Part shown: in pieces, positions 1 to 64,000 of the stretch
How positions within the stretch are numbered: the first letter of the stretch is position 1
Layout of the letters: each line of letters starts with the position of its first letter
Assembly: GCA_023489275.1 (NCBI GenBank)
Contig: JAMDDD010000004.1
Coordinates: forward strand, 27,802 to 91,801
DNA: 64,000 nucleotides
Direction of reading: 5' to 3'
Source: Actinomycetota bacterium
GTDB taxonomy: Bacteria; Actinomycetota; Thermoleophilia; BMS3ABIN01
Notes under the pieces: model-generated
The model's database searches: none
Told to the model about the DNA's origin: nothing
The model's input: the letters and a program-made list of their open reading frames with translations, nothing else
Program-made: the position numbers and the translations under genes

Positions 1-227
1 TCATAGTTTCTGGGTAAGCTTCAGGCAGAATTTCCCGGAAATGGAATACCCATTTGACGCCGTTTGTAGAATCGCCTCAAGAGATTCTTCGTAACGAGGC
101 CGGGCGAAAAGGCTGCAGGCGCAGGATGAAGAGGCCCGCCGTCATATCTGCGGGCACGTCGAGGATTTGCTCCGGGGAAGCAGCTCGTGCCCCTTGCCGC
201 AGTGAAATGTAACTTCTGGGATAGATT

Positions 228-1889
228 CTAATGCCTCCCGGAGCGGAGGATGCCACCCACCAGCCACAGCCCAAAAAATCCGGAGATCATAAAGCCAAAC
301 AAGGCAAACACGGAAATGCCCAGCAAGCGGGGGCCTCCCTGGGCAAACAGCCCGATAATCGAGGAGCCCAGAATCAGTGAGGCAAGGACAATGGCTATTA
401 CCAACCGGTTTGTCAAAATTGTCAGCCGGCGTGAGAAATCTTCCAGGTTGCGATGCACAAAATTGATCCTGACGTCGCCGGTGCGCACCTGCTCCAGCGC
501 TTCGTGAACCTGGTAAGGGAAATCCATCAGCAGGCCCATGTAGTTTTGCGCTTCCCGGGCGCCGCGAGCCGCCAGGTTGGCCGGCGAGTAGCGCTTGCTG
601 ACAAATTCGCGCGCGTACGGCCGGGCAAACTCGAGCACGTTAAACGACGGGTATAGCTGGCTGGTGATCCCTTCCAGAGTGGCGATGGCCTTGTCCAGGA
701 GCAGGTATTGCGTCGGCAGCTTCAGCTTCAGCCGGAAGATCGCCCCAAAGATATCGCGAAACACCGACACCGGCTCCAGCTCGCTCAGCCGGGCGTTGAA
801 ATATTTGGCGAACAGGTCTCTCAGCTCGCTGACGAACTGGGGCTCCAGCTCCCGCGGGAACTCCACTCCCAGCGCCTCCAGCCGCCGCGGAATTTTTTCA
901 ACCTTCTGATTTGTGATATCCACGAACAGGCTGATAACATTCTGGCGGTCATCCGCCGTGAGGATGCCGGTGATACCGAAATCAACCAAGCCGATGGTGC
1001 CGTCCCGGGCCACCAGGATGTTCGCCGGATGCGGATCCCCGTGAAAAAAACCGTGAATAAATACCTGCTTGAGCCAGCAATCCGCGATCAACGCCGCCAG
1101 CGCCCGGCGCTCTGACATTGTCATATTTTTAGTATCAAGGTCAACCAGCTGGACCCCTTCCAGGTATTCGAGGGTCAGCACCCGGGCGGTGCTGTACTGC
1201 CAGTAAACCTTGGGGATGTGAACGGAGCGGTCCAGATCAAACAGCTGGGCAAACCGCTCGGCGTTGCGCGCCTCGATCCGGTAATCCAGCTCGTTGCGGA
1301 TGCCCCGGGCGAACTGATCGACGACGCCGACCGGATCGACCAGGATCTCCTGCCGCGTATGGTCGCTGAGCAGATGAGCGAACTGGTACAGCATGTCGAT
1401 GTCCGCCTTCACCTGGCCTTCGGCGTCAGGCCGCTGCACCTTGACGATCACCCGGTCGCCGTTGGGGAGCACCGCCCGGTGCACCTGGCCGATGGAGGCG
1501 GCCGCGATCGGCGTTTCATCGAACTCGAGAAAGAGCTGCCTGACGGTCAGCTTCAGCTCCGATTCGATCGTTTGATACGCCTGCTCAACCGGGAAGGGGC
1601 GCACCTCGTCCTGCAGCCTGCGGAGCTCTATCAGGATGTCTTCCGGAACCACATCGGGCCGGGTGCTGAGCAGCTGGCCGAATTTGATGAAGGTGGGACC
1701 CATCTCCTCCAGCATCATCCGGATATGCAGGCCGCGCCGGCCCGGGTGCCTTTCCCGGGGCTCCCGGTGGAGGCGCGGCATCAGGTTGCGAAGGTTGTGC
1801 CGCTCGAAGAAGTAGCCAAAACCGTGCTTGACCGCGATCTCGGTGATCTGCCGCATGCGGTCAACGTTTCTGACGCTGGAAAGCTTCAT
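228..1889 (-). CDS. UbiB/ABC1 (AarF) family atypical kinase-like protein
   Basis: 553-aa ORF; ABC1/UbiB kinase-like motifs (FIKFGQLLSTRPDV, IAAASIGQVHRAVL, HGDPHPANILV) and two C-terminal hydrophobic helices. Confidence 0.8.
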   Translation of the reverse strand: MKLSSVRNVDRMRQITEIAVKHGFGYFFERHNLRNLMPRLHREPRERHPGRRGLHIRMMLEEMGPTFIKFGQLLSTRPDVVPEDILIELRRLQDEVRPFPVEQAYQTIESELKLTVRQLFLEFDETPIAAASIGQVHRAVLPNGDRVIVKVQRPDAEGQVKADIDMLYQFAHLLSDHTRQEILVDPVGVVDQFARGIRNELDYRIEARNAERFAQLFDLDRSVHIPKVYWQYSTARVLTLEYLEGVQLVDLDTKNMTMSERRALAALIADCWLKQVFIHGFFHGDPHPANILVARDGTIGLVDFGITGILTADDRQNVISLFVDITNQKVEKIPRRLEALGVEFPRELEPQFVSELRDLFAKYFNARLSELEPVSVFRDIFGAIFRLKLKLPTQYLLLDKAIATLEGITSQLYPSFNVLEFARPYAREFVSKRYSPANLAARGAREAQNYMGLLMDFPYQVHEALEQVRTGDVRINFVHRNLEDFSRRLTILTNRLVIAIVLASLILGSSIIGLFAQGGPRLLGISVFALFGFMISGFFGLWLVGGILRSGRH

Positions 1890-2022
1890 TGGGTCAAAGT
1901 TCCAAGTTCAAAGTTCCAAGTAACCGGTTTGAACCGAAAAACCGTTATCTTAAGGCGAAACCGAAAGATCTCGATAAAACCGGGATTCTTCGGCACTTGA
2001 GGCGGCAAAGAATGACAATTTG

Positions 2023-2406
2023 CTATTCAGCTTTTTTGTTCTCATTTACAGCTTGCGTTTCCGGCTGTTCGAGCAGCGACAGGCGGTGCTCCAGCTGCGC
2101 CAGCTTCAGCTCCATTTCTTCCATCTGCTCCACCGTCGCCAGCCCCATGTCCCGGAAAGTCCGCTGCAGGCTGGCGTCGATCCGGCTGCGGGCGGCGCGG
2201 GTCTCGTCCCGGGCCCGTTCGAGCAGCTCGCCGGCGGCCTCCCGCCCCTGCTCGGAAGTCTTCTGGCCCCGACCCATGAAGTCCGCCGTCAGGGCTTCGG
2301 CAAAATCACGCGAGAGCGAAGCGGCGCCGATCGTAAGTAAAATGCTTCGTTCTAACAGGTTTGGCATCTTAATCGCCTCCGTGTTCTTGAGGAATGGCAT
2401 TTGCAC
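2023..2406 (-). CDS. phasin-like / COG3937 coiled-coil protein (PHA-granule-associated-like)
   Basis: 127-aa ORF; LLERSILLTIGAASLSRDFAEAL then a heptad-rich coiled coil, resembling the phasin/COG3937 family; start uncertain (alternative Met 13 residues in). Confidence 0.45.
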   Translation of the reverse strand: MQMPFLKNTEAIKMPNLLERSILLTIGAASLSRDFAEALTADFMGRGQKTSEQGREAAGELLERARDETRAARSRIDASLQRTFRDMGLATVEQMEEMELKLAQLEHRLSLLEQPETQAVNENKKAE

Positions 2407-2628
2407 CTCGCAGATTAATAAATTAACGGCAGGGGTTCCAACAATGATTAGCTCGCGCGGCGTTTAGATTCTACCCTGGGCAGGCTTTCTTTACTCAGGC
2501 CGTCCGTGCCAACGGTCCTTGGCACGGGAAAAGCCTGTGCGGCGAAAAACTTCCGCTTTTAAGGCCTGTCGCAACCGGCAGTCCCGGTGCGGCCGCGGGG
2601 GACTGAGCCGCCTTCGCCGTTGAACCGC

Positions 2629-3573
2629 CTACTGGGATAAGCTCTTGGCTGTTTTCGCCTTCGCCTTCGCCTTGCCCTTGCCCTTGACCCTGACCGGCTG
2701 GGGACGGTAGCGCTTTTCCCGCTCCTTCCACATCGTCAGCAGCGGCGCGGCGACGAAGATTGACGAGTAGGCTCCGGAGGTGATGCCCACCAGCAGCGCG
2801 AAGGCGAAATCCTTGAGCGTCTCGCCGCCAAAGACCAGCAGGCAGGCCACCGGCAGCAGCGTCAGCAGCGTGGTGATAATTGACCGGGTCATGACCTCCC
2901 AGATGGAGCTGTTCACCATCTGGCCATAAAGTCCGCGCCGGGCTTTGGGAGAATTCTCCCGGATGCGGTCAAAGACAATAATGGTGTCATAGAGGGAGTA
3001 GCCGAGAATGGTCAGCACCGCGGCCACAGTGGCCGTAGTTACTTCCCGCCCCACAATCGAATAGACGCCGACCGTGACGAGCAGGTCATGGATGAGGGCG
3101 ACCAGCGTCGCTACCGCCGATTTGTACTCAAACCGGAAGGAGACATAGACAATGATGATTACCCATGCCAGAATCACCGCCTCCAGCATGGAGGTTGCCA
3201 CCTGGCGGCCAAAGGTAGGGCCGACGTCGTTCCATGACGCAGGCTCCGCCAGATGGAACCTGGCGTTGAGCGCGTTGTCGACGGCATCCTCCTGACTCGG
3301 CTGCAAGGAAGGAAGCGTCACCTGATAGTAGCCGCCACTAATTGTTTGCACCACCGCGCTGGGATATCCGGCGCCAGCGATGAGGCTGCGCACCTGGTTC
3401 ACATTTGTCTTCTGGCTAAACTTCGCGGTCAAACGGCTGCCGCCCTTGAAATCAATGCTGAGGTTGAGGCCGCGGGTGGCGAGGCTGATGAGCCCGGTGA
3501 TGATGATGATTCCGGAAAGGGCAAACCACCAGTACTTCCGGCCCATGAAGTCGAAGCGCAGTTTCTCGATCAT
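2629..3573 (-). CDS. secF: protein-export membrane protein SecF, with a C-terminal Lys/Ala-rich tail
   Basis: 314-aa ORF with SecF topology and motifs (FDFMGRKYWWFALSGIIIITG, LVALIHDLLVTVGVYSI); 4-bp overlap with secD; tail KGKGKAKAKAKTAKS encoded by a GCCTTC/GCCCTT hexamer repeat. Confidence 0.9.
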   Translation of the reverse strand: MIEKLRFDFMGRKYWWFALSGIIIITGLISLATRGLNLSIDFKGGSRLTAKFSQKTNVNQVRSLIAGAGYPSAVVQTISGGYYQVTLPSLQPSQEDAVDNALNARFHLAEPASWNDVGPTFGRQVATSMLEAVILAWVIIIVYVSFRFEYKSAVATLVALIHDLLVTVGVYSIVGREVTTATVAAVLTILGYSLYDTIIVFDRIRENSPKARRGLYGQMVNSSIWEVMTRSIITTLLTLLPVACLLVFGGETLKDFAFALLVGITSGAYSSIFVAAPLLTMWKEREKRYRPQPVRVKGKGKAKAKAKTAKSLSQ

Positions 3574-4976
3574 GACAGCTTAGCCTCCGGCTTCTTCATT
3601 TTGATGCCCATCAGCGTCGGGCTGTTGAAAATCCGCATGTTCGCCAGCAGTCCCAGCATCGCCCGCGTGGCGACGATGGCTGTGAACATGCTGATGACAA
3701 CACCAATAATCAGCGTCAGCGCAAATCCCTTGACGCCGGCGGTCGCCAGGCTGAAAATGATCAGGGCGGTGATGATGGTGACGGCGTTGGCGTCGAGGAT
3801 CGTCTTGAACCCCTTTGAATAGCCAGAGTTGACCGCGGAGCGAATGGTCTTGCCCAGGCGCACCTCTTCCTTGATCCGCTCAAAAATGACCACGTTGGCG
3901 TCCGCCGCCACGCCGACGGTGAGGACCATGCCGGCGATGCCCGGCAGCGTCAGCGTTGCCGGGTGCCACGGGTTGGTGAGCGCCGCGTAGAACATGACTC
4001 CGTAAATGATCAGCGCCAGATCGGCGACAACCCCGAGCAGGCGGTAATAAAAAATGAGAAAGGCCATCACGATCGCCAGCCCGACCGCGCCGGCGATGAG
4101 GCCCTGGCGCAGCGAAGCCGCCCCGAGGGTGGCGCTGACTTCCTGTTTTTGAATCGTCTGGAGCGTCACCGGGAGAGCGCCGGTTTGCAGCACCAGCACG
4201 GTATTCTTGACTTCCTGCAGAGACATGTTGCCGGTAATCTCCGCCTGCCCTCCGGTAATCTTCTCCTTCACCGTCGGCGCCGACTCCACCTCGCCGTCCA
4301 GCACGATCGCCATCCGCTGCGTCTGGCCGGTGATGGCTCCCTCGGTTGCCAGTTTGTCTGTTACGTCCGCGAACTGCTGGGCTCCCTTGCTGTTGAAGCT
4401 CATATTTACCTGGGGCCGGTTAAAACTGTCATAGCCGACAGAGGCGTTATCAAGAGCACCGCCTGTCATCAGTGGTGTCTTGTCAACCACGATCGGCGTT
4501 TCCTCTTCCTTGCCGTTCTTTTTCTGGATGTTGCCGTTGCTGTCCCGCACCGGCTGGAAGAGCAGCTGCTTGTCGGCCGGGATTTTGGCAGGCGTGAGCG
4601 TCCCCGCCAGAACCTGAGAGGTCAGGTTCTGGTCTACCCGCTGGAACGTCAGCTGCGCCGTCTTGCCGATCAATGCCAGCGCCTGAGCCTGATTCTTTAC
4701 GCCCGGCAGGGCAACTGAAATCTCGTTCTTGTTTTCCGTGCTGATCGAAGGCTCAGAAATTCCCAGTTTGTCAACACGGTTGCGGATGACCATCTCGGCC
4801 TGGTCCATCTGTTCGCTGGTCACATTGCCCTTGGCCTGGAGAGTTACCTCCAGCCCGCCCTGCAGATCGAGACCGAGCTTGGTTTTCTTGGCGGGAGGAT
4901 AAATAATGAAAACCGAAATGCCCAGCAGGACCACCATGATCCCGAGTATGAGAAGATTTCTTTTCTTATCGCTCAA
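3570..4976 (-). CDS. secD: protein translocase subunit SecD
   Basis: 468-aa ORF; N-terminal TM, large periplasmic domain, C-terminal six-TM SecD/SecF core (LGLDLQGGLEVTLQA); TTG start preceded by an in-frame stop. Confidence 0.9.
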   Translation of the reverse strand: MSDKKRNLLILGIMVVLLGISVFIIYPPAKKTKLGLDLQGGLEVTLQAKGNVTSEQMDQAEMVIRNRVDKLGISEPSISTENKNEISVALPGVKNQAQALALIGKTAQLTFQRVDQNLTSQVLAGTLTPAKIPADKQLLFQPVRDSNGNIQKKNGKEEETPIVVDKTPLMTGGALDNASVGYDSFNRPQVNMSFNSKGAQQFADVTDKLATEGAITGQTQRMAIVLDGEVESAPTVKEKITGGQAEITGNMSLQEVKNTVLVLQTGALPVTLQTIQKQEVSATLGAASLRQGLIAGAVGLAIVMAFLIFYYRLLGVVADLALIIYGVMFYAALTNPWHPATLTLPGIAGMVLTVGVAADANVVIFERIKEEVRLGKTIRSAVNSGYSKGFKTILDANAVTIITALIIFSLATAGVKGFALTLIIGVVISMFTAIVATRAMLGLLANMRIFNSPTLMGIKMKKPEAKLS

Positions 4977-5165
4977 ATTTTACCTGCATAGACCCCAAAA
5001 AACAGGCCCCCGTTAGTGGCCTTAAAGAAAGCATAGGCCAAAACACGCGGGGAGTCAAAAGCTTCCCGCCGGCTTCTTGCCGCAAACGGAGGCCCGATTG
5101 GTCCTGACCAGCCGGTGCTCGAGTTGCTTTACAGTTTCTGGCTGCTGGTTTCCGGTTTTCGCTCC

Positions 5166-5531
5166 CTAAGCCTCTGCTTCCGGCTCCTCTGATTCGGCCT
5201 CGGCCGCGACCTCCCGCCGGGAAATCGATCCGCGCGAGACCTTGATCTCCGTCTTCTTGGCTATCTCCAGGATGACGTAATCGTCCTTGACCTGCTTGAT
5301 CGTACCGTAAATCCCTCCGGCGGTCATGACGGTATCGCCTTTGTTAAGATCCTGCACCAGACGGTCGTGCTCTTTTCTCTGCTTTTGGCTTGGCCGGATC
5401 AGCAGCAGATAAAAAACGATGATGAAAAGCACGAAAATGCCCATCGTCAGGATGCCGCTGCTGAGGCCGCTGCTTGACTGTGCCAGTACATGAGGGCTTG
5501 TGAAGATCAAGTGGGCTCCTTTCCCTAGCAA
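5166..5531 (-). CDS. yajC: preprotein translocase subunit YajC
   Basis: LLLIRPSQKQRKEHDRLVQDLNKGDTVMTAGGIYGTIKQV matches YajC; the real start may be the internal Met at 5444 (MGIFVLFII). Confidence 0.8.
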   Translation of the reverse strand: MLGKGAHLIFTSPHVLAQSSSGLSSGILTMGIFVLFIIVFYLLLIRPSQKQRKEHDRLVQDLNKGDTVMTAGGIYGTIKQVKDDYVILEIAKKTEIKVSRGSISRREVAAEAESEEPEAEA

Positions 5532-5550
5532 TTTCGTTTAACGTTTAATG

Positions 5551-6693
<1,143 letters not shown>

Positions 6694-6802
6694 TCATTCG
6701 CCTCCGGTCCAGGATGACAGGCAGGCATTATTATTATATGTCATCATAATTGTCAACACTTGAGATCAAAACCGGTCGCCGGGTTTCAAGATTCATCACG
6801 TC

Positions 6803-7693
6803 ATGCTAGAATCATCGCGGATGCGACCCCTTCGTAGCAAGAAATTCTTAACCCTCCTCGTCTTCGTAGTTGCCGGACTTGGCTTCTCCACAGCCGTTCT
6901 CGCCAGCAACGGCCCGCCGCCGCCCGCGAAAGCGTCCCCCCGGACCGCCCACCGCCTTGTTGCCGCCGCCCCGAAACCAGCAGCAAAATCCATCCCCAGC
7001 AGCCGCAGGTTCGCCGTCATCATTGGCATTGATTATGACCATTATGACTTTGGGGCGGTCAGGTACGCGGATCATGACGCCGCCTCGGTCTACCAGATGC
7101 TGACCACCGAGATGGGCTTCCCCCGGCAGAATATCGCTTACCTGATAAACGGCCAGGCTACAGGAGCAAATATCATCAGCGCTCTCAACTGGATTTCAAC
7201 CAACCCGGCCGCAGTCTCCGGCTCGGAGGTCGTCTTTTTCTATAGCGGTCACGGCCTCCGGAACGGCCCCGGCGACGGGCTTGACATCCCGGGCCTTTCT
7301 CCCGGTTATGCGCTGGTGCCGTTTGATTTTTACAACTTCAACTACATGACCGGAGCGGGCCTGATCTGGGACTGGGACGTCGCCGCCCGCTTGGGGAAGA
7401 TCCACCCGGCGAAGATGTGGGTCTCTTTCGACAGCTGCTTTTCCGGCGGTTTTATCCGTCCCGGCATCACCGGGCCCAACCGGGTCGTTACCGCTTCCAG
7501 CCAGGCCGACCAGCTTTCCAATGAACTGCCGCAGGCCCAGCATGGCGTCTTTTCCAATTTCATGGACGACAGCGTCGCCCTGGGGATGTCGGTGGAGCAG
7601 GCGTATCTTGAGGCCTATCCCCGCTCCCTCCCGTACTCGCAGACGCCGCAGATCTCGGACGAATATCCCGGCGGCCTTCAGCTGGGTCCGTAG
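6803..7693 (+). CDS. secreted caspase-family (peptidase C14-like) cysteine peptidase
   Basis: 296 aa; N-terminal signal peptide (KKFLTLLVFVVAGLGFSTAVLA); catalytic His motif FFYSGHG and Cys motif SFDSCFSGG in the order and spacing of the caspase/metacaspase dyad; opposite strand to the flanking que/sec genes. Confidence 0.6.
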   Translation: MLESSRMRPLRSKKFLTLLVFVVAGLGFSTAVLASNGPPPPAKASPRTAHRLVAAAPKPAAKSIPSSRRFAVIIGIDYDHYDFGAVRYADHDAASVYQMLTTEMGFPRQNIAYLINGQATGANIISALNWISTNPAAVSGSEVVFFYSGHGLRNGPGDGLDIPGLSPGYALVPFDFYNFNYMTGAGLIWDWDVAARLGKIHPAKMWVSFDSCFSGGFIRPGITGPNRVVTASSQADQLSNELPQAQHGVFSNFMDDSVALGMSVEQAYLEAYPRSLPYSQTPQISDEYPGGLQLGP

Positions 7694-7797
7694 CCGTCAA
7701 CCGGCCGGCGATTGCCGGTATCAGTCCATGATTTGACGGACCAGGAGACTTCACCGGCGGCGGAGGCGGCAATCAGGCAGCTGTCAGTCCGGCCGCT

Positions 7798-8835
7798 TCA
7801 TAGCGCCAGCATCGCGTCGCCAAAGCTGAAAAAGCGGTACTCCCGCGCGACTGCCTCACGGTACAGGCGCCGGGTCTGATCGACGCCGGCAAAGGCCATC
7901 ACCATCGCCAGCAGCGTCGACCTGGGCAGATGGAAATTGGTCAGCAGCCCGTCCACGGACCGGAATTTAAATCCCGGCGTGATAAACAGGCCGGTCTCAC
8001 CCTCAAGCGCCGCGGACTCCGGGCCAAAGACGGTCTCCAGAACCCGTGCCGATGTGGTCCCGACGGCGATGACCCTGCCGCCGCGATTTCTTGCCGCCAG
8101 CGCTTGTTCGTAGGTCTCCTGCGGCACCCGGTAATATTCGCGGTGGATTTGATGCCTGGCCAGATTCGCTTCTCCCACCGGCCGGAAGGTATCAAGCCCG
8201 ATGTGAAGCGTGACGGGCGCCATCGCGGCCCCCGCCGCCTTTATGTCATTAATCAGCTTTAAAGTAAAGTGCAGCCCGGCGGTCGGGGCGGCGGCCGACC
8301 CGGGCCTGGCGGCGTAAACGGTCTGGTAGCGCTCCGGATCGGTCAGCTTCTCCTTGATGTAGGGCGGCAGCGGCGTCTCGCCCGCCTGTTCCAGAACGTC
8401 CGCGGTCGCCGCCCGGCTGGCGTTGGCGATCAGCCAGCGGCCGCCGCCGAGCCGGTCCTGCAGGACAAAGGGATAGCCGGAGCCCCCGGCGGTCGTTTCC
8501 GGGCCGCCGGCGGTCACGACCATTCCTGGCTTCAGGCGCGCCGAAGGTTTAACCAGCGCCTCCCAGATGCGCGCCTGCCGCCGCTTCAGCAGCAAGAGCT
8601 CTACCCGGCCGCCGGTCGGCTTAAAGGCAAGGACGCGCGCCTTGATCACCCGGGAGTCGTTAAAGACGAGCAGGTCTCCCGGACCCAGGAGGCCGGGCAG
8701 CTCCGTCAGGCGCCGGTGTGTTATCCTGCCGGAAAGCCGGTCATACGCCAGCAGCCGGCTGCTATCGCGCGGAGTCAGGGGGCGCTGGGCGATAAGACGC
8801 CCGGGCAGATTGAAATCAAGCTCGCTGGTAAGCAC
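7798..8835 (-). CDS. queA: S-adenosylmethionine:tRNA ribosyltransferase-isomerase
   Basis: 345 aa; QueA-like along the whole length (LLVFNDSRVIKARV, GTTSARVLE); sits next to tgt as in the classical queA-tgt-yajC-secDF operon. Confidence 0.9.
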   Translation of the reverse strand: MLTSELDFNLPGRLIAQRPLTPRDSSRLLAYDRLSGRITHRRLTELPGLLGPGDLLVFNDSRVIKARVLAFKPTGGRVELLLLKRRQARIWEALVKPSARLKPGMVVTAGGPETTAGGSGYPFVLQDRLGGGRWLIANASRAATADVLEQAGETPLPPYIKEKLTDPERYQTVYAARPGSAAAPTAGLHFTLKLINDIKAAGAAMAPVTLHIGLDTFRPVGEANLARHQIHREYYRVPQETYEQALAARNRGGRVIAVGTTSARVLETVFGPESAALEGETGLFITPGFKFRSVDGLLTNFHLPRSTLLAMVMAFAGVDQTRRLYREAVAREYRFFSFGDAMLAL

Positions 8836-8845
8836 GGCCGTGGCT

Positions 8846-9406
8846 TTAAGAGTTCTTTTTCAGGCGGGAAGCGCGGCTCAAAGCGGCCTCTGCCTCGCTG
8901 TAGATACAGCCGCAGTACTTCTGCCGGTAAAGCCCGGCGGCGCGGGAAAGCTCGATGCTGCGCCGGTACTTCGGCCTGAGGTCGCGGTAGGCAAACTCGA
9001 CGTCCGCCTCCCGGGCGGCTCGCTCGGCTTCCTGAATGACAATCTCATGCTCCTGATAGGGGCTGATCAGGAGGCTGGTGCTGAAGGCGTCGAAGCCGCC
9101 GGCTGATGCCATCTGCGCGACATGCTCCAGGCGCTGGGAGATGCAAAGCCGGCAGCGATCCGGTTTGGCGTCATTTGCTGAGACCATCCGGAGCCAGGCA
9201 GCAACATCATATTCGGGCTCGCCGGCCAGCGGCAGCTCGATCTTGCTGGCATACGCCAGCAGGGTATCGTAACGGCGCTGATGCTCGTAATAGGGCTGGA
9301 TATTCGGGTTGAAGTAAACTCCGGTAACCTGGGCGCCATCGAGCCGCCAGGCGTCAACCGTGGCGGTGGCGCAGGGAGCGCAGCAGATGTGAAGCAGCAG
9401 ATCCAA
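8846..9406 (-). CDS. queH: epoxyqueuosine reductase QueH (DUF208)
   Basis: 186 aa; HICCAPC motif plus a C-terminal CGC cysteine pair typical of QueH; adjacent to queA. Confidence 0.75.
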   Translation of the reverse strand: MDLLLHICCAPCATATVDAWRLDGAQVTGVYFNPNIQPYYEHQRRYDTLLAYASKIELPLAGEPEYDVAAWLRMVSANDAKPDRCRLCISQRLEHVAQMASAGGFDAFSTSLLISPYQEHEIVIQEAERAAREADVEFAYRDLRPKYRRSIELSRAAGLYRQKYCGCIYSEAEAALSRASRLKKNS

Positions 9407-9487
9407 CGTTTAATGTATGATGTCCCGGGAATGGAGTCTCCCGTCGAGCTTACCAGACCCCGGTTTACATTTTAAGAGCCCAATCCG

Positions 9488-9526
9488 GGTTTGGTTTTAT
9501 CCACCATCCACCATCCGCTTTTTGAC
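9488..9526. repeat. GGTTTGGTTTTATCC-(CACCATCC)n element upstream of the DUF3048 gene
   Basis: ggtttggttttatccaccatccaccatccgc; related copies at 19712-19755 and 58586-58630. Confidence 0.5.
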
Positions 9527-9708
9527 TTTTCCCAACGGGTCGGTTACGCTCTGGTGGCTTTGAACGCCCCGGAAAAGAAACACCCCTGAACTCCTCGCGC
9601 AACAAATGGATCGCCGCCGGACTGATCGGCTTACTGCTGCTATCGGCGGTCTTCCTTGGCTGGGCCATCTGGCATTCACGGCAGCGGCAACCGGCCGCCC
9701 CGGCGACC

Positions 9709-10668
9709 GTGGCCCAGACGCAGACCGCGTCGTCACCACCACCGCCGCCGCCCGTGTATAAATGCCCGCTGGACGGAACCACCCAGACCGACAGGAACAG
9801 GACGATGAACCGGCCCATCGTAATTCAGATCGATAACGCGCCGGCAGCCCGCCCCCAGTCAGGCTTGAGCAAAGCCGACATCGTCTACGAGGAAATGGCG
9901 GAAGGACAGATCACCCGCTACAACGCTATTTTCGCCTGCCGCAATGTCGACACGGTTGGACCGGTGCGCAGCGCCAGGCTGATTGATCTGGAGCTGGCGC
10001 CGGAGTACCAGGCGCTCCTGTCAAACTCGGGCGCAAGCTCCGGCACCGCTGCCGCGCTGAAGGCGGCTTCGGCAGACGTCCCCAATCTCGATGACGCCAC
10101 GGTCCCGTCGGCATACCGCCGCTCCAGTGACCGCTACGCCCCTCATAACCTGTATCTGAACACGGCAAAATTAAGGACAGCCGCCGGCAGCATGGGACTG
10201 TCCCTTCAGGTTGCCATCAACGGCCCGCAGTTCAAACCTGACTCCCCGGCGCCCGCGCAGGGGCAGGTAAATAACATTCACGTCGACTATTCTCCCTACG
10301 CCGACGTCACTTTTAACTATGACGCCGGCAGCAATACCTGGCTTCGATCGGTTGACGGATCACCCGATGTTGATGCCCTCACGGGAACGCAGATCGCGCC
10401 CAAGAATGTCATCATTCAGTACGTTAACGTCACTACCAGCAATATTGTCGAGGATGAGAACGGCAACCGGGGACTGGAATTCGCGATGACCGGTAGCGGC
10501 AAGGTCGAAATCTTCCGCGATGGTCAGGCCATCAGCGGCCAGTGGCAGCGGGCGGCAAAAAGTGCCGTGACTACTTATGCCGACGCCAGCGGCGCCGTTA
10601 TCCCCCTGGATGTGGGCCAGACCTGGATCGAGGTCGTGCCGTTAGATTTCCAGGCCAGCTGGAAGTAA
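9709..10668 (+). CDS. DUF3048 domain protein (YerB-like putative lipoprotein)
   Basis: IVIQIDNAPAARPQSGLSKADIVYEEMAEGQITRYNAIFA and the rest match DUF3048; the GTG-started ORF lacks a signal peptide, while a perfect signal-anchor (KWIAAGLIGLLLLSAVFLGWAIW) lies in-frame upstream from 9604 with no canonical start. Confidence 0.7.
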   Translation: MAQTQTASSPPPPPPVYKCPLDGTTQTDRNRTMNRPIVIQIDNAPAARPQSGLSKADIVYEEMAEGQITRYNAIFACRNVDTVGPVRSARLIDLELAPEYQALLSNSGASSGTAAALKAASADVPNLDDATVPSAYRRSSDRYAPHNLYLNTAKLRTAAGSMGLSLQVAINGPQFKPDSPAPAQGQVNNIHVDYSPYADVTFNYDAGSNTWLRSVDGSPDVDALTGTQIAPKNVIIQYVNVTTSNIVEDENGNRGLEFAMTGSGKVEIFRDGQAISGQWQRAAKSAVTTYADASGAVIPLDVGQTWIEVVPLDFQASWK

Positions 10669-10976
10669 CGGTTCTTTAAGCGACCGTCTCCCGACCAGTC
10701 CGCCAACTAATCGCGATCCTATTTTCCCCCGGTTTTTTTGCTAGTAACGACAGGGATATTTTCGACTTGCCAAGCGGTGGGCGGAATATTTGACAAGGTC
10801 CCGGCTATCTTGACGGCCGGCGCCGGCCGCCAGTTACGGAAGTGGATGTTCCCCGGGCGCTTCCACGACTGGCGCCGATCTGGGCTTGTTCGCCCTGGCC
10901 GTTGCCGCACTGCTTGGAATTGGGTACTTTCTCACCAGGCGGTCGAAGGCTTAGCCATGCTTCCCGGCAGTGGAGA

Positions 10977-11004
10977 GCCGCCCTCACCGGGCGGCGCTTT
11001 TTTT
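10977..11004 (+). terminator. Rho-independent terminator-like hairpin (GCCGCCC-tcacc-GGGCGGC then T7)
   Basis: perfect 7-bp GC stem, 5-nt loop and TTTTTTT tail, seen directly; lies ~310 nt downstream of the DUF3048 gene stop. Confidence 0.5.
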
Positions 11005-11060
11005 CGCCAAGATGAAGACTTCCCTTCCACTGCTGAAAGGATACTGGCTACCCGGTTCTT

Positions 11061-13400
11061 TTAATTCTCGTTTTCCGTTTCCGGGCTGGGAATGACCCGC
11101 AAGCGGGGTTGCCTGGCCTGGCGCCGCTCAGCGACCACGGCCGCGTGATCCCGGCAGAGCCGGGACGGCCACCAGTTCCACCGGCCCAGCAGCACGGCGA
11201 CGGAGGGCACCAGCAGGGTCCTGACAAAAAAAGTGTCCAGCAGGATGCCGAAGGCGATCGCGAAGCCGATCTGCTCGATCTGGGTGTTGCCGCCGCCGCT
11301 AAATCCCAGCACGGTAAACGTGCCCGCCAGAATCAGGCCGGCCGACGTGACCGTGCCGCCGGTGACACTGACCGCCTTGGCGATTGCGTCGCGCAGTGAA
11401 ATGTGACCGTGTGCCTCCTCGCGGATGCGGCTCATCACCAGGATGTTGTAATCCTCCCCCAATGCCATGGAAAAGATGAACATCAGGAATGGCAGAATAA
11501 AGTTCAGCCCTTCCTCCCCGCCCCAGTGAACGAAAACGATCATCGCAAATCCAAGCGAAGATATGTAGGAAAGCCCGACGGTGGCGATCAGGTACCAGGG
11601 CGCCACGAGGCTCCGGAGCATGATCGCCAGCAGCGCGGCGATGATCACCAGGACAATCGGCACGATGCGCCAGAGATCGGACGTCGCGGCGCTGCTGACG
11701 TCATATGCGGCGGCGTCCTGCCCGGCAACGCCGCTTTTGGCCGCACCGACGCTGCCGGCAACTTTGGCCAGCTGTGTCCGCAGAGCCGGCACCGCGTGCA
11801 TCGCCGCGTCCGATCCGGACGCGCCTGCCCTGAGCTGGCCGTAGAACTGGACGGTGCGGCCATCGGGGCTGATGTATTGCGCCGTCGAGCGGTATAGCTG
11901 GTAGAGCTGCGGAGTCAGCGCCCCGCCCGCCTTTGCCAGCAGCTTTGGATCTGGCGTGGCCGGCAGCGATCCCGGCGGTCCCAGCAGATGATGGAGCCGG
12001 GTCAACTCGACCGGGTTTAGCGATGCCTTGCCGCCGCCAAAAGGGCCGCCGACGGCGCTGAACATGGGCGAGGCCGCCAGCTTGTTTTCCGCCGCCGCCA
12101 CTGCGCCCAGATTGTTCCAGACAGGCTGATCAAACGCCATCAGCAGGCTTTCCGGATTATTGCTGGCTGCCGGAAAGTGGGATGTGATTACCGCGGATCC
12201 CTGATCGGAGTCGCTGCTGCCACCTGAGGAGCTGTTATCCGTAAAACCGGTCGTCTGCCAGCCAATGACTCCGCCCGCCAGTGCGCCAAAGAGGATGATG
12301 CCGGCGAGAAGCATGATCACCGGCCGCTGAACGATGCTGCCGGCCAGCCTGCCCCAGAGCCGGCTTTTTTGCGGTTTTGACAGATTTGCGGGCCAGAAGA
12401 CCGCCCGTCCCAGAACCGCCAGGAGCGCCGGCAGCAGCGTCAGCGCCGCCAGCAGCATCACCGCCAGGCCGATGGCAAGTCCCGGCCCGATCCCTTTGTA
12501 AATACCAAACGTGGCCAGCAGCAGGCTGACCAGCGCGGCCATCACGGTTAAAGCGGAGAATGTGATCGACTCGCCGACACGGGAGACACCCCTGATCACC
12601 GCCTCTTTGGGCGCCAGGCCGCGGCGCAGCTCCTCCCGCACCCGGAAAACCAGGAAGAGCCCGTAATCGGTGCCCGCTCCCAGAATCAGCACGATCAGGA
12701 GTATCTGCGTGATTTCCGACGCCTGGAGCCCGAGCTTTGTTGCTTCGGCGATCAGCGGGCCGGCAAGCGCCAGCGAAATCCCGGCGGGAAGCAGCGTTAC
12801 CAGCGGCGCCAGCAGCGACCGGTAGACAAGTAGTAACAATATGATAATGAGCAGGATGGAATAGATCTCCGCCGTATCGCGCGAACTCTTGCTGGTAGAG
12901 TTGGCGTCCACCTGTTTGGCAAGCGATCCGGTCAGATGAAAAGAAAGCCCGGCCGGCGCGGAAACCCGGGTGAAGCTGGAGCGGATGCCGGAGACGAGCC
13001 TGTCGGCGCCGGACCCAAAATCGGAGTTGACGCCCACCATGATTTCATCCGCCTGGCCGTCCGGCGACAGCCCCTGGTCGCGCACCATGCTGACGCCGGG
13101 AAGTTTCCGCACCGCCTGCTCGACCTGCGCAGCCGCCTGCTGGTCGGCGGCGGTGAGGGAGCCGGAGGCGCGCGACATGACGATGGTTACGGTAGTGTTC
13201 GTCTGCTTGCCGCGGAAAGGCGCCGCCATCTGCATCGCCCGCATGCTGGGAGAATCGGCGGGCAGGAATGCTGAATTGTTGGACTGGCTGACGCTGGCCA
13301 GCGACGGCAGCGTCTTGATGACGATGGGAACCGCCGCAATCCAGGCGGCAATGACCAGCCAGCGATAGCGGACGGAGAAGCGGGCAAGAGCGCTAAACAT
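11061..13400 (-). CDS. MMPL-family (RND superfamily) membrane transporter
   Basis: 779 aa; two blocks of six TM helices each after a large extracytoplasmic domain, typical MmpL architecture. Confidence 0.8.
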   Translation of the reverse strand: MFSALARFSVRYRWLVIAAWIAAVPIVIKTLPSLASVSQSNNSAFLPADSPSMRAMQMAAPFRGKQTNTTVTIVMSRASGSLTAADQQAAAQVEQAVRKLPGVSMVRDQGLSPDGQADEIMVGVNSDFGSGADRLVSGIRSSFTRVSAPAGLSFHLTGSLAKQVDANSTSKSSRDTAEIYSILLIIILLLLVYRSLLAPLVTLLPAGISLALAGPLIAEATKLGLQASEITQILLIVLILGAGTDYGLFLVFRVREELRRGLAPKEAVIRGVSRVGESITFSALTVMAALVSLLLATFGIYKGIGPGLAIGLAVMLLAALTLLPALLAVLGRAVFWPANLSKPQKSRLWGRLAGSIVQRPVIMLLAGIILFGALAGGVIGWQTTGFTDNSSSGGSSDSDQGSAVITSHFPAASNNPESLLMAFDQPVWNNLGAVAAAENKLAASPMFSAVGGPFGGGKASLNPVELTRLHHLLGPPGSLPATPDPKLLAKAGGALTPQLYQLYRSTAQYISPDGRTVQFYGQLRAGASGSDAAMHAVPALRTQLAKVAGSVGAAKSGVAGQDAAAYDVSSAATSDLWRIVPIVLVIIAALLAIMLRSLVAPWYLIATVGLSYISSLGFAMIVFVHWGGEEGLNFILPFLMFIFSMALGEDYNILVMSRIREEAHGHISLRDAIAKAVSVTGGTVTSAGLILAGTFTVLGFSGGGNTQIEQIGFAIAFGILLDTFFVRTLLVPSVAVLLGRWNWWPSRLCRDHAAVVAERRQARQPRLRVIPSPETENEN

Positions 13401-13648
13401 GCGCGGCAGATTCTTTGTGATTACGGATCATATATGACATAACCGGCCGGCTCCGGCCGGATACTGATTGCCTGCGCCGGACTTTTGGCTTCCATAAAAA
13501 TACCTGTATGAAGCCGTAACCACAAGATTATAGGCGGCGCTTGTAAGCAATTTGTAAAACCTGCCCTTGGGACACATTTTCCGAGGGCAGCCGGGCAGTT
13601 GCCGCTGGTCAAAGGGGACCCAGCAGGTATTTACCTCCACTAACGGCG

Positions 13649-14671
13649 CTAAAACAGCTTGTCTTCGGCAGAAGGCGCTTCCGCTCCCAGGTGCTCGTAG
13701 GCCAGCCGGGTGGCGATGCGGCCGCGGGGGGTGCGCCGGATCAGCCCGCACTTGAGCAGGTAGGGTTCGTAGACATCCTCGATCGTGTCCCGCTCTTCGC
13801 CGATCGCCACCGACAGGGTGCTGAGGCCGACCGGGCCACCGTCGAACTTGTCGATGATCAGCCTCAGGATTTCGCGGTCGACCTTGTCCAGGCCTTCGCT
13901 GTCGACTTCCAGCATCCCCAGCGCCTGCCTTGCCACTTCCTCCGTGATCGTGCCGTTCCCCTTGACCTGGGCGTAGTCGCGCACGCGCTTCAGCAGCCGG
14001 TTGCAGACGCGGGGAGTTCCCCGCGAGCGGCCGGCGATCTCGATCAGGCCAGCATCCTCAGCATCCACACCCAGGATCGACGCCGAGCGGCCGGCAATTT
14101 TTGACAGCTCTTCCGCGTTGTAGTAGTCAAGCCGGTGGGTAACGCCAAACCGGTCCCGGAGCGGCGTGGTAATGAGGCCGGCGCGCGTAGTGGCCCCCAC
14201 CATCGTAAACGGGGGCACGTCCAGCCGGATGGTGCGGGCGCTGGGCCCCTGACCGATGATGATATCAAGCTGATAATCCTCCATGGCCGGGTAGAGCACT
14301 TCCTCCACGGAGCGGCCGAGACGATGGATCTCATCGATGAAGAGGATGTCACCTTCCTGAAGATTAGTCAAAATAGCGGCAATGTCGGCCTTGCGTTCCA
14401 GCGCCGGGCCCGAAGTCGTGCGGATGGAAACGCCCATCTCGCTGGCGATGATTCCCGCCAGCGTGGTTTTGCCCAGTCCGGGAGGGCCCACCAGCAGCAC
14501 ATGGTCAAGCGCCTCGTGCCGCGACTGCGCCGCCTCGATGAAGATCGCCAGCTGCCCGCGGACGCTATCCTGACCGACAAACTCGGCAAACCGGCGGGGA
14601 CGGAGTGAACCCTCCATCTCCGCTTCTTCCAGTTGCACCGCCGGGTCCGACAAGCGGAAATCATCATTCAT
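13649..14671 (-). CDS. ruvB: Holliday junction branch migration ATPase RuvB
   Basis: 340 aa; Walker [12 protein letters not shown] and sensor motifs; follows ruvA. Confidence 0.95.
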
Positions 14672-14849
14672 CGCTTTTCTTTCCTTCGAGATTCCCGATT
14701 ACGCTCTGCTGACTGCCGCATAGTTCTGAAATATTCTTTCTTGTCATGCCAGTAAGTGAAAAGAAAATGAAATAAAGGAGCGGTGCGCCAAAAATCAGTC
14801 CGGGGACAGCGCCAGTTATTTGCGGCCGCTCCAAGGGAAAATCATCCTC

Positions 14850-15436
14850 CTAGATTTTACTAATCTTCTTCAGCGCGCCCTTCACCAGTTCCTCCACGTC
14901 TTGCCCCGGATCGGCGCCGGCCAGCGCCGCTTCAGCTTCCGTAAAATTGTAGCCGAGGCTGATGAGCGCTTCCCGCGCCAGATAGTAGCCGCCGCCGGCC
15001 GCGTCACCGCCGGCCGCGCTTCCCCCGGCAGGCGTCATCGCCGCTTCGCCCACCTTGTCCTTCAGCTCCAGCACCAGCCGCTCGGCTGTTTTCTTGCCGA
15101 TCCCGGTGATGCTTTGAAACAGCGTTATATCCTTGTTGATTACAGCGCGCCTGAGATCGGCGGGCGAATAGGCGGACAGGATGGAAATCGCGACTTTCGG
15201 CCCCACCCCCGACACCCCTTTGAGAATCTCGAAAAATTCTCGCTCCTTGTCTTCGACAAAGCCGAACAGGCTGAGGGTGTCTTCGCGTACGTACAGATAT
15301 GTATGGATAAAAACCTCGCCGGCGGCCCCTTCCAGAAATGAGAGGCTGCGGGCGGACATCTTCAGCCGGTAGCCGACGCCGCCAACGTCAAGGACGATCC
15401 CGTCGCCTTGACGCGACTGGATCTTCCCGGTCAAAG
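14850..15436 (-). CDS. ruvA: Holliday junction DNA helicase subunit RuvA
   Basis: conserved N-terminus VIASLTGKIQ...VLDVGGVGYRL; start trimmed to the GTG at 15436 because the ORF-track extension (MPRSF..) is Arg-rich and unconserved. Confidence 0.85.
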
Positions 15437-15442
15437 AGGCAA

Positions 15443-15997
15443 TCACGTTCTTCCTTTGGTGGCAACCGGTCTGCTGCGCGCGGGCCGGCCGCCGGAATTG
15501 CCTGCGGTGGCGGCGCCGGCCCGGACTCCGTTTGTTAATCTCATGGAATGAACGTGGCACAGTGCCACTGCCAGCGCATCAGCGGCGTGATCAGGAGTCG
15601 GAATCCGGGGCAAGCAAAGCAGAACCTTCACCATTTGCTGCACCTGCTCCTTGCCGGCACGGCCGTAGCCCGCCACTGCCTGCTTGATCCTCAGCGCCGT
15701 GTAGTCATGAGGGACGACGCCCCGCTCACCGCAAGCCAGGACCGCCACCCCGCGCGCCTGGCCGACGGCCAGCGCCGTCTTCAGATTGATTCCGCCGAAA
15801 AGCTCTTCGATAGCCGCCCCGTCAGGTTCATGCCTGTCGATCACCGCCGTGACGCCGGCGTAAATTTGGGACAGCCTTGCATGGGGGGCGCTTCGGGAAG
15901 ACGTGGTGATGACGCCATGCTCCACCAGGCGCGAGCGGCCGGAGCGATGCTCAATGACTCCCCAGCCGGTGGCGGCGATGCCGGGATCGATGCCCAT
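15443..15997 (-). CDS. ruvC: crossover junction endodeoxyribonuclease RuvC
   Basis: MGIDPGIAATGWGVIEH RNase-H-like N-terminus; ATG at 15997 chosen (an alternative ATG lies at 16039). Confidence 0.85.
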   Translation of the reverse strand: MGIDPGIAATGWGVIEHRSGRSRLVEHGVITTSSRSAPHARLSQIYAGVTAVIDRHEPDGAAIEELFGGINLKTALAVGQARGVAVLACGERGVVPHDYTALRIKQAVAGYGRAGKEQVQQMVKVLLCLPRIPTPDHAADALAVALCHVHSMRLTNGVRAGAATAGNSGGRPARSRPVATKGRT

Positions 15998-16042
15998 GAT
16001 CCGGACCGGCGTCACTGATGAATTCGTCACATAAACCATATG

Positions 16043-16146
16043 AATAGTTTCAGTTTCGAGTTTCTGGCTTCGAATACTGGTGCGCGCTGATTTCAAATAT
16101 TAAAATGTGCCAACTAGAAGCTTTGAACCAAAAACTGGAAACTGGT
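16043..16146. repeat. intergenic word-repeat inverted repeat (AGTTTC units) between ruvC and yebC
   Basis: agtttcagtttcgagtttctgg ... ccaaaaactggaaactgg arms are reverse complements, seen directly. Confidence 0.6.
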
Positions 16147-16149
16147 CTT

Positions 16150-16896
16150 TTACGCCAGCGCCTCCAGCACTTCCTCGCTGATATCGAAGTTGGCGTGAAC
16201 TTCCTGGACGTCGTCGTTATCCTCCAGGGCATCCATTAACCGCAAAATCTTTTTGGCGTCGCTTTGCTCCAGTTCGATTGTGTTTTTCGGCAGCATTGCC
16301 AGCTCCGCCGACTCAAAGTCGATTCCCGCCTCTGCCAGCGCCGCGCGCACCGGCATGAAATCGGCCGGCTCGGTGACGATCTCGTAAGTGCTCTCGTCCT
16401 GGGAAACATCCTCCGCGCCGGCGTCAATGGCGGCGGTCATCAGCTGGTCCTCATCCACCTTATTCGCATCGACAACGATGGAACCCTTGCGCTCAAACAT
16501 CCAGGCGACCGAGCCTGTTTCACCCAGTTTGCCGTTGTTGCGGTTAAAGATGTTCCGCACTTCGGCCGCGGTGCGGTTCCGGTTATCGGTCATCGCTTCC
16601 ACCAGTACGGCGACGCCAGCCGGCCCGTATCCCTCATAAGTGATTGTTTCGTAAATCTCGCCGTCTCCGCCGCCCGCGCCCCGCTGGATGGCCCGCTCGA
16701 TGTTATCCTTCGGCATCGAGTTGTCCTTGGCCTTCTGGATAGCTGTCGCCAGCGTGGCGTTGCCGGTCGGGTCGGGGCCGCCTTCCTTGGCGGCCACGGT
16801 GATGGCGCGTGACAGCTTGGAGAAGAGCTTGCCGCGCTTGGCGTCCGCGGCGCCCTTTTTATGCTTGATGGATGACCATTTGGAATGTCCGGACAT
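16150..16896 (-). CDS. yebC: YebC/PmpR family transcriptional regulator
   Basis: [29 protein letters not shown]-terminus; GGAGGA Shine-Dalgarno 5 nt upstream; yebC-ruvCAB arrangement. Confidence 0.92.
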
Positions 16897-17691
16897 AGTT
16901 CCTCCGGGGTAGGATTACAGGGAAACGGCCGGATGCGGGTGCGGCGAACAGCTATATGCCTTTTGAAAAATGGGGCCTATGCCGGTCGCACGGCCCTCGC
17001 CGGGGCCCGATTTTGCTCAAGTAATTCAAGTAATAATATACCAGAGCGGGCGGGCTTGCATGCCCGACCCCGCCGGTGCCGGTAGCGCAAACTGGATTCG
17101 GTTGTCCCCCGGGCCCTCGACACAAAAGATCAGGTTTCCTCTTTTAAGACGTGCAAATAGCGCCGGCATTCAAACATGCCGGGTCGCCTGCTGGCGTTTT
17201 CCGCCAGACCGGTTGGTTCTCCCATTGACATGCGAAAATTGTTTCACCGGGTGCCGGCGGGCTCACTGGCGCGAACTGTCATCAGCCCGGCCTTTTCCGA
17301 ACGGCGGACTCCCCTGGCTACGACAGGCCCAGAGTGGTGAGGGCGCTCCTGGTTTGTGCCAGGCTTTCGTGGACGATCGCATTTATCCCCAGCCTGCCGG
17401 TAACATTCCCGTTGGAGGAGGATGAATCACAAGGTTTAAGGCGGTTAACTGCAGATTTGCCGGTAGATGAAATGCCGGCGGCTTTCAGCGAGAAATTCTT
17501 CCCCGTTCATCTTCACCGGCACCCGCGCGGGCTCCCAGCCTTCCTGGTAAATACCACGGATCAGCTCCGGCAGCTACGCGCCCAGGTTGGCCGCTTCGTT
17601 GACCGGCAGCCGGTCCTTAATCCTCTAACTGGATTATCGCCGGTGGGCAGATGGCCAAACTTTCGAAATCGCGCCAGCAGATATACGCGAC

Positions 17692-17898
17692 TCACTCCCC
17701 GTTTTGTTTGAGGTAATACATCGCTCCGATGAAGCCGCCAAAGAAGATAATCGTTGACCAGAGCAGGAATGAATGGTCATCGACGGATCCGATTCGATGA
17801 AGGTAAGAAAGATGGCGGATTGCCCGCGCCTGAAGCCTCAACTGCAAGTAGAGGAGCGGCAAGACCACCAGGATAATGACTATTGCCGTCAGCGCCAC
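17692..17898 (-). CDS. hypothetical small membrane protein (2 TM)
   Basis: 68-aa ORF with two hydrophobic helices immediately downstream of pdxT (10-nt overlap); no homology recognised. Confidence 0.3.
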   Translation of the reverse strand: MALTAIVIILVVLPLLYLQLRLQARAIRHLSYLHRIGSVDDHSFLLWSTIIFFGGFIGAMYYLKQNGE

Positions 17899-18473
17899 GG
17901 CGTTAAGCTCGCGGCCATGCCGATAAACTGCCGGTGCAGCCGGAGGTCCTCTGTAAGCTCAGGGTGGAATGCCGTCACCAGCAGGTTGTCCTGGCGGGCG
18001 GCGACGGCATGACCCTGATATTCGGCCAGAACCTCGACCCCGGGGCCGGCGGATTCAATCCAGGGAGCGCGGATGAAGACGCCGTGGAACGGCTCCTTGC
18101 CCAGAAGGGGGAGGTCGAGGTCGGCCTCAAAGCTTCTCACCTGCCGGCCAAAGGCGTTGCGCCGCACCCGAATGTCCATCAGTCCCAGCAACGGCTGTTC
18201 GCCTTCCACGACTTCGCGCGCCAGCATCACCAGTCCGGCGCAGGTGCCAAAGACCGGCAGCCCGGCCGCCGCCAGTTCCCGCACGGACTCGAGCAAATGG
18301 TAGCTGACCATCAGTTTGCCGATAGTGGTGCTCTCACCGCCGGGGATTACAAGCGCGTCGAGTCCTTCCAGCTCGGCGGGGAGGCGCACCTCGCGGGCGG
18401 CGGCGCCGGCCTTTGCCAGCGCCCGGCGATGCTCGCGAAAGGCGCCCTGCAGAGCCAGGACGCCGATTAGCAA
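17889..18473 (-). CDS. pdxT: pyridoxal 5'-phosphate synthase glutaminase subunit PdxT
   Basis: LLIGVLALQGAFREH, GTCAG catalytic Cys; start trimmed to the TTG at 18473 (the ORF-track N-extension is not conserved). Confidence 0.85.
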   Translation of the reverse strand: MLIGVLALQGAFREHRRALAKAGAAAREVRLPAELEGLDALVIPGGESTTIGKLMVSYHLLESVRELAAAGLPVFGTCAGLVMLAREVVEGEQPLLGLMDIRVRRNAFGRQVRSFEADLDLPLLGKEPFHGVFIRAPWIESAGPGVEVLAEYQGHAVAARQDNLLVTAFHPELTEDLRLHRQFIGMAASLTPWR

Positions 18474-18624
18474 AGCTTTTCCTTGGGAAGAAGTCAAAGC
18501 TCTTCTCTTCTTTTTAGCAGACTCACCCAGGATCGAACTGCTGATAAGAAAGTGTGCTCTAACCAGGAAGCGATGGCTCAGCAAAGATGCTCATCAATAA
18601 AAGCAGAGGGCAGCGTTTTTGATG

Positions 18625-19506
18625 TTACCAACCGCGGTGCTGGATCAGGTTCTCCTCGCCCAGCTCTTTGATGTCAAGGCCGCGCATGGCGTCCTTGAGG
18701 CCGGCGGAAACGCGGGCCAGCACCTCCGGGTCATTGAAGTGTGTGGTCGCCTCGACGATGGCCTTGCCGCGCGCGGCCGGGTCGGCGCTCTTGAAGATGC
18801 CGGATCCGACAAAGACGCCCTCGGCGCCCAGTTGCATCATCATCGCTGCGTCGGCCGGCGTCGCCAGTCCGCCGGCGGAGAAATTAACTACCGGCAGCCT
18901 GCCATTCTCAGCCACCCACTTGACCAGTTCGCAGGGAGCGCGCAGATCCTTCGCCGCCTTGAACAGCTCGTCTTCGTCCATGCCCGCCAGCTTGCGGATC
19001 TCGCCGGTGATGGTGCGCATATGCCGGACCGCCTCGACAACGTTGCCGGTGCCTGCCTCCCCCTTGGTGCGGATCATCGCCGCGCCCTCACTGATGCGCC
19101 GGAGCGCCTCGCCTAAATTGATGGCTCCGCAGACAAATGGTACTTTAAATTTCCACTTGTTGATGTGGTTGGACTCATCGGCCGGAGTCAGCACTTCGGA
19201 CTCATCAACGTAGTCAACTTCGAGCGCCTCCAGAATCTGCGCCTCGACGAAGTGGCCGATGCGCGCCTTGGCCATCACCGGAATGGACACCGCTTCCTGG
19301 ATTTCCTTGATCTTTTCCGGATCGGACATGCGCGCCACCCCGCCATCGGCGCGGATGTCGGACGGCACCCGCTCCAGCGCCATCACCGCACAGGCGCCGG
19401 CTTCCTCGGCGACGCGGGCCTGCTCGGCGTCGGTCACGTCCATAATGACACCGCCCTTGAGCATTTCCGCCAGGCCGGTTTTTACTTTCATCGTACCGAT
19501 TTTCAT
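18625..19506 (-). CDS. pdxS: pyridoxal 5'-phosphate synthase lyase subunit PdxS
   Basis: 293 aa; [17 protein letters not shown] and the rest are highly PdxS-like. Confidence 0.95.
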
Positions 19507-19711
19507 GCCTTAAACCTCCTCGGAATCAGATAAATAGTTTATCAAAAAGGAGTTCCCACTTCCGGGTTCCCCGGTCCCTGGTTTCGACTTCTGGCTTTGG
19601 GGTTGCCGATCCGGCATCCGGAATCCATCGCCTGTCCAGGTTGTGGCTTTCTATTGCAGGGTATAAAATCCGACTATTCCGGAATGACCTGCCCTGGGAT
19701 TTTCAGGTAGT

Positions 19712-19755
19712 TTTTGGTTCATCCAGAATCCAGCATTCAGAATCCAGTATCTGCC
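19712..19755. repeat. GTTTTTGGTTCATCC-(AGAATCC)n element upstream of the IMPDH-family gene
   Basis: ggtagtttttggttcatccagaatccagcattcagaatccagtatc; 14 nt before the ATG at 19769. Confidence 0.5.
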
Positions 19756-19768
19756 AAACGGAGGTTTC

Positions 19769-20926
19769 ATGGAAGTAGAGATCGGGCGAGGCAAAAAGGG
19801 AAGACGGGCCTACGGCCTGGACGATATTGCTATCGTCCCCAGCCGAAGGACACGCGACGTCGAAGATGTTGACATCAGCTGGCAGATCGGCAATCACCAG
19901 TTGGCGATTCCCTGCCTCGCCTCCGCGATGGACGGCGTTGTTGACCCGAAGTTCGCGGTGGAGATGGGAAAGATCGGCGGGCTGGCCGTACTCAACCTCG
20001 AAGGCATCCAGACGCGCTTTGCCGACGCCGAGGAGCAGCTGAAAAAGATCGCGGCGCTGCCGGTTGACCAGGCGACGCGCGGGCTTCAGGAGATTTACCA
20101 GGAGCCCATCAAGCCGGAATTGATCAGCCAGCGGATCAGGGAGATCAAGGACCAGGGCGTGATCGCCGCTGCATCGCTTACCCCTCAGAAAGTTACCCAG
20201 TACTATGAATTGGCGCTCGACGCCGGTCTGGACGTGCTCATCATCCAGGGAACAGTGGTAAGCGCGGAGCATGTCAGCTCCGTGGTGGAGCCGCTTAACC
20301 TGAAAAAATTCATCGCCGACGTGCCGGTTCCTGTCATTGTCGGCGGCTGCGCCTCTTACACCACCGCCCTGCATCTGATGCGCACCGGCGCTATTGGCGT
20401 GCTCGTGGGCGTCGGGCCCGGCGCCGCCTGCACCACCCGGGGCGTTCTGGGGATTGGCGTCCCTCAGGCTACCGCGGTCGCGGACGCCGCTGCTGCCCGG
20501 GTGCAGCACTTGCTGGAGACCGGCAATTTCGTCAAAGTCATCGCCGACGGCGGCATGCGCACCGGCGGCGACATCGCCAAAGCAATCGCCTGCGGCGCCG
20601 ATGCCGTCATGATCGGCTCGCCGCTTTCCCGGGCCTTTGAAGCGCCCGGCCACGGCTATCACTGGGGCATGGCAACCTTCCACCCACAGCTTCCCCGGGG
20701 CACCCGGGTCAGGACAAATCAGGTGGCGAGCCTGAAAGAGATCCTTGTCGGACCGGCGCGTGAGAACGACGGCACCCTCAACCTGTTCGGTGCGCTCAAG
20801 ACGTCGCTGGCAACCTGCGGCTATGAGAACATCCAGGCGTTCCAGAAAGCGGAAGTGATGGTGGCGCCATCGCTCCAGACGGAAGGCAAGAAGCTGCAGC
20901 GCGAGCAGGACGTGGGGATGGGATAA
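19769..20926 (+). CDS. IMP dehydrogenase/GMP reductase family protein without CBS domains (GuaB3-like)
   Basis: 385 aa TIM-barrel of the IMPDH family (GLDDIAIVPSRRTRD, IVGGCASY, ADGGMRTGGDIAKAIACGADAVMIGS), no CBS pair. Confidence 0.8.
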   Translation: MEVEIGRGKKGRRAYGLDDIAIVPSRRTRDVEDVDISWQIGNHQLAIPCLASAMDGVVDPKFAVEMGKIGGLAVLNLEGIQTRFADAEEQLKKIAALPVDQATRGLQEIYQEPIKPELISQRIREIKDQGVIAAASLTPQKVTQYYELALDAGLDVLIIQGTVVSAEHVSSVVEPLNLKKFIADVPVPVIVGGCASYTTALHLMRTGAIGVLVGVGPGAACTTRGVLGIGVPQATAVADAAAARVQHLLETGNFVKVIADGGMRTGGDIAKAIACGADAVMIGSPLSRAFEAPGHGYHWGMATFHPQLPRGTRVRTNQVASLKEILVGPARENDGTLNLFGALKTSLATCGYENIQAFQKAEVMVAPSLQTEGKKLQREQDVGMG

Positions 20927-21106
20927 AATCCCAAGTTCCAAGTTTTGAGTCTTGGACTCTTTCGTCAGATTGTAAGCGTTTGACTCTTTAATAGGCCGGA
21001 AAATTTTGTCGTTCTGAGTCCTAAGTTGGCTGGGAAATAGCCAACCCATTGGATTTCCGGAGGGAAAGCTTGGAACCTGGAACTTTGAACCTGGAACCTG
21101 TTTCTC

Positions 21107-21976
21107 ATGCCTGGCCGCACACGTAAACGTTTGCCGGACGGACACCTGGTCCGTGCCCTCCAGGAAAACTTTGAATCCTTTTCCAAATCGCGCAAGGCGA
21201 TCGCCCGTTATCTCATCGATCATCTCTCCGAAGCGCCGGTGCTGTCGGCTCAGGAGCTGGCCCGGCGTACGAACACGACCAGTTCCACCGTAGTCCGGTT
21301 TGCCCAGAACCTGGGCTTTACCGGATTCACGGAAATGATGAAGGCAGCCTGGGAAGAGCACCGGCTGGCCGGCAGCAATAGCACCGCCGCCAAGCAGCTC
21401 CATTTTCCACTCGATGATGACTTCTCCGGCCGGGCCGTGCGCACCGATATCCTCATTCTGGAAGAAACGATCAAGCGCAATGATACCGATAACTTTTTGG
21501 AAATAATCGCTCAGCTGGAAAAAGCGGATCAGATCTACATTGCGGGAATGTCGGAAGCCGCGCTGGTTGTCAATTATCTTGATTATTACCTGTCGGTGAT
21601 GGGTGTGCCTGTCATCGCCGTTACTGACGGCACCGAGGACTCCGTCGGCCGCCTTGCCGGCATCGACCGGAAGTCGGCGCTGATTGCCGCGGGCTTTGGC
21701 AGCGGTCACCAGTTCCTGCTCCGGTTAATCAGAGCCGCCCGCGAACTGGACGTCTTCACCGTGGGCATTAGCGAGAACCGGATCTCAGAGGTCGCCAAAC
21801 TGGCCGACAAAAACCTTTACTGCTTTCAGGATTCAAGCTCTTTCGCGCCCTCGCTGGTTGGAGCTTTCAGCATCGCCAACGCCATCATCGCGGCGCTTTA
21901 CAGCCATAACAGGCGCGCGTACGATGCCCACATCTCCCGCCTCCGGCGCCTGCCGCTCAGCTCCGACTGGCTTTAA
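21107..21976 (+). CDS. MurR/RpiR family transcriptional regulator (HTH + SIS domain)
   Basis: N-terminal RpiR HTH (ARYLIDHLSEAPVLSAQELARRTNTTSSTVVRFAQNLGF) and C-terminal SIS domain. Confidence 0.8.
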   Translation: MPGRTRKRLPDGHLVRALQENFESFSKSRKAIARYLIDHLSEAPVLSAQELARRTNTTSSTVVRFAQNLGFTGFTEMMKAAWEEHRLAGSNSTAAKQLHFPLDDDFSGRAVRTDILILEETIKRNDTDNFLEIIAQLEKADQIYIAGMSEAALVVNYLDYYLSVMGVPVIAVTDGTEDSVGRLAGIDRKSALIAAGFGSGHQFLLRLIRAARELDVFTVGISENRISEVAKLADKNLYCFQDSSSFAPSLVGAFSIANAIIAALYSHNRRAYDAHISRLRRLPLSSDWL

Positions 21977-22036
21977 AACCAGTTCAAAGTTAAAAGTTAA
22001 GCCCTTTAAATCAATTTGAATTTTAAACTCGGAACT

Positions 22037-22978
22037 CTATTTCACCAGTTCCTGGAGTTCGTGCATGCGCTGCTCGTCGGACGGGTTGGACGTGCCCGGG
22101 GTTTCCATAATCATGGGAACTTCCGCCAGCTGGGGGTGGCGGGCGATGGCCTTTAGCCCGGCTGAAATGTTTCCGTGGCCGATGTGTTCATGCCGGTCAC
22201 GGAACGAAGCCCGCGCCACCGGCGAATCATTGAAATGGATCAGCCCCAGCCGGTCCAGGCCCACCAGTTCATTGAATTCGGCAATCGTCCGGCGGGCGGC
22301 GGCCGCTGATGAAAGGTCGTATCCGGCTCCCCAGAGATGCGCCGTGTCGAGGCAGATTCCCACCGGCGGGCTGATGCCCCGCGCCGCGGCTCCGGCCAGC
22401 ACCTGGGCCAGCTCCTCGAAGCTCGCTCCCACCGTATCACCCGAGCCGGCGCCGTTTTCCAGCAGCAAGGCGGTCCTGCTGATCCTCAGGCGGCTGATGC
22501 CGTCAAGAAGCGCCTCCAGCGATTTGGCGGCGGTGGCGCCCCGGCGGCTGCCGGGGTGAAAGACGACATATTCGCAGGAAAGCGCCTCCGCCCGGTCGAT
22601 ATTTGCCTGCAGCAGCCTGACGGACTTGGCGTAAATGGGAGCGTTGCGGCCCGTGCGGCAGGCAAGATTGATCAGGTAACCGGCGTGCAGGAAAACCGGG
22701 CGGATGTCATGCTCGTCCAGATAGCCGGCAAACCTCGCCGACCCGGCCAGATCGATCTTGCCGGGATTCCAGGCCGACGGATTGCCGGACATGATCTGAA
22801 AAGTGGTGCAGCCGATTTCGCAGGCATGGCGGGCTCCATTAAGCAAGCCGCCTCCCGTGCGGATGTGGATGCCGAGGCGGCGCAGCGGTGTTAGTTTCCC
22901 AGCAGGGACAGATGGTTCAGCGGCCAGTAAATGAGCTCGGCGCGGCCGATGACATTGTTCATGGGAACGAATCCCCAC
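22037..22978 (-). CDS. nfo: deoxyribonuclease IV (endonuclease IV, AP endonuclease family 2)
   Basis: GIHIRTGGGL...FHPGS...HFND match Nfo metal-binding motifs; the ATG at 22978 would overlap lepB by 88 nt, and the conserved N-terminus (LRRLGIHI) has no canonical in-frame start, only a CTG at 22883. Confidence 0.75.
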   Translation of the reverse strand: MGIRSHEQCHRPRRAHLLAAEPSVPAGKLTPLRRLGIHIRTGGGLLNGARHACEIGCTTFQIMSGNPSAWNPGKIDLAGSARFAGYLDEHDIRPVFLHAGYLINLACRTGRNAPIYAKSVRLLQANIDRAEALSCEYVVFHPGSRRGATAAKSLEALLDGISRLRISRTALLLENGAGSGDTVGASFEELAQVLAGAAARGISPPVGICLDTAHLWGAGYDLSSAAAARRTIAEFNELVGLDRLGLIHFNDSPVARASFRDRHEHIGHGNISAGLKAIARHPQLAEVPMIMETPGTSNPSDEQRMHELQELVK

Positions 22979-23667
22979 CGATGGCTGTCATAACTCTCAT
23001 CCCGGTTATCGCCGAGCACGAACAGCTGACCGGACGGCACGGTTTCAGGGGGCATGGTGTAGGTGGTTGGCCTTGCGTTGGGAACCACGAAAGGCTGGGC
23101 GCCCTTGCCGTCGTGTTTGTCAATCAGAACCTGATCATTTTTGACCTCGACTGTGTCCCCCGGGAGGCCGATGACCCGCTTGACAAATGGCGTATCCGAG
23201 CCGAGACTGGCCGGCGGATTGAAAACGATAACGTCGCCGCGGTGAATCGATTCAAAGTGGTAGACAAGACGGTCGGCAAGGATGCGGTCATTATCCTGGA
23301 TCGTCGGAATCATCGATCCGGACGGAATCTGATACGGTTTGGCGACGGTGGCCTGAAAAATCATCGCCACCCCGAAAGCGATCACCAGCGGCGCCACGAT
23401 ATCAAGAAAGATGATGCGTAAAACGCCGCGTTTCTTTTTTTTCGGCGCCACCGCTTCCGGCGCCTGTTCGGGAGCGTCGGGATTAAAGTAATCATAATCC
23501 TCGTACTCCTGATAGACGGAATCAGGCTCCCGCGCCGGCCGATGGCTCCAGCCCAGCTCCGCCGGCGGTGGAGTAATCCAGCCGCCCCGGGGCTCGCCGG
23601 AATTTTTCTTTCCTGTCTCTTCGCGGTCGTTTTCGGGGAACAGGTCTCCCCCGTTAGTATCAGGCAT
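22891..23667 (-). CDS. lepB: signal peptidase I with a long acidic N-terminal extension
   Basis: S26 motifs (PSGSMIPT, KRVIGLPGDTVEV, GDNRDESYDSHRWGFV); ~90-aa Asp/Glu/Tyr-rich cytoplasmic N-terminus before the TM. Confidence 0.85.
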   Translation of the reverse strand: MPDTNGGDLFPENDREETGKKNSGEPRGGWITPPPAELGWSHRPAREPDSVYQEYEDYDYFNPDAPEQAPEAVAPKKKKRGVLRIIFLDIVAPLVIAFGVAMIFQATVAKPYQIPSGSMIPTIQDNDRILADRLVYHFESIHRGDVIVFNPPASLGSDTPFVKRVIGLPGDTVEVKNDQVLIDKHDGKGAQPFVVPNARPTTYTMPPETVPSGQLFVLGDNRDESYDSHRWGFVPMNNVIGRAELIYWPLNHLSLLGN

Positions 23668-23769
23668 GGCTTTCTCTTTTTTCAGCAGCCGGAGGCGATG
23701 CCCGCGGCCTTATCTTGCATCTTAACTGTTTTCGGCGAAGCCCGCCAAACGAAACCCGCAAACAGATTT

Positions 23770-24990
23770 TTACAGCTCCATCAGCCGGACAAACTCCTGC
23801 TGGAAGGTCTTGTTCAGGGGCAGCGCCACGTGCCTGATGCTGGCGCGAAGATCTGTCAGCCGCCGCCGGTTTTCCTCGCTCAGCAGCAGCACGGCTCCCT
23901 GGCAGGCGGCGTCGGGAGTCACTTCGACGCCGGCGGCGTCCGGAAACATTTTCAGCAGGCGGGCATTGTCCAGATTGATATAGCTGCCAAAGGTGCCAGT
24001 AATCAGCATCCGCGATAGCTCCCCCGCGCCCAGCTTTGTTTGCAGAACCGAGATAGCCGCATGGATGGAGGCTTTCACCAGCTGGAAGGAACGGATATCG
24101 TGCTGGCTCACCGTAATCGGGCGCTCGCCGCCCGCGACCGTTACCGGCCCTTCCCGGAGAAGGCGCCCGCTGCCGTCGATCCATCCATTTCGCCTCATCT
24201 CGGCAATTATATCAATGAGGCCGGAGCCGCAAATGCCTCTTGGCTCACCGCCTCCCACTACCTCAAACCGGAATTTTTCGCCGTCGAGCCTGGCTTTAAA
24301 AATCGCCCCTTGAGTCGCCGAGAGTCCAAATGACATGTGAGAATCCTCGTAGGCCGGACCGGCCGGAGCTGACGCGACAAATATACGGCCTTCACAACCA
24401 AGTGCTATTTCACAGTTCGTACCCACATCAACCGCCAGCGCCGGCTTTTCGCTGGCGGCCATGTTCATCAGGAAGATATCCGCCAGGGCGTCGGCGCCCA
24501 CGAAGCCGAAAACCGGCCGGGGGACAAACAGCGTTGCCTCAGGCGCCGCCAGGCCCAGCGCCGCCGCCGGACCGAGGTAATCCTTGGCGCCCCTGATGTT
24601 AAAAGGCGTCCCGCACAGCGGGGCCGGATCGAGATCGAGGATAAAGGCGTACATGGCCGAGTTCCCCACGGCGACGATCTCCTTTAGATCGCGGGCGCCG
24701 ATCCCTGCCTCGTCACCGAGAAACCCCAGAGAATCATTGATCGCTTCGATCACCTCCCGGTTGAGCTCCTGCCTGGCCGCCGGGTTCCCGGCGGCCAGCC
24801 CCAAACGGGTGGCGATATCGGCGCCGTGCTGCTGTTGCGGATTGGGCAGAACTGAAGTGCCGGCAACCGCCCCGTCCGCCAGCCGCACCAGCCGGGCCCA
24901 GATGCTCGATGTGCCGACGTCTATCGCCACCCCGTAACCGGAATCCGGGGCGCTTCCGCGGCTGATCCTGCTGTCGATTTTATCTGGCAT
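23770..24990 (-). CDS. ASKHA-domain protein (DUF4445; RamA/RACo-type activase ATPase domain) without a ferredoxin domain
   Basis: 406 aa; phosphate-1 motif GVAIDVGTSSIW and the ASKHA core; no Cys cluster for [2Fe-2S]/[4Fe-4S]. Confidence 0.65.
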   Translation of the reverse strand: MPDKIDSRISRGSAPDSGYGVAIDVGTSSIWARLVRLADGAVAGTSVLPNPQQQHGADIATRLGLAAGNPAARQELNREVIEAINDSLGFLGDEAGIGARDLKEIVAVGNSAMYAFILDLDPAPLCGTPFNIRGAKDYLGPAAALGLAAPEATLFVPRPVFGFVGADALADIFLMNMAASEKPALAVDVGTNCEIALGCEGRIFVASAPAGPAYEDSHMSFGLSATQGAIFKARLDGEKFRFEVVGGGEPRGICGSGLIDIIAEMRRNGWIDGSGRLLREGPVTVAGGERPITVSQHDIRSFQLVKASIHAAISVLQTKLGAGELSRMLITGTFGSYINLDNARLLKMFPDAAGVEVTPDAACQGAVLLLSEENRRRLTDLRASIRHVALPLNKTFQQEFVRLMEL

Positions 24991-25124
24991 TCGCCTTTGT
25001 CAAATATTTTCTTAAGTAGCTGTCCCGGGCTCGAAACTCCGGGAAATTTTACCCGCCGGGAAGGGCCAGGTAAAGGAAAAACCGGATTTTGGATTTTGGA
25101 CTCCGGATTTTTTAACCTCTAAAG

Positions 25125-25256
25125 ATGGAGAATTGTCTTTCCAAAAGCCCATCTCCTGCCACCGGCCTGGAGGCCAAAGCAAATGGAAAGAACCATATTT
25201 CTCTGATAAACTTGTTTTGTAATATGGGGTGTGGGATGTGGGATAATTTCACTTAA
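25125..25256 (+). CDS. candidate small ORF (43 aa; Cys/Gly/Met/Trp-rich C-terminus NLFCNMGCGMWDNFT), possible precursor peptide
   Basis: single ATG ORF in the AT-rich gap 95 nt upstream of the B12-rSAM gene, same strand; no clear RBS. Confidence 0.2.
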   Translation: MENCLSKSPSPATGLEAKANGKNHISLINLFCNMGCGMWDNFT

Positions 25257-25350
25257 AGGGGGGATCTGCTTTAGAATGCCTCTCCTTTCCGGTCGCGGCC
25301 CAAATTATACCAAATGAATGCAAATGCATCAAAGTTGGGAGACAGCGTAA

Positions 25351-26808
25351 ATGAAGTCCATGGTTATCCTCCCTTCCTGGAAGCCTGACGATATCTATCC
25401 CGCCAAACTCGCCCGGTCCGCAGTCAGCTACCAGCACCCCCTGGGTCTGCTTTATATTGCGACCTGCGTGCAGGAGGCCGGCCACGAGGTCGAGCTGGTT
25501 GATGGCGCTTTCTGGACGCATCAGGAGGTCCTAGACAAGGTGCGCCGCTTCCGGCCCCGGTTTGTCGGCGTCTCCGCCAACGCTTCGATGTGGACCAAGG
25601 CCATCAAGACCGCGGCCGGCATCAAGGCGATTGATCCCGCCATCCACGTCAGCGCCGCCGGTCCCTACCCTTCGGCTGTGGAGGAAAAGTGCCTGGTCGA
25701 CTGCCCGGATTTCGATTCCGCGGTTATCGGAGAAGGAGAAAAAACCATGCCGGAGCTGCTGAGCCGGCTGGAAGCAAACGCCGGCCTGGAAGGGGTAGCC
25801 GGCACCGCCTTTCGCCGCGATGACGGCCGGGTTCACCTTAACGAGCCCCGGCCCCTGATCGAGGACCTGGATTCCATCCCGATTCCGCGGCGGGAGCTGC
25901 TGGGAGATTTTGACAAGTATGAATCGCCGCCGGGAAGCTACCGGCGCAAGCCGATCGCGATCGTGATGACCTCGCGCGGCTGCAAGGCTCGCTGCATCTA
26001 CTGCTTCCAGATGAAGGGGGAGCACCGCATCCGCTTTCGCAGCGTTGATAATGTCGTCCGCGAAGTCAAAGAACTGGTGACCGATTACGGCTTTCGCGAG
26101 ATCAGGTTCCTCGATGAGACCTTCACCGCGGACCGGGAGCGCGCCATGGAGCTTTGCCGGCGCTTTCGCGATATCAAACCCGATTTTAGTTTTTATGTAT
26201 CATCCCGCGTGAACACCGTTGACTTTGAGCTGCTGCGTGAAATGAAACGGGCGGGCTGCTGGGCGATCCTTTTCGGCGCCGAGAGCGGCGTTCAGAAAAA
26301 TCTCAACACGCTGCGGAAGGGCATCACCCTGGATCAGACCAGAGCCGCGGTGGCGGCCGCCAAGAAAGCCGGCCTGAAGGTTTATACTCCGTTTATTATT
26401 GGTATTCCGGGCGAGACATATGAGGAAGCGCTGGAAACAGTAGACTTCGCCATCGAGCTCGATCCGCATTACGCCAACTTTCACACAATGACTCCCTTTC
26501 CCGGAACGGAGCTCTACGACAACGTTGAAAAATACGGCGTCATGTCGTCCAATACTGACGATTACACTTTTGAAGGAGCGGCATTCGTGCCATTTTCCAT
26601 GACTCGCGAGGAAATCGAGCAGGTCCGCACCCTGGCTTTTCGAAAGTTCTATTCCCGGCCAGGTTTTATTTTTAAAAGGATTTTCGAGATTCGCAGCGTT
26701 CATGATCTGAAAACCGTATCGAAGGGCGCAGCGAGTTTTTTCTGGCTGTGGACGCAGAGAAACGCCGCGTCGGCGAAATCCGGGATTCCCGGCAAGAAAA
26801 CAGGGTAG
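25351..26808 (+). CDS. B12-binding-domain radical SAM protein (class B rSAM)
   Basis: 485 aa; N-terminal cobalamin-binding Rossmann-like domain, CKARCIYC radical SAM motif, GGGAGA RBS. Confidence 0.85.
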   Translation: MKSMVILPSWKPDDIYPAKLARSAVSYQHPLGLLYIATCVQEAGHEVELVDGAFWTHQEVLDKVRRFRPRFVGVSANASMWTKAIKTAAGIKAIDPAIHVSAAGPYPSAVEEKCLVDCPDFDSAVIGEGEKTMPELLSRLEANAGLEGVAGTAFRRDDGRVHLNEPRPLIEDLDSIPIPRRELLGDFDKYESPPGSYRRKPIAIVMTSRGCKARCIYCFQMKGEHRIRFRSVDNVVREVKELVTDYGFREIRFLDETFTADRERAMELCRRFRDIKPDFSFYVSSRVNTVDFELLREMKRAGCWAILFGAESGVQKNLNTLRKGITLDQTRAAVAAAKKAGLKVYTPFIIGIPGETYEEALETVDFAIELDPHYANFHTMTPFPGTELYDNVEKYGVMSSNTDDYTFEGAAFVPFSMTREEIEQVRTLAFRKFYSRPGFIFKRIFEIRSVHDLKTVSKGAASFFWLWTQRNAASAKSGIPGKKTG

Positions 26809-26816
26809 CGGCGGTA

Positions 26817-27857
26817 ATGAGCGCATCTGAAATTTCCTCCCCGTCCGTCTCGATTGTCATCCCGGTTTACAACGGCGCCAGAACCATCAGGCTGGTGCTG
26901 GCGGCCGTATATGCTTCAAAGTTTCCGGATTTCGAAGTCATAATTGTCAATGACGGCTCCGGGGACGACACCGCGGCCGTGCTGGACGGCTGCGCCGCCG
27001 GGTTTCCCTTCCGCCTGATCACCTTTGAGCGCAACATGGGAGTCTCCCGGGCGCGCAACGCCGGGGCCCATGCCGCCCGCGGCGAGATCATCCTCTTCAT
27101 CGACGCCGACGTCCTCATCCAGCCGGACACCATCGACCTCTGCGTGGAACGGCTCAACCGGGGCGACTGCGTTTGCGTCGGCGGCGCCTACACCGTTGAT
27201 GCCTGGGACAAGGACTTTTTTAGCAGGTTTCAGTCGCTTTATATCCATTATGTTGAAACCAAGAATCCTTATCCTGATTATATAGCCACGCACTGCATGG
27301 CCATTCGCAAGGATGTGTTTGAAGGCTACGGAAGCTTTATCGAGGACTCGTTCATCGGCCATCAGGCCAGCGTCGAGGACGTCGAATTTTCCCACAGGAT
27401 CCTGAACGCGGGCGAGCGCCTGACGCGACCGTCCTACATCCAGGTGACGCATATCTTTCGCTTCAGTCTGGTCCGGTCGATCCGCAATGCCGTGAAAAAA
27501 AGCAAGTACTGGACCATGTACTCTTTGAAGAACCGCGATGTCACCAAGGACTCCGGAGCTGCCTCATATGAGCTAAAAGCCAATGTCTCGACCCAGACTT
27601 TGAACCTGGTCTTTGTGGTGGCCGCCCTGGCTACGCGTTTCTGGTGGCTCCTTTTGCCTGTCTCGCTCCTGTACGGCGCTAATATCGGGGTCAACTTTAA
27701 TCTGTTCAAGTTGATGCTGAGAAAGCGCGGTCCCTGGTTTCTTATTCGCGGCCTGCTTTATTTTCAATTCATCTACCCATTTGCCGTCGCCTATGGATCT
27801 TTCATCGGCACTATGAAATATCTGTGGGAGGTCAAGCTGCTCCGCCGGTATGGATAA
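26817..27857 (+). CDS. family 2 glycosyltransferase, polyprenyl-phosphate sugar synthase-like (GtrB/ArnC/DPM1-type) with 2 C-terminal TM helices
   Basis: SIVIPVYNGARTI...VNDGSGDDT...DAD GT2 motifs; C-terminal TM pair; ATG 8 nt after the upstream rSAM stop. Confidence 0.8.
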   Translation: MSASEISSPSVSIVIPVYNGARTIRLVLAAVYASKFPDFEVIIVNDGSGDDTAAVLDGCAAGFPFRLITFERNMGVSRARNAGAHAARGEIILFIDADVLIQPDTIDLCVERLNRGDCVCVGGAYTVDAWDKDFFSRFQSLYIHYVETKNPYPDYIATHCMAIRKDVFEGYGSFIEDSFIGHQASVEDVEFSHRILNAGERLTRPSYIQVTHIFRFSLVRSIRNAVKKSKYWTMYSLKNRDVTKDSGAASYELKANVSTQTLNLVFVVAALATRFWWLLLPVSLLYGANIGVNFNLFKLMLRKRGPWFLIRGLLYFQFIYPFAVAYGSFIGTMKYLWEVKLLRRYG

Positions 27858-27859
27858 CC

Positions 27860-27938
27860 AAGTTTCCCGTTGCCAGTTTCCGGTTTCGAGCATCGAGGCC
27901 GGAAACTTGAAACTCGACACCAGAAACTCGAAACTTTA
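27860..27938. repeat. intergenic word-repeat hairpin (AGTTTC/GAAACT units) between the GT2 and rSAM/SPASM genes
   Basis: cagtttccggtttcgag vs ccggaaacttgaaactcg / cagaaactcgaaact, seen directly. Confidence 0.6.
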
Positions 27939-27942
27939 GTTT

Positions 27943-29028
27943 ATGTATTCTCCCCTAAAATACGCGCCCCAGATTTTATTGAAGAACAGGCCGGTTCAGT
28001 TCACGTTCTTCGTTACCTCCCGCTGCAACGCCCGCTGCCCGTTTTGTTTTTACTGGCGCGGGCGGCACAGCAAGCGCCGGGAACTCGATCTGGACGAGAT
28101 CGAGAAGATCTCCCGCGGGATGGGAAGCCTGTTATGGTTGCTTTTTTCTGGCGGAGAGATCTTTCTGCGGCAGGACTTTGTCGATATCGCCGGCTCCTTT
28201 TACCGGAATAACAGACCCGCGATAATCACCCTGCCGACAAACGGGCTGGCCCCGGACCTGATCATCCCCAAGACGGAGGCGATCCTGGCCCTGGCCAGCA
28301 AAAGCGCGGTGGTGGTCAAGGTCTCGCTGGACGGCCTCGGCGATGAGCATGACCGGATCCGCAATACTCCCGGCAGCTTCGAAAAGGCGCTCGAGACCTG
28401 GGGAGAACTTAGCCGTCTGCGCGACCGCTTTCCCAACCTGCAGATCGGCATCAATACTGTTTTCTGCCGGGAAAATCAGGACCATATGGATCAGATCATT
28501 GATTTTGTCAACAATCTTCCCGGATGCGAAACCCATACAATCTCGCTGGTCAGAGGGGACCCGGCCGCACCTGAAACAAAGGATATCGATCTGGAGAAGT
28601 ACCGCCGGGCAATCATGCGTCTGGAGTCTGACTTGAAAGGGGCAAGCCCCAAGATGTACCATTTCAACCTGTCGCGGATAAAATCCGCACAGGATCTGGT
28701 CCAGCGGCAGCTCATCTATGAAACCGTGCGCCAGGGCCGTCGTCAACTTCGCTGCTTTGCCGGGCGCCTGGCTCTGGTCATGAACGAGGTGGGTGACGTC
28801 TTTCCTTGCGAGATTCTGGATGAGCAGATGGGAAACATCCGCGAGGCCGGCTACGATATGATGAAAATCTACCGGTCGTCACCGGCGGACGCCGTCCGGG
28901 CCCAGATCAGTAATTCCCGGTGTTATTGCTCTCACGAATGTTATTTCGTCACAAATATTCTTTTCAACCCCTTGATACACGGCAAGGTGATCAGGCAATA
29001 CGCGAGTCTGCCGCGGCCGGCCCGGTGA
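27943..29028 (+). CDS. radical SAM/SPASM-domain protein
   Basis: 361 aa; CNARCPFC radical SAM motif plus C-terminal auxiliary-cluster cysteines (RCFAG, FPCE, CYCSHEC). Confidence 0.8.
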   Translation: MYSPLKYAPQILLKNRPVQFTFFVTSRCNARCPFCFYWRGRHSKRRELDLDEIEKISRGMGSLLWLLFSGGEIFLRQDFVDIAGSFYRNNRPAIITLPTNGLAPDLIIPKTEAILALASKSAVVVKVSLDGLGDEHDRIRNTPGSFEKALETWGELSRLRDRFPNLQIGINTVFCRENQDHMDQIIDFVNNLPGCETHTISLVRGDPAAPETKDIDLEKYRRAIMRLESDLKGASPKMYHFNLSRIKSAQDLVQRQLIYETVRQGRRQLRCFAGRLALVMNEVGDVFPCEILDEQMGNIREAGYDMMKIYRSSPADAVRAQISNSRCYCSHECYFVTNILFNPLIHGKVIRQYASLPRPAR

Positions 29029-30725
29029 ACCGGGACCAGCCGGTCCTGCCGCGCGTTTCCGTTGTTGACAACGTGCGGCACGGCCGGATAGCGGCGGTGG
29101 CCCGTGCCACGGTTATCTTCCTGTTCGTTCTTGCCGTCACCGTGCCTTTCCTGGGACAGGCGTTTCACGTTGACGACGCCATCTTCTGGGACTTTGCCCG
29201 CAATAACCTGTCCCATCCCCTGGAGCAGCATCTGCCCAACTATTTTCTGATGGGGAAAGAAATTGCGGCGATGCGGGACACCCATCCGCCCCTGGATGAG
29301 CTTTATATCTCGCTGATAATGTCCATTGCGGGGGTCACCGCTTCGGAGTTTTTTTTCCATCTGGGATTCATCGTGTTTCCCCTGATTGCCGGCGTTTCCA
29401 TGTATTTCCTCGGCCGGCGCTTCACAAAGCATCCCCTCGCGGCAAGCCTGCTGTTCCTGTCGGCGCCGGCGGTAATGGTGATGTCGCACACGCTGATGGC
29501 GGACCTGCCGATGACGGCCCTCTGGATGGCCGCCACCGCCGCGTACATCTATGGTGTCGATGCGGACAGCCGGCGGCTGCTGGCGTTTTCGAGCCTGCTG
29601 ATAACGCTGGCAATTTTCATGGGGTACCAGTCTCTGGCCCTTCTTGTCCTCCTGCCGGCATACGCCTGGATCCGGCGGGGACGTCCAAGCCGCCGGAACG
29701 CTCTGCCGTTCTTGCTGCCGCTCCTGTCCTTCGCGCTGTTTACGTTGTTTAATTACGCCCGCTACGAGTCGCCTCCCCGCTTTTCTCACGCCGGCGGTCT
29801 GGGCGTAACAGAGAATGACGTCATCAGCCGGTTTCAGGGGATGATACTGGAAATGGGGGGCATAACAATTTTCCCGCCGCTGCTCGCGGCAGGGTTCATG
29901 CTGCGGCGCAAAAAATATCTGGCTTTGCCGCTAATCGCAGCGATCGCGGCGCTTCTCGGCTGGCGCCAGCTGGCGCCCGGTTATCCGGTCGCCAGCGCCG
30001 TTTTGTTTGGCATATTTGTCTTCGCGGGCGCCTCGATGCTGACAGGCCTGATTACAGAAGGAATAATCCAAATCGTCAACTGGGCCCGGCGCCTTCCGCT
30101 CGACCGGGATTTTCTTTTTCTGGCCCTGTGGCTGGTTTCAATCCTGGCGGCAATTGTCATCCTGCTGCCCCATACCCCGGCCAAATACTATCTGCCCGTA
30201 TTTGCCCCGTTGATCCTGTTGATGTTTCGTGAGGTGGAAACGGTATTTACTTCCCGGCGGATCGTGACCGGTTTTGCCGTCCTGGCCATCGTATTATCCT
30301 TAGTCACCGGCTTCTGGCTCTCGCTCGCCGACTACGAGCTGGCCCGGGCCTACAAGGACTTTGCCCTGTCCGTCCAGAGCCGCTACCGGCCCTCAGGCAC
30401 GGTCTGGTTTGTGGGGGAATGGGGATTCCGGCACTACATGGAGCAACAAAATTACAAATATCTAACCTCGGACAGCACCGCTCCGAAAAAGGGGGATTTG
30501 ATCATCGAGCCCAGTTACATGCAAAGGCCGGTAGCGCCTTCCCTCCAGAGCCGGATGCACCTGATCGGGGAACCGGCGGCCAATTGGGAGGTGCCGGTGC
30601 GGGTGATGAACATGCAGGCCGATGCCGGTTTTTACGGGACATACTGGGGCCGGCTGCCCTTTACCATTACCAGTCTCCCCCTGGAGCGGTTTAAGGTATT
30701 CCGCGTCGGGGACGGCAGCGGCTAG
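29025..30725 (+). CDS. GT-C-type membrane glycosyltransferase (ArnT/PMT, COG1807-like)
   Basis: ~11 TM helices with an acidic first-loop motif (HVDDAIFWDF) and a ~150-aa C-terminal extracytoplasmic domain; GTG start overlaps the upstream stop (GTGA), suggesting translational coupling. Confidence 0.6.
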   Translation: MNRDQPVLPRVSVVDNVRHGRIAAVARATVIFLFVLAVTVPFLGQAFHVDDAIFWDFARNNLSHPLEQHLPNYFLMGKEIAAMRDTHPPLDELYISLIMSIAGVTASEFFFHLGFIVFPLIAGVSMYFLGRRFTKHPLAASLLFLSAPAVMVMSHTLMADLPMTALWMAATAAYIYGVDADSRRLLAFSSLLITLAIFMGYQSLALLVLLPAYAWIRRGRPSRRNALPFLLPLLSFALFTLFNYARYESPPRFSHAGGLGVTENDVISRFQGMILEMGGITIFPPLLAAGFMLRRKKYLALPLIAAIAALLGWRQLAPGYPVASAVLFGIFVFAGASMLTGLITEGIIQIVNWARRLPLDRDFLFLALWLVSILAAIVILLPHTPAKYYLPVFAPLILLMFREVETVFTSRRIVTGFAVLAIVLSLVTGFWLSLADYELARAYKDFALSVQSRYRPSGTVWFVGEWGFRHYMEQQNYKYLTSDSTAPKKGDLIIEPSYMQRPVAPSLQSRMHLIGEPAANWEVPVRVMNMQADAGFYGTYWGRLPFTITSLPLERFKVFRVGDGSG

Positions 30726-30726
30726 A

Positions 30727-32166
30727 TCAGAACAGGAACTGTCTGGCGCTACGCAAATAATTGTTAAGAGTATGATAATTTTTCATGACGTGTATATGTT
30801 TAGCGATAATCCTCGGCCTCAAGTAGAATTCCCGGTACGCCTGCCGGGTTGCTTTGACCAGATCTTCGTGAGTTACGTTCCGATGCCGGTAAACCGGAAC
30901 GCCGGTAGGTACATAATCGCGCCAGTCCTTCATTATCAGTAGGCCCTCACGGCTGTATTTCTCGAACTCCTCGGTTCCCGGGAAGGGAACCATCACGGCA
31001 AAGCCCGCGCTGTCTAACTTTAGCTCCTTCGCAAAGGAGATCGTCTCAGCAATTGTCTCTTTCGTCTCTTCCAGGAAGCCAAAGAGAAAATAGCCGTGCG
31101 CCAGGATGCCAGCCCCGCGAGTCTGCCGCACCGCCTCTGCCACCCGCGCTTTGCTGATCTTCTTGATCTTGAGCAGCATCTCCGCGTTCCCCACTTCGAT
31201 GCCGTATTGCATCAGGCGGCAGCCCGCTTTTTTCATAGCCGCCAGCATCTCCGGGTCAATTTCGTTGGCCCGGGCGCTGCATGTCCAAGCGATAGAAAGA
31301 TTTTTTTCCTCGATAAGCCGGCATATCTCCATCAGCCTGTTCCGGTCACAAATCATTGACGGGTCGCGAAAAGAAAACGTCGTTACGCCGAAATCAAGGT
31401 TTAGCCAGCTGATTTCATCCACGATATTTTCAGCGCTCCGCAGGCGGTACCGTCTGCCCTGCTGGGAAGTAACATCGCAGAAGCTGCAACGATAAGGACA
31501 TCCGCGACCGCTGATGATGCACGAAAATTTTCCTCGGTTTCCCCAGGCCGGATACGGGTTATACCTGGCAGGTTCGGGTAGCAGATCATGAGCCGGAAAT
31601 GGAAGGCTGTCAAGGTCCGAATTTCGGGCGCGGCCAGGATTGTGCTTTGGAATATTGCCTCCATTCATTGAAACCGTGCCGGCGATATTACCGATCGGAG
31701 AACCCGCGGCCACCGCATCACAAATCTCCTGCATTGTTTCTTCGCCCTCTCCCACCACAGCTATATCTACCGCATGATGGCTGGCGGCCTCTGCCGGTAA
31801 AGCAGTCACATGAGGTCCGCCGACGGCGGTGCAGATGTTTTTATTAACTCCTTTGACGATCACCGCGACCTTTTCCGCGTCGGGCCATTGCGGCGTTAAA
31901 GAAGAAATGCCAACAATCTGGGGCTGGAAAGAACGCACGGCCTCTCTGATTTCGCTGGCGGACGACCCGATCGAATATCCGTCCAATATTTGGACCACAT
32001 GATGTTTCTGCCGAATAGCAGCGGCAATGTAAGCCAACCCCAGGGGCTGCGTAGAAATCCAGGGACGTTGCACAGAATCTTTCCAGAGCCCTGACGGCGG
32101 TGTAATCAACAGGACCTTCACAGCCGCGGCGGCGCCCGCTTGCTTATAATTGCAAGATTTAGTCAA
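30727..32166 (-). CDS. B12-binding-domain radical SAM protein (second paralogue)
   Basis: 479 aa; cobalamin-binding N-domain, CPYRCSFC motif; convergent with the GT-C gene (stops 2 nt apart). Confidence 0.85.
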   Translation of the reverse strand: MTKSCNYKQAGAAAAVKVLLITPPSGLWKDSVQRPWISTQPLGLAYIAAAIRQKHHVVQILDGYSIGSSASEIREAVRSFQPQIVGISSLTPQWPDAEKVAVIVKGVNKNICTAVGGPHVTALPAEAASHHAVDIAVVGEGEETMQEICDAVAAGSPIGNIAGTVSMNGGNIPKHNPGRARNSDLDSLPFPAHDLLPEPARYNPYPAWGNRGKFSCIISGRGCPYRCSFCDVTSQQGRRYRLRSAENIVDEISWLNLDFGVTTFSFRDPSMICDRNRLMEICRLIEEKNLSIAWTCSARANEIDPEMLAAMKKAGCRLMQYGIEVGNAEMLLKIKKISKARVAEAVRQTRGAGILAHGYFLFGFLEETKETIAETISFAKELKLDSAGFAVMVPFPGTEEFEKYSREGLLIMKDWRDYVPTGVPVYRHRNVTHEDLVKATRQAYREFYLRPRIIAKHIHVMKNYHTLNNYLRSARQFLF

Positions 32167-32265
32167 AGAATCCCCACCGGATCGTGTTTTATTTGAATAA
32201 CAAGAAAAGAGATTGCTTTCATACTAATGCTACAAGCAACGCCCTTGTTGGTCAATTGCGCGGGG

Positions 32266-32910
32266 CTAGTGTCCCCTTTTGCCCAGTAGCTCCCGGCACA
32301 CCGCCAGCGTGCTTTTGACGTCACTGGCAAACGCATCGACGCCCACATCGCGGGCCAGCTCTTCCGAGTGGGCGGCTCCGCCGGAAACAACCTTCACGCG
32401 TCCGCGCAGGCCGGCCTCCTCCAACGCCGTAAGGACCTCGACCAGCGCCTGCTTGGTGGAGGTAGTAAAGGCAGAGAGGAGGAGCAGGTCTGCGTTTACC
32501 TCCTTGACCCGATCCACGAATTTGCCGGCAGGCACATTCACGCCGAGATCGTGCACTTCGTAACCGGAGGCCCGGAGCGCCGACACGATGATATTCTTGC
32601 CTATATTGTGGATATCGCCTTTGACCGTCCCGATGACGATGACGCCGCTAAAGTCACGACGCCGCTCAAACAGATATGGATCCAGCAACGAAAGCGCTTT
32701 CTCCACCGCTTCAGCCGAGCGGAGCATTTCCGGGATAAAATACTCCCCTGTTTCGTATTTCCCGCCGACAGTTTCCATAGCCCCGGAAAGGCTGTTGATG
32801 ATTGCGTCGGGCCGAACCTCCGCCACCCTGGTTATATCCTCGGCGATGGCGGCGGCCGCGTCGGCGTCACCGTCAATGATGGCCTTTTGAAAACGGCTTA
32901 ACAAATCCAT
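32266..32910 (-). CDS. corrinoid (cobalamin-binding) protein of methyltransferase systems (MtaC/MtbC-like)
   Basis: 214 aa; N-terminal helical cap plus Rossmann B12 domain with the DxHxxG motif (DIHNIGKN). Confidence 0.8.
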   Translation of the reverse strand: MDLLSRFQKAIIDGDADAAAAIAEDITRVAEVRPDAIINSLSGAMETVGGKYETGEYFIPEMLRSAEAVEKALSLLDPYLFERRRDFSGVIVIGTVKGDIHNIGKNIIVSALRASGYEVHDLGVNVPAGKFVDRVKEVNADLLLLSAFTTSTKQALVEVLTALEEAGLRGRVKVVSGGAAHSEELARDVGVDAFASDVKSTLAVCRELLGKRGH

Positions 32911-32928
32911 ATCTGTTCATTGTCCGGG

Positions 32929-33936
32929 TTAATATTTTCCAAATTCCCTGCCAAATTCGACCAGAGCAGCCACATTCTCTTCCGGAGCGCTTGATGGTAT
33001 CGAGTCTCCGGTGCTAAGGATAAACCTTCCGCCGGGCTTCGCGGCCTCCAGGGCCGCCCGGACCGCGCTTTCGACATCGGCGCGGCTGCCTTTTTCAATA
33101 ACGCCGACCGCATCGATATTCCCCTTCAGCACCACTGCGCTTCCCACCGCCTCGCGCGCCTTGATCAGGTCAACGGGAGAGTCGATCTCGAGCACGGCAG
33201 CTCCGGTCCTGGCCATATCCGGCAGGATTGGCAGGCTGTTCCGGCAGACGTGCAGAATCACCGGCAGCTTTCCCCCGAGCTCTTTAACTGCTTCCGCTTC
33301 TGACGGAAAGGCAAATTCGAGGTAGTGCCCCGGGGAAATCATGCTCGAAGATGCAAAGGAATCCTTGATGACCAGGGCGTCGACCCCGGAGCCGGCAAGC
33401 GCCAGTCCCAGCGTTATCGTTGCCGGAAAACAGGCATCGATTAGATCCCGGACCAGCCCCGGGTTCCCGTAAAAATCGGTCATGAAGCCGATCAAACCGC
33501 GAACCGTCGCCGCGAATTCAAACGGCGACCGGACCGACCCGATGACAACGCTGTCGCCGGCCGCCTCGACCAGCTGCTGAACGGGCTCCATCTTTCCCTC
33601 CGCCCAGGGATCCGGAACCTTGACCTTGGTCAGATCCTCCGGGCCGTTGACCAGCGTGTCAACCACCAGCGGCACCTGATGCCCCCGCACCTCCAGGGGA
33701 CACCCAAGGACATTTGGATTTTCACCCAGGCCCATTTCGGCGACGACGCCGTCGCAGCCGAGCCGCCTCAGCCCCTCGGCCAGCGCCGCCGCCATGCAGG
33801 CGCCGTCCAGCCAGCATTCATCATTTTTCCGGCCGGTCAGCCGGGGGGCAAAGTACCCGTCCAGGACGGGGATGACAGGGACAAAATCGGGCTGCTCGCC
33901 GGCGATGACCGCCGCAAACCTGTCGCGGGGATTCAT
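32929..33936 (-). CDS. MtaA/CmuA-type methyltransferase (uroporphyrinogen decarboxylase, URO-D, fold)
   Basis: 335 aa; URO-D family TIM barrel; 19 nt upstream of the corrinoid protein gene. Confidence 0.7.
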   Translation of the reverse strand: MNPRDRFAAVIAGEQPDFVPVIPVLDGYFAPRLTGRKNDECWLDGACMAAALAEGLRRLGCDGVVAEMGLGENPNVLGCPLEVRGHQVPLVVDTLVNGPEDLTKVKVPDPWAEGKMEPVQQLVEAAGDSVVIGSVRSPFEFAATVRGLIGFMTDFYGNPGLVRDLIDACFPATITLGLALAGSGVDALVIKDSFASSSMISPGHYLEFAFPSEAEAVKELGGKLPVILHVCRNSLPILPDMARTGAAVLEIDSPVDLIKAREAVGSAVVLKGNIDAVGVIEKGSRADVESAVRAALEAAKPGGRFILSTGDSIPSSAPEENVAALVEFGREFGKY

Positions 33937-33963
33937 CCGGCGTCCCTCATCGAGAGCCCGGTT

Positions 33964-34311
33964 TCATGCCTGGACGGCCTCCAGATGCGGGGCTTCCTTC
34001 CAGAGGATTTCAAGACGGTAAAAATCGCGCGACTCCGGCGTGAAAATGTGCGCCATTACATTTAGATAATCCATCAAAATCCAGTCTCCCTCCTGCTCGC
34101 CCTCCACCCGGGGGGGAGCGGCGCCGGCGCTTTTCAGGCGCATCCTGATTTCTTCGCAGATTGCCTTCGCCTGGCGCGGATTACGGCCGGTGCAGATAAC
34201 AAAATAATCGGTAAAAGAACACGTGTCTTTCATTTCAAGGACGATGATGTCCTCGGCTTTTTTCTCAGCGGCCGCCGCCGCGATCTCTTTTGCCAGCTGT
34301 TCGTTATTCAG
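33964..34311 (-). CDS. rsfS: ribosomal silencing factor RsfS (Iojap), probable CTG start
   Basis: DYLNVMAHIFTPESRDFYRLEILW core; the conserved N-terminus (EQLAKEIAAAAAEKKAEDIIVLEM) lies upstream of the first ATG and is bounded by an in-frame stop, so only a CTG at 34311 (GAGAGGT RBS 5 nt upstream) can start it. Confidence 0.7.
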   Translation of the reverse strand: MNNEQLAKEIAAAAAEKKAEDIIVLEMKDTCSFTDYFVICTGRNPRQAKAICEEIRMRLKSAGAAPPRVEGEQEGDWILMDYLNVMAHIFTPESRDFYRLEILWKEAPHLEAVQA

Positions 34312-34347
34312 TTAGTACCTCTCATTACTATCAGCGATTAATCATCA

Positions 34348-35565
34348 TCATGAATTGCTTATATCTCTTCCTATAATAACAATGATTTGCTTCTTTTCCA
34401 GGGAGTCATCCTTGATTATCGTTCCCTTGCCCAGCAGATTCTCCACCTGCCCGCCGCCGTCAAGAGCGTCGCTGCCGCATCTGATCTGTGTGGAATCATA
34501 GCCTACATCTGACGCGTCGGTGGCAGGCGCCATCTTGAAACGGAGCGGCGCCAGTTTGGCGGTCACCGCGTCAATCACCGGCTGGCCGACACCGCCGTTC
34601 CGGATCTCGAGGGTAAACGCGGAATTGGCGGGGGAGCCGGACGTCAGCACGGAAAGCTCTGCCGGCTGCGGCTCAAAGTACCAGGCCTGGCCCTCCCCGG
34701 CAGCCTGCACCGGCAGCGCCCAGACGCCGAAAGGCTGTCCCGGGGTCGTAATGGAAACAAATAAATTGGCAAAGCTGTCCTCACCCAGGTCGGTCTGCAC
34801 CTGCCGGTAGAGCTGCCCGGCAAAGGTCCTCCGTTCGCCTTCGGGCTTGCCGCTGAGTCCCGCGAACAACCCCTGATAAAACAATGCCTGAATCTGCGGA
34901 CCGGCGCTGCCGTCATTGACAGTTTCATTTAGATATGACATGGCCTGCCGGGGGTCGGCAGGGTTGTCCCCCTTGCCAAGGTTGACGGACCCGTCGGCGC
35001 TCCGAAGCGGTTCCAGGGCCTTGAAATCGACACTGCCCGCCTCGGACGCCATCAGCCCTAGGGCGCCGGAATTAAAAATCACATGATAGCGGATGGGAAG
35101 CCGGAGCAGATCGGCCACCGTCTGGTCAAGTAAAGACTGGCCGCCGGTATTGATGATCTGGTCCAGCCGCTCAAAGCCGTGGCCCGGCACGTCCGCCAGC
35201 GTCCGCGCGGGCAGCGTGTAGAGGCTGTAACCTTTTTGAGAAACTTCCAGCAGCAAGATCTGGGTAAGATTTCCCTGGTCGATGCCGCTAAAGATAACGT
35301 TTTGGCTGTCTCCGGTTTCGGACCGGGCCGCCGCGGAACTTCCCCTGGATTTCTCCAGCAGGACGATGCCCGTAAATACGGCGGCAGAAAGAAATATGCC
35401 CGCGAGAAGAGTCAGGTATGTTTGCCGCCGGCGAAGACGCCGCCGCCGCTCGGCCAGCCGGGTCCGGCGCGAGCCGGGGGCCGGAACCTCGCCTGCCCGG
35501 GAGCGGTAATGGCTGCCGCGATAGCGCCGGCCCCGCCTATGCTTTTCGATAGAGCCCTTCCTCAT
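34348..35565 (-). CDS. LCP (LytR-CpsA-Psr) family protein with a LytR_C domain
   Basis: Arg-rich cytoplasmic N-terminus, one TM, LCP core (NVIFSGID...LYTLPARTLADVPGHGFERLDQIINTGG) and a C-terminal LytR_C-like domain; between nadD and rsfS. Confidence 0.65.
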   Translation of the reverse strand: MRKGSIEKHRRGRRYRGSHYRSRAGEVPAPGSRRTRLAERRRRLRRRQTYLTLLAGIFLSAAVFTGIVLLEKSRGSSAAARSETGDSQNVIFSGIDQGNLTQILLLEVSQKGYSLYTLPARTLADVPGHGFERLDQIINTGGQSLLDQTVADLLRLPIRYHVIFNSGALGLMASEAGSVDFKALEPLRSADGSVNLGKGDNPADPRQAMSYLNETVNDGSAGPQIQALFYQGLFAGLSGKPEGERRTFAGQLYRQVQTDLGEDSFANLFVSITTPGQPFGVWALPVQAAGEGQAWYFEPQPAELSVLTSGSPANSAFTLEIRNGGVGQPVIDAVTAKLAPLRFKMAPATDASDVGYDSTQIRCGSDALDGGGQVENLLGKGTIIKDDSLEKKQIIVIIGRDISNS

Positions 35566-36136
35566 AAATGAACCTGCGGACGCCCTCGGGCACCAGATAT
35601 CTGATTGACTTTCCTTCTGAAACGCGGTCTCTGATCATGGTTGAGGAAATGCCTATGCCCGGTATTTCCATGATTTTTACCTTTTTTGCCTGCAGAAATT
35701 TTTCCAGGTTTCCGGATATCCGGTCCAGCGGATAGCCGGGCCTGGTCGCCCCGATCAACATCACCATCGACAGCAGCTCATCGGGATCTTTCCACTCCAG
35801 GATCTCAAGAATGGCGTCAGCTCCGGAAATAAAATAAAGGTCTGATTCCGGCTGCTGCCGGCGGAAGTGACGGATGGTATCAACGGTGTAGCTTGTTTCT
35901 TCCCTGTTGATCTCGTAGCGGGAAACCTCAAAAAGGGGGTTGTCCCGGGTGGCGATCATGCACATTTGAAACCGCGCCCCAGAGCTTACCCCTTTTCTGA
36001 TTTCCTTGTGCGGAGGCAGGCCCGTGGGCATAAACAGCACTTGATCGAGCTCGAACTGCGACACAGCTTCCTCGGCGCAAACCAGATGACCGATATGAAT
36101 CGGGTTAAAAGTGCCGCCCATAATGGCTAACTTCAT
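35537..36136 (-). CDS. nadD: nicotinate-nucleotide adenylyltransferase
   Basis: MKLAIMGGTFNPIHIGHL nucleotidyltransferase motif. Confidence 0.92.
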   Translation of the reverse strand: MKLAIMGGTFNPIHIGHLVCAEEAVSQFELDQVLFMPTGLPPHKEIRKGVSSGARFQMCMIATRDNPLFEVSRYEINREETSYTVDTIRHFRRQQPESDLYFISGADAILEILEWKDPDELLSMVMLIGATRPGYPLDRISGNLEKFLQAKKVKIMEIPGIGISSTMIRDRVSEGKSIRYLVPEGVRRFIYEEGLYRKA

Positions 36137-36152
36137 AAAACCCCGGTTTCAA

Positions 36153-36222
36153 TGTCAAAGTTCAAAGTTTGTTAGAAAGCTGGTTCATAAGTTGGCAACA
36201 TTGAACTTTGAACTTTGAACTT
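36153..36222. repeat. intergenic word-repeat hairpin (CAAAGTT units) between proA and nadD
   Basis: gtcaaagttcaaagttt ... aacattgaactttgaactttgaac; ~15-bp stem, seen directly. Confidence 0.65.
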
Positions 36223-36227
36223 TTGAA

Positions 36228-37517
36228 CTAGGTCCTCACCTGCCCATCCCCGGTGACCACATATTTTGTCGAAGTCAGCTCGCGGAGGCCTACCGGCCCG
36301 CGGGCATGCAGCTTCTGCGTACTAATGCCGATTTCGGCGCCCATGCCGAATTGTCCTCCATCGGTAAACCTGGTTGACGCGTTGACATAAATACAGGCAG
36401 CGTCAACGCGGTCGGAGAAGTCGCGGGCGGCTCCCAGGTCTTCGGTGACGATCGCTTCTGAATGGCCGGTGCCGTAAGCGGCGATGTGGTCGATGGCCTC
36501 GTCCAGATTGTCAACAATCTTGACCGCCATTTTCAGGTCGAGAAATTCGGTGGCGAAATGCTCACTGACGGCGTCTTCCAGCTCTTTTGCCTTGCCGCCG
36601 GCGAGCTCCTTGACTTCCGGCGTTACAAACAGCTTCACTCCCCGGATTGTCAGCTCCTGGACGATCGAGGGAACAAAGTCGGCAGCGACGTCCTTGTGAA
36701 TGAGCAGCGTCTCCGCCGCGTTGCAGACGCCGGGGCGCTGCACCTTTGCGTTAACGGTGATCGCGGCTGCCTTCTCCAGGTCGGCGCCGGCATCGACATA
36801 AACGTGGCAGTTGCCGCCAGCGGCGTAAATCACCGGGATGGTGGAGTTCTTGATCAGGAACTGTTTGAGCGATTCGCCGCCGCGGGGGATGACCAGGTCG
36901 ACGTACTCCTTCATCGCCAGCAGTTTTTTAAGCGGGGCGCGGTCGCGGGAAGCCACCAGCTGCACCGCGTCGCTCGGCAGCCCGGCATCGAGCAGGGCGC
37001 CGCCCACCACTTCCGTCAGCATCCGGATGGAATGCAGCGAGGCGCTGCCGCCTCTGAGAATTACCGCGTTGCCGGTTTTAAGGCACAGGCCGGCCGCATC
37101 GGTGGTGACGTTGGGGCGGGCCTCATAAATGACGGCAACGACACCGAAGGGCACCCGCACCTTCTTCAGCTCCAGCCCGTTGGGAAGGCGCCGGCCTTCA
37201 ACCACCTCACCCACCGGATCGGGCAGGTGGACCAGCTTGCGCAGGCCGGCCGCCATCTCCCTGATTCTGTCTTCATCCAGCATTAGCCGGTCCATCAAGG
37301 CACCGGAGAGGCGGGCGGCCTTTCCTTCCTTGACGTCATCCCGGTTCTCCCTGATGATCTCCCCCTTGCGTCGCTCCAGGGCGGCTGCCATCTCCAGCAG
37401 CGCCCGGTTGCGGTCCATCGTGGGAAGGCCGGCAAGCTGCCGCGAAGCCGCTTTCGCGCGTTGACATATTTCTGTTATTTGCGAGCTGTTATCTTTTTCT
37501 TTCCTGGATGGCACCAA
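36228..37517 (-). CDS. proA: gamma-glutamyl phosphate reductase
   Basis: 429 aa aldehyde dehydrogenase-fold ProA; immediately downstream of proB. Confidence 0.95.
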   Translation of the reverse strand: MVPSRKEKDNSSQITEICQRAKAASRQLAGLPTMDRNRALLEMAAALERRKGEIIRENRDDVKEGKAARLSGALMDRLMLDEDRIREMAAGLRKLVHLPDPVGEVVEGRRLPNGLELKKVRVPFGVVAVIYEARPNVTTDAAGLCLKTGNAVILRGGSASLHSIRMLTEVVGGALLDAGLPSDAVQLVASRDRAPLKKLLAMKEYVDLVIPRGGESLKQFLIKNSTIPVIYAAGGNCHVYVDAGADLEKAAAITVNAKVQRPGVCNAAETLLIHKDVAADFVPSIVQELTIRGVKLFVTPEVKELAGGKAKELEDAVSEHFATEFLDLKMAVKIVDNLDEAIDHIAAYGTGHSEAIVTEDLGAARDFSDRVDAACIYVNASTRFTDGGQFGMGAEIGISTQKLHARGPVGLRELTSTKYVVTGDGQVRT

Positions 37518-37520
37518 AAT

Positions 37521-38627
37521 TTATCCCTCCGCCAAAACAAAATAATCCCGATGAACTACTTCTTCCTCTCCGTGCGGCATCGCCTTGATCACATCGCCGC
37601 TTTGCATTCCTTTGATCCTGTCAAGTTCCTTCGCCGAATACGCCGCCACCCCTTTGCCGATCACTGCCCGGCTCTTTTCCTCCAGAACGTCCACCGCCTC
37701 TCCGGCGGCGAATTCCCCCTCGACCGCGACAATTCCCGCCGCCAGCAGGCTCTTTCCCCGCCGCCGCAAAGCCTCAGCGGCGCCCGCGTCAACAATGATC
37801 GCCCCGCTGCTGGGCCGGCCGTATTTCAGCCAAAGCTTGAAACTGCTCATGGTAGGCTTCAGCGGATGGAACCTGGTTCCAACCCTTTCACCCGCCGCCG
37901 CCGCCCTGATGACCCCGGCGCGCCCGCCGCTGGCGATCACCACCTCAATGTTGGCGGAAGTGGCCATATCCGCCGCCACAATCTTGCTTTTCATACCGCC
38001 GGAGCCAATCGAGCTGGACGGCTCCCCGGCTTCGATTCTGTCCAGCAGGGACCGGTCGCTCACTTCTTCAATCAGACGGGCGTGGGGATCCACGGAAGGG
38101 TCATTAGTATATAACCCTTCCGTATCCGTGAGCAACAGGAGCAGGTCCGCCTGCACCAGAATGGCAACCTGGGCCGCCAGAAAATCATTGTCCCCGTACC
38201 GGATCTCATCCGCCGATGTTGTGTCGTTTTCATTGATAACGGGAACGATCCCCCATTCCAGCAGCTTCCTGAGCGTGCCGCGGGCGTTCAGGTACTGGCT
38301 GCGGGCCTCGATGTCATATGAAGTAAGCAGAACCTGCGCGGTAGTGATTCCGGCGGCGCCAAGCAGCTCAAAGTAGCGTTGATAGAGCCTGCCCTGCCCT
38401 ATTGCTGAAACGGCCTGCAGCTCCACCGTTTCCACCGGACGCCGTCCGGCCGGCAGCAGCCCCAGGCCGCAAGAGATCGCGCCCGAGGAGACAACCAGCA
38501 GGCCGTTGCCGCTCCGGACCAGTTCGGCGATATCACCGGTTAACCTTGTGACCTGGTCTTCACGGACGCAGCCGCTCTCATCGGTGAGGGTATTGCTTCC
38601 GATTTTGACGACGATGATTTTTGACAG
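37521..38627 (-). CDS. proB: glutamate 5-kinase (with PUA domain), probable CTG start
   Basis: the first canonical start (GTG 38435) would delete the conserved N-terminal ATP-binding block (KIIVVKIGSNTLTDE), which is in-frame upstream and bounded by a stop at 38640; the only candidates are CTG at 38627 or ATC at 38633, with an AAGGAA RBS. Confidence 0.8.
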   Translation of the reverse strand: MSKIIVVKIGSNTLTDESGCVREDQVTRLTGDIAELVRSGNGLLVVSSGAISCGLGLLPAGRRPVETVELQAVSAIGQGRLYQRYFELLGAAGITTAQVLLTSYDIEARSQYLNARGTLRKLLEWGIVPVINENDTTSADEIRYGDNDFLAAQVAILVQADLLLLLTDTEGLYTNDPSVDPHARLIEEVSDRSLLDRIEAGEPSSSIGSGGMKSKIVAADMATSANIEVVIASGGRAGVIRAAAAGERVGTRFHPLKPTMSSFKLWLKYGRPSSGAIIVDAGAAEALRRRGKSLLAAGIVAVEGEFAAGEAVDVLEEKSRAVIGKGVAAYSAKELDRIKGMQSGDVIKAMPHGEEEVVHRDYFVLAEG

Positions 38628-38768
38628 CTTGATTGTTCCTTAACCGCGGGCGGCGCAGGGGAAAAAGCCTGCAGCCGCACATTCAGGGACGGCGAGGACT
38701 TCTTCTTCCTGAGGACGCCGCCCATGTCCTTTACAGCCCCCGCTCCGAATGATCCTTGTCACAGATTC

Positions 38769-40052
38769 CTAGAACGGCGCCGCTGACGGCGCGCGATTGC
38801 TGACCTCTACCCGTTGAATATCCGCCCCCAGCGCCTGCAGTTTTTGCTCAAAATTCTCGTAACCGCGATCGATATGACCGATGCGCCGCACCTCGGTCGT
38901 GCCGGCCGCCGCGAGGCCTGCCAGCGCCAGGGCGGCGCCGGCGCGCAGGTCGGGCGCCTCCACAATGGCTCCCTCCAGACGGCTCTGACCGTGAACGACG
39001 GCGTGATGGCCGCTCGTGCGGATGCTCGCGCCCAGCCGGTTCATTTCATCGACAAACACGAAACGGTTCTCGAAGACGTTTTCCGTGACGATACTATGCC
39101 CCCGCGCCAGGGACAGCAGCACCAATACCGGCGCCTGCAGATCTGTGGGAAATCCGGGATGCGGCAAAGTGGCGATATCAGTGCTGTGAAACTCGCCGGC
39201 GCCGCGGCACCGGATCTTGTGATCGAACTCCTGGACCTCAACGCCGATCGATCTCAGCTTGCTGATAAAGATTTCCAGGTGCAGCGGATTGACATCCTCG
39301 ATCACCAGATCGCCGCGAGTCACCGCCGCCGCGATCATGAAGGTGCCGGCTTCAATCCGGTCCGGTACGACCGTGTGGGTGGCGCCGGCCAGTTCGTCAA
39401 CACCATCGATGATGACGGTCTCGGAGCCGGCGCCGCTGATGCGCGCGCCCATCGAAGTCAAAAATTTGGCCAGATCAATGATCTCGGGTTCTCTGGCGGC
39501 GGATTCGATCACCGTGCGTCCGCGCGCCGTCACCGCGGCCATCATGATGTTCTCGGTGGCGCCGACGCTGGGATAGTCGAGACTGATTACGTCACCTGTA
39601 AGCCCATTTGTATCAACATTGATAAACCCGTGCTCAACATTGATGCGGGCTCCCAGCTTTTCCAGACCGCTTAAGTGGAAGTCAATTTTCCGCGGCCCGA
39701 TATTGCAGCCGCCCGGCATCGCGACCCGCGCCCGGCCCAGCCGCGCCAGCAGCGGCCCCATGACAATGATGGAGGCGCGCATCTGGCGGACCAGTTCGTA
39801 CGGCGCCGTGTCGGAGAGACCGCCGGACGGATCGATCTCCACCCGCTCCGGCGTGACAGTGACGCCGGCGCCCAGTTCCCGGAGGACGCTCGCCATCGTG
39901 CGGACGTCTTTGATCATGGGGACGTTTTGCAGGATAGTCTTATCCGGGGTGAGAAGCGCCGCCGCCATCAGCTTCAGGGCTGAATTCTTGGCTCCGGAAA
40001 CCCTGACCGCGCCCGTCAGCGGATTGCCGCCGTTTATTAAAAAAGATTCCAT
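38769..40052 (-). CDS. murA: UDP-N-acetylglucosamine 1-carboxyvinyltransferase
   Basis: 427 aa; MurA N-terminus (NGGNPLTGAVRVSGAKNSALKLMAAALL) and catalytic Cys in MPGGCNIGPR. Confidence 0.95.
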   Translation of the reverse strand: MESFLINGGNPLTGAVRVSGAKNSALKLMAAALLTPDKTILQNVPMIKDVRTMASVLRELGAGVTVTPERVEIDPSGGLSDTAPYELVRQMRASIIVMGPLLARLGRARVAMPGGCNIGPRKIDFHLSGLEKLGARINVEHGFINVDTNGLTGDVISLDYPSVGATENIMMAAVTARGRTVIESAAREPEIIDLAKFLTSMGARISGAGSETVIIDGVDELAGATHTVVPDRIEAGTFMIAAAVTRGDLVIEDVNPLHLEIFISKLRSIGVEVQEFDHKIRCRGAGEFHSTDIATLPHPGFPTDLQAPVLVLLSLARGHSIVTENVFENRFVFVDEMNRLGASIRTSGHHAVVHGQSRLEGAIVEAPDLRAGAALALAGLAAAGTTEVRRIGHIDRGYENFEQKLQALGADIQRVEVSNRAPSAAPF

Positions 40053-40061
40053 AAACCAGAC

Positions 40062-40152
40062 ATTGGATCTTGGACATTGGACATTGGATACCCATTCACC
40101 TGGAATTCCAACCTGGATATCGATCCACAGTTTTTATCCAAAGTCCAATGCC
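40062..40152. repeat. intergenic word-repeat inverted repeat (ACATTGGAC units) between atpC and murA
   Basis: gacattggacattggat ... atccaaagtccaatg, seen directly. Confidence 0.6.
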
Positions 40153-40171
40153 TAAATTCCTGTCTCCGCTG

Positions 40172-40588
40172 TTACAGACCGGCGACCTTGATCCGGTTGA
40201 GAGCTCTCCGGCGGGCCCGCTGCGCGCGGTGCGTGTCCACCCCTTCTTCCTGGCTGCGGCCCAGCCATGACTCGGCCCGCGCCAGAGCCGCCTGGGCCCG
40301 TTCAATGTCAATCTCTGACGCCATTTCCGCAGTGTCAACCAGAAGCAACAGCCTGTCGAACTGCATCTTGGCATATCCGTCTCCCACGGCCAGTTCCTGC
40401 CGGCCGGTTGTTTCGCCGTACACGTGGGCCCTGCCGATTACCGTACTGGTCACGATCGGCGCATGCCGGGGCATGATGCCGAGCTCTCCCGTCTCGCCGG
40501 GGATGACTACTATCAAAGCGTCATCGCTCAAAATGAGCCCTTCCGGCGTAACGATCTCGCATTGGAGCCTTTTGCTAGTTTCTTCCAT
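40172..40588 (-). CDS. atpC: F1 ATP synthase epsilon subunit
   Basis: LQCEIVTPEGLILSDDALIVVIPGETGELGIMPRHAP. Confidence 0.9.
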   Translation of the reverse strand: MEETSKRLQCEIVTPEGLILSDDALIVVIPGETGELGIMPRHAPIVTSTVIGRAHVYGETTGRQELAVGDGYAKMQFDRLLLLVDTAEMASEIDIERAQAALARAESWLGRSQEEGVDTHRAQRARRRALNRIKVAGL

Positions 40589-40615
40589 ATCCGCAGGCCT
40601 TTTCCTTCCTGGCGC

Positions 40616-42085
<1,470 letters not shown>

Positions 42086-42104
42086 TCACTCCCTATAAAA
42101 TCAG

Positions 42105-42175
42105 GTTTCCAGTTTCTGGTTTCTAGTCTCTAGTTGTCATTTTTACAGGTTTTAACTAGAAACTGGAAACTATAA
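42105..42175. repeat. intra-operon hairpin (AGTTTC units) between atpG and atpD
   Basis: ccagtttctggtttctagt ... actagaaactggaaact (15/17 complementary). Confidence 0.6.
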
Positions 42176-42186
42176 ACTCAAAACTT

Positions 42187-43080
42187 TTATCCTAAAGCTT
42201 CCGCTCCCGCTACAACTTCCAGGATGTCCTGCGTAATCGCCGCCTGGCGCGCCTTGTTCATCGCCAGAGTCAGCTTTCCGACCATCTCCTCGGCGTTTTC
42301 CGAAGCGCTGCGCATCGCCGTCATCCGGGCGCCATGCTCGCTGGCGGTTGATTCCAGCAGTGCCCGGTAAATTGTGTTATCAACATAACTGGGGAGCAGG
42401 CTCCGGAGGATGCCGGCAGCGCTGGGCTCATAAATGAAATCCCCTTGCAGCTTTCGCGCTTCCTCGGAAACCTCGGGCTCCGTCGTCACGATCTCCTCAC
42501 CCAGAGGCAGAATCACCTCTTCGGTAACGGTTTGCTCCATGGGGGACTTGAAATGGTTGTACACAAGATAAACGCGGTCAACTTCACCCGCGATATACAT
42601 GGTAACAACGCGGTGGGCGATATCTTCCGCATCGGTAAATTTGGGGCGGTCGGTAATGCCGGTGATCGCCTCCCTCACGTTGACCCCGCGGAAGCGCATG
42701 GTGCCTACTCCCTTGCGGCCGACAATGACCCACTCAACGCCCTTGCCCTCGGCGTGCGCGGCGCTCTGGATTGACAGGGAATGCCTGATGATGTTGGCGT
42801 TAAACGCTCCGGCCAGGCCGCGGTCGCCGGTCAACATGACGATAGCGATCCGCTTTTCCTCGTCGTGCACCTTAAGCAACGGAAATTCTTCACCGCCCTC
42901 GGAGTGCCGGGCGACTTCCTGCATTAACTCCATCATCCGCTCGGCGTAAGGCCTCAGCGCTTCGATGCGATTCTGGGCGCGCCGGAGCCGGGCGGCCGCC
43001 ACCATCTCCATGGCCTTGGTGGTCTTGCGAGTATTTTTTACCGAAGCAATCCGGCGTGCTATATCTCTGAACGCTGCCAT
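42187..43080 (-). CDS. atpG: F1 ATP synthase gamma subunit
   Basis: 297 aa with the conserved gamma termini. Confidence 0.9.
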   Translation of the reverse strand: MAAFRDIARRIASVKNTRKTTKAMEMVAAARLRRAQNRIEALRPYAERMMELMQEVARHSEGGEEFPLLKVHDEEKRIAIVMLTGDRGLAGAFNANIIRHSLSIQSAAHAEGKGVEWVIVGRKGVGTMRFRGVNVREAITGITDRPKFTDAEDIAHRVVTMYIAGEVDRVYLVYNHFKSPMEQTVTEEVILPLGEEIVTTEPEVSEEARKLQGDFIYEPSAAGILRSLLPSYVDNTIYRALLESTASEHGARMTAMRSASENAEEMVGKLTLAMNKARQAAITQDILEVVAGAEALG

Positions 43081-43193
43081 CAGATATTATTCCTGATCAA
43101 TTTTAACATCCTGTTTCCAGCTGTCATTCCGAGGAGCAAAGCGGCGAGGAGCCTCCAGCTCCTTCGCTTCGCTCAGGATGACAATATCGTTGT

Positions 43194-44783
43194 TTAAGCC
43201 GTGGCCGCTTCTGCAGCTTCCGGTTCCGCGGCCGTGGGCGCCGGCACATTCAGCTGCTCATGGTCCGGCTGGAAGTCCTTCAGGAATTCCTCCATGGCGG
43301 CGCGGAGCCTGGCATCGGTGTCGTCCGAGATTTCCTTCTCTTCGCGGATCACGGTCAGAAGCTCCGGATGCTCGCTGTGCAGCCGGGCGATCAGGCCGGA
43401 GTTGAAGTCCGGAACGCGGTCTACGCTGACCTTGTCCAGGAATCCCTGGGTCGCGGCAAAAATAACCGCTACCTCCTCTTCAACCGGAAAGGGCTGATAC
43501 TGCCCCTGGTTAAGAGCGGCAACCATCCGCTCGCCCCGGGCCAGCTGCGCCTGCGTCGCCGCATCCAGCTCCGAGCCGAACTGCGCAAAAGCCTTTAGCT
43601 CGTTGTACTGGGCCAGGTCAAGCCGAAGCTTGCCGGCAACCTTCTTCATCGCCTTGATCTGGGCGTCGCCGCCAACGCGGCTGACCGAGATGCCGACGTT
43701 GATGGCCGGCCGCACGCCGGAGTAAAACAGGTCCGGCTCGAGGAAGATCTGGCCGTCCGTGATCGAAATGATATTGGTCGGGATGTAAGCTGAGACGTCA
43801 CCGGCCTGGGTTTCCACGACTGGCAGAGAAGTGATCGAGCCACCGCCGAGGTCATCGGACAACTTGACGCCGCGTTCCAGCAACCGTGAATGCAGGTAGA
43901 AGACGTCACCGGGATAAGCTTCGCGCCCCGGCGGACGCCTGAGCAGCAGCGACATCTGGCGGTAGGCGTCAGCGTGCTTGGTCAGATCGTCGTAGATACA
44001 CATGGCTTCGCCGCCCTTGTAGCAAAAATATTCAGCCATCGCGGTGCCGACATAGGGGGCCATGAACTTCAGCGGCGCGCGCTCGGAGGCGGCGGCGAGC
44101 ACAACAATCGTATAATCCATGGCGCCGTGCTCTTCCAGTTTGGCGACGACGCTGGCCACATTGGAAGCCTTCTGGCCAATCGCCACATAGATGCAGATTA
44201 CATCCTGCCCCTTCTGATTGATGATGGTGTCCACCGCGATGGCCGTCTTGCCGGTGCGGCGGTCGCCGATGATCAGCTCGCGCTGACCGCGGCCGATGGG
44301 GATCATCGAGTCGATCGACTTGATTCCGGTCTGCAGCGGCGTGCTTACGTGCTGCCGGGCAATCACGCCCGGGGCCTTGAACTCGACCGGCCGGTACTCG
44401 GATGTCTCGATCGGGCCCCTGTCGTCGATCGGCCTCCCGAGAGCATTGACAACGCGGCCGATCAGCGCTTCTCCCACCGGCACGCTCATGACCCTGCCAG
44501 TGCGCTTGACCAGGTCGCCCTCTTGAATCAGGGTGTCCTCGCCCATCAACACGGCGCCGACATTGTCTTCTTCCAGGTTTAGCGCCAGGCCCACGACATC
44601 GTGGGGAAGCTCGAGCATCTCCGATGCCATCGCCTTCTCCAGGCCGTGGATGCGGGCGATGCCGTCACCGACCTCGAGAACGCGGCCGACCTCTTCAACC
44701 TCGACCTCAGCCTCGTAGTTCTCAATCTGGCTCTTGAGAACAGCGGTAATTTCTTCAGGACGCAGTTTCAAAGCTATCTTCAC
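43194..44783 (-). CDS. atpA: F1 ATP synthase alpha subunit
   Basis: [23 protein letters not shown] Walker A. Confidence 0.97.
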
Positions 44784-45330
44784 TCCCTACAATAGTCGCT
44801 CGGGCCAGCCTGTTGTGAAGCTGCTGCAGCTTCGCTTTCAGGCTGCCATCAACAATTATGTCGCCGATCCGGAGGATCAGCCCTCCGACAACATCCTCGC
44901 GCACGATCGCTTTCATGTCGATCTGCTTGCCGGTGGCGGCGGCGATCCGGTCTCTGATCTTGGCTTTGGTCTCCTCAGGAAGTTCTATCGCTGAAACGAT
45001 TTCAACCTCCACCACCTTGTTTTTCTTCTGCAGCAGACGCGTAAATCCGTCATAAACCTCCGGGATGAGATCCGGATGCCGTTTGTCAATCAGCAGGTTA
45101 ATCCCGTTGACAAAAATGCGGTCGCCGCCTGCGGTGAGATCCTTGACAATCCTTTTTTTCTGAATGGAGCTTATCTGCGGATTATAAAGGACCGCGGTCA
45201 GCTCGCGGGAGCGCTGCATGGCCTCAACAAAAGCAGCAAGATCAGCTGATGTCGCTGCCAGCGAGCCGGCATCCTCGGCAGCCTCAAAGAGGGCCTGGGA
45301 GTAAACATTCGCTGTTCTCTGGTCAGCCAA
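44755..45330 (-). CDS. atpH: F1 ATP synthase delta subunit
   Basis: 191 aa OSCP/delta-like; 29-nt overlap with atpA. Confidence 0.8.
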
Positions 45331-45332
45331 GC

Positions 45333-45854
45333 CTAGTTGCCCCCGGCGCCCAACCGGTCGAAATCAACCTCCGCCAGCGCTTCGTCAACCAAACGAAGAT
45401 GGTCTTCCTTGGTAATGGTTCTGCCGGCCACCTTGCCGGCCGCCAGGATGGTCAGATCCGCGACCTGATCCTTGATTTCATCGACCGCTTTCCTGGTCTC
45501 CCGCCGGATCTGATCGCGCGCATTTTCAACCTCTTTTTGCGCATGGACATGAGCCTCGCCGATGATCTCAGCCTTCTGGTCGTCTCCAATCTTGCGCGCT
45601 CTTTCGACGATCTGCTCCGCTTCCATCTTGGCGGTTGAGATTGACTGGCGGTACTCTGCCAGCGCTTCCTTGGCCTTCCGGTCCATCTCCTCCGCGTGAT
45701 GGATGCTTTCCTCGATGGCGTCGCGACGCTGGTCGATCACGGCCTGCAGCGGTCCAAAAGCGTACTTCTTCAGGACGAACAGCAGGATCCCGAAAGTAAT
45801 CAGGGTATATATCATTAGTCCAGGTTGAATACTGAGCATAGTGCTTGCAAGCAC
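45333..45854 (-). CDS. atpF: Fo ATP synthase subunit b
   Basis: N-terminal TM plus a long charged helix. Confidence 0.85.
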   Translation of the reverse strand: MLASTMLSIQPGLMIYTLITFGILLFVLKKYAFGPLQAVIDQRRDAIEESIHHAEEMDRKAKEALAEYRQSISTAKMEAEQIVERARKIGDDQKAEIIGEAHVHAQKEVENARDQIRRETRKAVDEIKDQVADLTILAAGKVAGRTITKEDHLRLVDEALAEVDFDRLGAGGN

Positions 45855-45905
45855 CTCCTAAGCCGTCAGGGCCGGGCATCACGCCTTGGCGCCGTGCCCA
45901 ACCTT

Positions 45906-46383
<478 letters not shown>

Positions 46384-47208
46384 TTAGTGTTCCTGGTGGA
46401 TCGCGCCACCGATGTAAACCGCCGACAGGATGGCAAAAATATACGCTTGAATTCCCGCGACGAAAATCTCAAACAGGCTGACCGCGACCACGCTCGCTTC
46501 CAGCGGCACAATCAGGATGGCCAGGGCCACGGACTGAATCATCAGGATCATGGCGTAAAACACAAGCAAGACCAAGTGCCCGGCAACCAGATTGGCGAAA
46601 AGTCGCACGGACAGCGACACCAGGCGGAACAGCTCGCTGATGCCGTGCAGGACGAACAGCACCTGTTTCAGCACCGGCGGCGCCGTTGACGGCATCCAGC
46701 CCTTGAAATAGCCGATGGCGCCGTTGGCCCGTATGCCGGAAACGTGGGTTGCGACAAATGTAATGGCAGCCAGCGCGATGGTGACGTTAATGTTGGCGGT
46801 GGCCGCGTAGGTCTTGAACTCGGGAATATTGTGAAAACCCGACGCCAGGTTAAACGGAAGCGGTATCAGTCCGATGATGTTGCTGATCAGGATGAAGAAG
46901 AAAAGTCCGGCAATATACGGGAACCACGCTGCCGCCGCCTCCGCCGGCATCACCGCGCCCACCAGCACATCCCGCACGTATTCGTAGATCGCTTCAAAGC
47001 CGGCCTGCTTGCGCGTGGGCAGCACCCGGGCCACTTTGGAGATAAGGATGAAAACCAGCGCCGTAATCGCCGCGCCCAGGAACAGGTAAAGTACAACCTT
47101 GTTGATCGACATGTCAACGGGACCCAATTTGAACTGGAGATGATGACCGGCGATGTCAACCGGCTTGAGGGCGTCGGTAAATTCATCAGCGGGATTAAGA
47201 ATGCTCAC
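46384..47208 (-). CDS. atpB: Fo ATP synthase subunit a
   Basis: 274 aa polytopic protein with the conserved Arg in LSVRLFANLVAGH. Confidence 0.9.
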   Translation of the reverse strand: MSILNPADEFTDALKPVDIAGHHLQFKLGPVDMSINKVVLYLFLGAAITALVFILISKVARVLPTRKQAGFEAIYEYVRDVLVGAVMPAEAAAAWFPYIAGLFFFILISNIIGLIPLPFNLASGFHNIPEFKTYAATANINVTIALAAITFVATHVSGIRANGAIGYFKGWMPSTAPPVLKQVLFVLHGISELFRLVSLSVRLFANLVAGHLVLLVFYAMILMIQSVALAILIVPLEASVVAVSLFEIFVAGIQAYIFAILSAVYIGGAIHQEH

Positions 47209-47579
47209 GCCTTCACCTCCTGCTTAAGCCCGGCGCGGCTGCGAAGCCCCACGAAAATCTCCAGAGTCAGAAACGCCGTATACACTACCAAAAAACAGAT
47301 AGATGTCATGACAAAGTAGTTCGGCAGCGCCAGCGCCACCAGCAGCAGGCCCAGGCCGATCAGGCCGAAGCGGATCAGGAAACTGAGAATTGCCACTCCG
47401 GCTGCGGCCCCCGCATTTAGTCGCGCAATCAAGGGCAGGAAGGGCAGGGAAAGACCGTAGTTGACAACAAAGATCCCGGCGGCCAGCGCCCAGGGGGCAA
47501 ACAGCGGCCGGACCAGAACGCCCACGAGCAGGCCGATGCCGATCACGATAGTCATCAGCGATGCCAGCTTTCCTACCAT
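47205..47579 (-). CDS. ATP synthase protein I-like (AtpI) hydrophobic protein
   Basis: 124 aa, 4 TM, directly upstream of atpB with a 4-nt overlap. Confidence 0.5.
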   Translation of the reverse strand: MVGKLASLMTIVIGIGLLVGVLVRPLFAPWALAAGIFVVNYGLSLPFLPLIARLNAGAAAGVAILSFLIRFGLIGLGLLLVALALPNYFVMTSICFLVVYTAFLTLEIFVGLRSRAGLKQEVKA

Positions 47580-47723
47580 AACGCAACCTTTCCCGTGGTT
47601 TTCGGTGCTTTACAAACGCGGGGTGCCCTGCTCAAGCCCTGCCCGACAACGGTGGCGGCTGGCCCCCCGGCGCACTTTGGGCGCCACGTTCAAATTCCCG
47701 CGGCCCACCGGGTCTCCAGCGGA

Positions 47724-47936
47724 TCAGAAAACAGTCTTGTAGATTCCGTAGAGCCCCGCGGCGAAACCGCCAAAGATGCCTAGAATCAGAAAAAGCGGAG
47801 TGGTTTTTAGAAGATAATCCAAACCCAGTCCGCAGACTGTGCCGAGTAAGACTCCGCCCAGAAGATAGAGAGCTATCCACTCCCAGCTGGCGGAGCTGCC
47901 TTGGCTGCCTTTCGGTTTTGCCATCTTGGGAGGCAA
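47724..47936 (-). CDS. AtpZ/ATPase_gene1-like small membrane protein
   Basis: 70 aa, two TM helices, at the 5' end of the atp operon. Confidence 0.45.
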   Translation of the reverse strand: MPPKMAKPKGSQGSSASWEWIALYLLGGVLLGTVCGLGLDYLLKTTPLFLILGIFGGFAAGLYGIYKTVF

Positions 47937-48225
47937 TTTGAACCGCGTCAGTATACCATTAGAAAAACTTCGCTACAAGAGTTACTAATAGCGATTCACT
48001 ATCTTACCTTAATTTCATCCTGCGTCTAGTCCTTATTTTTAATATTTCCAATAAGCAAAACAGATAGACGTTCGTATCAGCAGCCACGACTGCTAATAGC
48101 CTGGTTGCCAGGGCCGGTTATCTGGCGGGAAAAGCTATCATCGTGGTGAAGATTTGTGATTGAAACCCCGGCGGGCCTGACGGAGCATCAAAAGGCACGC
48201 GGATGAAAACGGGGGAATATTTCGA

Positions 48226-49290
48226 TCAATAATCGGGGTGCCGCCGGCTCCGAACCTGGAGAATATCAAGCAGATAAATCAGGTAGAGGCTGACGCCGAT
48301 CGCCACGCCGGCGAGAATGACAGTGACAAACCCGGGCGCAAACCGCATCGACAGCGCCACCGCGCTCATCAGGGTGGACCAGAAATACAGGACGAATACG
48401 GCCTTCCGCTGCGAGAAGCCGATATTAAACAGCCGGTGATGCACGTGTCCCCGGTCCGGACGAAAGATGTTCTGCCCGTTCTTCACGCGGCGGAGAATCG
48501 TCAGCGACAGGTCAAACATCGGCACGCCCATGATCAGCAGCGGGATGATCAGGGTGACGGCGGCGACGCTTTTCAGGACACCGTTCACGGTAACGGCGGC
48601 AAGGATGAACCCGAGCAGCATCGACCCGGAGTCTCCCATGAAAATCGACGCCGGGAAGAAGTTGTGCCGGAGAAAACCGAGCGTGGTTCCCGCCAGGATC
48701 GCCGCCAGGATGCCGGCGCCGGGCCGCCCCAGCGAAATGGCGATGACCGCGAAAGTGCCGGCAGCGATGGTGCACACACCTGCCGCGAGGCCGTCCATCC
48801 CGTCCATGAAGTTAACGATGTTGACCAGTGCGACTACCCATAATATTGTCAGCGGTACCGCCGCCGCCGCCGCCAGATTTATGGTGCCAATGTATGGCAG
48901 CGAGAAGTAGTCAATCCGCATGCCGTAATAGACGAGGCAGGCGGCGGCGATAAACTGGCCGGCGAATTTTACCAGGGGACCGGTGGGCCGGAAATCATCA
49001 ACGGCGCCAAACAGGGTAATGATAGAGGCGCCGGCGAGCACCCCTTTCATCTGTGAATTAAGATCAAGGAAAAACAGCGCCGGAATCATGAAACCGAAAA
49101 AGATCGCCAGCCCGCCCAGCCGCGGGATCGGGTCCGCGTGGATCTTGCGGGCATTTGGTTCATCCATGGCGCCGACGAGGCGGGCGATAGAGCCCACCGT
49201 CGGCGTAACCACAAAAACAATCGCCGCCGCCACCACGAACGCGATCACGGCCGCTCTCGTTCCCGCAATCGGTGTCTCGATGAAATCCAC
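48226..49290 (-). CDS. glycosyltransferase family 4 (WecA/TagO/MraY-like) polyprenyl-phosphate HexNAc-1-phosphate transferase
   Basis: 354 aa polytopic protein with DDxxD-like (GAVDDF) and VNFMDGMDGLA motifs; upstream of the atp operon as in Gram-positives. Confidence 0.85.
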   Translation of the reverse strand: MDFIETPIAGTRAAVIAFVVAAAIVFVVTPTVGSIARLVGAMDEPNARKIHADPIPRLGGLAIFFGFMIPALFFLDLNSQMKGVLAGASIITLFGAVDDFRPTGPLVKFAGQFIAAACLVYYGMRIDYFSLPYIGTINLAAAAAVPLTILWVVALVNIVNFMDGMDGLAAGVCTIAAGTFAVIAISLGRPGAGILAAILAGTTLGFLRHNFFPASIFMGDSGSMLLGFILAAVTVNGVLKSVAAVTLIIPLLIMGVPMFDLSLTILRRVKNGQNIFRPDRGHVHHRLFNIGFSQRKAVFVLYFWSTLMSAVALSMRFAPGFVTVILAGVAIGVSLYLIYLLDILQVRSRRHPDY

Positions 49291-49793
49291 TATCCGCCCA
49301 TCCGATGCAACCTGATGCCCGCCTCGGCAAACAAGCCGGTTGCCAGCTCATCGGGATAACCCTTGTCAAAATAGACTTCCACGATGCCGGAATTAATAAT
49401 CATCTTGGCGCACAGCGAGCAGGGCTGGTGCGTGCAGTAAAGCGTCGATCCATCGATCTTGACCCCGTGGAGGGCCGCCTGGGCGATCGCATTTTGCTCC
49501 GCGTGGAGCGCCCGGCAAAGCTCGTGCCGCTCACCCGAGGGGATGCCCATCTGCTCCCGGAGGCAGCCTACCTGCGTGCAGTGGCTGATCCCCCGGGGGG
49601 CGCCGTTATAGCCGGTTGACAGAATCCGCCTGTCCTTGACCAGCACCGCTCCCACCTGCCGGCGCATGCAGGTAGAGCGCGTGGCAACCTGCTCTGCTAT
49701 CTGGAAAAAGTACTCGTCCCAGGAAGGGCGCGCCTGACGGCGGGGAAGGAGAACTGCAGCCAGGGATTCTTTTTTCGGTTTCTCGCCGTCCAT
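49290..49793 (-). CDS. dCMP deaminase (ComEB-type cytidine/deoxycytidylate deaminase)
   Basis: HAEQNAI and PCSLCAKMI zinc motifs; start trimmed to MDGEKPKK. Confidence 0.85.
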
Positions 49794-50182
49794 GTTTTCC
49801 TTTGGTTCACATTGCTGGCGAACCCGATGCCCTAGGTTACCGGCCCGAAGCCGGTTTTGCAAATTCCGCGGGACATGGTCCCCAAACCGGGGCCAGGCAG
49901 CGACAGGGCGGCCCGGAAGCCGCCCTTAGATTTTCTTTGCCGGCGCCGCGTTTCCTTGTGCCGCCGGCCTCATGGCAATCGCCTGCGGAGGCAGGCCCCG
50001 AATTTTACTGACCCAGCACTTCGTTAAAATAGCCGTTCCAGAGGACGCGCTGCGAAGCGAGGACGGGACCGCCGGTGGAGGTGACGTTTACCGGCCCGCC
50101 CATCTTCCCCGGGAAGTCCGGATTCCAATTGCCGCCATGAGGGATGCTGTAGTTCCGGGTTACCGGAGTGCCGTCGAAGTTT

Positions 50183-52942
50183 TTAAAGCTTACAGTCACG
50201 CTGACTGTTGTCGTTGCAGAAGGATTGGAGACCATCACCCAACCAGGTCCAGAGGTAGTCGCTGGAGAGCTCCGAGGCGGGGGTGCCGGGAACCTCGTTA
50301 AAAGCTGAGCCGCCGTTTGAAAGCACCCGCTGGGAAGCGATGATATTGGCCGGTGCGGTCTTGCTGCTGGTAGTCCATGCCTGGACTTCTACGGGACCGC
50401 CGATCATTCCCGGGTAAGAAGGCATGATATCCTGACCGGCCGGCACCGGGTAAAAGCCTTTGACAGCTCCGGCAATTTTGACCTGACAGTAGACCTCAAA
50501 CGGATTCGGATTTGACACCATCACCCAGTCGAGCCGGCCATTGGTCTGATCGTACCAGGTCCAGTAGTAATGATCGGACAGATTGTCAATGTCCTGGCCC
50601 GGCACCTCTTCCAGGGAGTTTCCCGCCCAGAGCGTGCGCTGGCTGGTGATCGCCTTGTCGGAGGTCAGCGAGGCCGCGTTTACCGGTCCGCCGATGACCC
50701 CCAGATACTGGGCGTACAGCGTGCTGCCGGGAGCCACGGCGCCGTTGCCGCTTAAATTCCACTGGCGCCCCCCGATAAACAGGTTGAACTGATCAGTCTG
50801 CGCCGAACCAGACGGGTTCGCCAGCAGCACCCAGTCAGAAGTGTCCGGCGACTGGTTGTCATACCAGGTGAAATAATATGGCCGGTTTGCCTTCAGCACC
50901 GCCCCCTGGTCCCCGCCGGCAAGCGCCTGGCGGTCTCCTAATGCGGACACGCAGTACATATCGTTGAACGTTCCCAGATTTTCCGCCGACCAGGTGGCGC
51001 CGCCGTCCTGCGTGTGGATTACCCGGCCCGAGGCCCCCACGGCAAAGCCGTTGGTAGTGCTGGAGAATGAAACCGCGGCCAGCAGCCTGACCGTGCCCGA
51101 GTTCTCAGGCTGCCAGGTGGAGCCGCCATCGGTGGTTTTGAGGACCACACCCAAGTCCCCAACGGCGTACCCCGTATTGGCGTCGATCATGTCGATTGAG
51201 GAGAGGAAATCCGTCGATGGCTCGTACGTCGGCGTCCAGGTCCCACCGCTGTATTTGTAGATGACGCCTTGGCTTGACAGACCAGGGTCACATGGGTCCG
51301 CCGTGGTGCAGGCAGCCTGCCCCGCGATCCAGCCGTTGCTGGCCGCGTCGGTGGCGTCCACCCAGTTAAGCTGTGCAAGTTCATTCAGGGAAGTATCCAT
51401 CGACCAGGTCGACCCGTCGCTGGTCCGGAGAATGATGCTATTTTTGCCGACGGCCCAGCCGCTGGTGGCGCTGGTCATGTGAACGGAAAGAAGCCCGCTG
51501 CCGGCAACGCCCGACATAGGCGACCAGACGCCGCCGCTATATTTATAAGCCACGGAAAGAGGAGGCTGGTTGCCGCCGGCGCAGGCGGCGTCGTCACAGG
51601 AGCCGACGGCAAAGCCGGTATTTGCGTCCAGAAAACTGACCGAGCGCAGCGTGATGTCGGTCGGGATCGTGCCGGAGCCGGTGCTGTTGTCGGGAGTCCA
51701 GTTGACCCCGCCGTCAGTGGTTGTGACCACGGTGCCGCTGCTTCCCACCATCCAGCCGGCGCTGGCATTGATGAAGCTGGACCCGTAGACCGAAGCCAGC
51801 CCGGCGCTTCCCGCCACGAGCGTCCACGTGGAGCCGCCATCGGTGGTCTTCGTCACGGCGCCGCCGCTGCCGGCGGCGAAGCCGGTGCTGCCGGCGCCCG
51901 GAAACGTAACCGTCGCCAGCGAAGCCGCCGTCCCGGATGAGACGGAACCGGCAGCCAGCGCCGTGGCGACGGTATCGGCGCTGTCGGACCATGGGACGTC
52001 AGCAGCAGTCATGATGGCGCCGCCGCTGCCGACGGCCACGACTGTGTGCGGCGCGCCCCCGGCGCCGCCGATTACGGTCACGGCGCTGATTGGACCCAGC
52101 GGCGAGGCGTCGCTGCTGTAGGTCCAGGTGACGCCGCCATCGGTTGTCTCCAGCAGCCGGCCCTTCGTGCCATTTGAATAGGTGCCGGCCGCAAAACCAT
52201 GATTTGAGTCAACAAAAAAGACGGAGCGGATGTCCGTGCCCGTGATCTGAGAGGCGGTGCAGCTGCTACAGCTGGTCCAGCTGCGTCCGCCGTCAGCCGT
52301 ATTGTAAATCATGCCGTTATTGTTGCCGCCGGCAACGGCAAAGCCGGTATTGGCGTCAACCATCTGCACGCTGTTGGCGGTGCCATCGAGGCCGGTGCCG
52401 GCGTTCCAGGTGGCGCCGCCGTTGGTCGTGTAAAACGCCGTATATCCGCTTGCCTGCCCCACGGCCGCGCCGTCGCTGGAGTTAGCAAATGAAATGCCGC
52501 TCATGCCGGCAGGCTGGGAAGCGGGATAGGGCTGGCTGACCCAGGTGTAGCCGCCGTCAGACGTGTGCAGGATAACGCCGGGAAGCGACGCGTTTAGAGT
52601 ATCTTCGCCGGCCGCCCAGCCATTGCTGGCGTCCGTGAAGTCGATGCTAAACAGGTTATATGACGTGCCCGAGTTCTCAGCCTGCCAGGTGGAGCCGCCA
52701 TCGGTGGTTTTGAGGATGGTGCCGCCAATGCCGGCGGCCCAACCGGTGCTGGCGTTGATAAAAGAGACGGAATTGATCGTGCTGCCCTGGACGTTGGGCT
52801 TTACCCACTCCCAGGGACCGGCCCCGGTGTTGAGCATCTGCCGCGCCGGAGAGGCGCCCGCGGTCGATACAATGACAAACAGGCTCCCCATCAGCAGCGC
52901 CAGTGAGCATAACAGCCGGATTGACAAGATTCTCCCGATCAT
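50183..52942 (-). CDS. secreted multi-domain repeat protein: N-terminal BNR/Ycf48-like beta-propeller repeats plus C-terminal ~95-aa YxxTWYD repeat modules
   Basis: signal peptide; ~9 repeats of (I/V)LKTTDGG(S/T)TW; 3 C-terminal modules (YYFTWYDNQSPDTSDWVLLANP, YYWTWYDQTNGRLDWVMVSNP, YLWTWLGDG) with GGPV and SQR motifs; AGGAG RBS 5 nt before the ATG at 52942. Confidence 0.75.
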   Translation of the reverse strand: MIGRILSIRLLCSLALLMGSLFVIVSTAGASPARQMLNTGAGPWEWVKPNVQGSTINSVSFINASTGWAAGIGGTILKTTDGGSTWQAENSGTSYNLFSIDFTDASNGWAAGEDTLNASLPGVILHTSDGGYTWVSQPYPASQPAGMSGISFANSSDGAAVGQASGYTAFYTTNGGATWNAGTGLDGTANSVQMVDANTGFAVAGGNNNGMIYNTADGGRSWTSCSSCTASQITGTDIRSVFFVDSNHGFAAGTYSNGTKGRLLETTDGGVTWTYSSDASPLGPISAVTVIGGAGGAPHTVVAVGSGGAIMTAADVPWSDSADTVATALAAGSVSSGTAASLATVTFPGAGSTGFAAGSGGAVTKTTDGGSTWTLVAGSAGLASVYGSSFINASAGWMVGSSGTVVTTTDGGVNWTPDNSTGSGTIPTDITLRSVSFLDANTGFAVGSCDDAACAGGNQPPLSVAYKYSGGVWSPMSGVAGSGLLSVHMTSATSGWAVGKNSIILRTSDGSTWSMDTSLNELAQLNWVDATDAASNGWIAGQAACTTADPCDPGLSSQGVIYKYSGGTWTPTYEPSTDFLSSIDMIDANTGYAVGDLGVVLKTTDGGSTWQPENSGTVRLLAAVSFSSTTNGFAVGASGRVIHTQDGGATWSAENLGTFNDMYCVSALGDRQALAGGDQGAVLKANRPYYFTWYDNQSPDTSDWVLLANPSGSAQTDQFNLFIGGRQWNLSGNGAVAPGSTLYAQYLGVIGGPVNAASLTSDKAITSQRTLWAGNSLEEVPGQDIDNLSDHYYWTWYDQTNGRLDWVMVSNPNPFEVYCQVKIAGAVKGFYPVPAGQDIMPSYPGMIGGPVEVQAWTTSSKTAPANIIASQRVLSNGGSAFNEVPGTPASELSSDYLWTWLGDGLQSFCNDNSQRDCKL

Positions 52943-53173
52943 TTTTTCTCCTAGTGGATTTTGATTGGACGGCACACTTTCACGGCAAGCGCTGTGCCTT
53001 CCTGGTTTCAGGCGGCAGTAACTTCATCGGAAAATTATTGATTTTAGCAAACCCATGCCGTACCGCGTGATTTGGGTGGGGAGCCGGAATGGGAATATAA
53101 CTTAACTCGAAGTCATTCCGCAGTCAAGTTAAGAATATGTTACGTTTTCCCGACGCCTTGCTTCCCCAAATCG

Positions 53174-54976
53174 TCAGGCGGCAGGATAGTAGTATTCGTT
53201 GCCCTCATTGTCATAGCAATGCGCGCGTACATCAGTCAAGAACGACTGCACGCCATTGGGAATTTGATATTTCACCGTGAAGCTGGCGTAACCGCCGCTG
53301 CCGACCAGATCACCCAGACTCTCAGGCAGGCTCGTGATAACGGCGACGCCGCTGTCGGTTTTGACGCTGTCCAGCGTCGCCTTGATCCCGGCTTCCTGCC
53401 CCTCATTGCTGATCCTGAAGTCTACCGAAAGGTCCCGGTTGGCATAATCGGATGCGGAGGCCCAATAGGTGTTGATTTTTAAAAGCTCAAGATCGGGCGT
53501 CGCCGGACCCAATTCCCCCGTGGATGCCCGCGGCAGACCAACCAGCTCATTGAAGCTGTTCTTGTAAATCGTGCGCTGGCTGGAAAGCAAGGGCTTGCCA
53601 CCGTTGTTTATCACCCGCACCGGTCCGCCCTGCATGCCGGCAAGGCTTGAATTGGAGCTGCTGCCTTCGCCAATCGTAAGCGAGTCACTCGGCTGCGGCG
53701 CCTGCCCCAGATAAACGTCCGCGGACGCGCTGCCCACGCCCTGGTTGCCGATCATGACCCAGTCGCCGCTGAAACCGTCTTCCTGCCTGTTGTCATACCA
53801 GCCGTAGTCCATCTCCGTGTCCAGACCCGCGGGCGGCGTCCCCGGCACTTCCTTGAATGAGTTCTTGTACAGGGTGCGCTGGCTCACCAGAATATTCTCG
53901 CCGGCGGCGCAATTGGTGCAGACAACCCTGACCGGCCCACCGATCTGACCGGGGAAGAAGGGCGTGACGCTCTGTTCCGGCCCGATGGGGTACGTCTGTT
54001 TCGGATTGGGGTCGCTGCCGATATAAAGCTGCGCGTTTACGGGTGAAGTGCCCGGGTTTGACATCATCACCCAGTCACCGCTGAAATCCCCGGTCATATC
54101 ATACCAGCTGAAAAAATATGCTTTGTCAAGACGCCCCTGCGGGTAGCCCATCACTTCGCTGAAGCTGTTCTTGTACAGTACTCTTTGAGAAACCATTAGC
54201 TTCTTGCCATTGGTGCTGATCACATGAACGGGCCCCCCGATCAGCCCGGGAAACTGCGGTTCGATCTGCTGGCCGGGATCGATATGGTAAGTGGTGTTCC
54301 CAACCTGCTTGGAACCGACAAAAAACTGGACATCCGCAGTCTGGCTGTCCTCATTGGCGACAATTAACCAGTTGCCGTTCATCCCGTCTTGCGGCAGGGA
54401 ATCATACCAGGTGAAGTAATATGAAGAATCGAGATTGCTGTAAAGCAAGGCGGCTATCTCGTTGAAAGAATTCTTGTAGATGACCCTCTGGGTGACGGCG
54501 AGCGCCTGCCCGCCGGTGGAAATTACCCGGACGGGTCCGCCGATCTCATTAGCCCAGGAAACAACCCATTTGCCATGGGGGGGGATATCAAACGTGTTGC
54601 GCGGAGATTGCCCGGCGCCCAGAAAGACTTCAACGTGAGCCGTGGCGTTATCCAGATTTCCCAAGGTGATCCAGTCGCCGTTCATGCCGTCCTGGGGCAG
54701 GGAATCATACCACGCGAAGTAGTAAGTCTTTGGCTGTGAGGCTGTCATCGGCTGGGTCGTTGCCGCCGATCCGGCCCCCGCCGGAATAGCAAAAATCATA
54801 ATGGCAGCCAGAATCAGCGCCGCCGCTGCTTTTGTTGCTGTCCCTTTTCCCAAGATGTATCGCCTATGCCTATGCCCTGCCGAACGCCCATCGGGCCCAA
54901 GTGCGACCAATGCCATCCCGTTGGATTTCTTGGCTTGCCCCCGGAGAACTTCTATCAGACAGCTAACGAACGCCAA
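53174..54976 (-). CDS. secreted repeat protein with 4-5 tandem ~95-100-aa YxxTWYD..GDW..GGPV..SQR..YKNSF modules
   Basis: modules YYFAWYDSLPQDGMNGDW, YYFTWYDSLPQDGMNGNW, YFFSWYDMTGDFSGDW, DYGWYDNRQEDGFSGDW each followed by GGPVRV and SQR(V/T)(I/L)YKNSF(N/S/K)E; probable TTG start at 54853 giving a signal peptide (MGKGTATKAAAALILAAIMIFAIPAGAGSA). Confidence 0.7.
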   Translation of the reverse strand: MAFVSCLIEVLRGQAKKSNGMALVALGPDGRSAGHRHRRYILGKGTATKAAAALILAAIMIFAIPAGAGSAATTQPMTASQPKTYYFAWYDSLPQDGMNGDWITLGNLDNATAHVEVFLGAGQSPRNTFDIPPHGKWVVSWANEIGGPVRVISTGGQALAVTQRVIYKNSFNEIAALLYSNLDSSYYFTWYDSLPQDGMNGNWLIVANEDSQTADVQFFVGSKQVGNTTYHIDPGQQIEPQFPGLIGGPVHVISTNGKKLMVSQRVLYKNSFSEVMGYPQGRLDKAYFFSWYDMTGDFSGDWVMMSNPGTSPVNAQLYIGSDPNPKQTYPIGPEQSVTPFFPGQIGGPVRVVCTNCAAGENILVSQRTLYKNSFKEVPGTPPAGLDTEMDYGWYDNRQEDGFSGDWVMIGNQGVGSASADVYLGQAPQPSDSLTIGEGSSSNSSLAGMQGGPVRVINNGGKPLLSSQRTIYKNSFNELVGLPRASTGELGPATPDLELLKINTYWASASDYANRDLSVDFRISNEGQEAGIKATLDSVKTDSGVAVITSLPESLGDLVGSGGYASFTVKYQIPNGVQSFLTDVRAHCYDNEGNEYYYPAA

Positions 54977-55180
54977 AAAGAGCGGAATGCAACGCGCTCA
55001 AGAGCCGGTGATTTTTGCAACACCAGAACCCAACCCCCCCTGATAGACCAAAGACCCGGAGCGGGCTGCTATGAGCCTCCGGCCGCCAGAGCTTTTCAAG
55101 TATACATTTTTTGAAAAATATTACAAGACCACGAATGTATATAAGATCAAAAAACGGTCAACGGAGGCGAGGCGGGCGGA

Positions 55181-56464
55181 TTACAGGTGCGGATAGAGGG
55201 GAAAGCCGGCCAGCAGCTCGTTCACTCTCCCGCGGAGCTTCTTCTTTTCCGCTTCATTGATGTTCCGGCTGAGCGCCGACAGGATGATCGCCGCCGTTTC
55301 CTCCATCTCCGGCTCCCTGAATCCCCGGGATGTTACCGCCGGCGTGCCGATGCGGATGCCGCTGGTCACGGTCGCCGGCAGCGGGTCGTAGGGAACGGCA
55401 TTCTTGTTAACGGTGATGCCGACCTCCTCCAGGCGCTTTTCCGCTTCGACCCCGGTGAGACCGATGTCAGTCAGATCCGCCAGCATCAGATGGTTGTCGG
55501 TGCCGCCGGAGACCAGCTGGATGCCGCCCTCCTTCAGCCGCTTGGCCAGCAGGGCGGCATTGGCGACGGTCTGCCGCTGGCGCTCCCGGAACTCGTCCGT
55601 CGCGGCCAGCTTGAAGCAGGCCGCCTTGGCGGCAATGATGTGCATCAGCGGCCCGCCCTGCAGCCCGGGGAAAACCGCCTTGTCAATGCCTTTGCCCAGC
55701 CCGCGCTTGCACATGATGACGCCGGAGCGCGGGCCGGCCAGTGTTTTGTGGGTGGTAGTGGTGACGTAATCGCTGACGGCCACGGGATCAGGGTGCAGCT
55801 CCGCCGCCACCAGTCCAGCAATGTGAGCCATGTCAACCATCAGCCGGGCGCCAACCGAGCGGGCGATCCGGGCAAACCGCTCAAAATCAATGCTGCGGGG
55901 ATAAGCGCTGGCGCCGGCGACAATCAGCCGGGGCTGATGCTCGCGGGCCAGCTCCTCGATCTCGTCGTAGTTGAGCCGTCCGGTCTCCCGGTCCAGCCCG
56001 TAACTGTGCACATGGTAATAGCGGCCGGAAAAATTAATCTTCATCCCATGCGTCAGATGGCCGCCATGAGTCAGCTTCATCGCCAGGATGGAATCCCCCA
56101 CCGCCAGTTCGGCGAAATAGACGGCCTGGTTGGCAGAGGAGCCACTGTGGGGCTGGACATTGACATGTTCGGCGCCAAACAGCGACTTGCAGCGGGTTAT
56201 GGCAAGGTTCTCCACTTCATCAACGACCTCGCAGCCGCCATAATAACGCGCTCCCGGATATCCTTCCGCGTACTTGTTGGTCAGGACGGAGGCCGCCGCT
56301 TCCAGGACGGCGCGGCTGGTGAAGTTCTCGGAGGCGATCAGCTCTATCGTGCTTCGCTGGCGCTCCAGCTCTCTTCTGATCATCTCCGCCAGATCGGGAT
56401 CTGCTTCCGCGAGCGGAGCCCTGAACTCCGGCTGGGTTTTCGGTTCTATTCCGGGGCGAGCCAA
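55181..56464 (-). CDS. glyA: serine hydroxymethyltransferase
   Basis: 427 aa; SHMT is among the most conserved enzymes; PLP-Lys in the [13 protein letters not shown] motif. Confidence 0.97.
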
Positions 56465-56901
56465 TTTTTCTCCAGTTCGACGATCTGGCCCAGGCGGCGG
56501 GCATGCCGGCCGCCATCGAAACCGGTTCGCAGCCAGACGTCAATGATGTCGAATGCGGTTTTATCCTCCATCATCCGCTGCCCCAGACAAAGGATGTTGG
56601 CGTCATTATGGCGCCGGCTGAGTACGGCCTGTTCGACGCTACAGGGACCGACTGCGCGGATGCCGGCGATTTTGTTGGCGGCGATGTACATTCCCAGGCC
56701 GGTGCCACAAACGAGAATGCCGCGGTCCGCCTTGCCGCCCGCGACTTCCCGCGCCACCCGGGTGGCGTAGACCGGGTAGTCGACGCTTTCACCGGAACCT
56801 GTGCCCATGTCGATCACTTCATGTCCCGCAGCCTCGAGGCGGCTTACCGTCATCTGCTTTAGTTCATAACCGGCATGATCCGCCGCCAGCGCGACTTTCA
56901 T
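56446..56901 (-). CDS. rpiB: ribose-5-phosphate isomerase B
   Basis: [16 protein letters not shown] and catalytic Cys in ILVCGTGLG. Confidence 0.9.
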
Positions 56902-57453
56902 TTATCTTTCTCCTTCATGTTCAGCGCCAGCCCGCATGGCGAGAACGCCTTGGAAAACTCTTGGCAGCGTGGGTTTAAGCATGTTCAGCACTTCCAGATA
57001 ATAGTCCACGGACTCCCCGACAGGATCGGGGATGTCGGTCTCGGCTGGCCGCTGGCCGGCCAGCCTCTGCGGGAAAAGCATTGCCAAGTATACCTTATTT
57101 TCGTGCTGAGGGAACCGGCGTCTGAGCCAGTCCTGGTGGTGTTGCGCAGCGGCGAGGATAATATCGGACCGGGCGGCAATCTGCGGCGTAACTTCGCGGG
57201 CGCGATGCCGGGAGAGGTCCAGGCCCCAGCGGCGGCCCGCTTCCTTCGCCTCGGCAGTGGCCGGATTTCCGGGAAGTGCGTGTGTGCCGGCGGAGCTGAC
57301 CTGAAGTTGCCCGGAAGCGCCATGCCTGGCGGCAAAGTCCTGCAGCAGCGCCGCCGCCAGCGGGCTGCGGCAAATATTGCCGGTGCAGACGTATAAAACC
57401 GATACCTGATGCTGAATATTTGATGCCGGACCAAGCAAACCCATAATTTGCAA
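56902..57453 (-). CDS. low-molecular-weight protein phosphatase (YwlE-like)
   Basis: P-loop VLYVCTGNICRSPLAAAL. Confidence 0.85.
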   Translation of the reverse strand: MQIMGLLGPASNIQHQVSVLYVCTGNICRSPLAAALLQDFAARHGASGQLQVSSAGTHALPGNPATAEAKEAGRRWGLDLSRHRAREVTPQIAARSDIILAAAQHHQDWLRRRFPQHENKVYLAMLFPQRLAGQRPAETDIPDPVGESVDYYLEVLNMLKPTLPRVFQGVLAMRAGAEHEGER

Positions 57454-57461
57454 CCGGTTAT

Positions 57462-58106
57462 CTAGGCAATCTTTCCGATCAGGACCGCTACTTCCCGGCG
57501 CGGCATGGCGCCTTCCCGGAGGATGCGCGCCGGCCCGCCGGCGGCCAGCGGCCTGAGGTCAACCACGGTGGATGCGGCGCAATTCTCCACCGGCCCCGCG
57601 TCGACAATAAACTCGCAGGCTTCTTTAACAGAATCTGGAATGTCATCAACACAACACGGATCGGCGCCGCCGGCCAGATTGGCGCTGGTCAGCGCCAGCG
57701 GCGACGGCAGCCGCTGAAACAGGCCCGACTGCGGCTCCGGCAGCACGCGGACGCCGATGCCTCCCTCCCAAACGGCCGCGGCGCCGGGCTTGCCCGCCGC
57801 CGCGGCCGCCGGCAATATCAGCGTCACCGGTCCCGGCAGCAGCTCCTCCGCCGCGTTTAGCACCGCTGCCGGCAGCCGGGTGTACGTATGCACCAGCCGG
57901 ATAAAATCGTCAAACACCAGTGCCACCGGTTTGCCCGGCGCCCTTCCCTTGACGGCGTATAGCCTCTCGAGCGCCTCGGGCTCGGGCTCGCAGGCGATGC
58001 CGTAAACCGTGTCCGCAGGCAGGGCGGCCAGCCGCCGGCGCTCCAGCGCCGCGGCCACGCCGGACCAGTCGAAGCGGGTCATGTCTTTTATAAGGAGGTG
58101 TTCCAT
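57462..58106 (-). CDS. L-threonylcarbamoyladenylate synthase (Sua5/YrdC/YwlC family)
   Basis: YrdC-fold motifs (LPADTVYGIACEP, KGRAPGKPVALVF); ywlC-ywlE-rpiB-glyA order as in Bacillus. Confidence 0.85.
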   Translation of the reverse strand: MEHLLIKDMTRFDWSGVAAALERRRLAALPADTVYGIACEPEPEALERLYAVKGRAPGKPVALVFDDFIRLVHTYTRLPAAVLNAAEELLPGPVTLILPAAAAAGKPGAAAVWEGGIGVRVLPEPQSGLFQRLPSPLALTSANLAGGADPCCVDDIPDSVKEACEFIVDAGPVENCAASTVVDLRPLAAGGPARILREGAMPRREVAVLIGKIA

Positions 58107-58242
58107 GGTTATTTACGGTTTGAAACTATCTTCGCAGCCGGCCGTAGTCAAGGCCGTTTAGAGCCGGAGCCCAATGAGTCTATAACTTCAAAGGGTCCGG
58201 TGCGCCGGACGGGTTTTTTACAGTTCCAAGGAGGGGGTGGCG

Positions 58243-58562
58243 ATGCGCGCAATGGTGCTGGTCAAGGAGAACGCGGACTCCGAGCCGGGCGTGATGCCGA
58301 TCGCGAGAGCCTCGCCGCGATGGGCGGGTACAACGAGGAGCTGGCGCAGGCCGGCGAGCTGCTGGCCGGTTTCTGGATCTGGCGGGTGGGCTCGATGGAA
58401 GACGCCGTCCAGTGGCTGAAGCAGGCGCCCTTCGGCGGCGGCGTGGAAATCGGGATCCGCCCCGTCTTCGAGACCGAGGATTTCGGCGCCGTATTCACGC
58501 CGGAGATGCGGGAGCAGGAACAGTGTGTGCAGGAAATGGCGGAGCGGAACAAGGCGGCATAG
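58243..58562 (+). pseudogene. YciI-like (DGPF/YCII family) gene, apparently frameshifted with an internal deletion
   Basis: frame A encodes MRAMVLVKENADSEPGVMP and frame B (-1) continues (D)RESLAAMGGYNEELAQAGELLAG..FWIWRVGSMEDAVQWLKQAPF..VEIGIRPVFETEDFG; the shift is consistent with a 1-nt deletion at ~58296, and ~35 residues including the DGPF motif are missing. Confidence 0.5.
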
Positions 58563-58630
58563 GTTTATCCGGCATCCAGTTCCTGGTTTTTGGTTTTATC
58601 CGGAATCCGGCATCTGTCATCCAGCATCCC
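58562..58630. repeat. GGTTTTTGGTTTTATCC-(CGGAATCC/CGGCATCC)n element upstream of the lexA promoter
   Basis: ggtttatccggcatccagttcctggtttttggttttatccggaatccggcatctgtcatccagcatcc. Confidence 0.5.
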
Positions 58631-58631
58631 C

Positions 58632-58661
58632 TTGACAGGCGTACGTTCGTCCGCCTATAAT
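58632..58661 (+). promoter_or_regulatory. sigma70-like promoter upstream of lexA (TTGACA-N18-TATAAT)
   Basis: TTGACA at 58632-58637 and TATAAT at 58656-58661, seen directly; spacer contains GTACGTTCG. Confidence 0.4.
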
Positions 58662-58740
58662 GTTTTTCCCTACAAGGAAGGGGCAGCCGCCGGCGCCGGA
58701 GCGGCGCGAACAGGCCGGCGCCGCGCAAGCCACTCTCACC

Positions 58741-59316
58741 ATGAACAGCAGGACGCCAAAACATTTTGACAGGATAGTCGCCTTCTACCGGGCCAACCGG
58801 CGCATGCCCAGCCACGCCGAGATCGCCGAGATCGCGGGCTTAAGCTCCAAGGGGACCACCTACAAGCTGGTCAACCGGCTGGTGTCCCTGGGCCTGGTGG
58901 AGCGCGACGGAAAGGGGAAACTGCTGCCGGGGAGCCGGTTCTTGAGCCTGCCGCGGCTGGGCACGGTCGAGGCCGGCTGGCCCTCGCCCGCCGAAGAGGA
59001 GCTGCTGGACACGATGAGCCTGGAAGAGTTCCTCATCGAGCGGCCGGATAACACCTTCATCCTCAAGGTGCAGGGCGACTCGATGCTCGATGCCGGCATC
59101 ATGCCGGGCGACATGGTGCTGGTGGAACGGGGCGTACGCGAGAAGGATGGCGACATCATCATCGCCGAGGTCGACCGCGAGTGGACCATGAAGTACTACC
59201 GCAAGAAGAACGGCAAGGTCTGGCTGGAAGCAGCCAACAGCAAGTACGGACCGATATATCCGCAGGAAGAGCTGCGCGTCGCTGCCGTGGTCAAGGCGGT
59301 CATCCGGAAGTACTGA
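58741..59316 (+). CDS. lexA: LexA repressor
   Basis: N-terminal winged HTH (SHAEIAEIAGLSSKGTTYKLVNRL), cleavage site LGTVEAG, S24 Ser/Lys (QGDSM ... EWTMKYYRKK); ATG at 58741 (the ORF-track extension is unconserved). Confidence 0.88.
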   Translation: MNSRTPKHFDRIVAFYRANRRMPSHAEIAEIAGLSSKGTTYKLVNRLVSLGLVERDGKGKLLPGSRFLSLPRLGTVEAGWPSPAEEELLDTMSLEEFLIERPDNTFILKVQGDSMLDAGIMPGDMVLVERGVREKDGDIIIAEVDREWTMKYYRKKNGKVWLEAANSKYGPIYPQEELRVAAVVKAVIRKY

Positions 59317-59426
59317 TGCGGAAATCCAGGTTGACATCTTGCCCGTATAGTGTGAATATTGACGGCCCGGCGCCTTCATTGCCGGCGGCCGGCGCGCGCG
59401 GCGCGCACTAGAACAGGGGGCGTTGG

Positions 59427-60752
59427 TTGGCCGGCGGCAGACACGGCAATCTCACCATCTCCACATTTCCCCGGGCGGTGATCCATATCGACGCCGACGC
59501 CTTCTTTGCCGCCTGCGAGCAGGCGCGCGACCCGCGGCTGAGAGGACGGCCGGTGATTACCGGCAAGGAACGCAACATCGTCGCCTCGATGAGCTATGAG
59601 GCCAAGGCCCGCGGGGTCGTGCGGGCCATGCGCCTCTCAGAGGTGAAAAAGCTCTGCCCGGACGCGGTCTTCCTGCCGTCCGACTACGAGACATATAGCC
59701 TCTTGTCAAAAAGGTTCTTCGCCATTGTCAGGCGCTACACGCCGGATGTCGAGGAGTACGGCATCGACGAGTGTTTTGCCGACATCACCGGCATGCGCCG
59801 GCCACTCAAGATGGGCTACCCGCGCATCGCCGCGGCAATGAAAGAAGAGCTGGACCGCTCCTTCGGCCTTACCTTTTCCTGCGGCCTGGCGCCGAACAAG
59901 ACGATCGCCAAGATCGCTTCGAAGTGGAAGAAACCGTCGGGACTGACAGTCATCCCCGGCCGCGACATCCAGGGCTTCATCGCCGATATGCCGGTGGAGA
60001 AGGTATGGGGCATCGGCCCGCAGACGACCGCGTACCTCAACAAGCTGGGCATCCGCACGGCGCTTCAATTCGCCCGCAAGGATGAGGACTGGGTGAAGGC
60101 GCGCTTCAGCAAGCCGTTCTACGAGACGTGGCAGGAGCTCAACGGCCGCATGGTCTGCGAGCTGGAGCTGGCGGAAAAGAACACCTACGCCTCGATTCAA
60201 AAAGTGAAGACCTTCACGCCGCCGTCGAGCGATCCGGAGTTCGTCTTCGCGCAGCTCTCCAAAAACGTGGAGAACGCCACCATGAAAGCGCGGCGCTACA
60301 AGTTGGCGGCCGAGCGCGCCATCCTGTTTTTAAAGACGCAGGATTTCCGCGGCGCCGGCGTCGAGGTCAGGTTCTCGCGCGCCACGCCCTTCCCCCACGA
60401 GATCATCGCGGCGATGGAGACGGCCTTCAAACAGCTGTTTAACCCCAAAGAGCTCTACCGTTCCACCGGCGTGGTGCTGTTCAGGCTCACTGAGGACCGC
60501 ATCGTCCAGCCCGACCTGTTCGGCGTCACCGCCCGCTACGAGCGGCTGAGCAAGGTTTACGAGGCGGTGGACGGCGTCCGGGTCAAGTACGGCAAGCATA
60601 CGCTGTTCCTCGGCTCCAGCTATTACGCCCACAAGTTCGGCCAGCACCTGGGCGAGCGCGGCGACGCCCCCCGGCGCAAGGAGGAGCTGTTCAAGGGCGA
60701 GACGAAACGGCAGCGGCTGGGAATACCAATGTTCATGGGTGAGGTAAAATAG
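59427..60752 (+). CDS. Y-family DNA polymerase (DinB/UmuC-like)
   Basis: HIDADAFFAACEQARDP, SIDE-like DECFADITG, and palm/finger/little-finger architecture; immediately downstream of lexA. Confidence 0.85.
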   Translation: MAGGRHGNLTISTFPRAVIHIDADAFFAACEQARDPRLRGRPVITGKERNIVASMSYEAKARGVVRAMRLSEVKKLCPDAVFLPSDYETYSLLSKRFFAIVRRYTPDVEEYGIDECFADITGMRRPLKMGYPRIAAAMKEELDRSFGLTFSCGLAPNKTIAKIASKWKKPSGLTVIPGRDIQGFIADMPVEKVWGIGPQTTAYLNKLGIRTALQFARKDEDWVKARFSKPFYETWQELNGRMVCELELAEKNTYASIQKVKTFTPPSSDPEFVFAQLSKNVENATMKARRYKLAAERAILFLKTQDFRGAGVEVRFSRATPFPHEIIAAMETAFKQLFNPKELYRSTGVVLFRLTEDRIVQPDLFGVTARYERLSKVYEAVDGVRVKYGKHTLFLGSSYYAHKFGQHLGERGDAPRRKEELFKGETKRQRLGIPMFMGEVK

Positions 60753-60795
60753 GCTGAGGGTTTGATGAAATCTTGCCGGACGGCTTCAAGCAGCG

Positions 60796-63700
60796 TCAAG
60801 CCCGGCTCAGCTCGACCAGGCTCAGCCCTTTGTTGCTCCAGGCGGCGGCGTCTTTCGAGTTCAGCTCAAGCGCCCGGTCAAAACATTTAATGGCGTCGCG
60901 GAAGCGTCCCAAAGCATGCAAGCTGATCCCTTTGCTGTTCCAGACCTGGTCATTAGCATCATCAATATCAAGTGATTTATCAAAACTTTGCACCGCTTCC
61001 TTGAACATTTCCATGCCGTGCAGGCTCAAACCCCTGCTGTACCAGGCGCGCGGGTCGCGTGCTTCGATTTGCAGCGATTTATCAAAGCACTCCACGGCCT
61101 TTGACTGGCTGCCCAGAACCCGCAAGCTTTCGCCCTTGCTAAACAGCGCCACGGCACTGCCCGGATCCAATTTAAGCGTTTTATCAAAACAGCTTATTGC
61201 TTCCCGGTAGCGGCCCAGCTTGTGCAGGCAATCCCCTTGAGCCAGCCAGGCATCCGCTTCCATCGGTTCGATGGCCAGGGCTTTTCCGTAAGAGTCCGCC
61301 GCCGGCTGAAATCTTTCCAGCCCCCTCAGGCTCTCGCCCTTGCCGAACCAGGCGGCGGCGTTCTCCGGGTCCAGCTTCAGCGCCCGGTCATAGGCGCGCA
61401 GCGCAGCCTCCAGCCGTCTTAGCCCCCTCAGGCTCTCGGCTTTGCCCAGCCAGGCGGCCGATTCCGGATTCAGCTTCAGCGCCCGGTCATAGGCGCGCAG
61501 CGCCACATCCAGACGGCCAGCTTCCCGGAGGCTCTCGCCCTTGCCCAGCCAGGCGGCGGCGTGGCCGGGATCAAGCCGCAGCGCTTTGTCAAAGGCGCGA
61601 ACCGCTTCCGGCTGGCCCAGCTTCAGCAGGCTCTCGCCTTTGCCGAACCAGGCGGCGGCGTTATCAGGGGCAAGCGAAGCCGCCCGGTTGTAACTCTGGA
61701 CGGCAGCCTCAAAGTGCTCGAGCAAACGCTGGCTTTCGGCCTTTCCCAGCCAGGCGGCGGCATCTTTTTCGTTGATCGTGAGCGCCCTGTCATAACAGGC
61801 AATCGCTTCATCGAGCCTTTCCAGACTCCTGAGGCTATCCCCCCGGGAACGCCAGGCCGGAGCCAGACCGCGGTCAAGTTCCAGGGCTCTGCCAAAGAAA
61901 TCAATTGACTCGCCGGGCTTTCCCATCGCGCGGAGGCTCTCACCCTTGCCATAATATGCTTCCGCCCGTCTTGGCGCGATATCCAGAACTTTTTCATAGG
62001 CAGCAACGGCATCGTCAAACCGTCCCAGGTGCAGCAGGCTGTCTGCCTTGCCAAACCACGCTTCTTCATTTTCCGGATCGATCTGAAGCGCCGAATCGAA
62101 ACTTGCCGCCGACTTTTCAAAAACGCCCTGCCGCAGCAGGCTGTTTCCCAGGCCCAGCCTGACTCCGGAGGTCTCCAGCCCCAGTTTAAGAGCCTTTTCA
62201 TAAGCGTTAAGAGCCTTCCGGTCTTCGCCCAGTTGCAAGAGATTTTCTCCCTTGCCGAACCAGGCGGCGGCGTTTTCGGGGTCCAGCTTCAGCGCCCGGT
62301 CATAGGCGCGGCTGGATGCATCCCAGCGCTTTAACTGCCGCAGGCTCTCGGCTTTGCCGAACCAGGCGGCGGACTGGCCCGGATCCAGTCTCAGCGCCCG
62401 CTCGTAAGAACGCACTGACTGCTCCGGGCGGCCGGTTCCCCGCTCACTCTCAGCCTTCCCGAACCAGGCACGCGCCCGGCCGGAATCCAGTTTGAGCGAC
62501 TCGCCATACGCGGCCAGCGCCTCTTCGAAACGGCGGAGGGCAAGCAGGCATTCGCCTTTGCCGAACCAGGCGGCGGACTGCCTGGGGCCCAGCTTCAGCG
62601 ACTCGCTGTAAACCGGCAGCGCCTCTTCGAAACGGCGGAGGGCAAGCAGGCATTCGCCTTTGCCGAACCAGGCGGCGGACTGCCTGGGGTCCAGCTTCAG
62701 CGACTCGCTGTAAACCGGCAGCGCCTCTTCAAAACGGTCAAGCCCACGCAGGCATTCCGCCTCGCCGCGCCGGGCAGCAGCGTTTTTTGGCTCAACTTTT
62801 ATGAGGCTGGCGTAAGCCCCGGCGGCGGCTGTCAGTTGCCCTAGTGAATGAAGGGCCTCTGCCTTCCCCTGGAGCGCCGCGGTGTTTTTGGCGTCAAGCT
62901 CAAGCACCCGGTCGTAGCTGTCTACCGCCTTTTGAAAAACGGAGCTGGACCTTAAACTGTCGCCCCGGCCCTGCCATGCCTGAGCATTGCCCGGCTCCAG
63001 CTCGATCGCTTTATCATACGCAGCCGCCGCTTTCTTGAAATCTCCCAGCTGGCGAAGGCTTTCGGCGCGGCCGAAGTGGGCGGCGGCTTTGCCGGCTTCC
63101 AGCCGGAGCCCCTTGTCATAACCGGCAACCGCTTTTTTAAAATCTCCCAGCTGGCGGAGGCTTTCGGCGCGGCCGAAGTGGGCGGCGGCTCTCCCCGGCT
63201 CCAGCCGGATCGTCCGGTCATAACTTGCCAGAGATTTTTTCAAGCTGCCGCAAAACCGCAGGCTCTCGGCGAGGCCGAAATGAGCGGCAGCATTACCGGG
63301 GTCGAGTTTGATCGCCTTCTCGTAGCTTCCCGTTGCCGTTTTGTAACCGCCTGTCAGACGGAGACATTCACCGTTGCCAAAATGAGCCGCCGCATTTTGC
63401 GGATCCAGGGCCAGCGCGCGTGAATACGCCATACCCGCTTTCTTCCATTCGCCGCCGGCCCGCAGGCACTCGGCTCTGCCAAACCAGGCGGAGGCGACGC
63501 CGTCATCAAGCTTGAGCGCCTTTTCATACGCGCGCGCCGCGTCGTCCAGCCGCCCGAGGTCACGGAGGCTATCCGCCTTCCCCAGCAATGCCTCCGGGTT
63601 CCGAGCATCCTGCTTCAGGACGCGGTCAAACGATTCGGCGGCATCGGCGTGCCTGCCCAGAGAGCGCAGGTTCTGCCCCCGTTTCAGCCAGAAAACTGAC

Positions 63701-64000
63701 TCTTTGGGCGCCGCCTGCGTGGCTCTGTCAAGACTGGCGGCGGCTTCCTCGTAACGCCCCAGGCCATGCAGGCTGTCACCGCGGCTGAACCAGCAAGATG
63801 CGTCCGATCCGTCCAGCTCGATCGCCTTGTCAAAGCTGGCAACCGCGTTTTCCAGGCGCCCCCATAAACGCAGGCTCTCACCGCGGCTGAACCAGCAAGA
63901 TGCGTCCGATCCGTCCAGTTCGATCGCCTTGTCAAAGCTGGCCACGGCTTTACCGTACTGCTTGAGGTCATGCAGGTTTGTTCCTTTGGCAAACCAGGCT
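60796..64000 (-). CDS. giant tetratricopeptide-repeat (TPR) protein, N-terminus beyond the window
   Basis: >1050 aa of back-to-back 34-aa TPR units (AWFGKGESL..G.....A...Y..AL.LDP); the reading frame stays open to position 64000; contains near-identical 102-bp DNA tandem repeats. Confidence 0.85.
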   Translation of the reverse strand, partial: AWFAKGTNLHDLKQYGKAVASFDKAIELDGSDASCWFSRGESLRLWGRLENAVASFDKAIELDGSDASCWFSRGDSLHGLGRYEEAAASLDRATQAAPKESVFWLKRGQNLRSLGRHADAAESFDRVLKQDARNPEALLGKADSLRDLGRLDDAARAYEKALKLDDGVASAWFGRAECLRAGGEWKKAGMAYSRALALDPQNAAAHFGNGECLRLTGGYKTATGSYEKAIKLDPGNAAAHFGLAESLRFCGSLKKSLASYDRTIRLEPGRAAAHFGRAESLRQLGDFKKAVAGYDKGLRLEAGKAAAHFGRAESLRQLGDFKKAAAAYDKAIELEPGNAQAWQGRGDSLRSSSVFQKAVDSYDRVLELDAKNTAALQGKAEALHSLGQLTAAAGAYASLIKVEPKNAAARRGEAECLRGLDRFEEALPVYSESLKLDPRQSAAWFGKGECLLALRRFEEALPVYSESLKLGPRQSAAWFGKGECLLALRRFEEALAAYGESLKLDSGRARAWFGKAESERGTGRPEQSVRSYERALRLDPGQSAAWFGKAESLRQLKRWDASSRAYDRALKLDPENAAAWFGKGENLLQLGEDRKALNAYEKALKLGLETSGVRLGLGNSLLRQGVFEKSAASFDSALQIDPENEEAWFGKADSLLHLGRFDDAVAAYEKVLDIAPRRAEAYYGKGESLRAMGKPGESIDFFGRALELDRGLAPAWRSRGDSLRSLERLDEAIACYDRALTINEKDAAAWLGKAESQRLLEHFEAAVQSYNRAASLAPDNAAAWFGKGESLLKLGQPEAVRAFDKALRLDPGHAAAWLGKGESLREAGRLDVALRAYDRALKLNPESAAWLGKAESLRGLRRLEAALRAYDRALKLDPENAAAWFGKGESLRGLERFQPAADSYGKALAIEPMEADAWLAQGDCLHKLGRYREAISCFDKTLKLDPGSAVALFSKGESLRVLGSQSKAVECFDKSLQIEARDPRAWYSRGLSLHGMEMFKEAVQSFDKSLDIDDANDQVWNSKGISLHALGRFRDAIKCFDRALELNSKDAAAWSNKGLSLVELSRA

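Follow-up and report, generated by a model that had tools for sequence, protein, structure and literature searches.

Two large, apparently secreted proteins that have a repeated module in common are encoded among housekeeping genes in the window studied here (by which we mean the whole stretch of 64,000 nucleotides that was analysed), and the locus thus raises the question of what this module is, what it might do for the proteins that carry it, and whether the two genes arrived recently or belong where they are found. Gene A is an ORF of 930 aa on the minus strand at 50183-52975, and gene B an ORF of 600 aa on the same strand at 53174-54976. A first-pass annotation of this DNA had delimited both ORFs correctly, had rightly credited both with signal peptides (each N-terminus is hydrophobic and signal-like), and had properly named the flanking genes.

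Genes A and B belong to a conserved locus

The flanks of the pair encode SHMT/glyA, a dCMP deaminase, a wecA-like Glycos_transf_4 protein (GT4) and ATP synthase subunit a. The pair had been described as inserted into a glyA-atp block that is otherwise contiguous in Bacillus-type genomes; neither the insertion nor the Bacillus frame survives comparison. The nearest records to A and B are from uncultured Actinomycetota MAGs, and the order Sua5-(LMW phosphatase)-rpiB-glyA-B-A-dCMP deaminase-GT4-atp is present, as far as each contig extends, in 12/12 related genomes, where the B orthologues at the locus in these 12 genomes are 43-92% identical to B. A recent horizontal insertion can be rejected because both genes, at 0.55-0.66 G+C, stay inside the range of the flanks and the A-B locus is kept in relatives. 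The A-B pair is an old, fixed trait of the lineage, not a local insertion. We also considered a functional link to the adjoining wecA-like GT4 gene and rejected it, since the gene order is a general one that is kept at every related locus compared; the order of Sua5, wecA and atp genes is presumably general in actinobacteria, as exemplified by M. tuberculosis Rv1301-Rv1304.

Gene B carries a cassette of four modules

The ORF of B opens with TTG at 54976, but translation probably begins at the ATG at 54916 (M21, minus strand). The signal-peptide region (about aa 21-71; 54764-54916, minus) consists of the basic stretch HRHRRYILGK followed by the hydrophobic core AAAALILAAIMIFAIPAGAG, with a hydropathy peak of 2.6 across aa 50-65; the AF2 model shows residues 1-78 as disordered. 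Four contiguous modules follow on the minus strand: module 1 (aa 84-184) at 54425-54727, module 2 (aa 185-285) at 54122-54424, module 3 (aa 286-386) at 53819-54121 and module 4 (aa 387-487) at 53516-53818. Their E-values against the module HMM, 7e-40, 9e-44, 2e-41 and 7e-36, respectively, say no more than that the copies are alike, because the HMM was built from the copies within the window; identity among modules is 33-50%. A pair of cysteines in module 3, C353/C356, is invariant across B orthologues. The remainder of the protein is a 113-aa Ig-like domain (aa 488-600; 53177-53515, minus), conserved in B orthologues, for which AF2 predicts a seven-stranded beta-sandwich at pLDDT >90, so that the distinct C-terminal domain attributed to B is well founded; it has no Pfam match and no PDB sequence match. 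B thus consists of a signal peptide, four modules in direct succession (exactly four, not the 4-5 originally counted) and the Ig-like domain, without any enzyme domain. The full-length AF2 model has a pLDDT of 85.8 and a pTM of 0.81, and because of this pTM and because residues 79-600 score mostly >90, it indicates that the domains of B would hold a fixed arrangement relative to each other. When the whole model was compared with the PDB by Foldseek, only loose and uninformative matches to the beta-sandwich arrays of alpha-2-macroglobulin and complement C3 were obtained (TM-score 0.1-0.18).

The repeat is by no means confined to this locus, as its profile matches 1,373 cluster representatives elsewhere, and its copy number is strikingly constant. 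Exactly four contiguous modules occur in 116/120 close homologues; among further cluster representatives, 125/139 have four and 8/139 have eight (as 4+4), and in all but one of the remaining representatives of the 139 the module block touches a protein end. In 278/332 cases, a module finds its closest distant counterpart in another protein at the same position of the block. Modules within the block, hereafter the cassette, are therefore not interchangeable, each position keeping its own sequence signature. The residues that are invariant per module are W-Y-D in strand 1, W19 and N24 in strand 2, GP64-65, R81 and E90.

Scans of A and B with Pfam and NCBIfam revealed no model for the module. Neither CARDB nor PKD, the matches that the first-pass annotation had named as arguing against an unassigned repeat, nor any other named Ig-like repeat was found in A or B at E <= 1 in these databases, and neither protein contains a match to SLH, CWB2, LGFP, LysM or choline-binding repeats. 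The single hit to the module is PLipase_C_C (PF05506), which reaches 21.5-22.9 bits in B, under its 24.4 cut-off and over a 40-residue stretch only. PDB sequence searches with the profile of B, the module profile and the C-domain of B returned nothing significant, the best matches being 8smq at E = 0.02 and the S-layer protein 4uic at E = 0.3.

Gene A has lost part of its cassette

Gene A probably starts at the ATG at 52942 (M12, minus strand), and an identical 919-aa product is present in NCBI as "YCF48-related protein" (P0393). Downstream of its hydrophobic N-terminus (signal-like by hydropathy) lies a double beta-propeller (about aa 45-695; 50891-52843, minus) that matches Pfam PF14870 (PSII_BNR) in 7 stretches with 147.9 bits and 5e-43 and has nine canonical Asp-box motifs, in accord with the roughly nine blades originally counted. 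Like the photosystem II assembly factor Ycf48/HCF136, A thus has a BNR/Asp-box propeller that passes PSII_BNR. Unlike Ycf48, however, it comprises two propellers' worth of sequence, and it is Ycf48-like in fold only, because the propeller region spans about 650 aa, the protein is secreted, the lineage is without sign of photosynthesis, and the score against the NCBIfam Ycf48 equivalog, 166.3 bits, is under the 326-bit cut-off.

The propeller is followed by module 1 (aa 699-801; 50573-50881, minus; module HMM E = 6e-35) and module 2 (aa 802-905; 50261-50572, minus; E = 7e-35). A third module had been reported, but the ORF contains only its first 6 residues: the head of module 3 (DYLWTW) lies at 50243-50260, one stray base follows at 50242, and the frame is broken at 50242/50243. 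Beyond the break, and past the end of the ORF, a body resembling module 4 continues in another frame at 50008-50241 up to a TAA stop at 50005-50007, so that the broken last module as a whole occupies 50005-50260 of the minus strand and matches the module HMM in that other frame at E = 6e-28. Compared with L003, this out-of-frame tail has 53% identity to module 4 and 33% to module 3, and the last module of A is thus a chimera of a module 3 head and a module 4 body. The ORF, then, encodes a signal peptide, the double propeller and 2 complete modules besides the six residues. By comparison, two A orthologues of 1191 and 1196 aa have four intact modules each, and about one module length is missing from A. 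Having lost its full tetrad, A in this window would therefore be non-functional as an anchored protein under the anchor model developed below, which counts against that model. Furthermore, A and B, which had been called paralogous, are not paralogues over their full length, because the module block alone is common to both.

The module resembles ASRT and TM1070

The module had been considered unassignable. This is correct as far as Pfam and NCBIfam models are concerned, but it nevertheless fits a described superfamily, ASRAH, of which secreted tetrads were published in 2009. Modelled singly, module 2 of B gives an AF2 pLDDT of 96.2, and the best PDB match of this model by Foldseek is TM1070 (1nc7; TM-score 0.60-0.64, probability 1.0, E = 2e-3), with ASRT (2ii7/2ii8) also being matched at a TM-score of about 0.5 and a probability of 0.98-1.0. 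This overall match agrees with the eight-stranded beta-sandwich of TM1070/ASRT topology expected of an ASRAH domain. Two residues are diagnostic of ASRAH proteins: a Trp, usually after a polar residue, that starts strand 1, and a near-invariant Asn that ends strand 2 and is followed by a tight turn (PMC2739507). In 40 diverse modules, W6 is >=90% conserved within the motif F-T-W-Y-D, the residue before it being T, S, G, P or A, and N24 is invariant (40/40) and is placed onto N38 of ASRT by hhalign. A minority of modules, including module 1 of A, have an insertion of 1-2 residues right after N24, so that the "no gaps" detail of the original description (PMC2739507) is not strictly kept. On the strength of the Foldseek match and the diagnostic residues, the module would appear to be an ASRT/TM1070-like ASRAH beta-sandwich of about 100 residues, and its fold accordingly would not be new.

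Similarity at the level of sequence profiles is weak, a point against the reading developed below. When the module profile was aligned by hhalign with ASRT and TM1070 (2 sequences, then 121), it matched in the expected register with probabilities of 14% (P = 2e-3) and 27% (P = 7e-4), the 120 ASRT homologues being too alike to deepen the profile; hmmscan of the module against ASRT (PF07100) gave no match at E <= 10. A possible transitive sequence link between the module family and ASRT is provided by DUF5719 (PF18986), the sole curated model that some members of the module family pass. One of them, P0162, scores 48.2 bits (E = 1e-12; cut-off 26.2 bits), P0152 stays just under the cut-off with 25.7 bits, and a module of P0167 aligns to profile positions 176-247, while the only secondary Pfam match of ASRT is to DUF5719 positions 175-224 (E = 0.07). 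DUF5719 is an actinobacterial family that we take to be, probably, the ASRAH "dyad" lipoprotein of actinobacteria in the 2009 paper. In contrast to the cassette, its model has 319 positions and a different architecture that is not divided into four equal modules, and it is matched neither by A or B at E <= 1 nor by the module block of B at E <= 10.

TM1070 and ASRT are both tetramers, and the ligand cleft of TM1070 lies at a dimer interface (PMC2739507). The rule that ASRAH domains occur as solo tetramers or as dyads or tetrads in one chain fits the counts reported here (four in B, four in A orthologues, two and a remnant in A), and the tetrameric state of the solo proteins matches the fixed four of the cassette. 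Module and solo proteins also agree in three residues, namely the strand 1 Trp, the Asn at the close of strand 2 and an Arg one strand before the last. The solo proteins differ, however, in being cytoplasmic, homotetrameric and about 120 aa long, and their SHEshChhN ligand motif, with its His and Cys, is replaced by G-[DN]-W-h-h-h-h-N in the modules.

The closest known system is the set of secreted ASRAH tetrads that De Souza, Iyer and Aravind (2009, Biol Direct 4:25; PMC2739507) described with N-acetylmuramoyl-L-alanine amidase in Chloroflexi (Roseiflexus, Chloroflexus, Herpetosiphon), in a family that is always amidase-fused and occurs mainly in photosynthetic Chloroflexi. These authors predicted that the ASRAH fold binds sugars and that the tetrad forms a hetero-tetramer-like unit for sugar or peptidoglycan binding (PMC2739507). 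Likened by description, the two agree in having four tandem ASRT-like modules in a secreted protein, and the module family does include Amidase_2 fusions (P0122, P0190). Unlike the Chloroflexi tetrads, though, A and B have no amidase, Amidase_2 accompanies the cassette in only 2/103 sampled relatives, its partners represent about 90 Pfam families, and most of its members belong to uncultured Actinomycetota. Secreted ASRAH tetrads as such were already predicted in 2009; a search of the literature on DUF5719 and on ASRAH follow-ups found nothing past the 2009 paper.

Export, partner domains and a possible wall anchor

A signal-like N-terminus was detected by a crude test in about 74% of Met-starting cassette proteins, and those without one are mostly apparent mis-called starts or fragments. 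A partner census of two sets, 103 proteins together, yielded 43 and 48 Pfam families, and altogether the cassette is found joined to some 90 kinds of secreted domain, among them proteases (S8, M4, M10, M14, M23, S53, C14), peptidoglycan hydrolases (Amidase_2, CHAP, SpoIID, glucosaminidase) and GH16, GH26, GHL15 and CAP domains. Most cassette proteins are from uncultured Actinomycetota, and there are members in Chloroflexota too (Ornatilinea apprima, Anaerolineae MAGs). In homologues of the A propeller from other phyla, the C-terminal position of the cassette is taken by different, well-known modules: three CWB2 repeats in P0403 and P0408, four LGFP repeats in P0431, a T9SS sorting tail in P0437, and cohesin plus dockerin in P0411 and P0420.

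What the analysis establishes is the modules themselves, their obligate grouping in fours or eights, the conservation peculiar to each position, the match in fold, the signals for export, the range of partners and the replacement by known anchor modules; the geometry, the ligand and the anchoring function are inferred. We consider it rather probable that the cassette of A and B would form, within one chain, a pseudo-tetramer with affinity for wall glycan and would thereby anchor its passenger on the cell surface. A and B would both be Sec-exported cell-envelope proteins that carry, or in the case of A once carried, a four-module cassette. Starting from solo proteins of the ASRT/TM1070 type, whose homotetramers have a ligand cleft where subunits meet, four subunits would have been fused into one chain, would have diverged into position-specific modules, and would pack as one pseudo-tetramer, a four-fold packing that is suggested by just two things, the pTM of the B model and the tetrameric state of the solved homologues. 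The inter-module clefts would be lined by the W-Y-D of strand 1, W19, N24, GP64-65, R81 and E90, and would bind a sugar unit in the wall of the producing cell itself, from either peptidoglycan or a glycopolymer linked to the wall. In this way the cassette would keep on the surface, non-covalently, passengers such as the double propeller (A), the Ig-like domain (B), or the proteases, peptidoglycan hydrolases and glycosidases of the paralogues, in the role that SLH, CWB2, LGFP or choline-binding repeats play in other Gram-positive lineages.

The comparison with these repeats is one of function, not of family, because CWB2 and LGFP replace the cassette in propeller homologues. SLH and CWB2 (3 copies each), LGFP and choline-binding repeats likewise occur in a fixed small tandem number at one terminus of numerous secreted enzymes that are otherwise unrelated and that form a multi-member paralogous set per genome, but their folds and sequences are unrelated to the cassette and the likeness is an inferred, functional one.

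The predicted sugar binding of the ASRAH fold, together with the glycosidases among the partners (GH16, GH26, GHL15), would suit a substrate-targeting carbohydrate-binding module whose ligands are polysaccharides of the surroundings, for instance glycans from plants or microbes, and which delivers enzymes to their food. We regard this as unlikely, given that most partners do not degrade polysaccharide, being instead proteases of many families, CAP domains, propellers and hydrolases of the cell's own peptidoglycan; moreover, the same propeller bears true cell-surface anchors in other phyla, and B has no enzyme to target. The GH16 and GH26 fusions taken by themselves fit substrate targeting as well as anchoring.

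An adhesin, S-layer or polysaccharide-binding role had been suggested at the outset, and of these a surface location with polysaccharide binding is the best supported. The S-layer idea in its stronger form, in which cassettes, with each other or with a dedicated partner, would assemble a lattice or scaffold of which B is the structural subunit, has in our estimate only a slim chance of being right. It draws on the self-association of the solo homologues as tetramers, on B having little beyond the cassette while occupying a constant place among housekeeping genes in all genomes compared, and on the cohesin and dockerin at the cassette position in some propeller homologues; yet four modules in one chain already satisfy the tetramer, so that no free interface is apparent, the invariant positions have polar and aromatic residues of the kind usually seen in sugar sites, and no solved S-layer protein is matched in sequence better than E = 0.3.

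The place of the cassette in its proteins bears on a further reading, namely that of a helper in secretion or folding which, in the manner of PPC pre-peptidase domains or T9SS tails, is removed once export is complete. The cassette is usually found at the extreme C-terminus of secreted enzymes, many of them proteases, where Bacteroidota-type homologues have a T9SS tail, but it is N-terminal in B and several other proteins, it can double to 8 modules or precede further domains or a PEP-CTERM tail, and with about 400 residues and a four-fold internal structure it is far above the size of known sorting tails, all of which makes such a helper highly improbable.

Returning to the wall anchor, it is conceivable, although we would lean slightly against it at present, that the cassette is the main non-covalent surface display of an entire uncultured class-level anaerobic lineage of Actinomycetota and of Anaerolineae, a single-chain, pseudo-tetrameric lectin of ASRT fold for a wall glycopolymer, functionally equivalent to SLH or CWB2, with B as its dedicated core envelope protein. 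This would amount to a new class of cell-wall anchor with >1,000 cargo proteins.

Phages and plasmids were also searched for the cassette, and no copies were found in IMG/VR (two pattern sets), GenBank phages or PLSDB, with the qualification that the IMG/VR scans rest on a few back-translated peptide patterns that divergent copies could escape. Cassette-bearing phage endolysins would have been independent support for wall binding, and their absence from these scans counts against it.

Implications and other features of the locus

Should the cassette prove to be a wall anchor, it would supply the surface-display module that has been lacking for uncultured Actinomycetota MAGs and for Anaerolineae, two poorly known monoderm groups, and >1,000 unannotated protein clusters would become labelled cell-surface proteins. 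Judged from the models, it would also be an unusually clear case of a homotetramer that has turned into a fused, position-specialised pseudo-tetramer. As Ornatilinea apprima, whose strain P3M-1 has the cassette on an M4 protease (L039:5682-9167), is one cultured carrier, direct binding tests are possible, and a model built from the module alignments, which Pfam and NCBIfam are without, would better the annotation of these genomes.

As to the remaining sequence features of the locus, Rfam revealed no RNA element over 44-64 kb of the window, and a PADLOC scan of A and B showed no link to a defence system. Promoter and terminator scans gave weak consensus matches only: two promoter-like sites of this kind lie at 55099-55161, upstream of B, and a hairpin without a T-tail on the coding strand lies at 49905-49926.

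Results

Genes A (50183..52975, minus strand, 930 aa) and B (53174..54976, minus strand, 600 aa), whose secreted products share a beta-sandwich module of ~100 residues, lie exactly where the first-pass annotation had placed two long reading frames. Pfam also confirms the flanking genes, with Sua5, a low-molecular-weight phosphatase, RpiB and SHMT/GlyA upstream, and a dCMP deaminase, a family-4 glycosyltransferase (wecA-like) and ATP synthase subunit a downstream. The annotation had further regarded the pair as an insertion, by comparison with Bacillus-type genomes. The host, however, is not Bacillus-type, its close relatives all being uncultured Actinomycetota MAGs that bear the labels Thermoleophilia, Gaiellales, Actinomycetes or Actinobacteria bacterium, and 12 of the 12 related loci with a B orthologue retain, to the contig limits, the order Sua5-(LMW phosphatase)-rpiB-glyA-B-A-dCMP deaminase-GT4-atp, an outcome named beforehand as refuting an insertion. 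Across these loci the identity of the B orthologue falls from 92% to 43%. The G+C content of A and B (0.55-0.66) is similar to that of the flanks, and no Rfam family was found at 44-64 kb of the window. In the same neighbourhood, a LexA-like S24 peptidase gene (58660..59316, plus strand) stands immediately 5' of a Y-family (ImpB/DinB) polymerase gene (59427..60752, plus strand); this pair (58660-60752) is divergent from the Sua5 operon and recurs in the related MAG locus L002. TPR repeats make up nearly the whole of a 1049-aa protein encoded at 60796-63945 (minus strand).

Protein B, credited earlier with four to five modules, has exactly four (aa 84-487, minus strand), at aa 84-184, 185-285, 286-386 and 387-487. 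Each matches the module HMM at E = 7e-36 to 9e-44, which expresses mutual resemblance only, as the HMM was made from the window's own copies; pairwise identity is 33-50%. The N-terminal ~80 residues, disordered in the AlphaFold2 model, show a basic segment and a hydrophobic core of the export-signal type. Although the frame opens at a TTG, the first ATG, 20 codons downstream at 54916 (region 54916-54976, minus strand), is more likely the start. Near-identical public B proteins have starts called at three sites (541, 576 and 539 aa), so that the signal peptide is often missing from database entries. The last 113 residues are confidently predicted as a separate beta-sandwich and match nothing among Pfam or PDB sequences. 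For full-length B the model reaches pLDDT 85.8 (residues 79-600 mostly >90) and pTM 0.81, the latter indicating that the five domains would be held in a fixed mutual arrangement. Module 3 carries a Cys-x-x-Cys pair (VVCTNC; aa 353 and 356; 53900-53920, minus strand) that is invariant in all B orthologues and that modules 1, 2 and 4 lack, a possible position-specific disulfide or metal site.

Protein A opens with a signal-like N-terminus (MIGRILSIRLLCSLALLMGSLFVIVSTAGA, counted from the ATG at 52942), followed by a ~650-residue region with nine canonical Asp-box motifs, in keeping with the propeller of about nine blades described at first pass. The threshold of Pfam PSII_BNR is passed here (147.9 bits, seven stretches), but the score on the NCBIfam Ycf48 equivalog is 166 bits, far under its cut-off of 326; the N-terminal part is thus a Ycf48-like double propeller, and A is not Ycf48 itself. 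The three modules also reported for A reduce to two complete ones (aa 699-801 and 802-905, minus strand) and a damaged, out-of-frame third (50005-50260, minus strand). In the latter, one stray base after six module residues (DYLWTW, to 50243) breaks the frame at 50242/50243, and the body continues in another frame from 50241 to 50008, ending in a TAA at 50005-50007. The orthologues of two related MAGs, L002 and L003, reach 1191 and 1196 aa and end in four intact modules. The out-of-frame tail shares 53% identity with module 4 of the L003 protein against 33% with its module 3, which argues that about one module length, running from the module 3 head to that of module 4, was deleted together with a frameshift. 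An NCBI entry (P0393) is the identical 919-aa truncated product; the lesion is thus present in the public assembly too, and could mean either a pseudogene or a collapse of the repeats during assembly. The propeller region of A orthologues (L001:4965-6848, L002:11936-15511, L003:4874-8464) also holds two tandem ~30-aa units, GGAVTGVTITNPGSGYTSAPxVTF, whose place varies by genome and which are lacking from the window's A; the unit looks like a mobile mini-domain.

The first-pass view that the module is unassignable holds for the curated libraries, since no Pfam or NCBIfam model matches at threshold (short sub-threshold matches fall to PLipase_C_C, DUF7407 and the end of the GH71 model), but not for the literature, where the domain type and its tetrads were described computationally in 2009 (PMC2739507). 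A 40-sequence module profile, searched against 1.84 billion cluster representatives, matched 1,373 proteins at E <= 1e-3, 706 of them at E <= 1e-30. Of 120 close homologues, 116 contain exactly four contiguous modules; a further set of 139 representatives includes 125 with four and 8 with eight (4+4 with a linker), and in all but one of the others the block extends to a protein terminus. The best distant match of a module in another protein falls at the same block position in 278 of 332 cases. These fixed counts (4 or 8) and this position specificity argue for an old four-part unit, or cassette, that moves between proteins as a whole, and against a freely expanding repeat. Outside Actinomycetota the block occurs in Anaerolineae, including the cultured Ornatilinea apprima P3M-1, where it is C-terminal on two thermolysin-like M4 proteases.

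The AlphaFold2 model of a single module (pLDDT 96.2) finds in the PDB, by Foldseek, TM1070 from Thermotoga (1nc7; TM-score 0.60-0.64, probability 1.0, E = 2e-3) and next ASRT, the sensory rhodopsin transducer from Anabaena (TM-score ~0.5, probability 0.98-1.0), the two proteins from which De Souza, Iyer and Aravind defined the ASRAH superfamily in 2009 (PMC2739507). The superfamily is diagnosed by a strand-1 Trp that follows a polar residue and by a near-invariant Asn at the end of strand 2; as solo proteins its members form tetramers, in which the dimer interface supplies part of the wall of a putative sugar cleft, and secreted forms are dyads in actinobacterial lipoproteins or Chloroflexi tetrads on N-acetylmuramoyl-L-alanine amidase (PMC2739507). 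Our module shares the F-T-W6-Y-D motif, the invariant N24 and the tetrads. HMMER finds no match between the module and PF07100, and hhalign aligns it with ASRT at a probability of 14-27% (P ~1e-3), in the correct register with N24 opposite ASRT N38. Some cassette proteins pass Pfam DUF5719 (P0162, 48.2 bits, E = 1e-12), a module of P0167 aligns with DUF5719 positions 176-247, and the sole other Pfam match of ASRT covers positions 175-224 of that model (E = 0.07), which creates a transitive sequence link. We accept the module as a member of ASRAH on its fold, motifs, architecture and the DUF5719 bridge, the sequence evidence being the weaker part.

Discussion

A census of 103 sampled proteins in two sets gave 43 and 48 partner Pfam families: proteases (subtilases, thermolysins, matrixin, M14, M23, sedolisin pro-domains, caspase-like), peptidoglycan hydrolases (Amidase_2, CHAP, SpoIID, glucosaminidase), and GH16, GH26, CAP, beta-helices, PD40 and BNR propellers and many Ig-like spacers. 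Where the called sequence of a cassette protein begins with Met, a crude test finds a signal-like N-terminus in ~74% of cases, the remainder appearing to be mostly mis-called starts or fragments. What the partners have in common is their final location, not a substrate. When the A propeller alone was used as query, homologues from other phyla carried recognised surface-attachment or sorting devices in the C-terminal position of the cassette: three CWB2 repeats (P0403, P0408), four LGFP repeats (P0431, itself encoded in a 'Thermoleophilia' MAG), a T9SS sorting tail (P0437), or cohesin and dockerin (P0411, P0420). Partner range and substitutions both point to surface anchoring as the probable role, and away from catalysis or substrate targeting; the surface or glycan-binding role proposed at first pass is likely. 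That the cassette is a carbohydrate-binding module directing enzymes to substrate would fit the glycosidase fusions, but is unlikely in view of the proteases, the wall hydrolases, B itself and the anchor substitutions.

The same two lines of evidence make a single-chain pseudo-tetramer anchor the most likely mechanism. The four modules would fold into a pseudo-tetramer with inter-module clefts lined by the invariant W6, Y7, D8, W19, N24, R81 and E90; a sugar unit of the wall would be bound in these clefts, and the wall-bound cassette would keep its passenger domain on the cell. Secreted dyads and tetrads had been proposed to act as hetero-tetramer-like units that bind sugars or peptidoglycan (PMC2739507). 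A self-assembling lattice or scaffold, which the oligomerising ancestry and the minimal architecture of B might recommend, seems quite improbable, given that four fused subunits already satisfy the tetramer and that the invariant residues resemble a sugar site. We give very little credence to a cleavable secretion or folding helper, for which the cassette is too large and, at times, N-terminal, duplicated or followed by further domains.

The putative anchoring cassette is a new member of a kind predicted in 2009; its domain type and tetrad arrangement are prior knowledge (PMC2739507). In contrast to the tetrads of that account, set against the Roseiflexus proteins by their description, the cassette here is general-purpose and not amidase-bound, and its main home is an uncultured actinobacterial lineage; new as well are the conserved B-A pair at a housekeeping locus, the double tetrads, and a sub-family with a 21-residue tail repeating the first two module strands. 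The eight-module proteins (P0121-P0124, P0127, P0143, P0150, P0155) consist of two tetrads, in some cases 95-515 residues apart, and P0124 has an M23 peptidase and a PEP-CTERM tail as well. The 21 conserved extra C-terminal residues of the tailed sub-family (P0142, P0157, P0161, P0164, P0168 and others), EYWFPWYDxxSMxTxxLVGxP, correspond to strands 1 and 2 of a fifth module but lack the module's Asn, which hints at strand capping or exchange between adjoining modules. Cassette genes are at times also clustered, three side by side in an Actinomycetes MAG (L015:2-9404) and the two M4 protease genes in Ornatilinea apprima (L039:1904-9167), which suggests local duplication of entire cassette-bearing genes.
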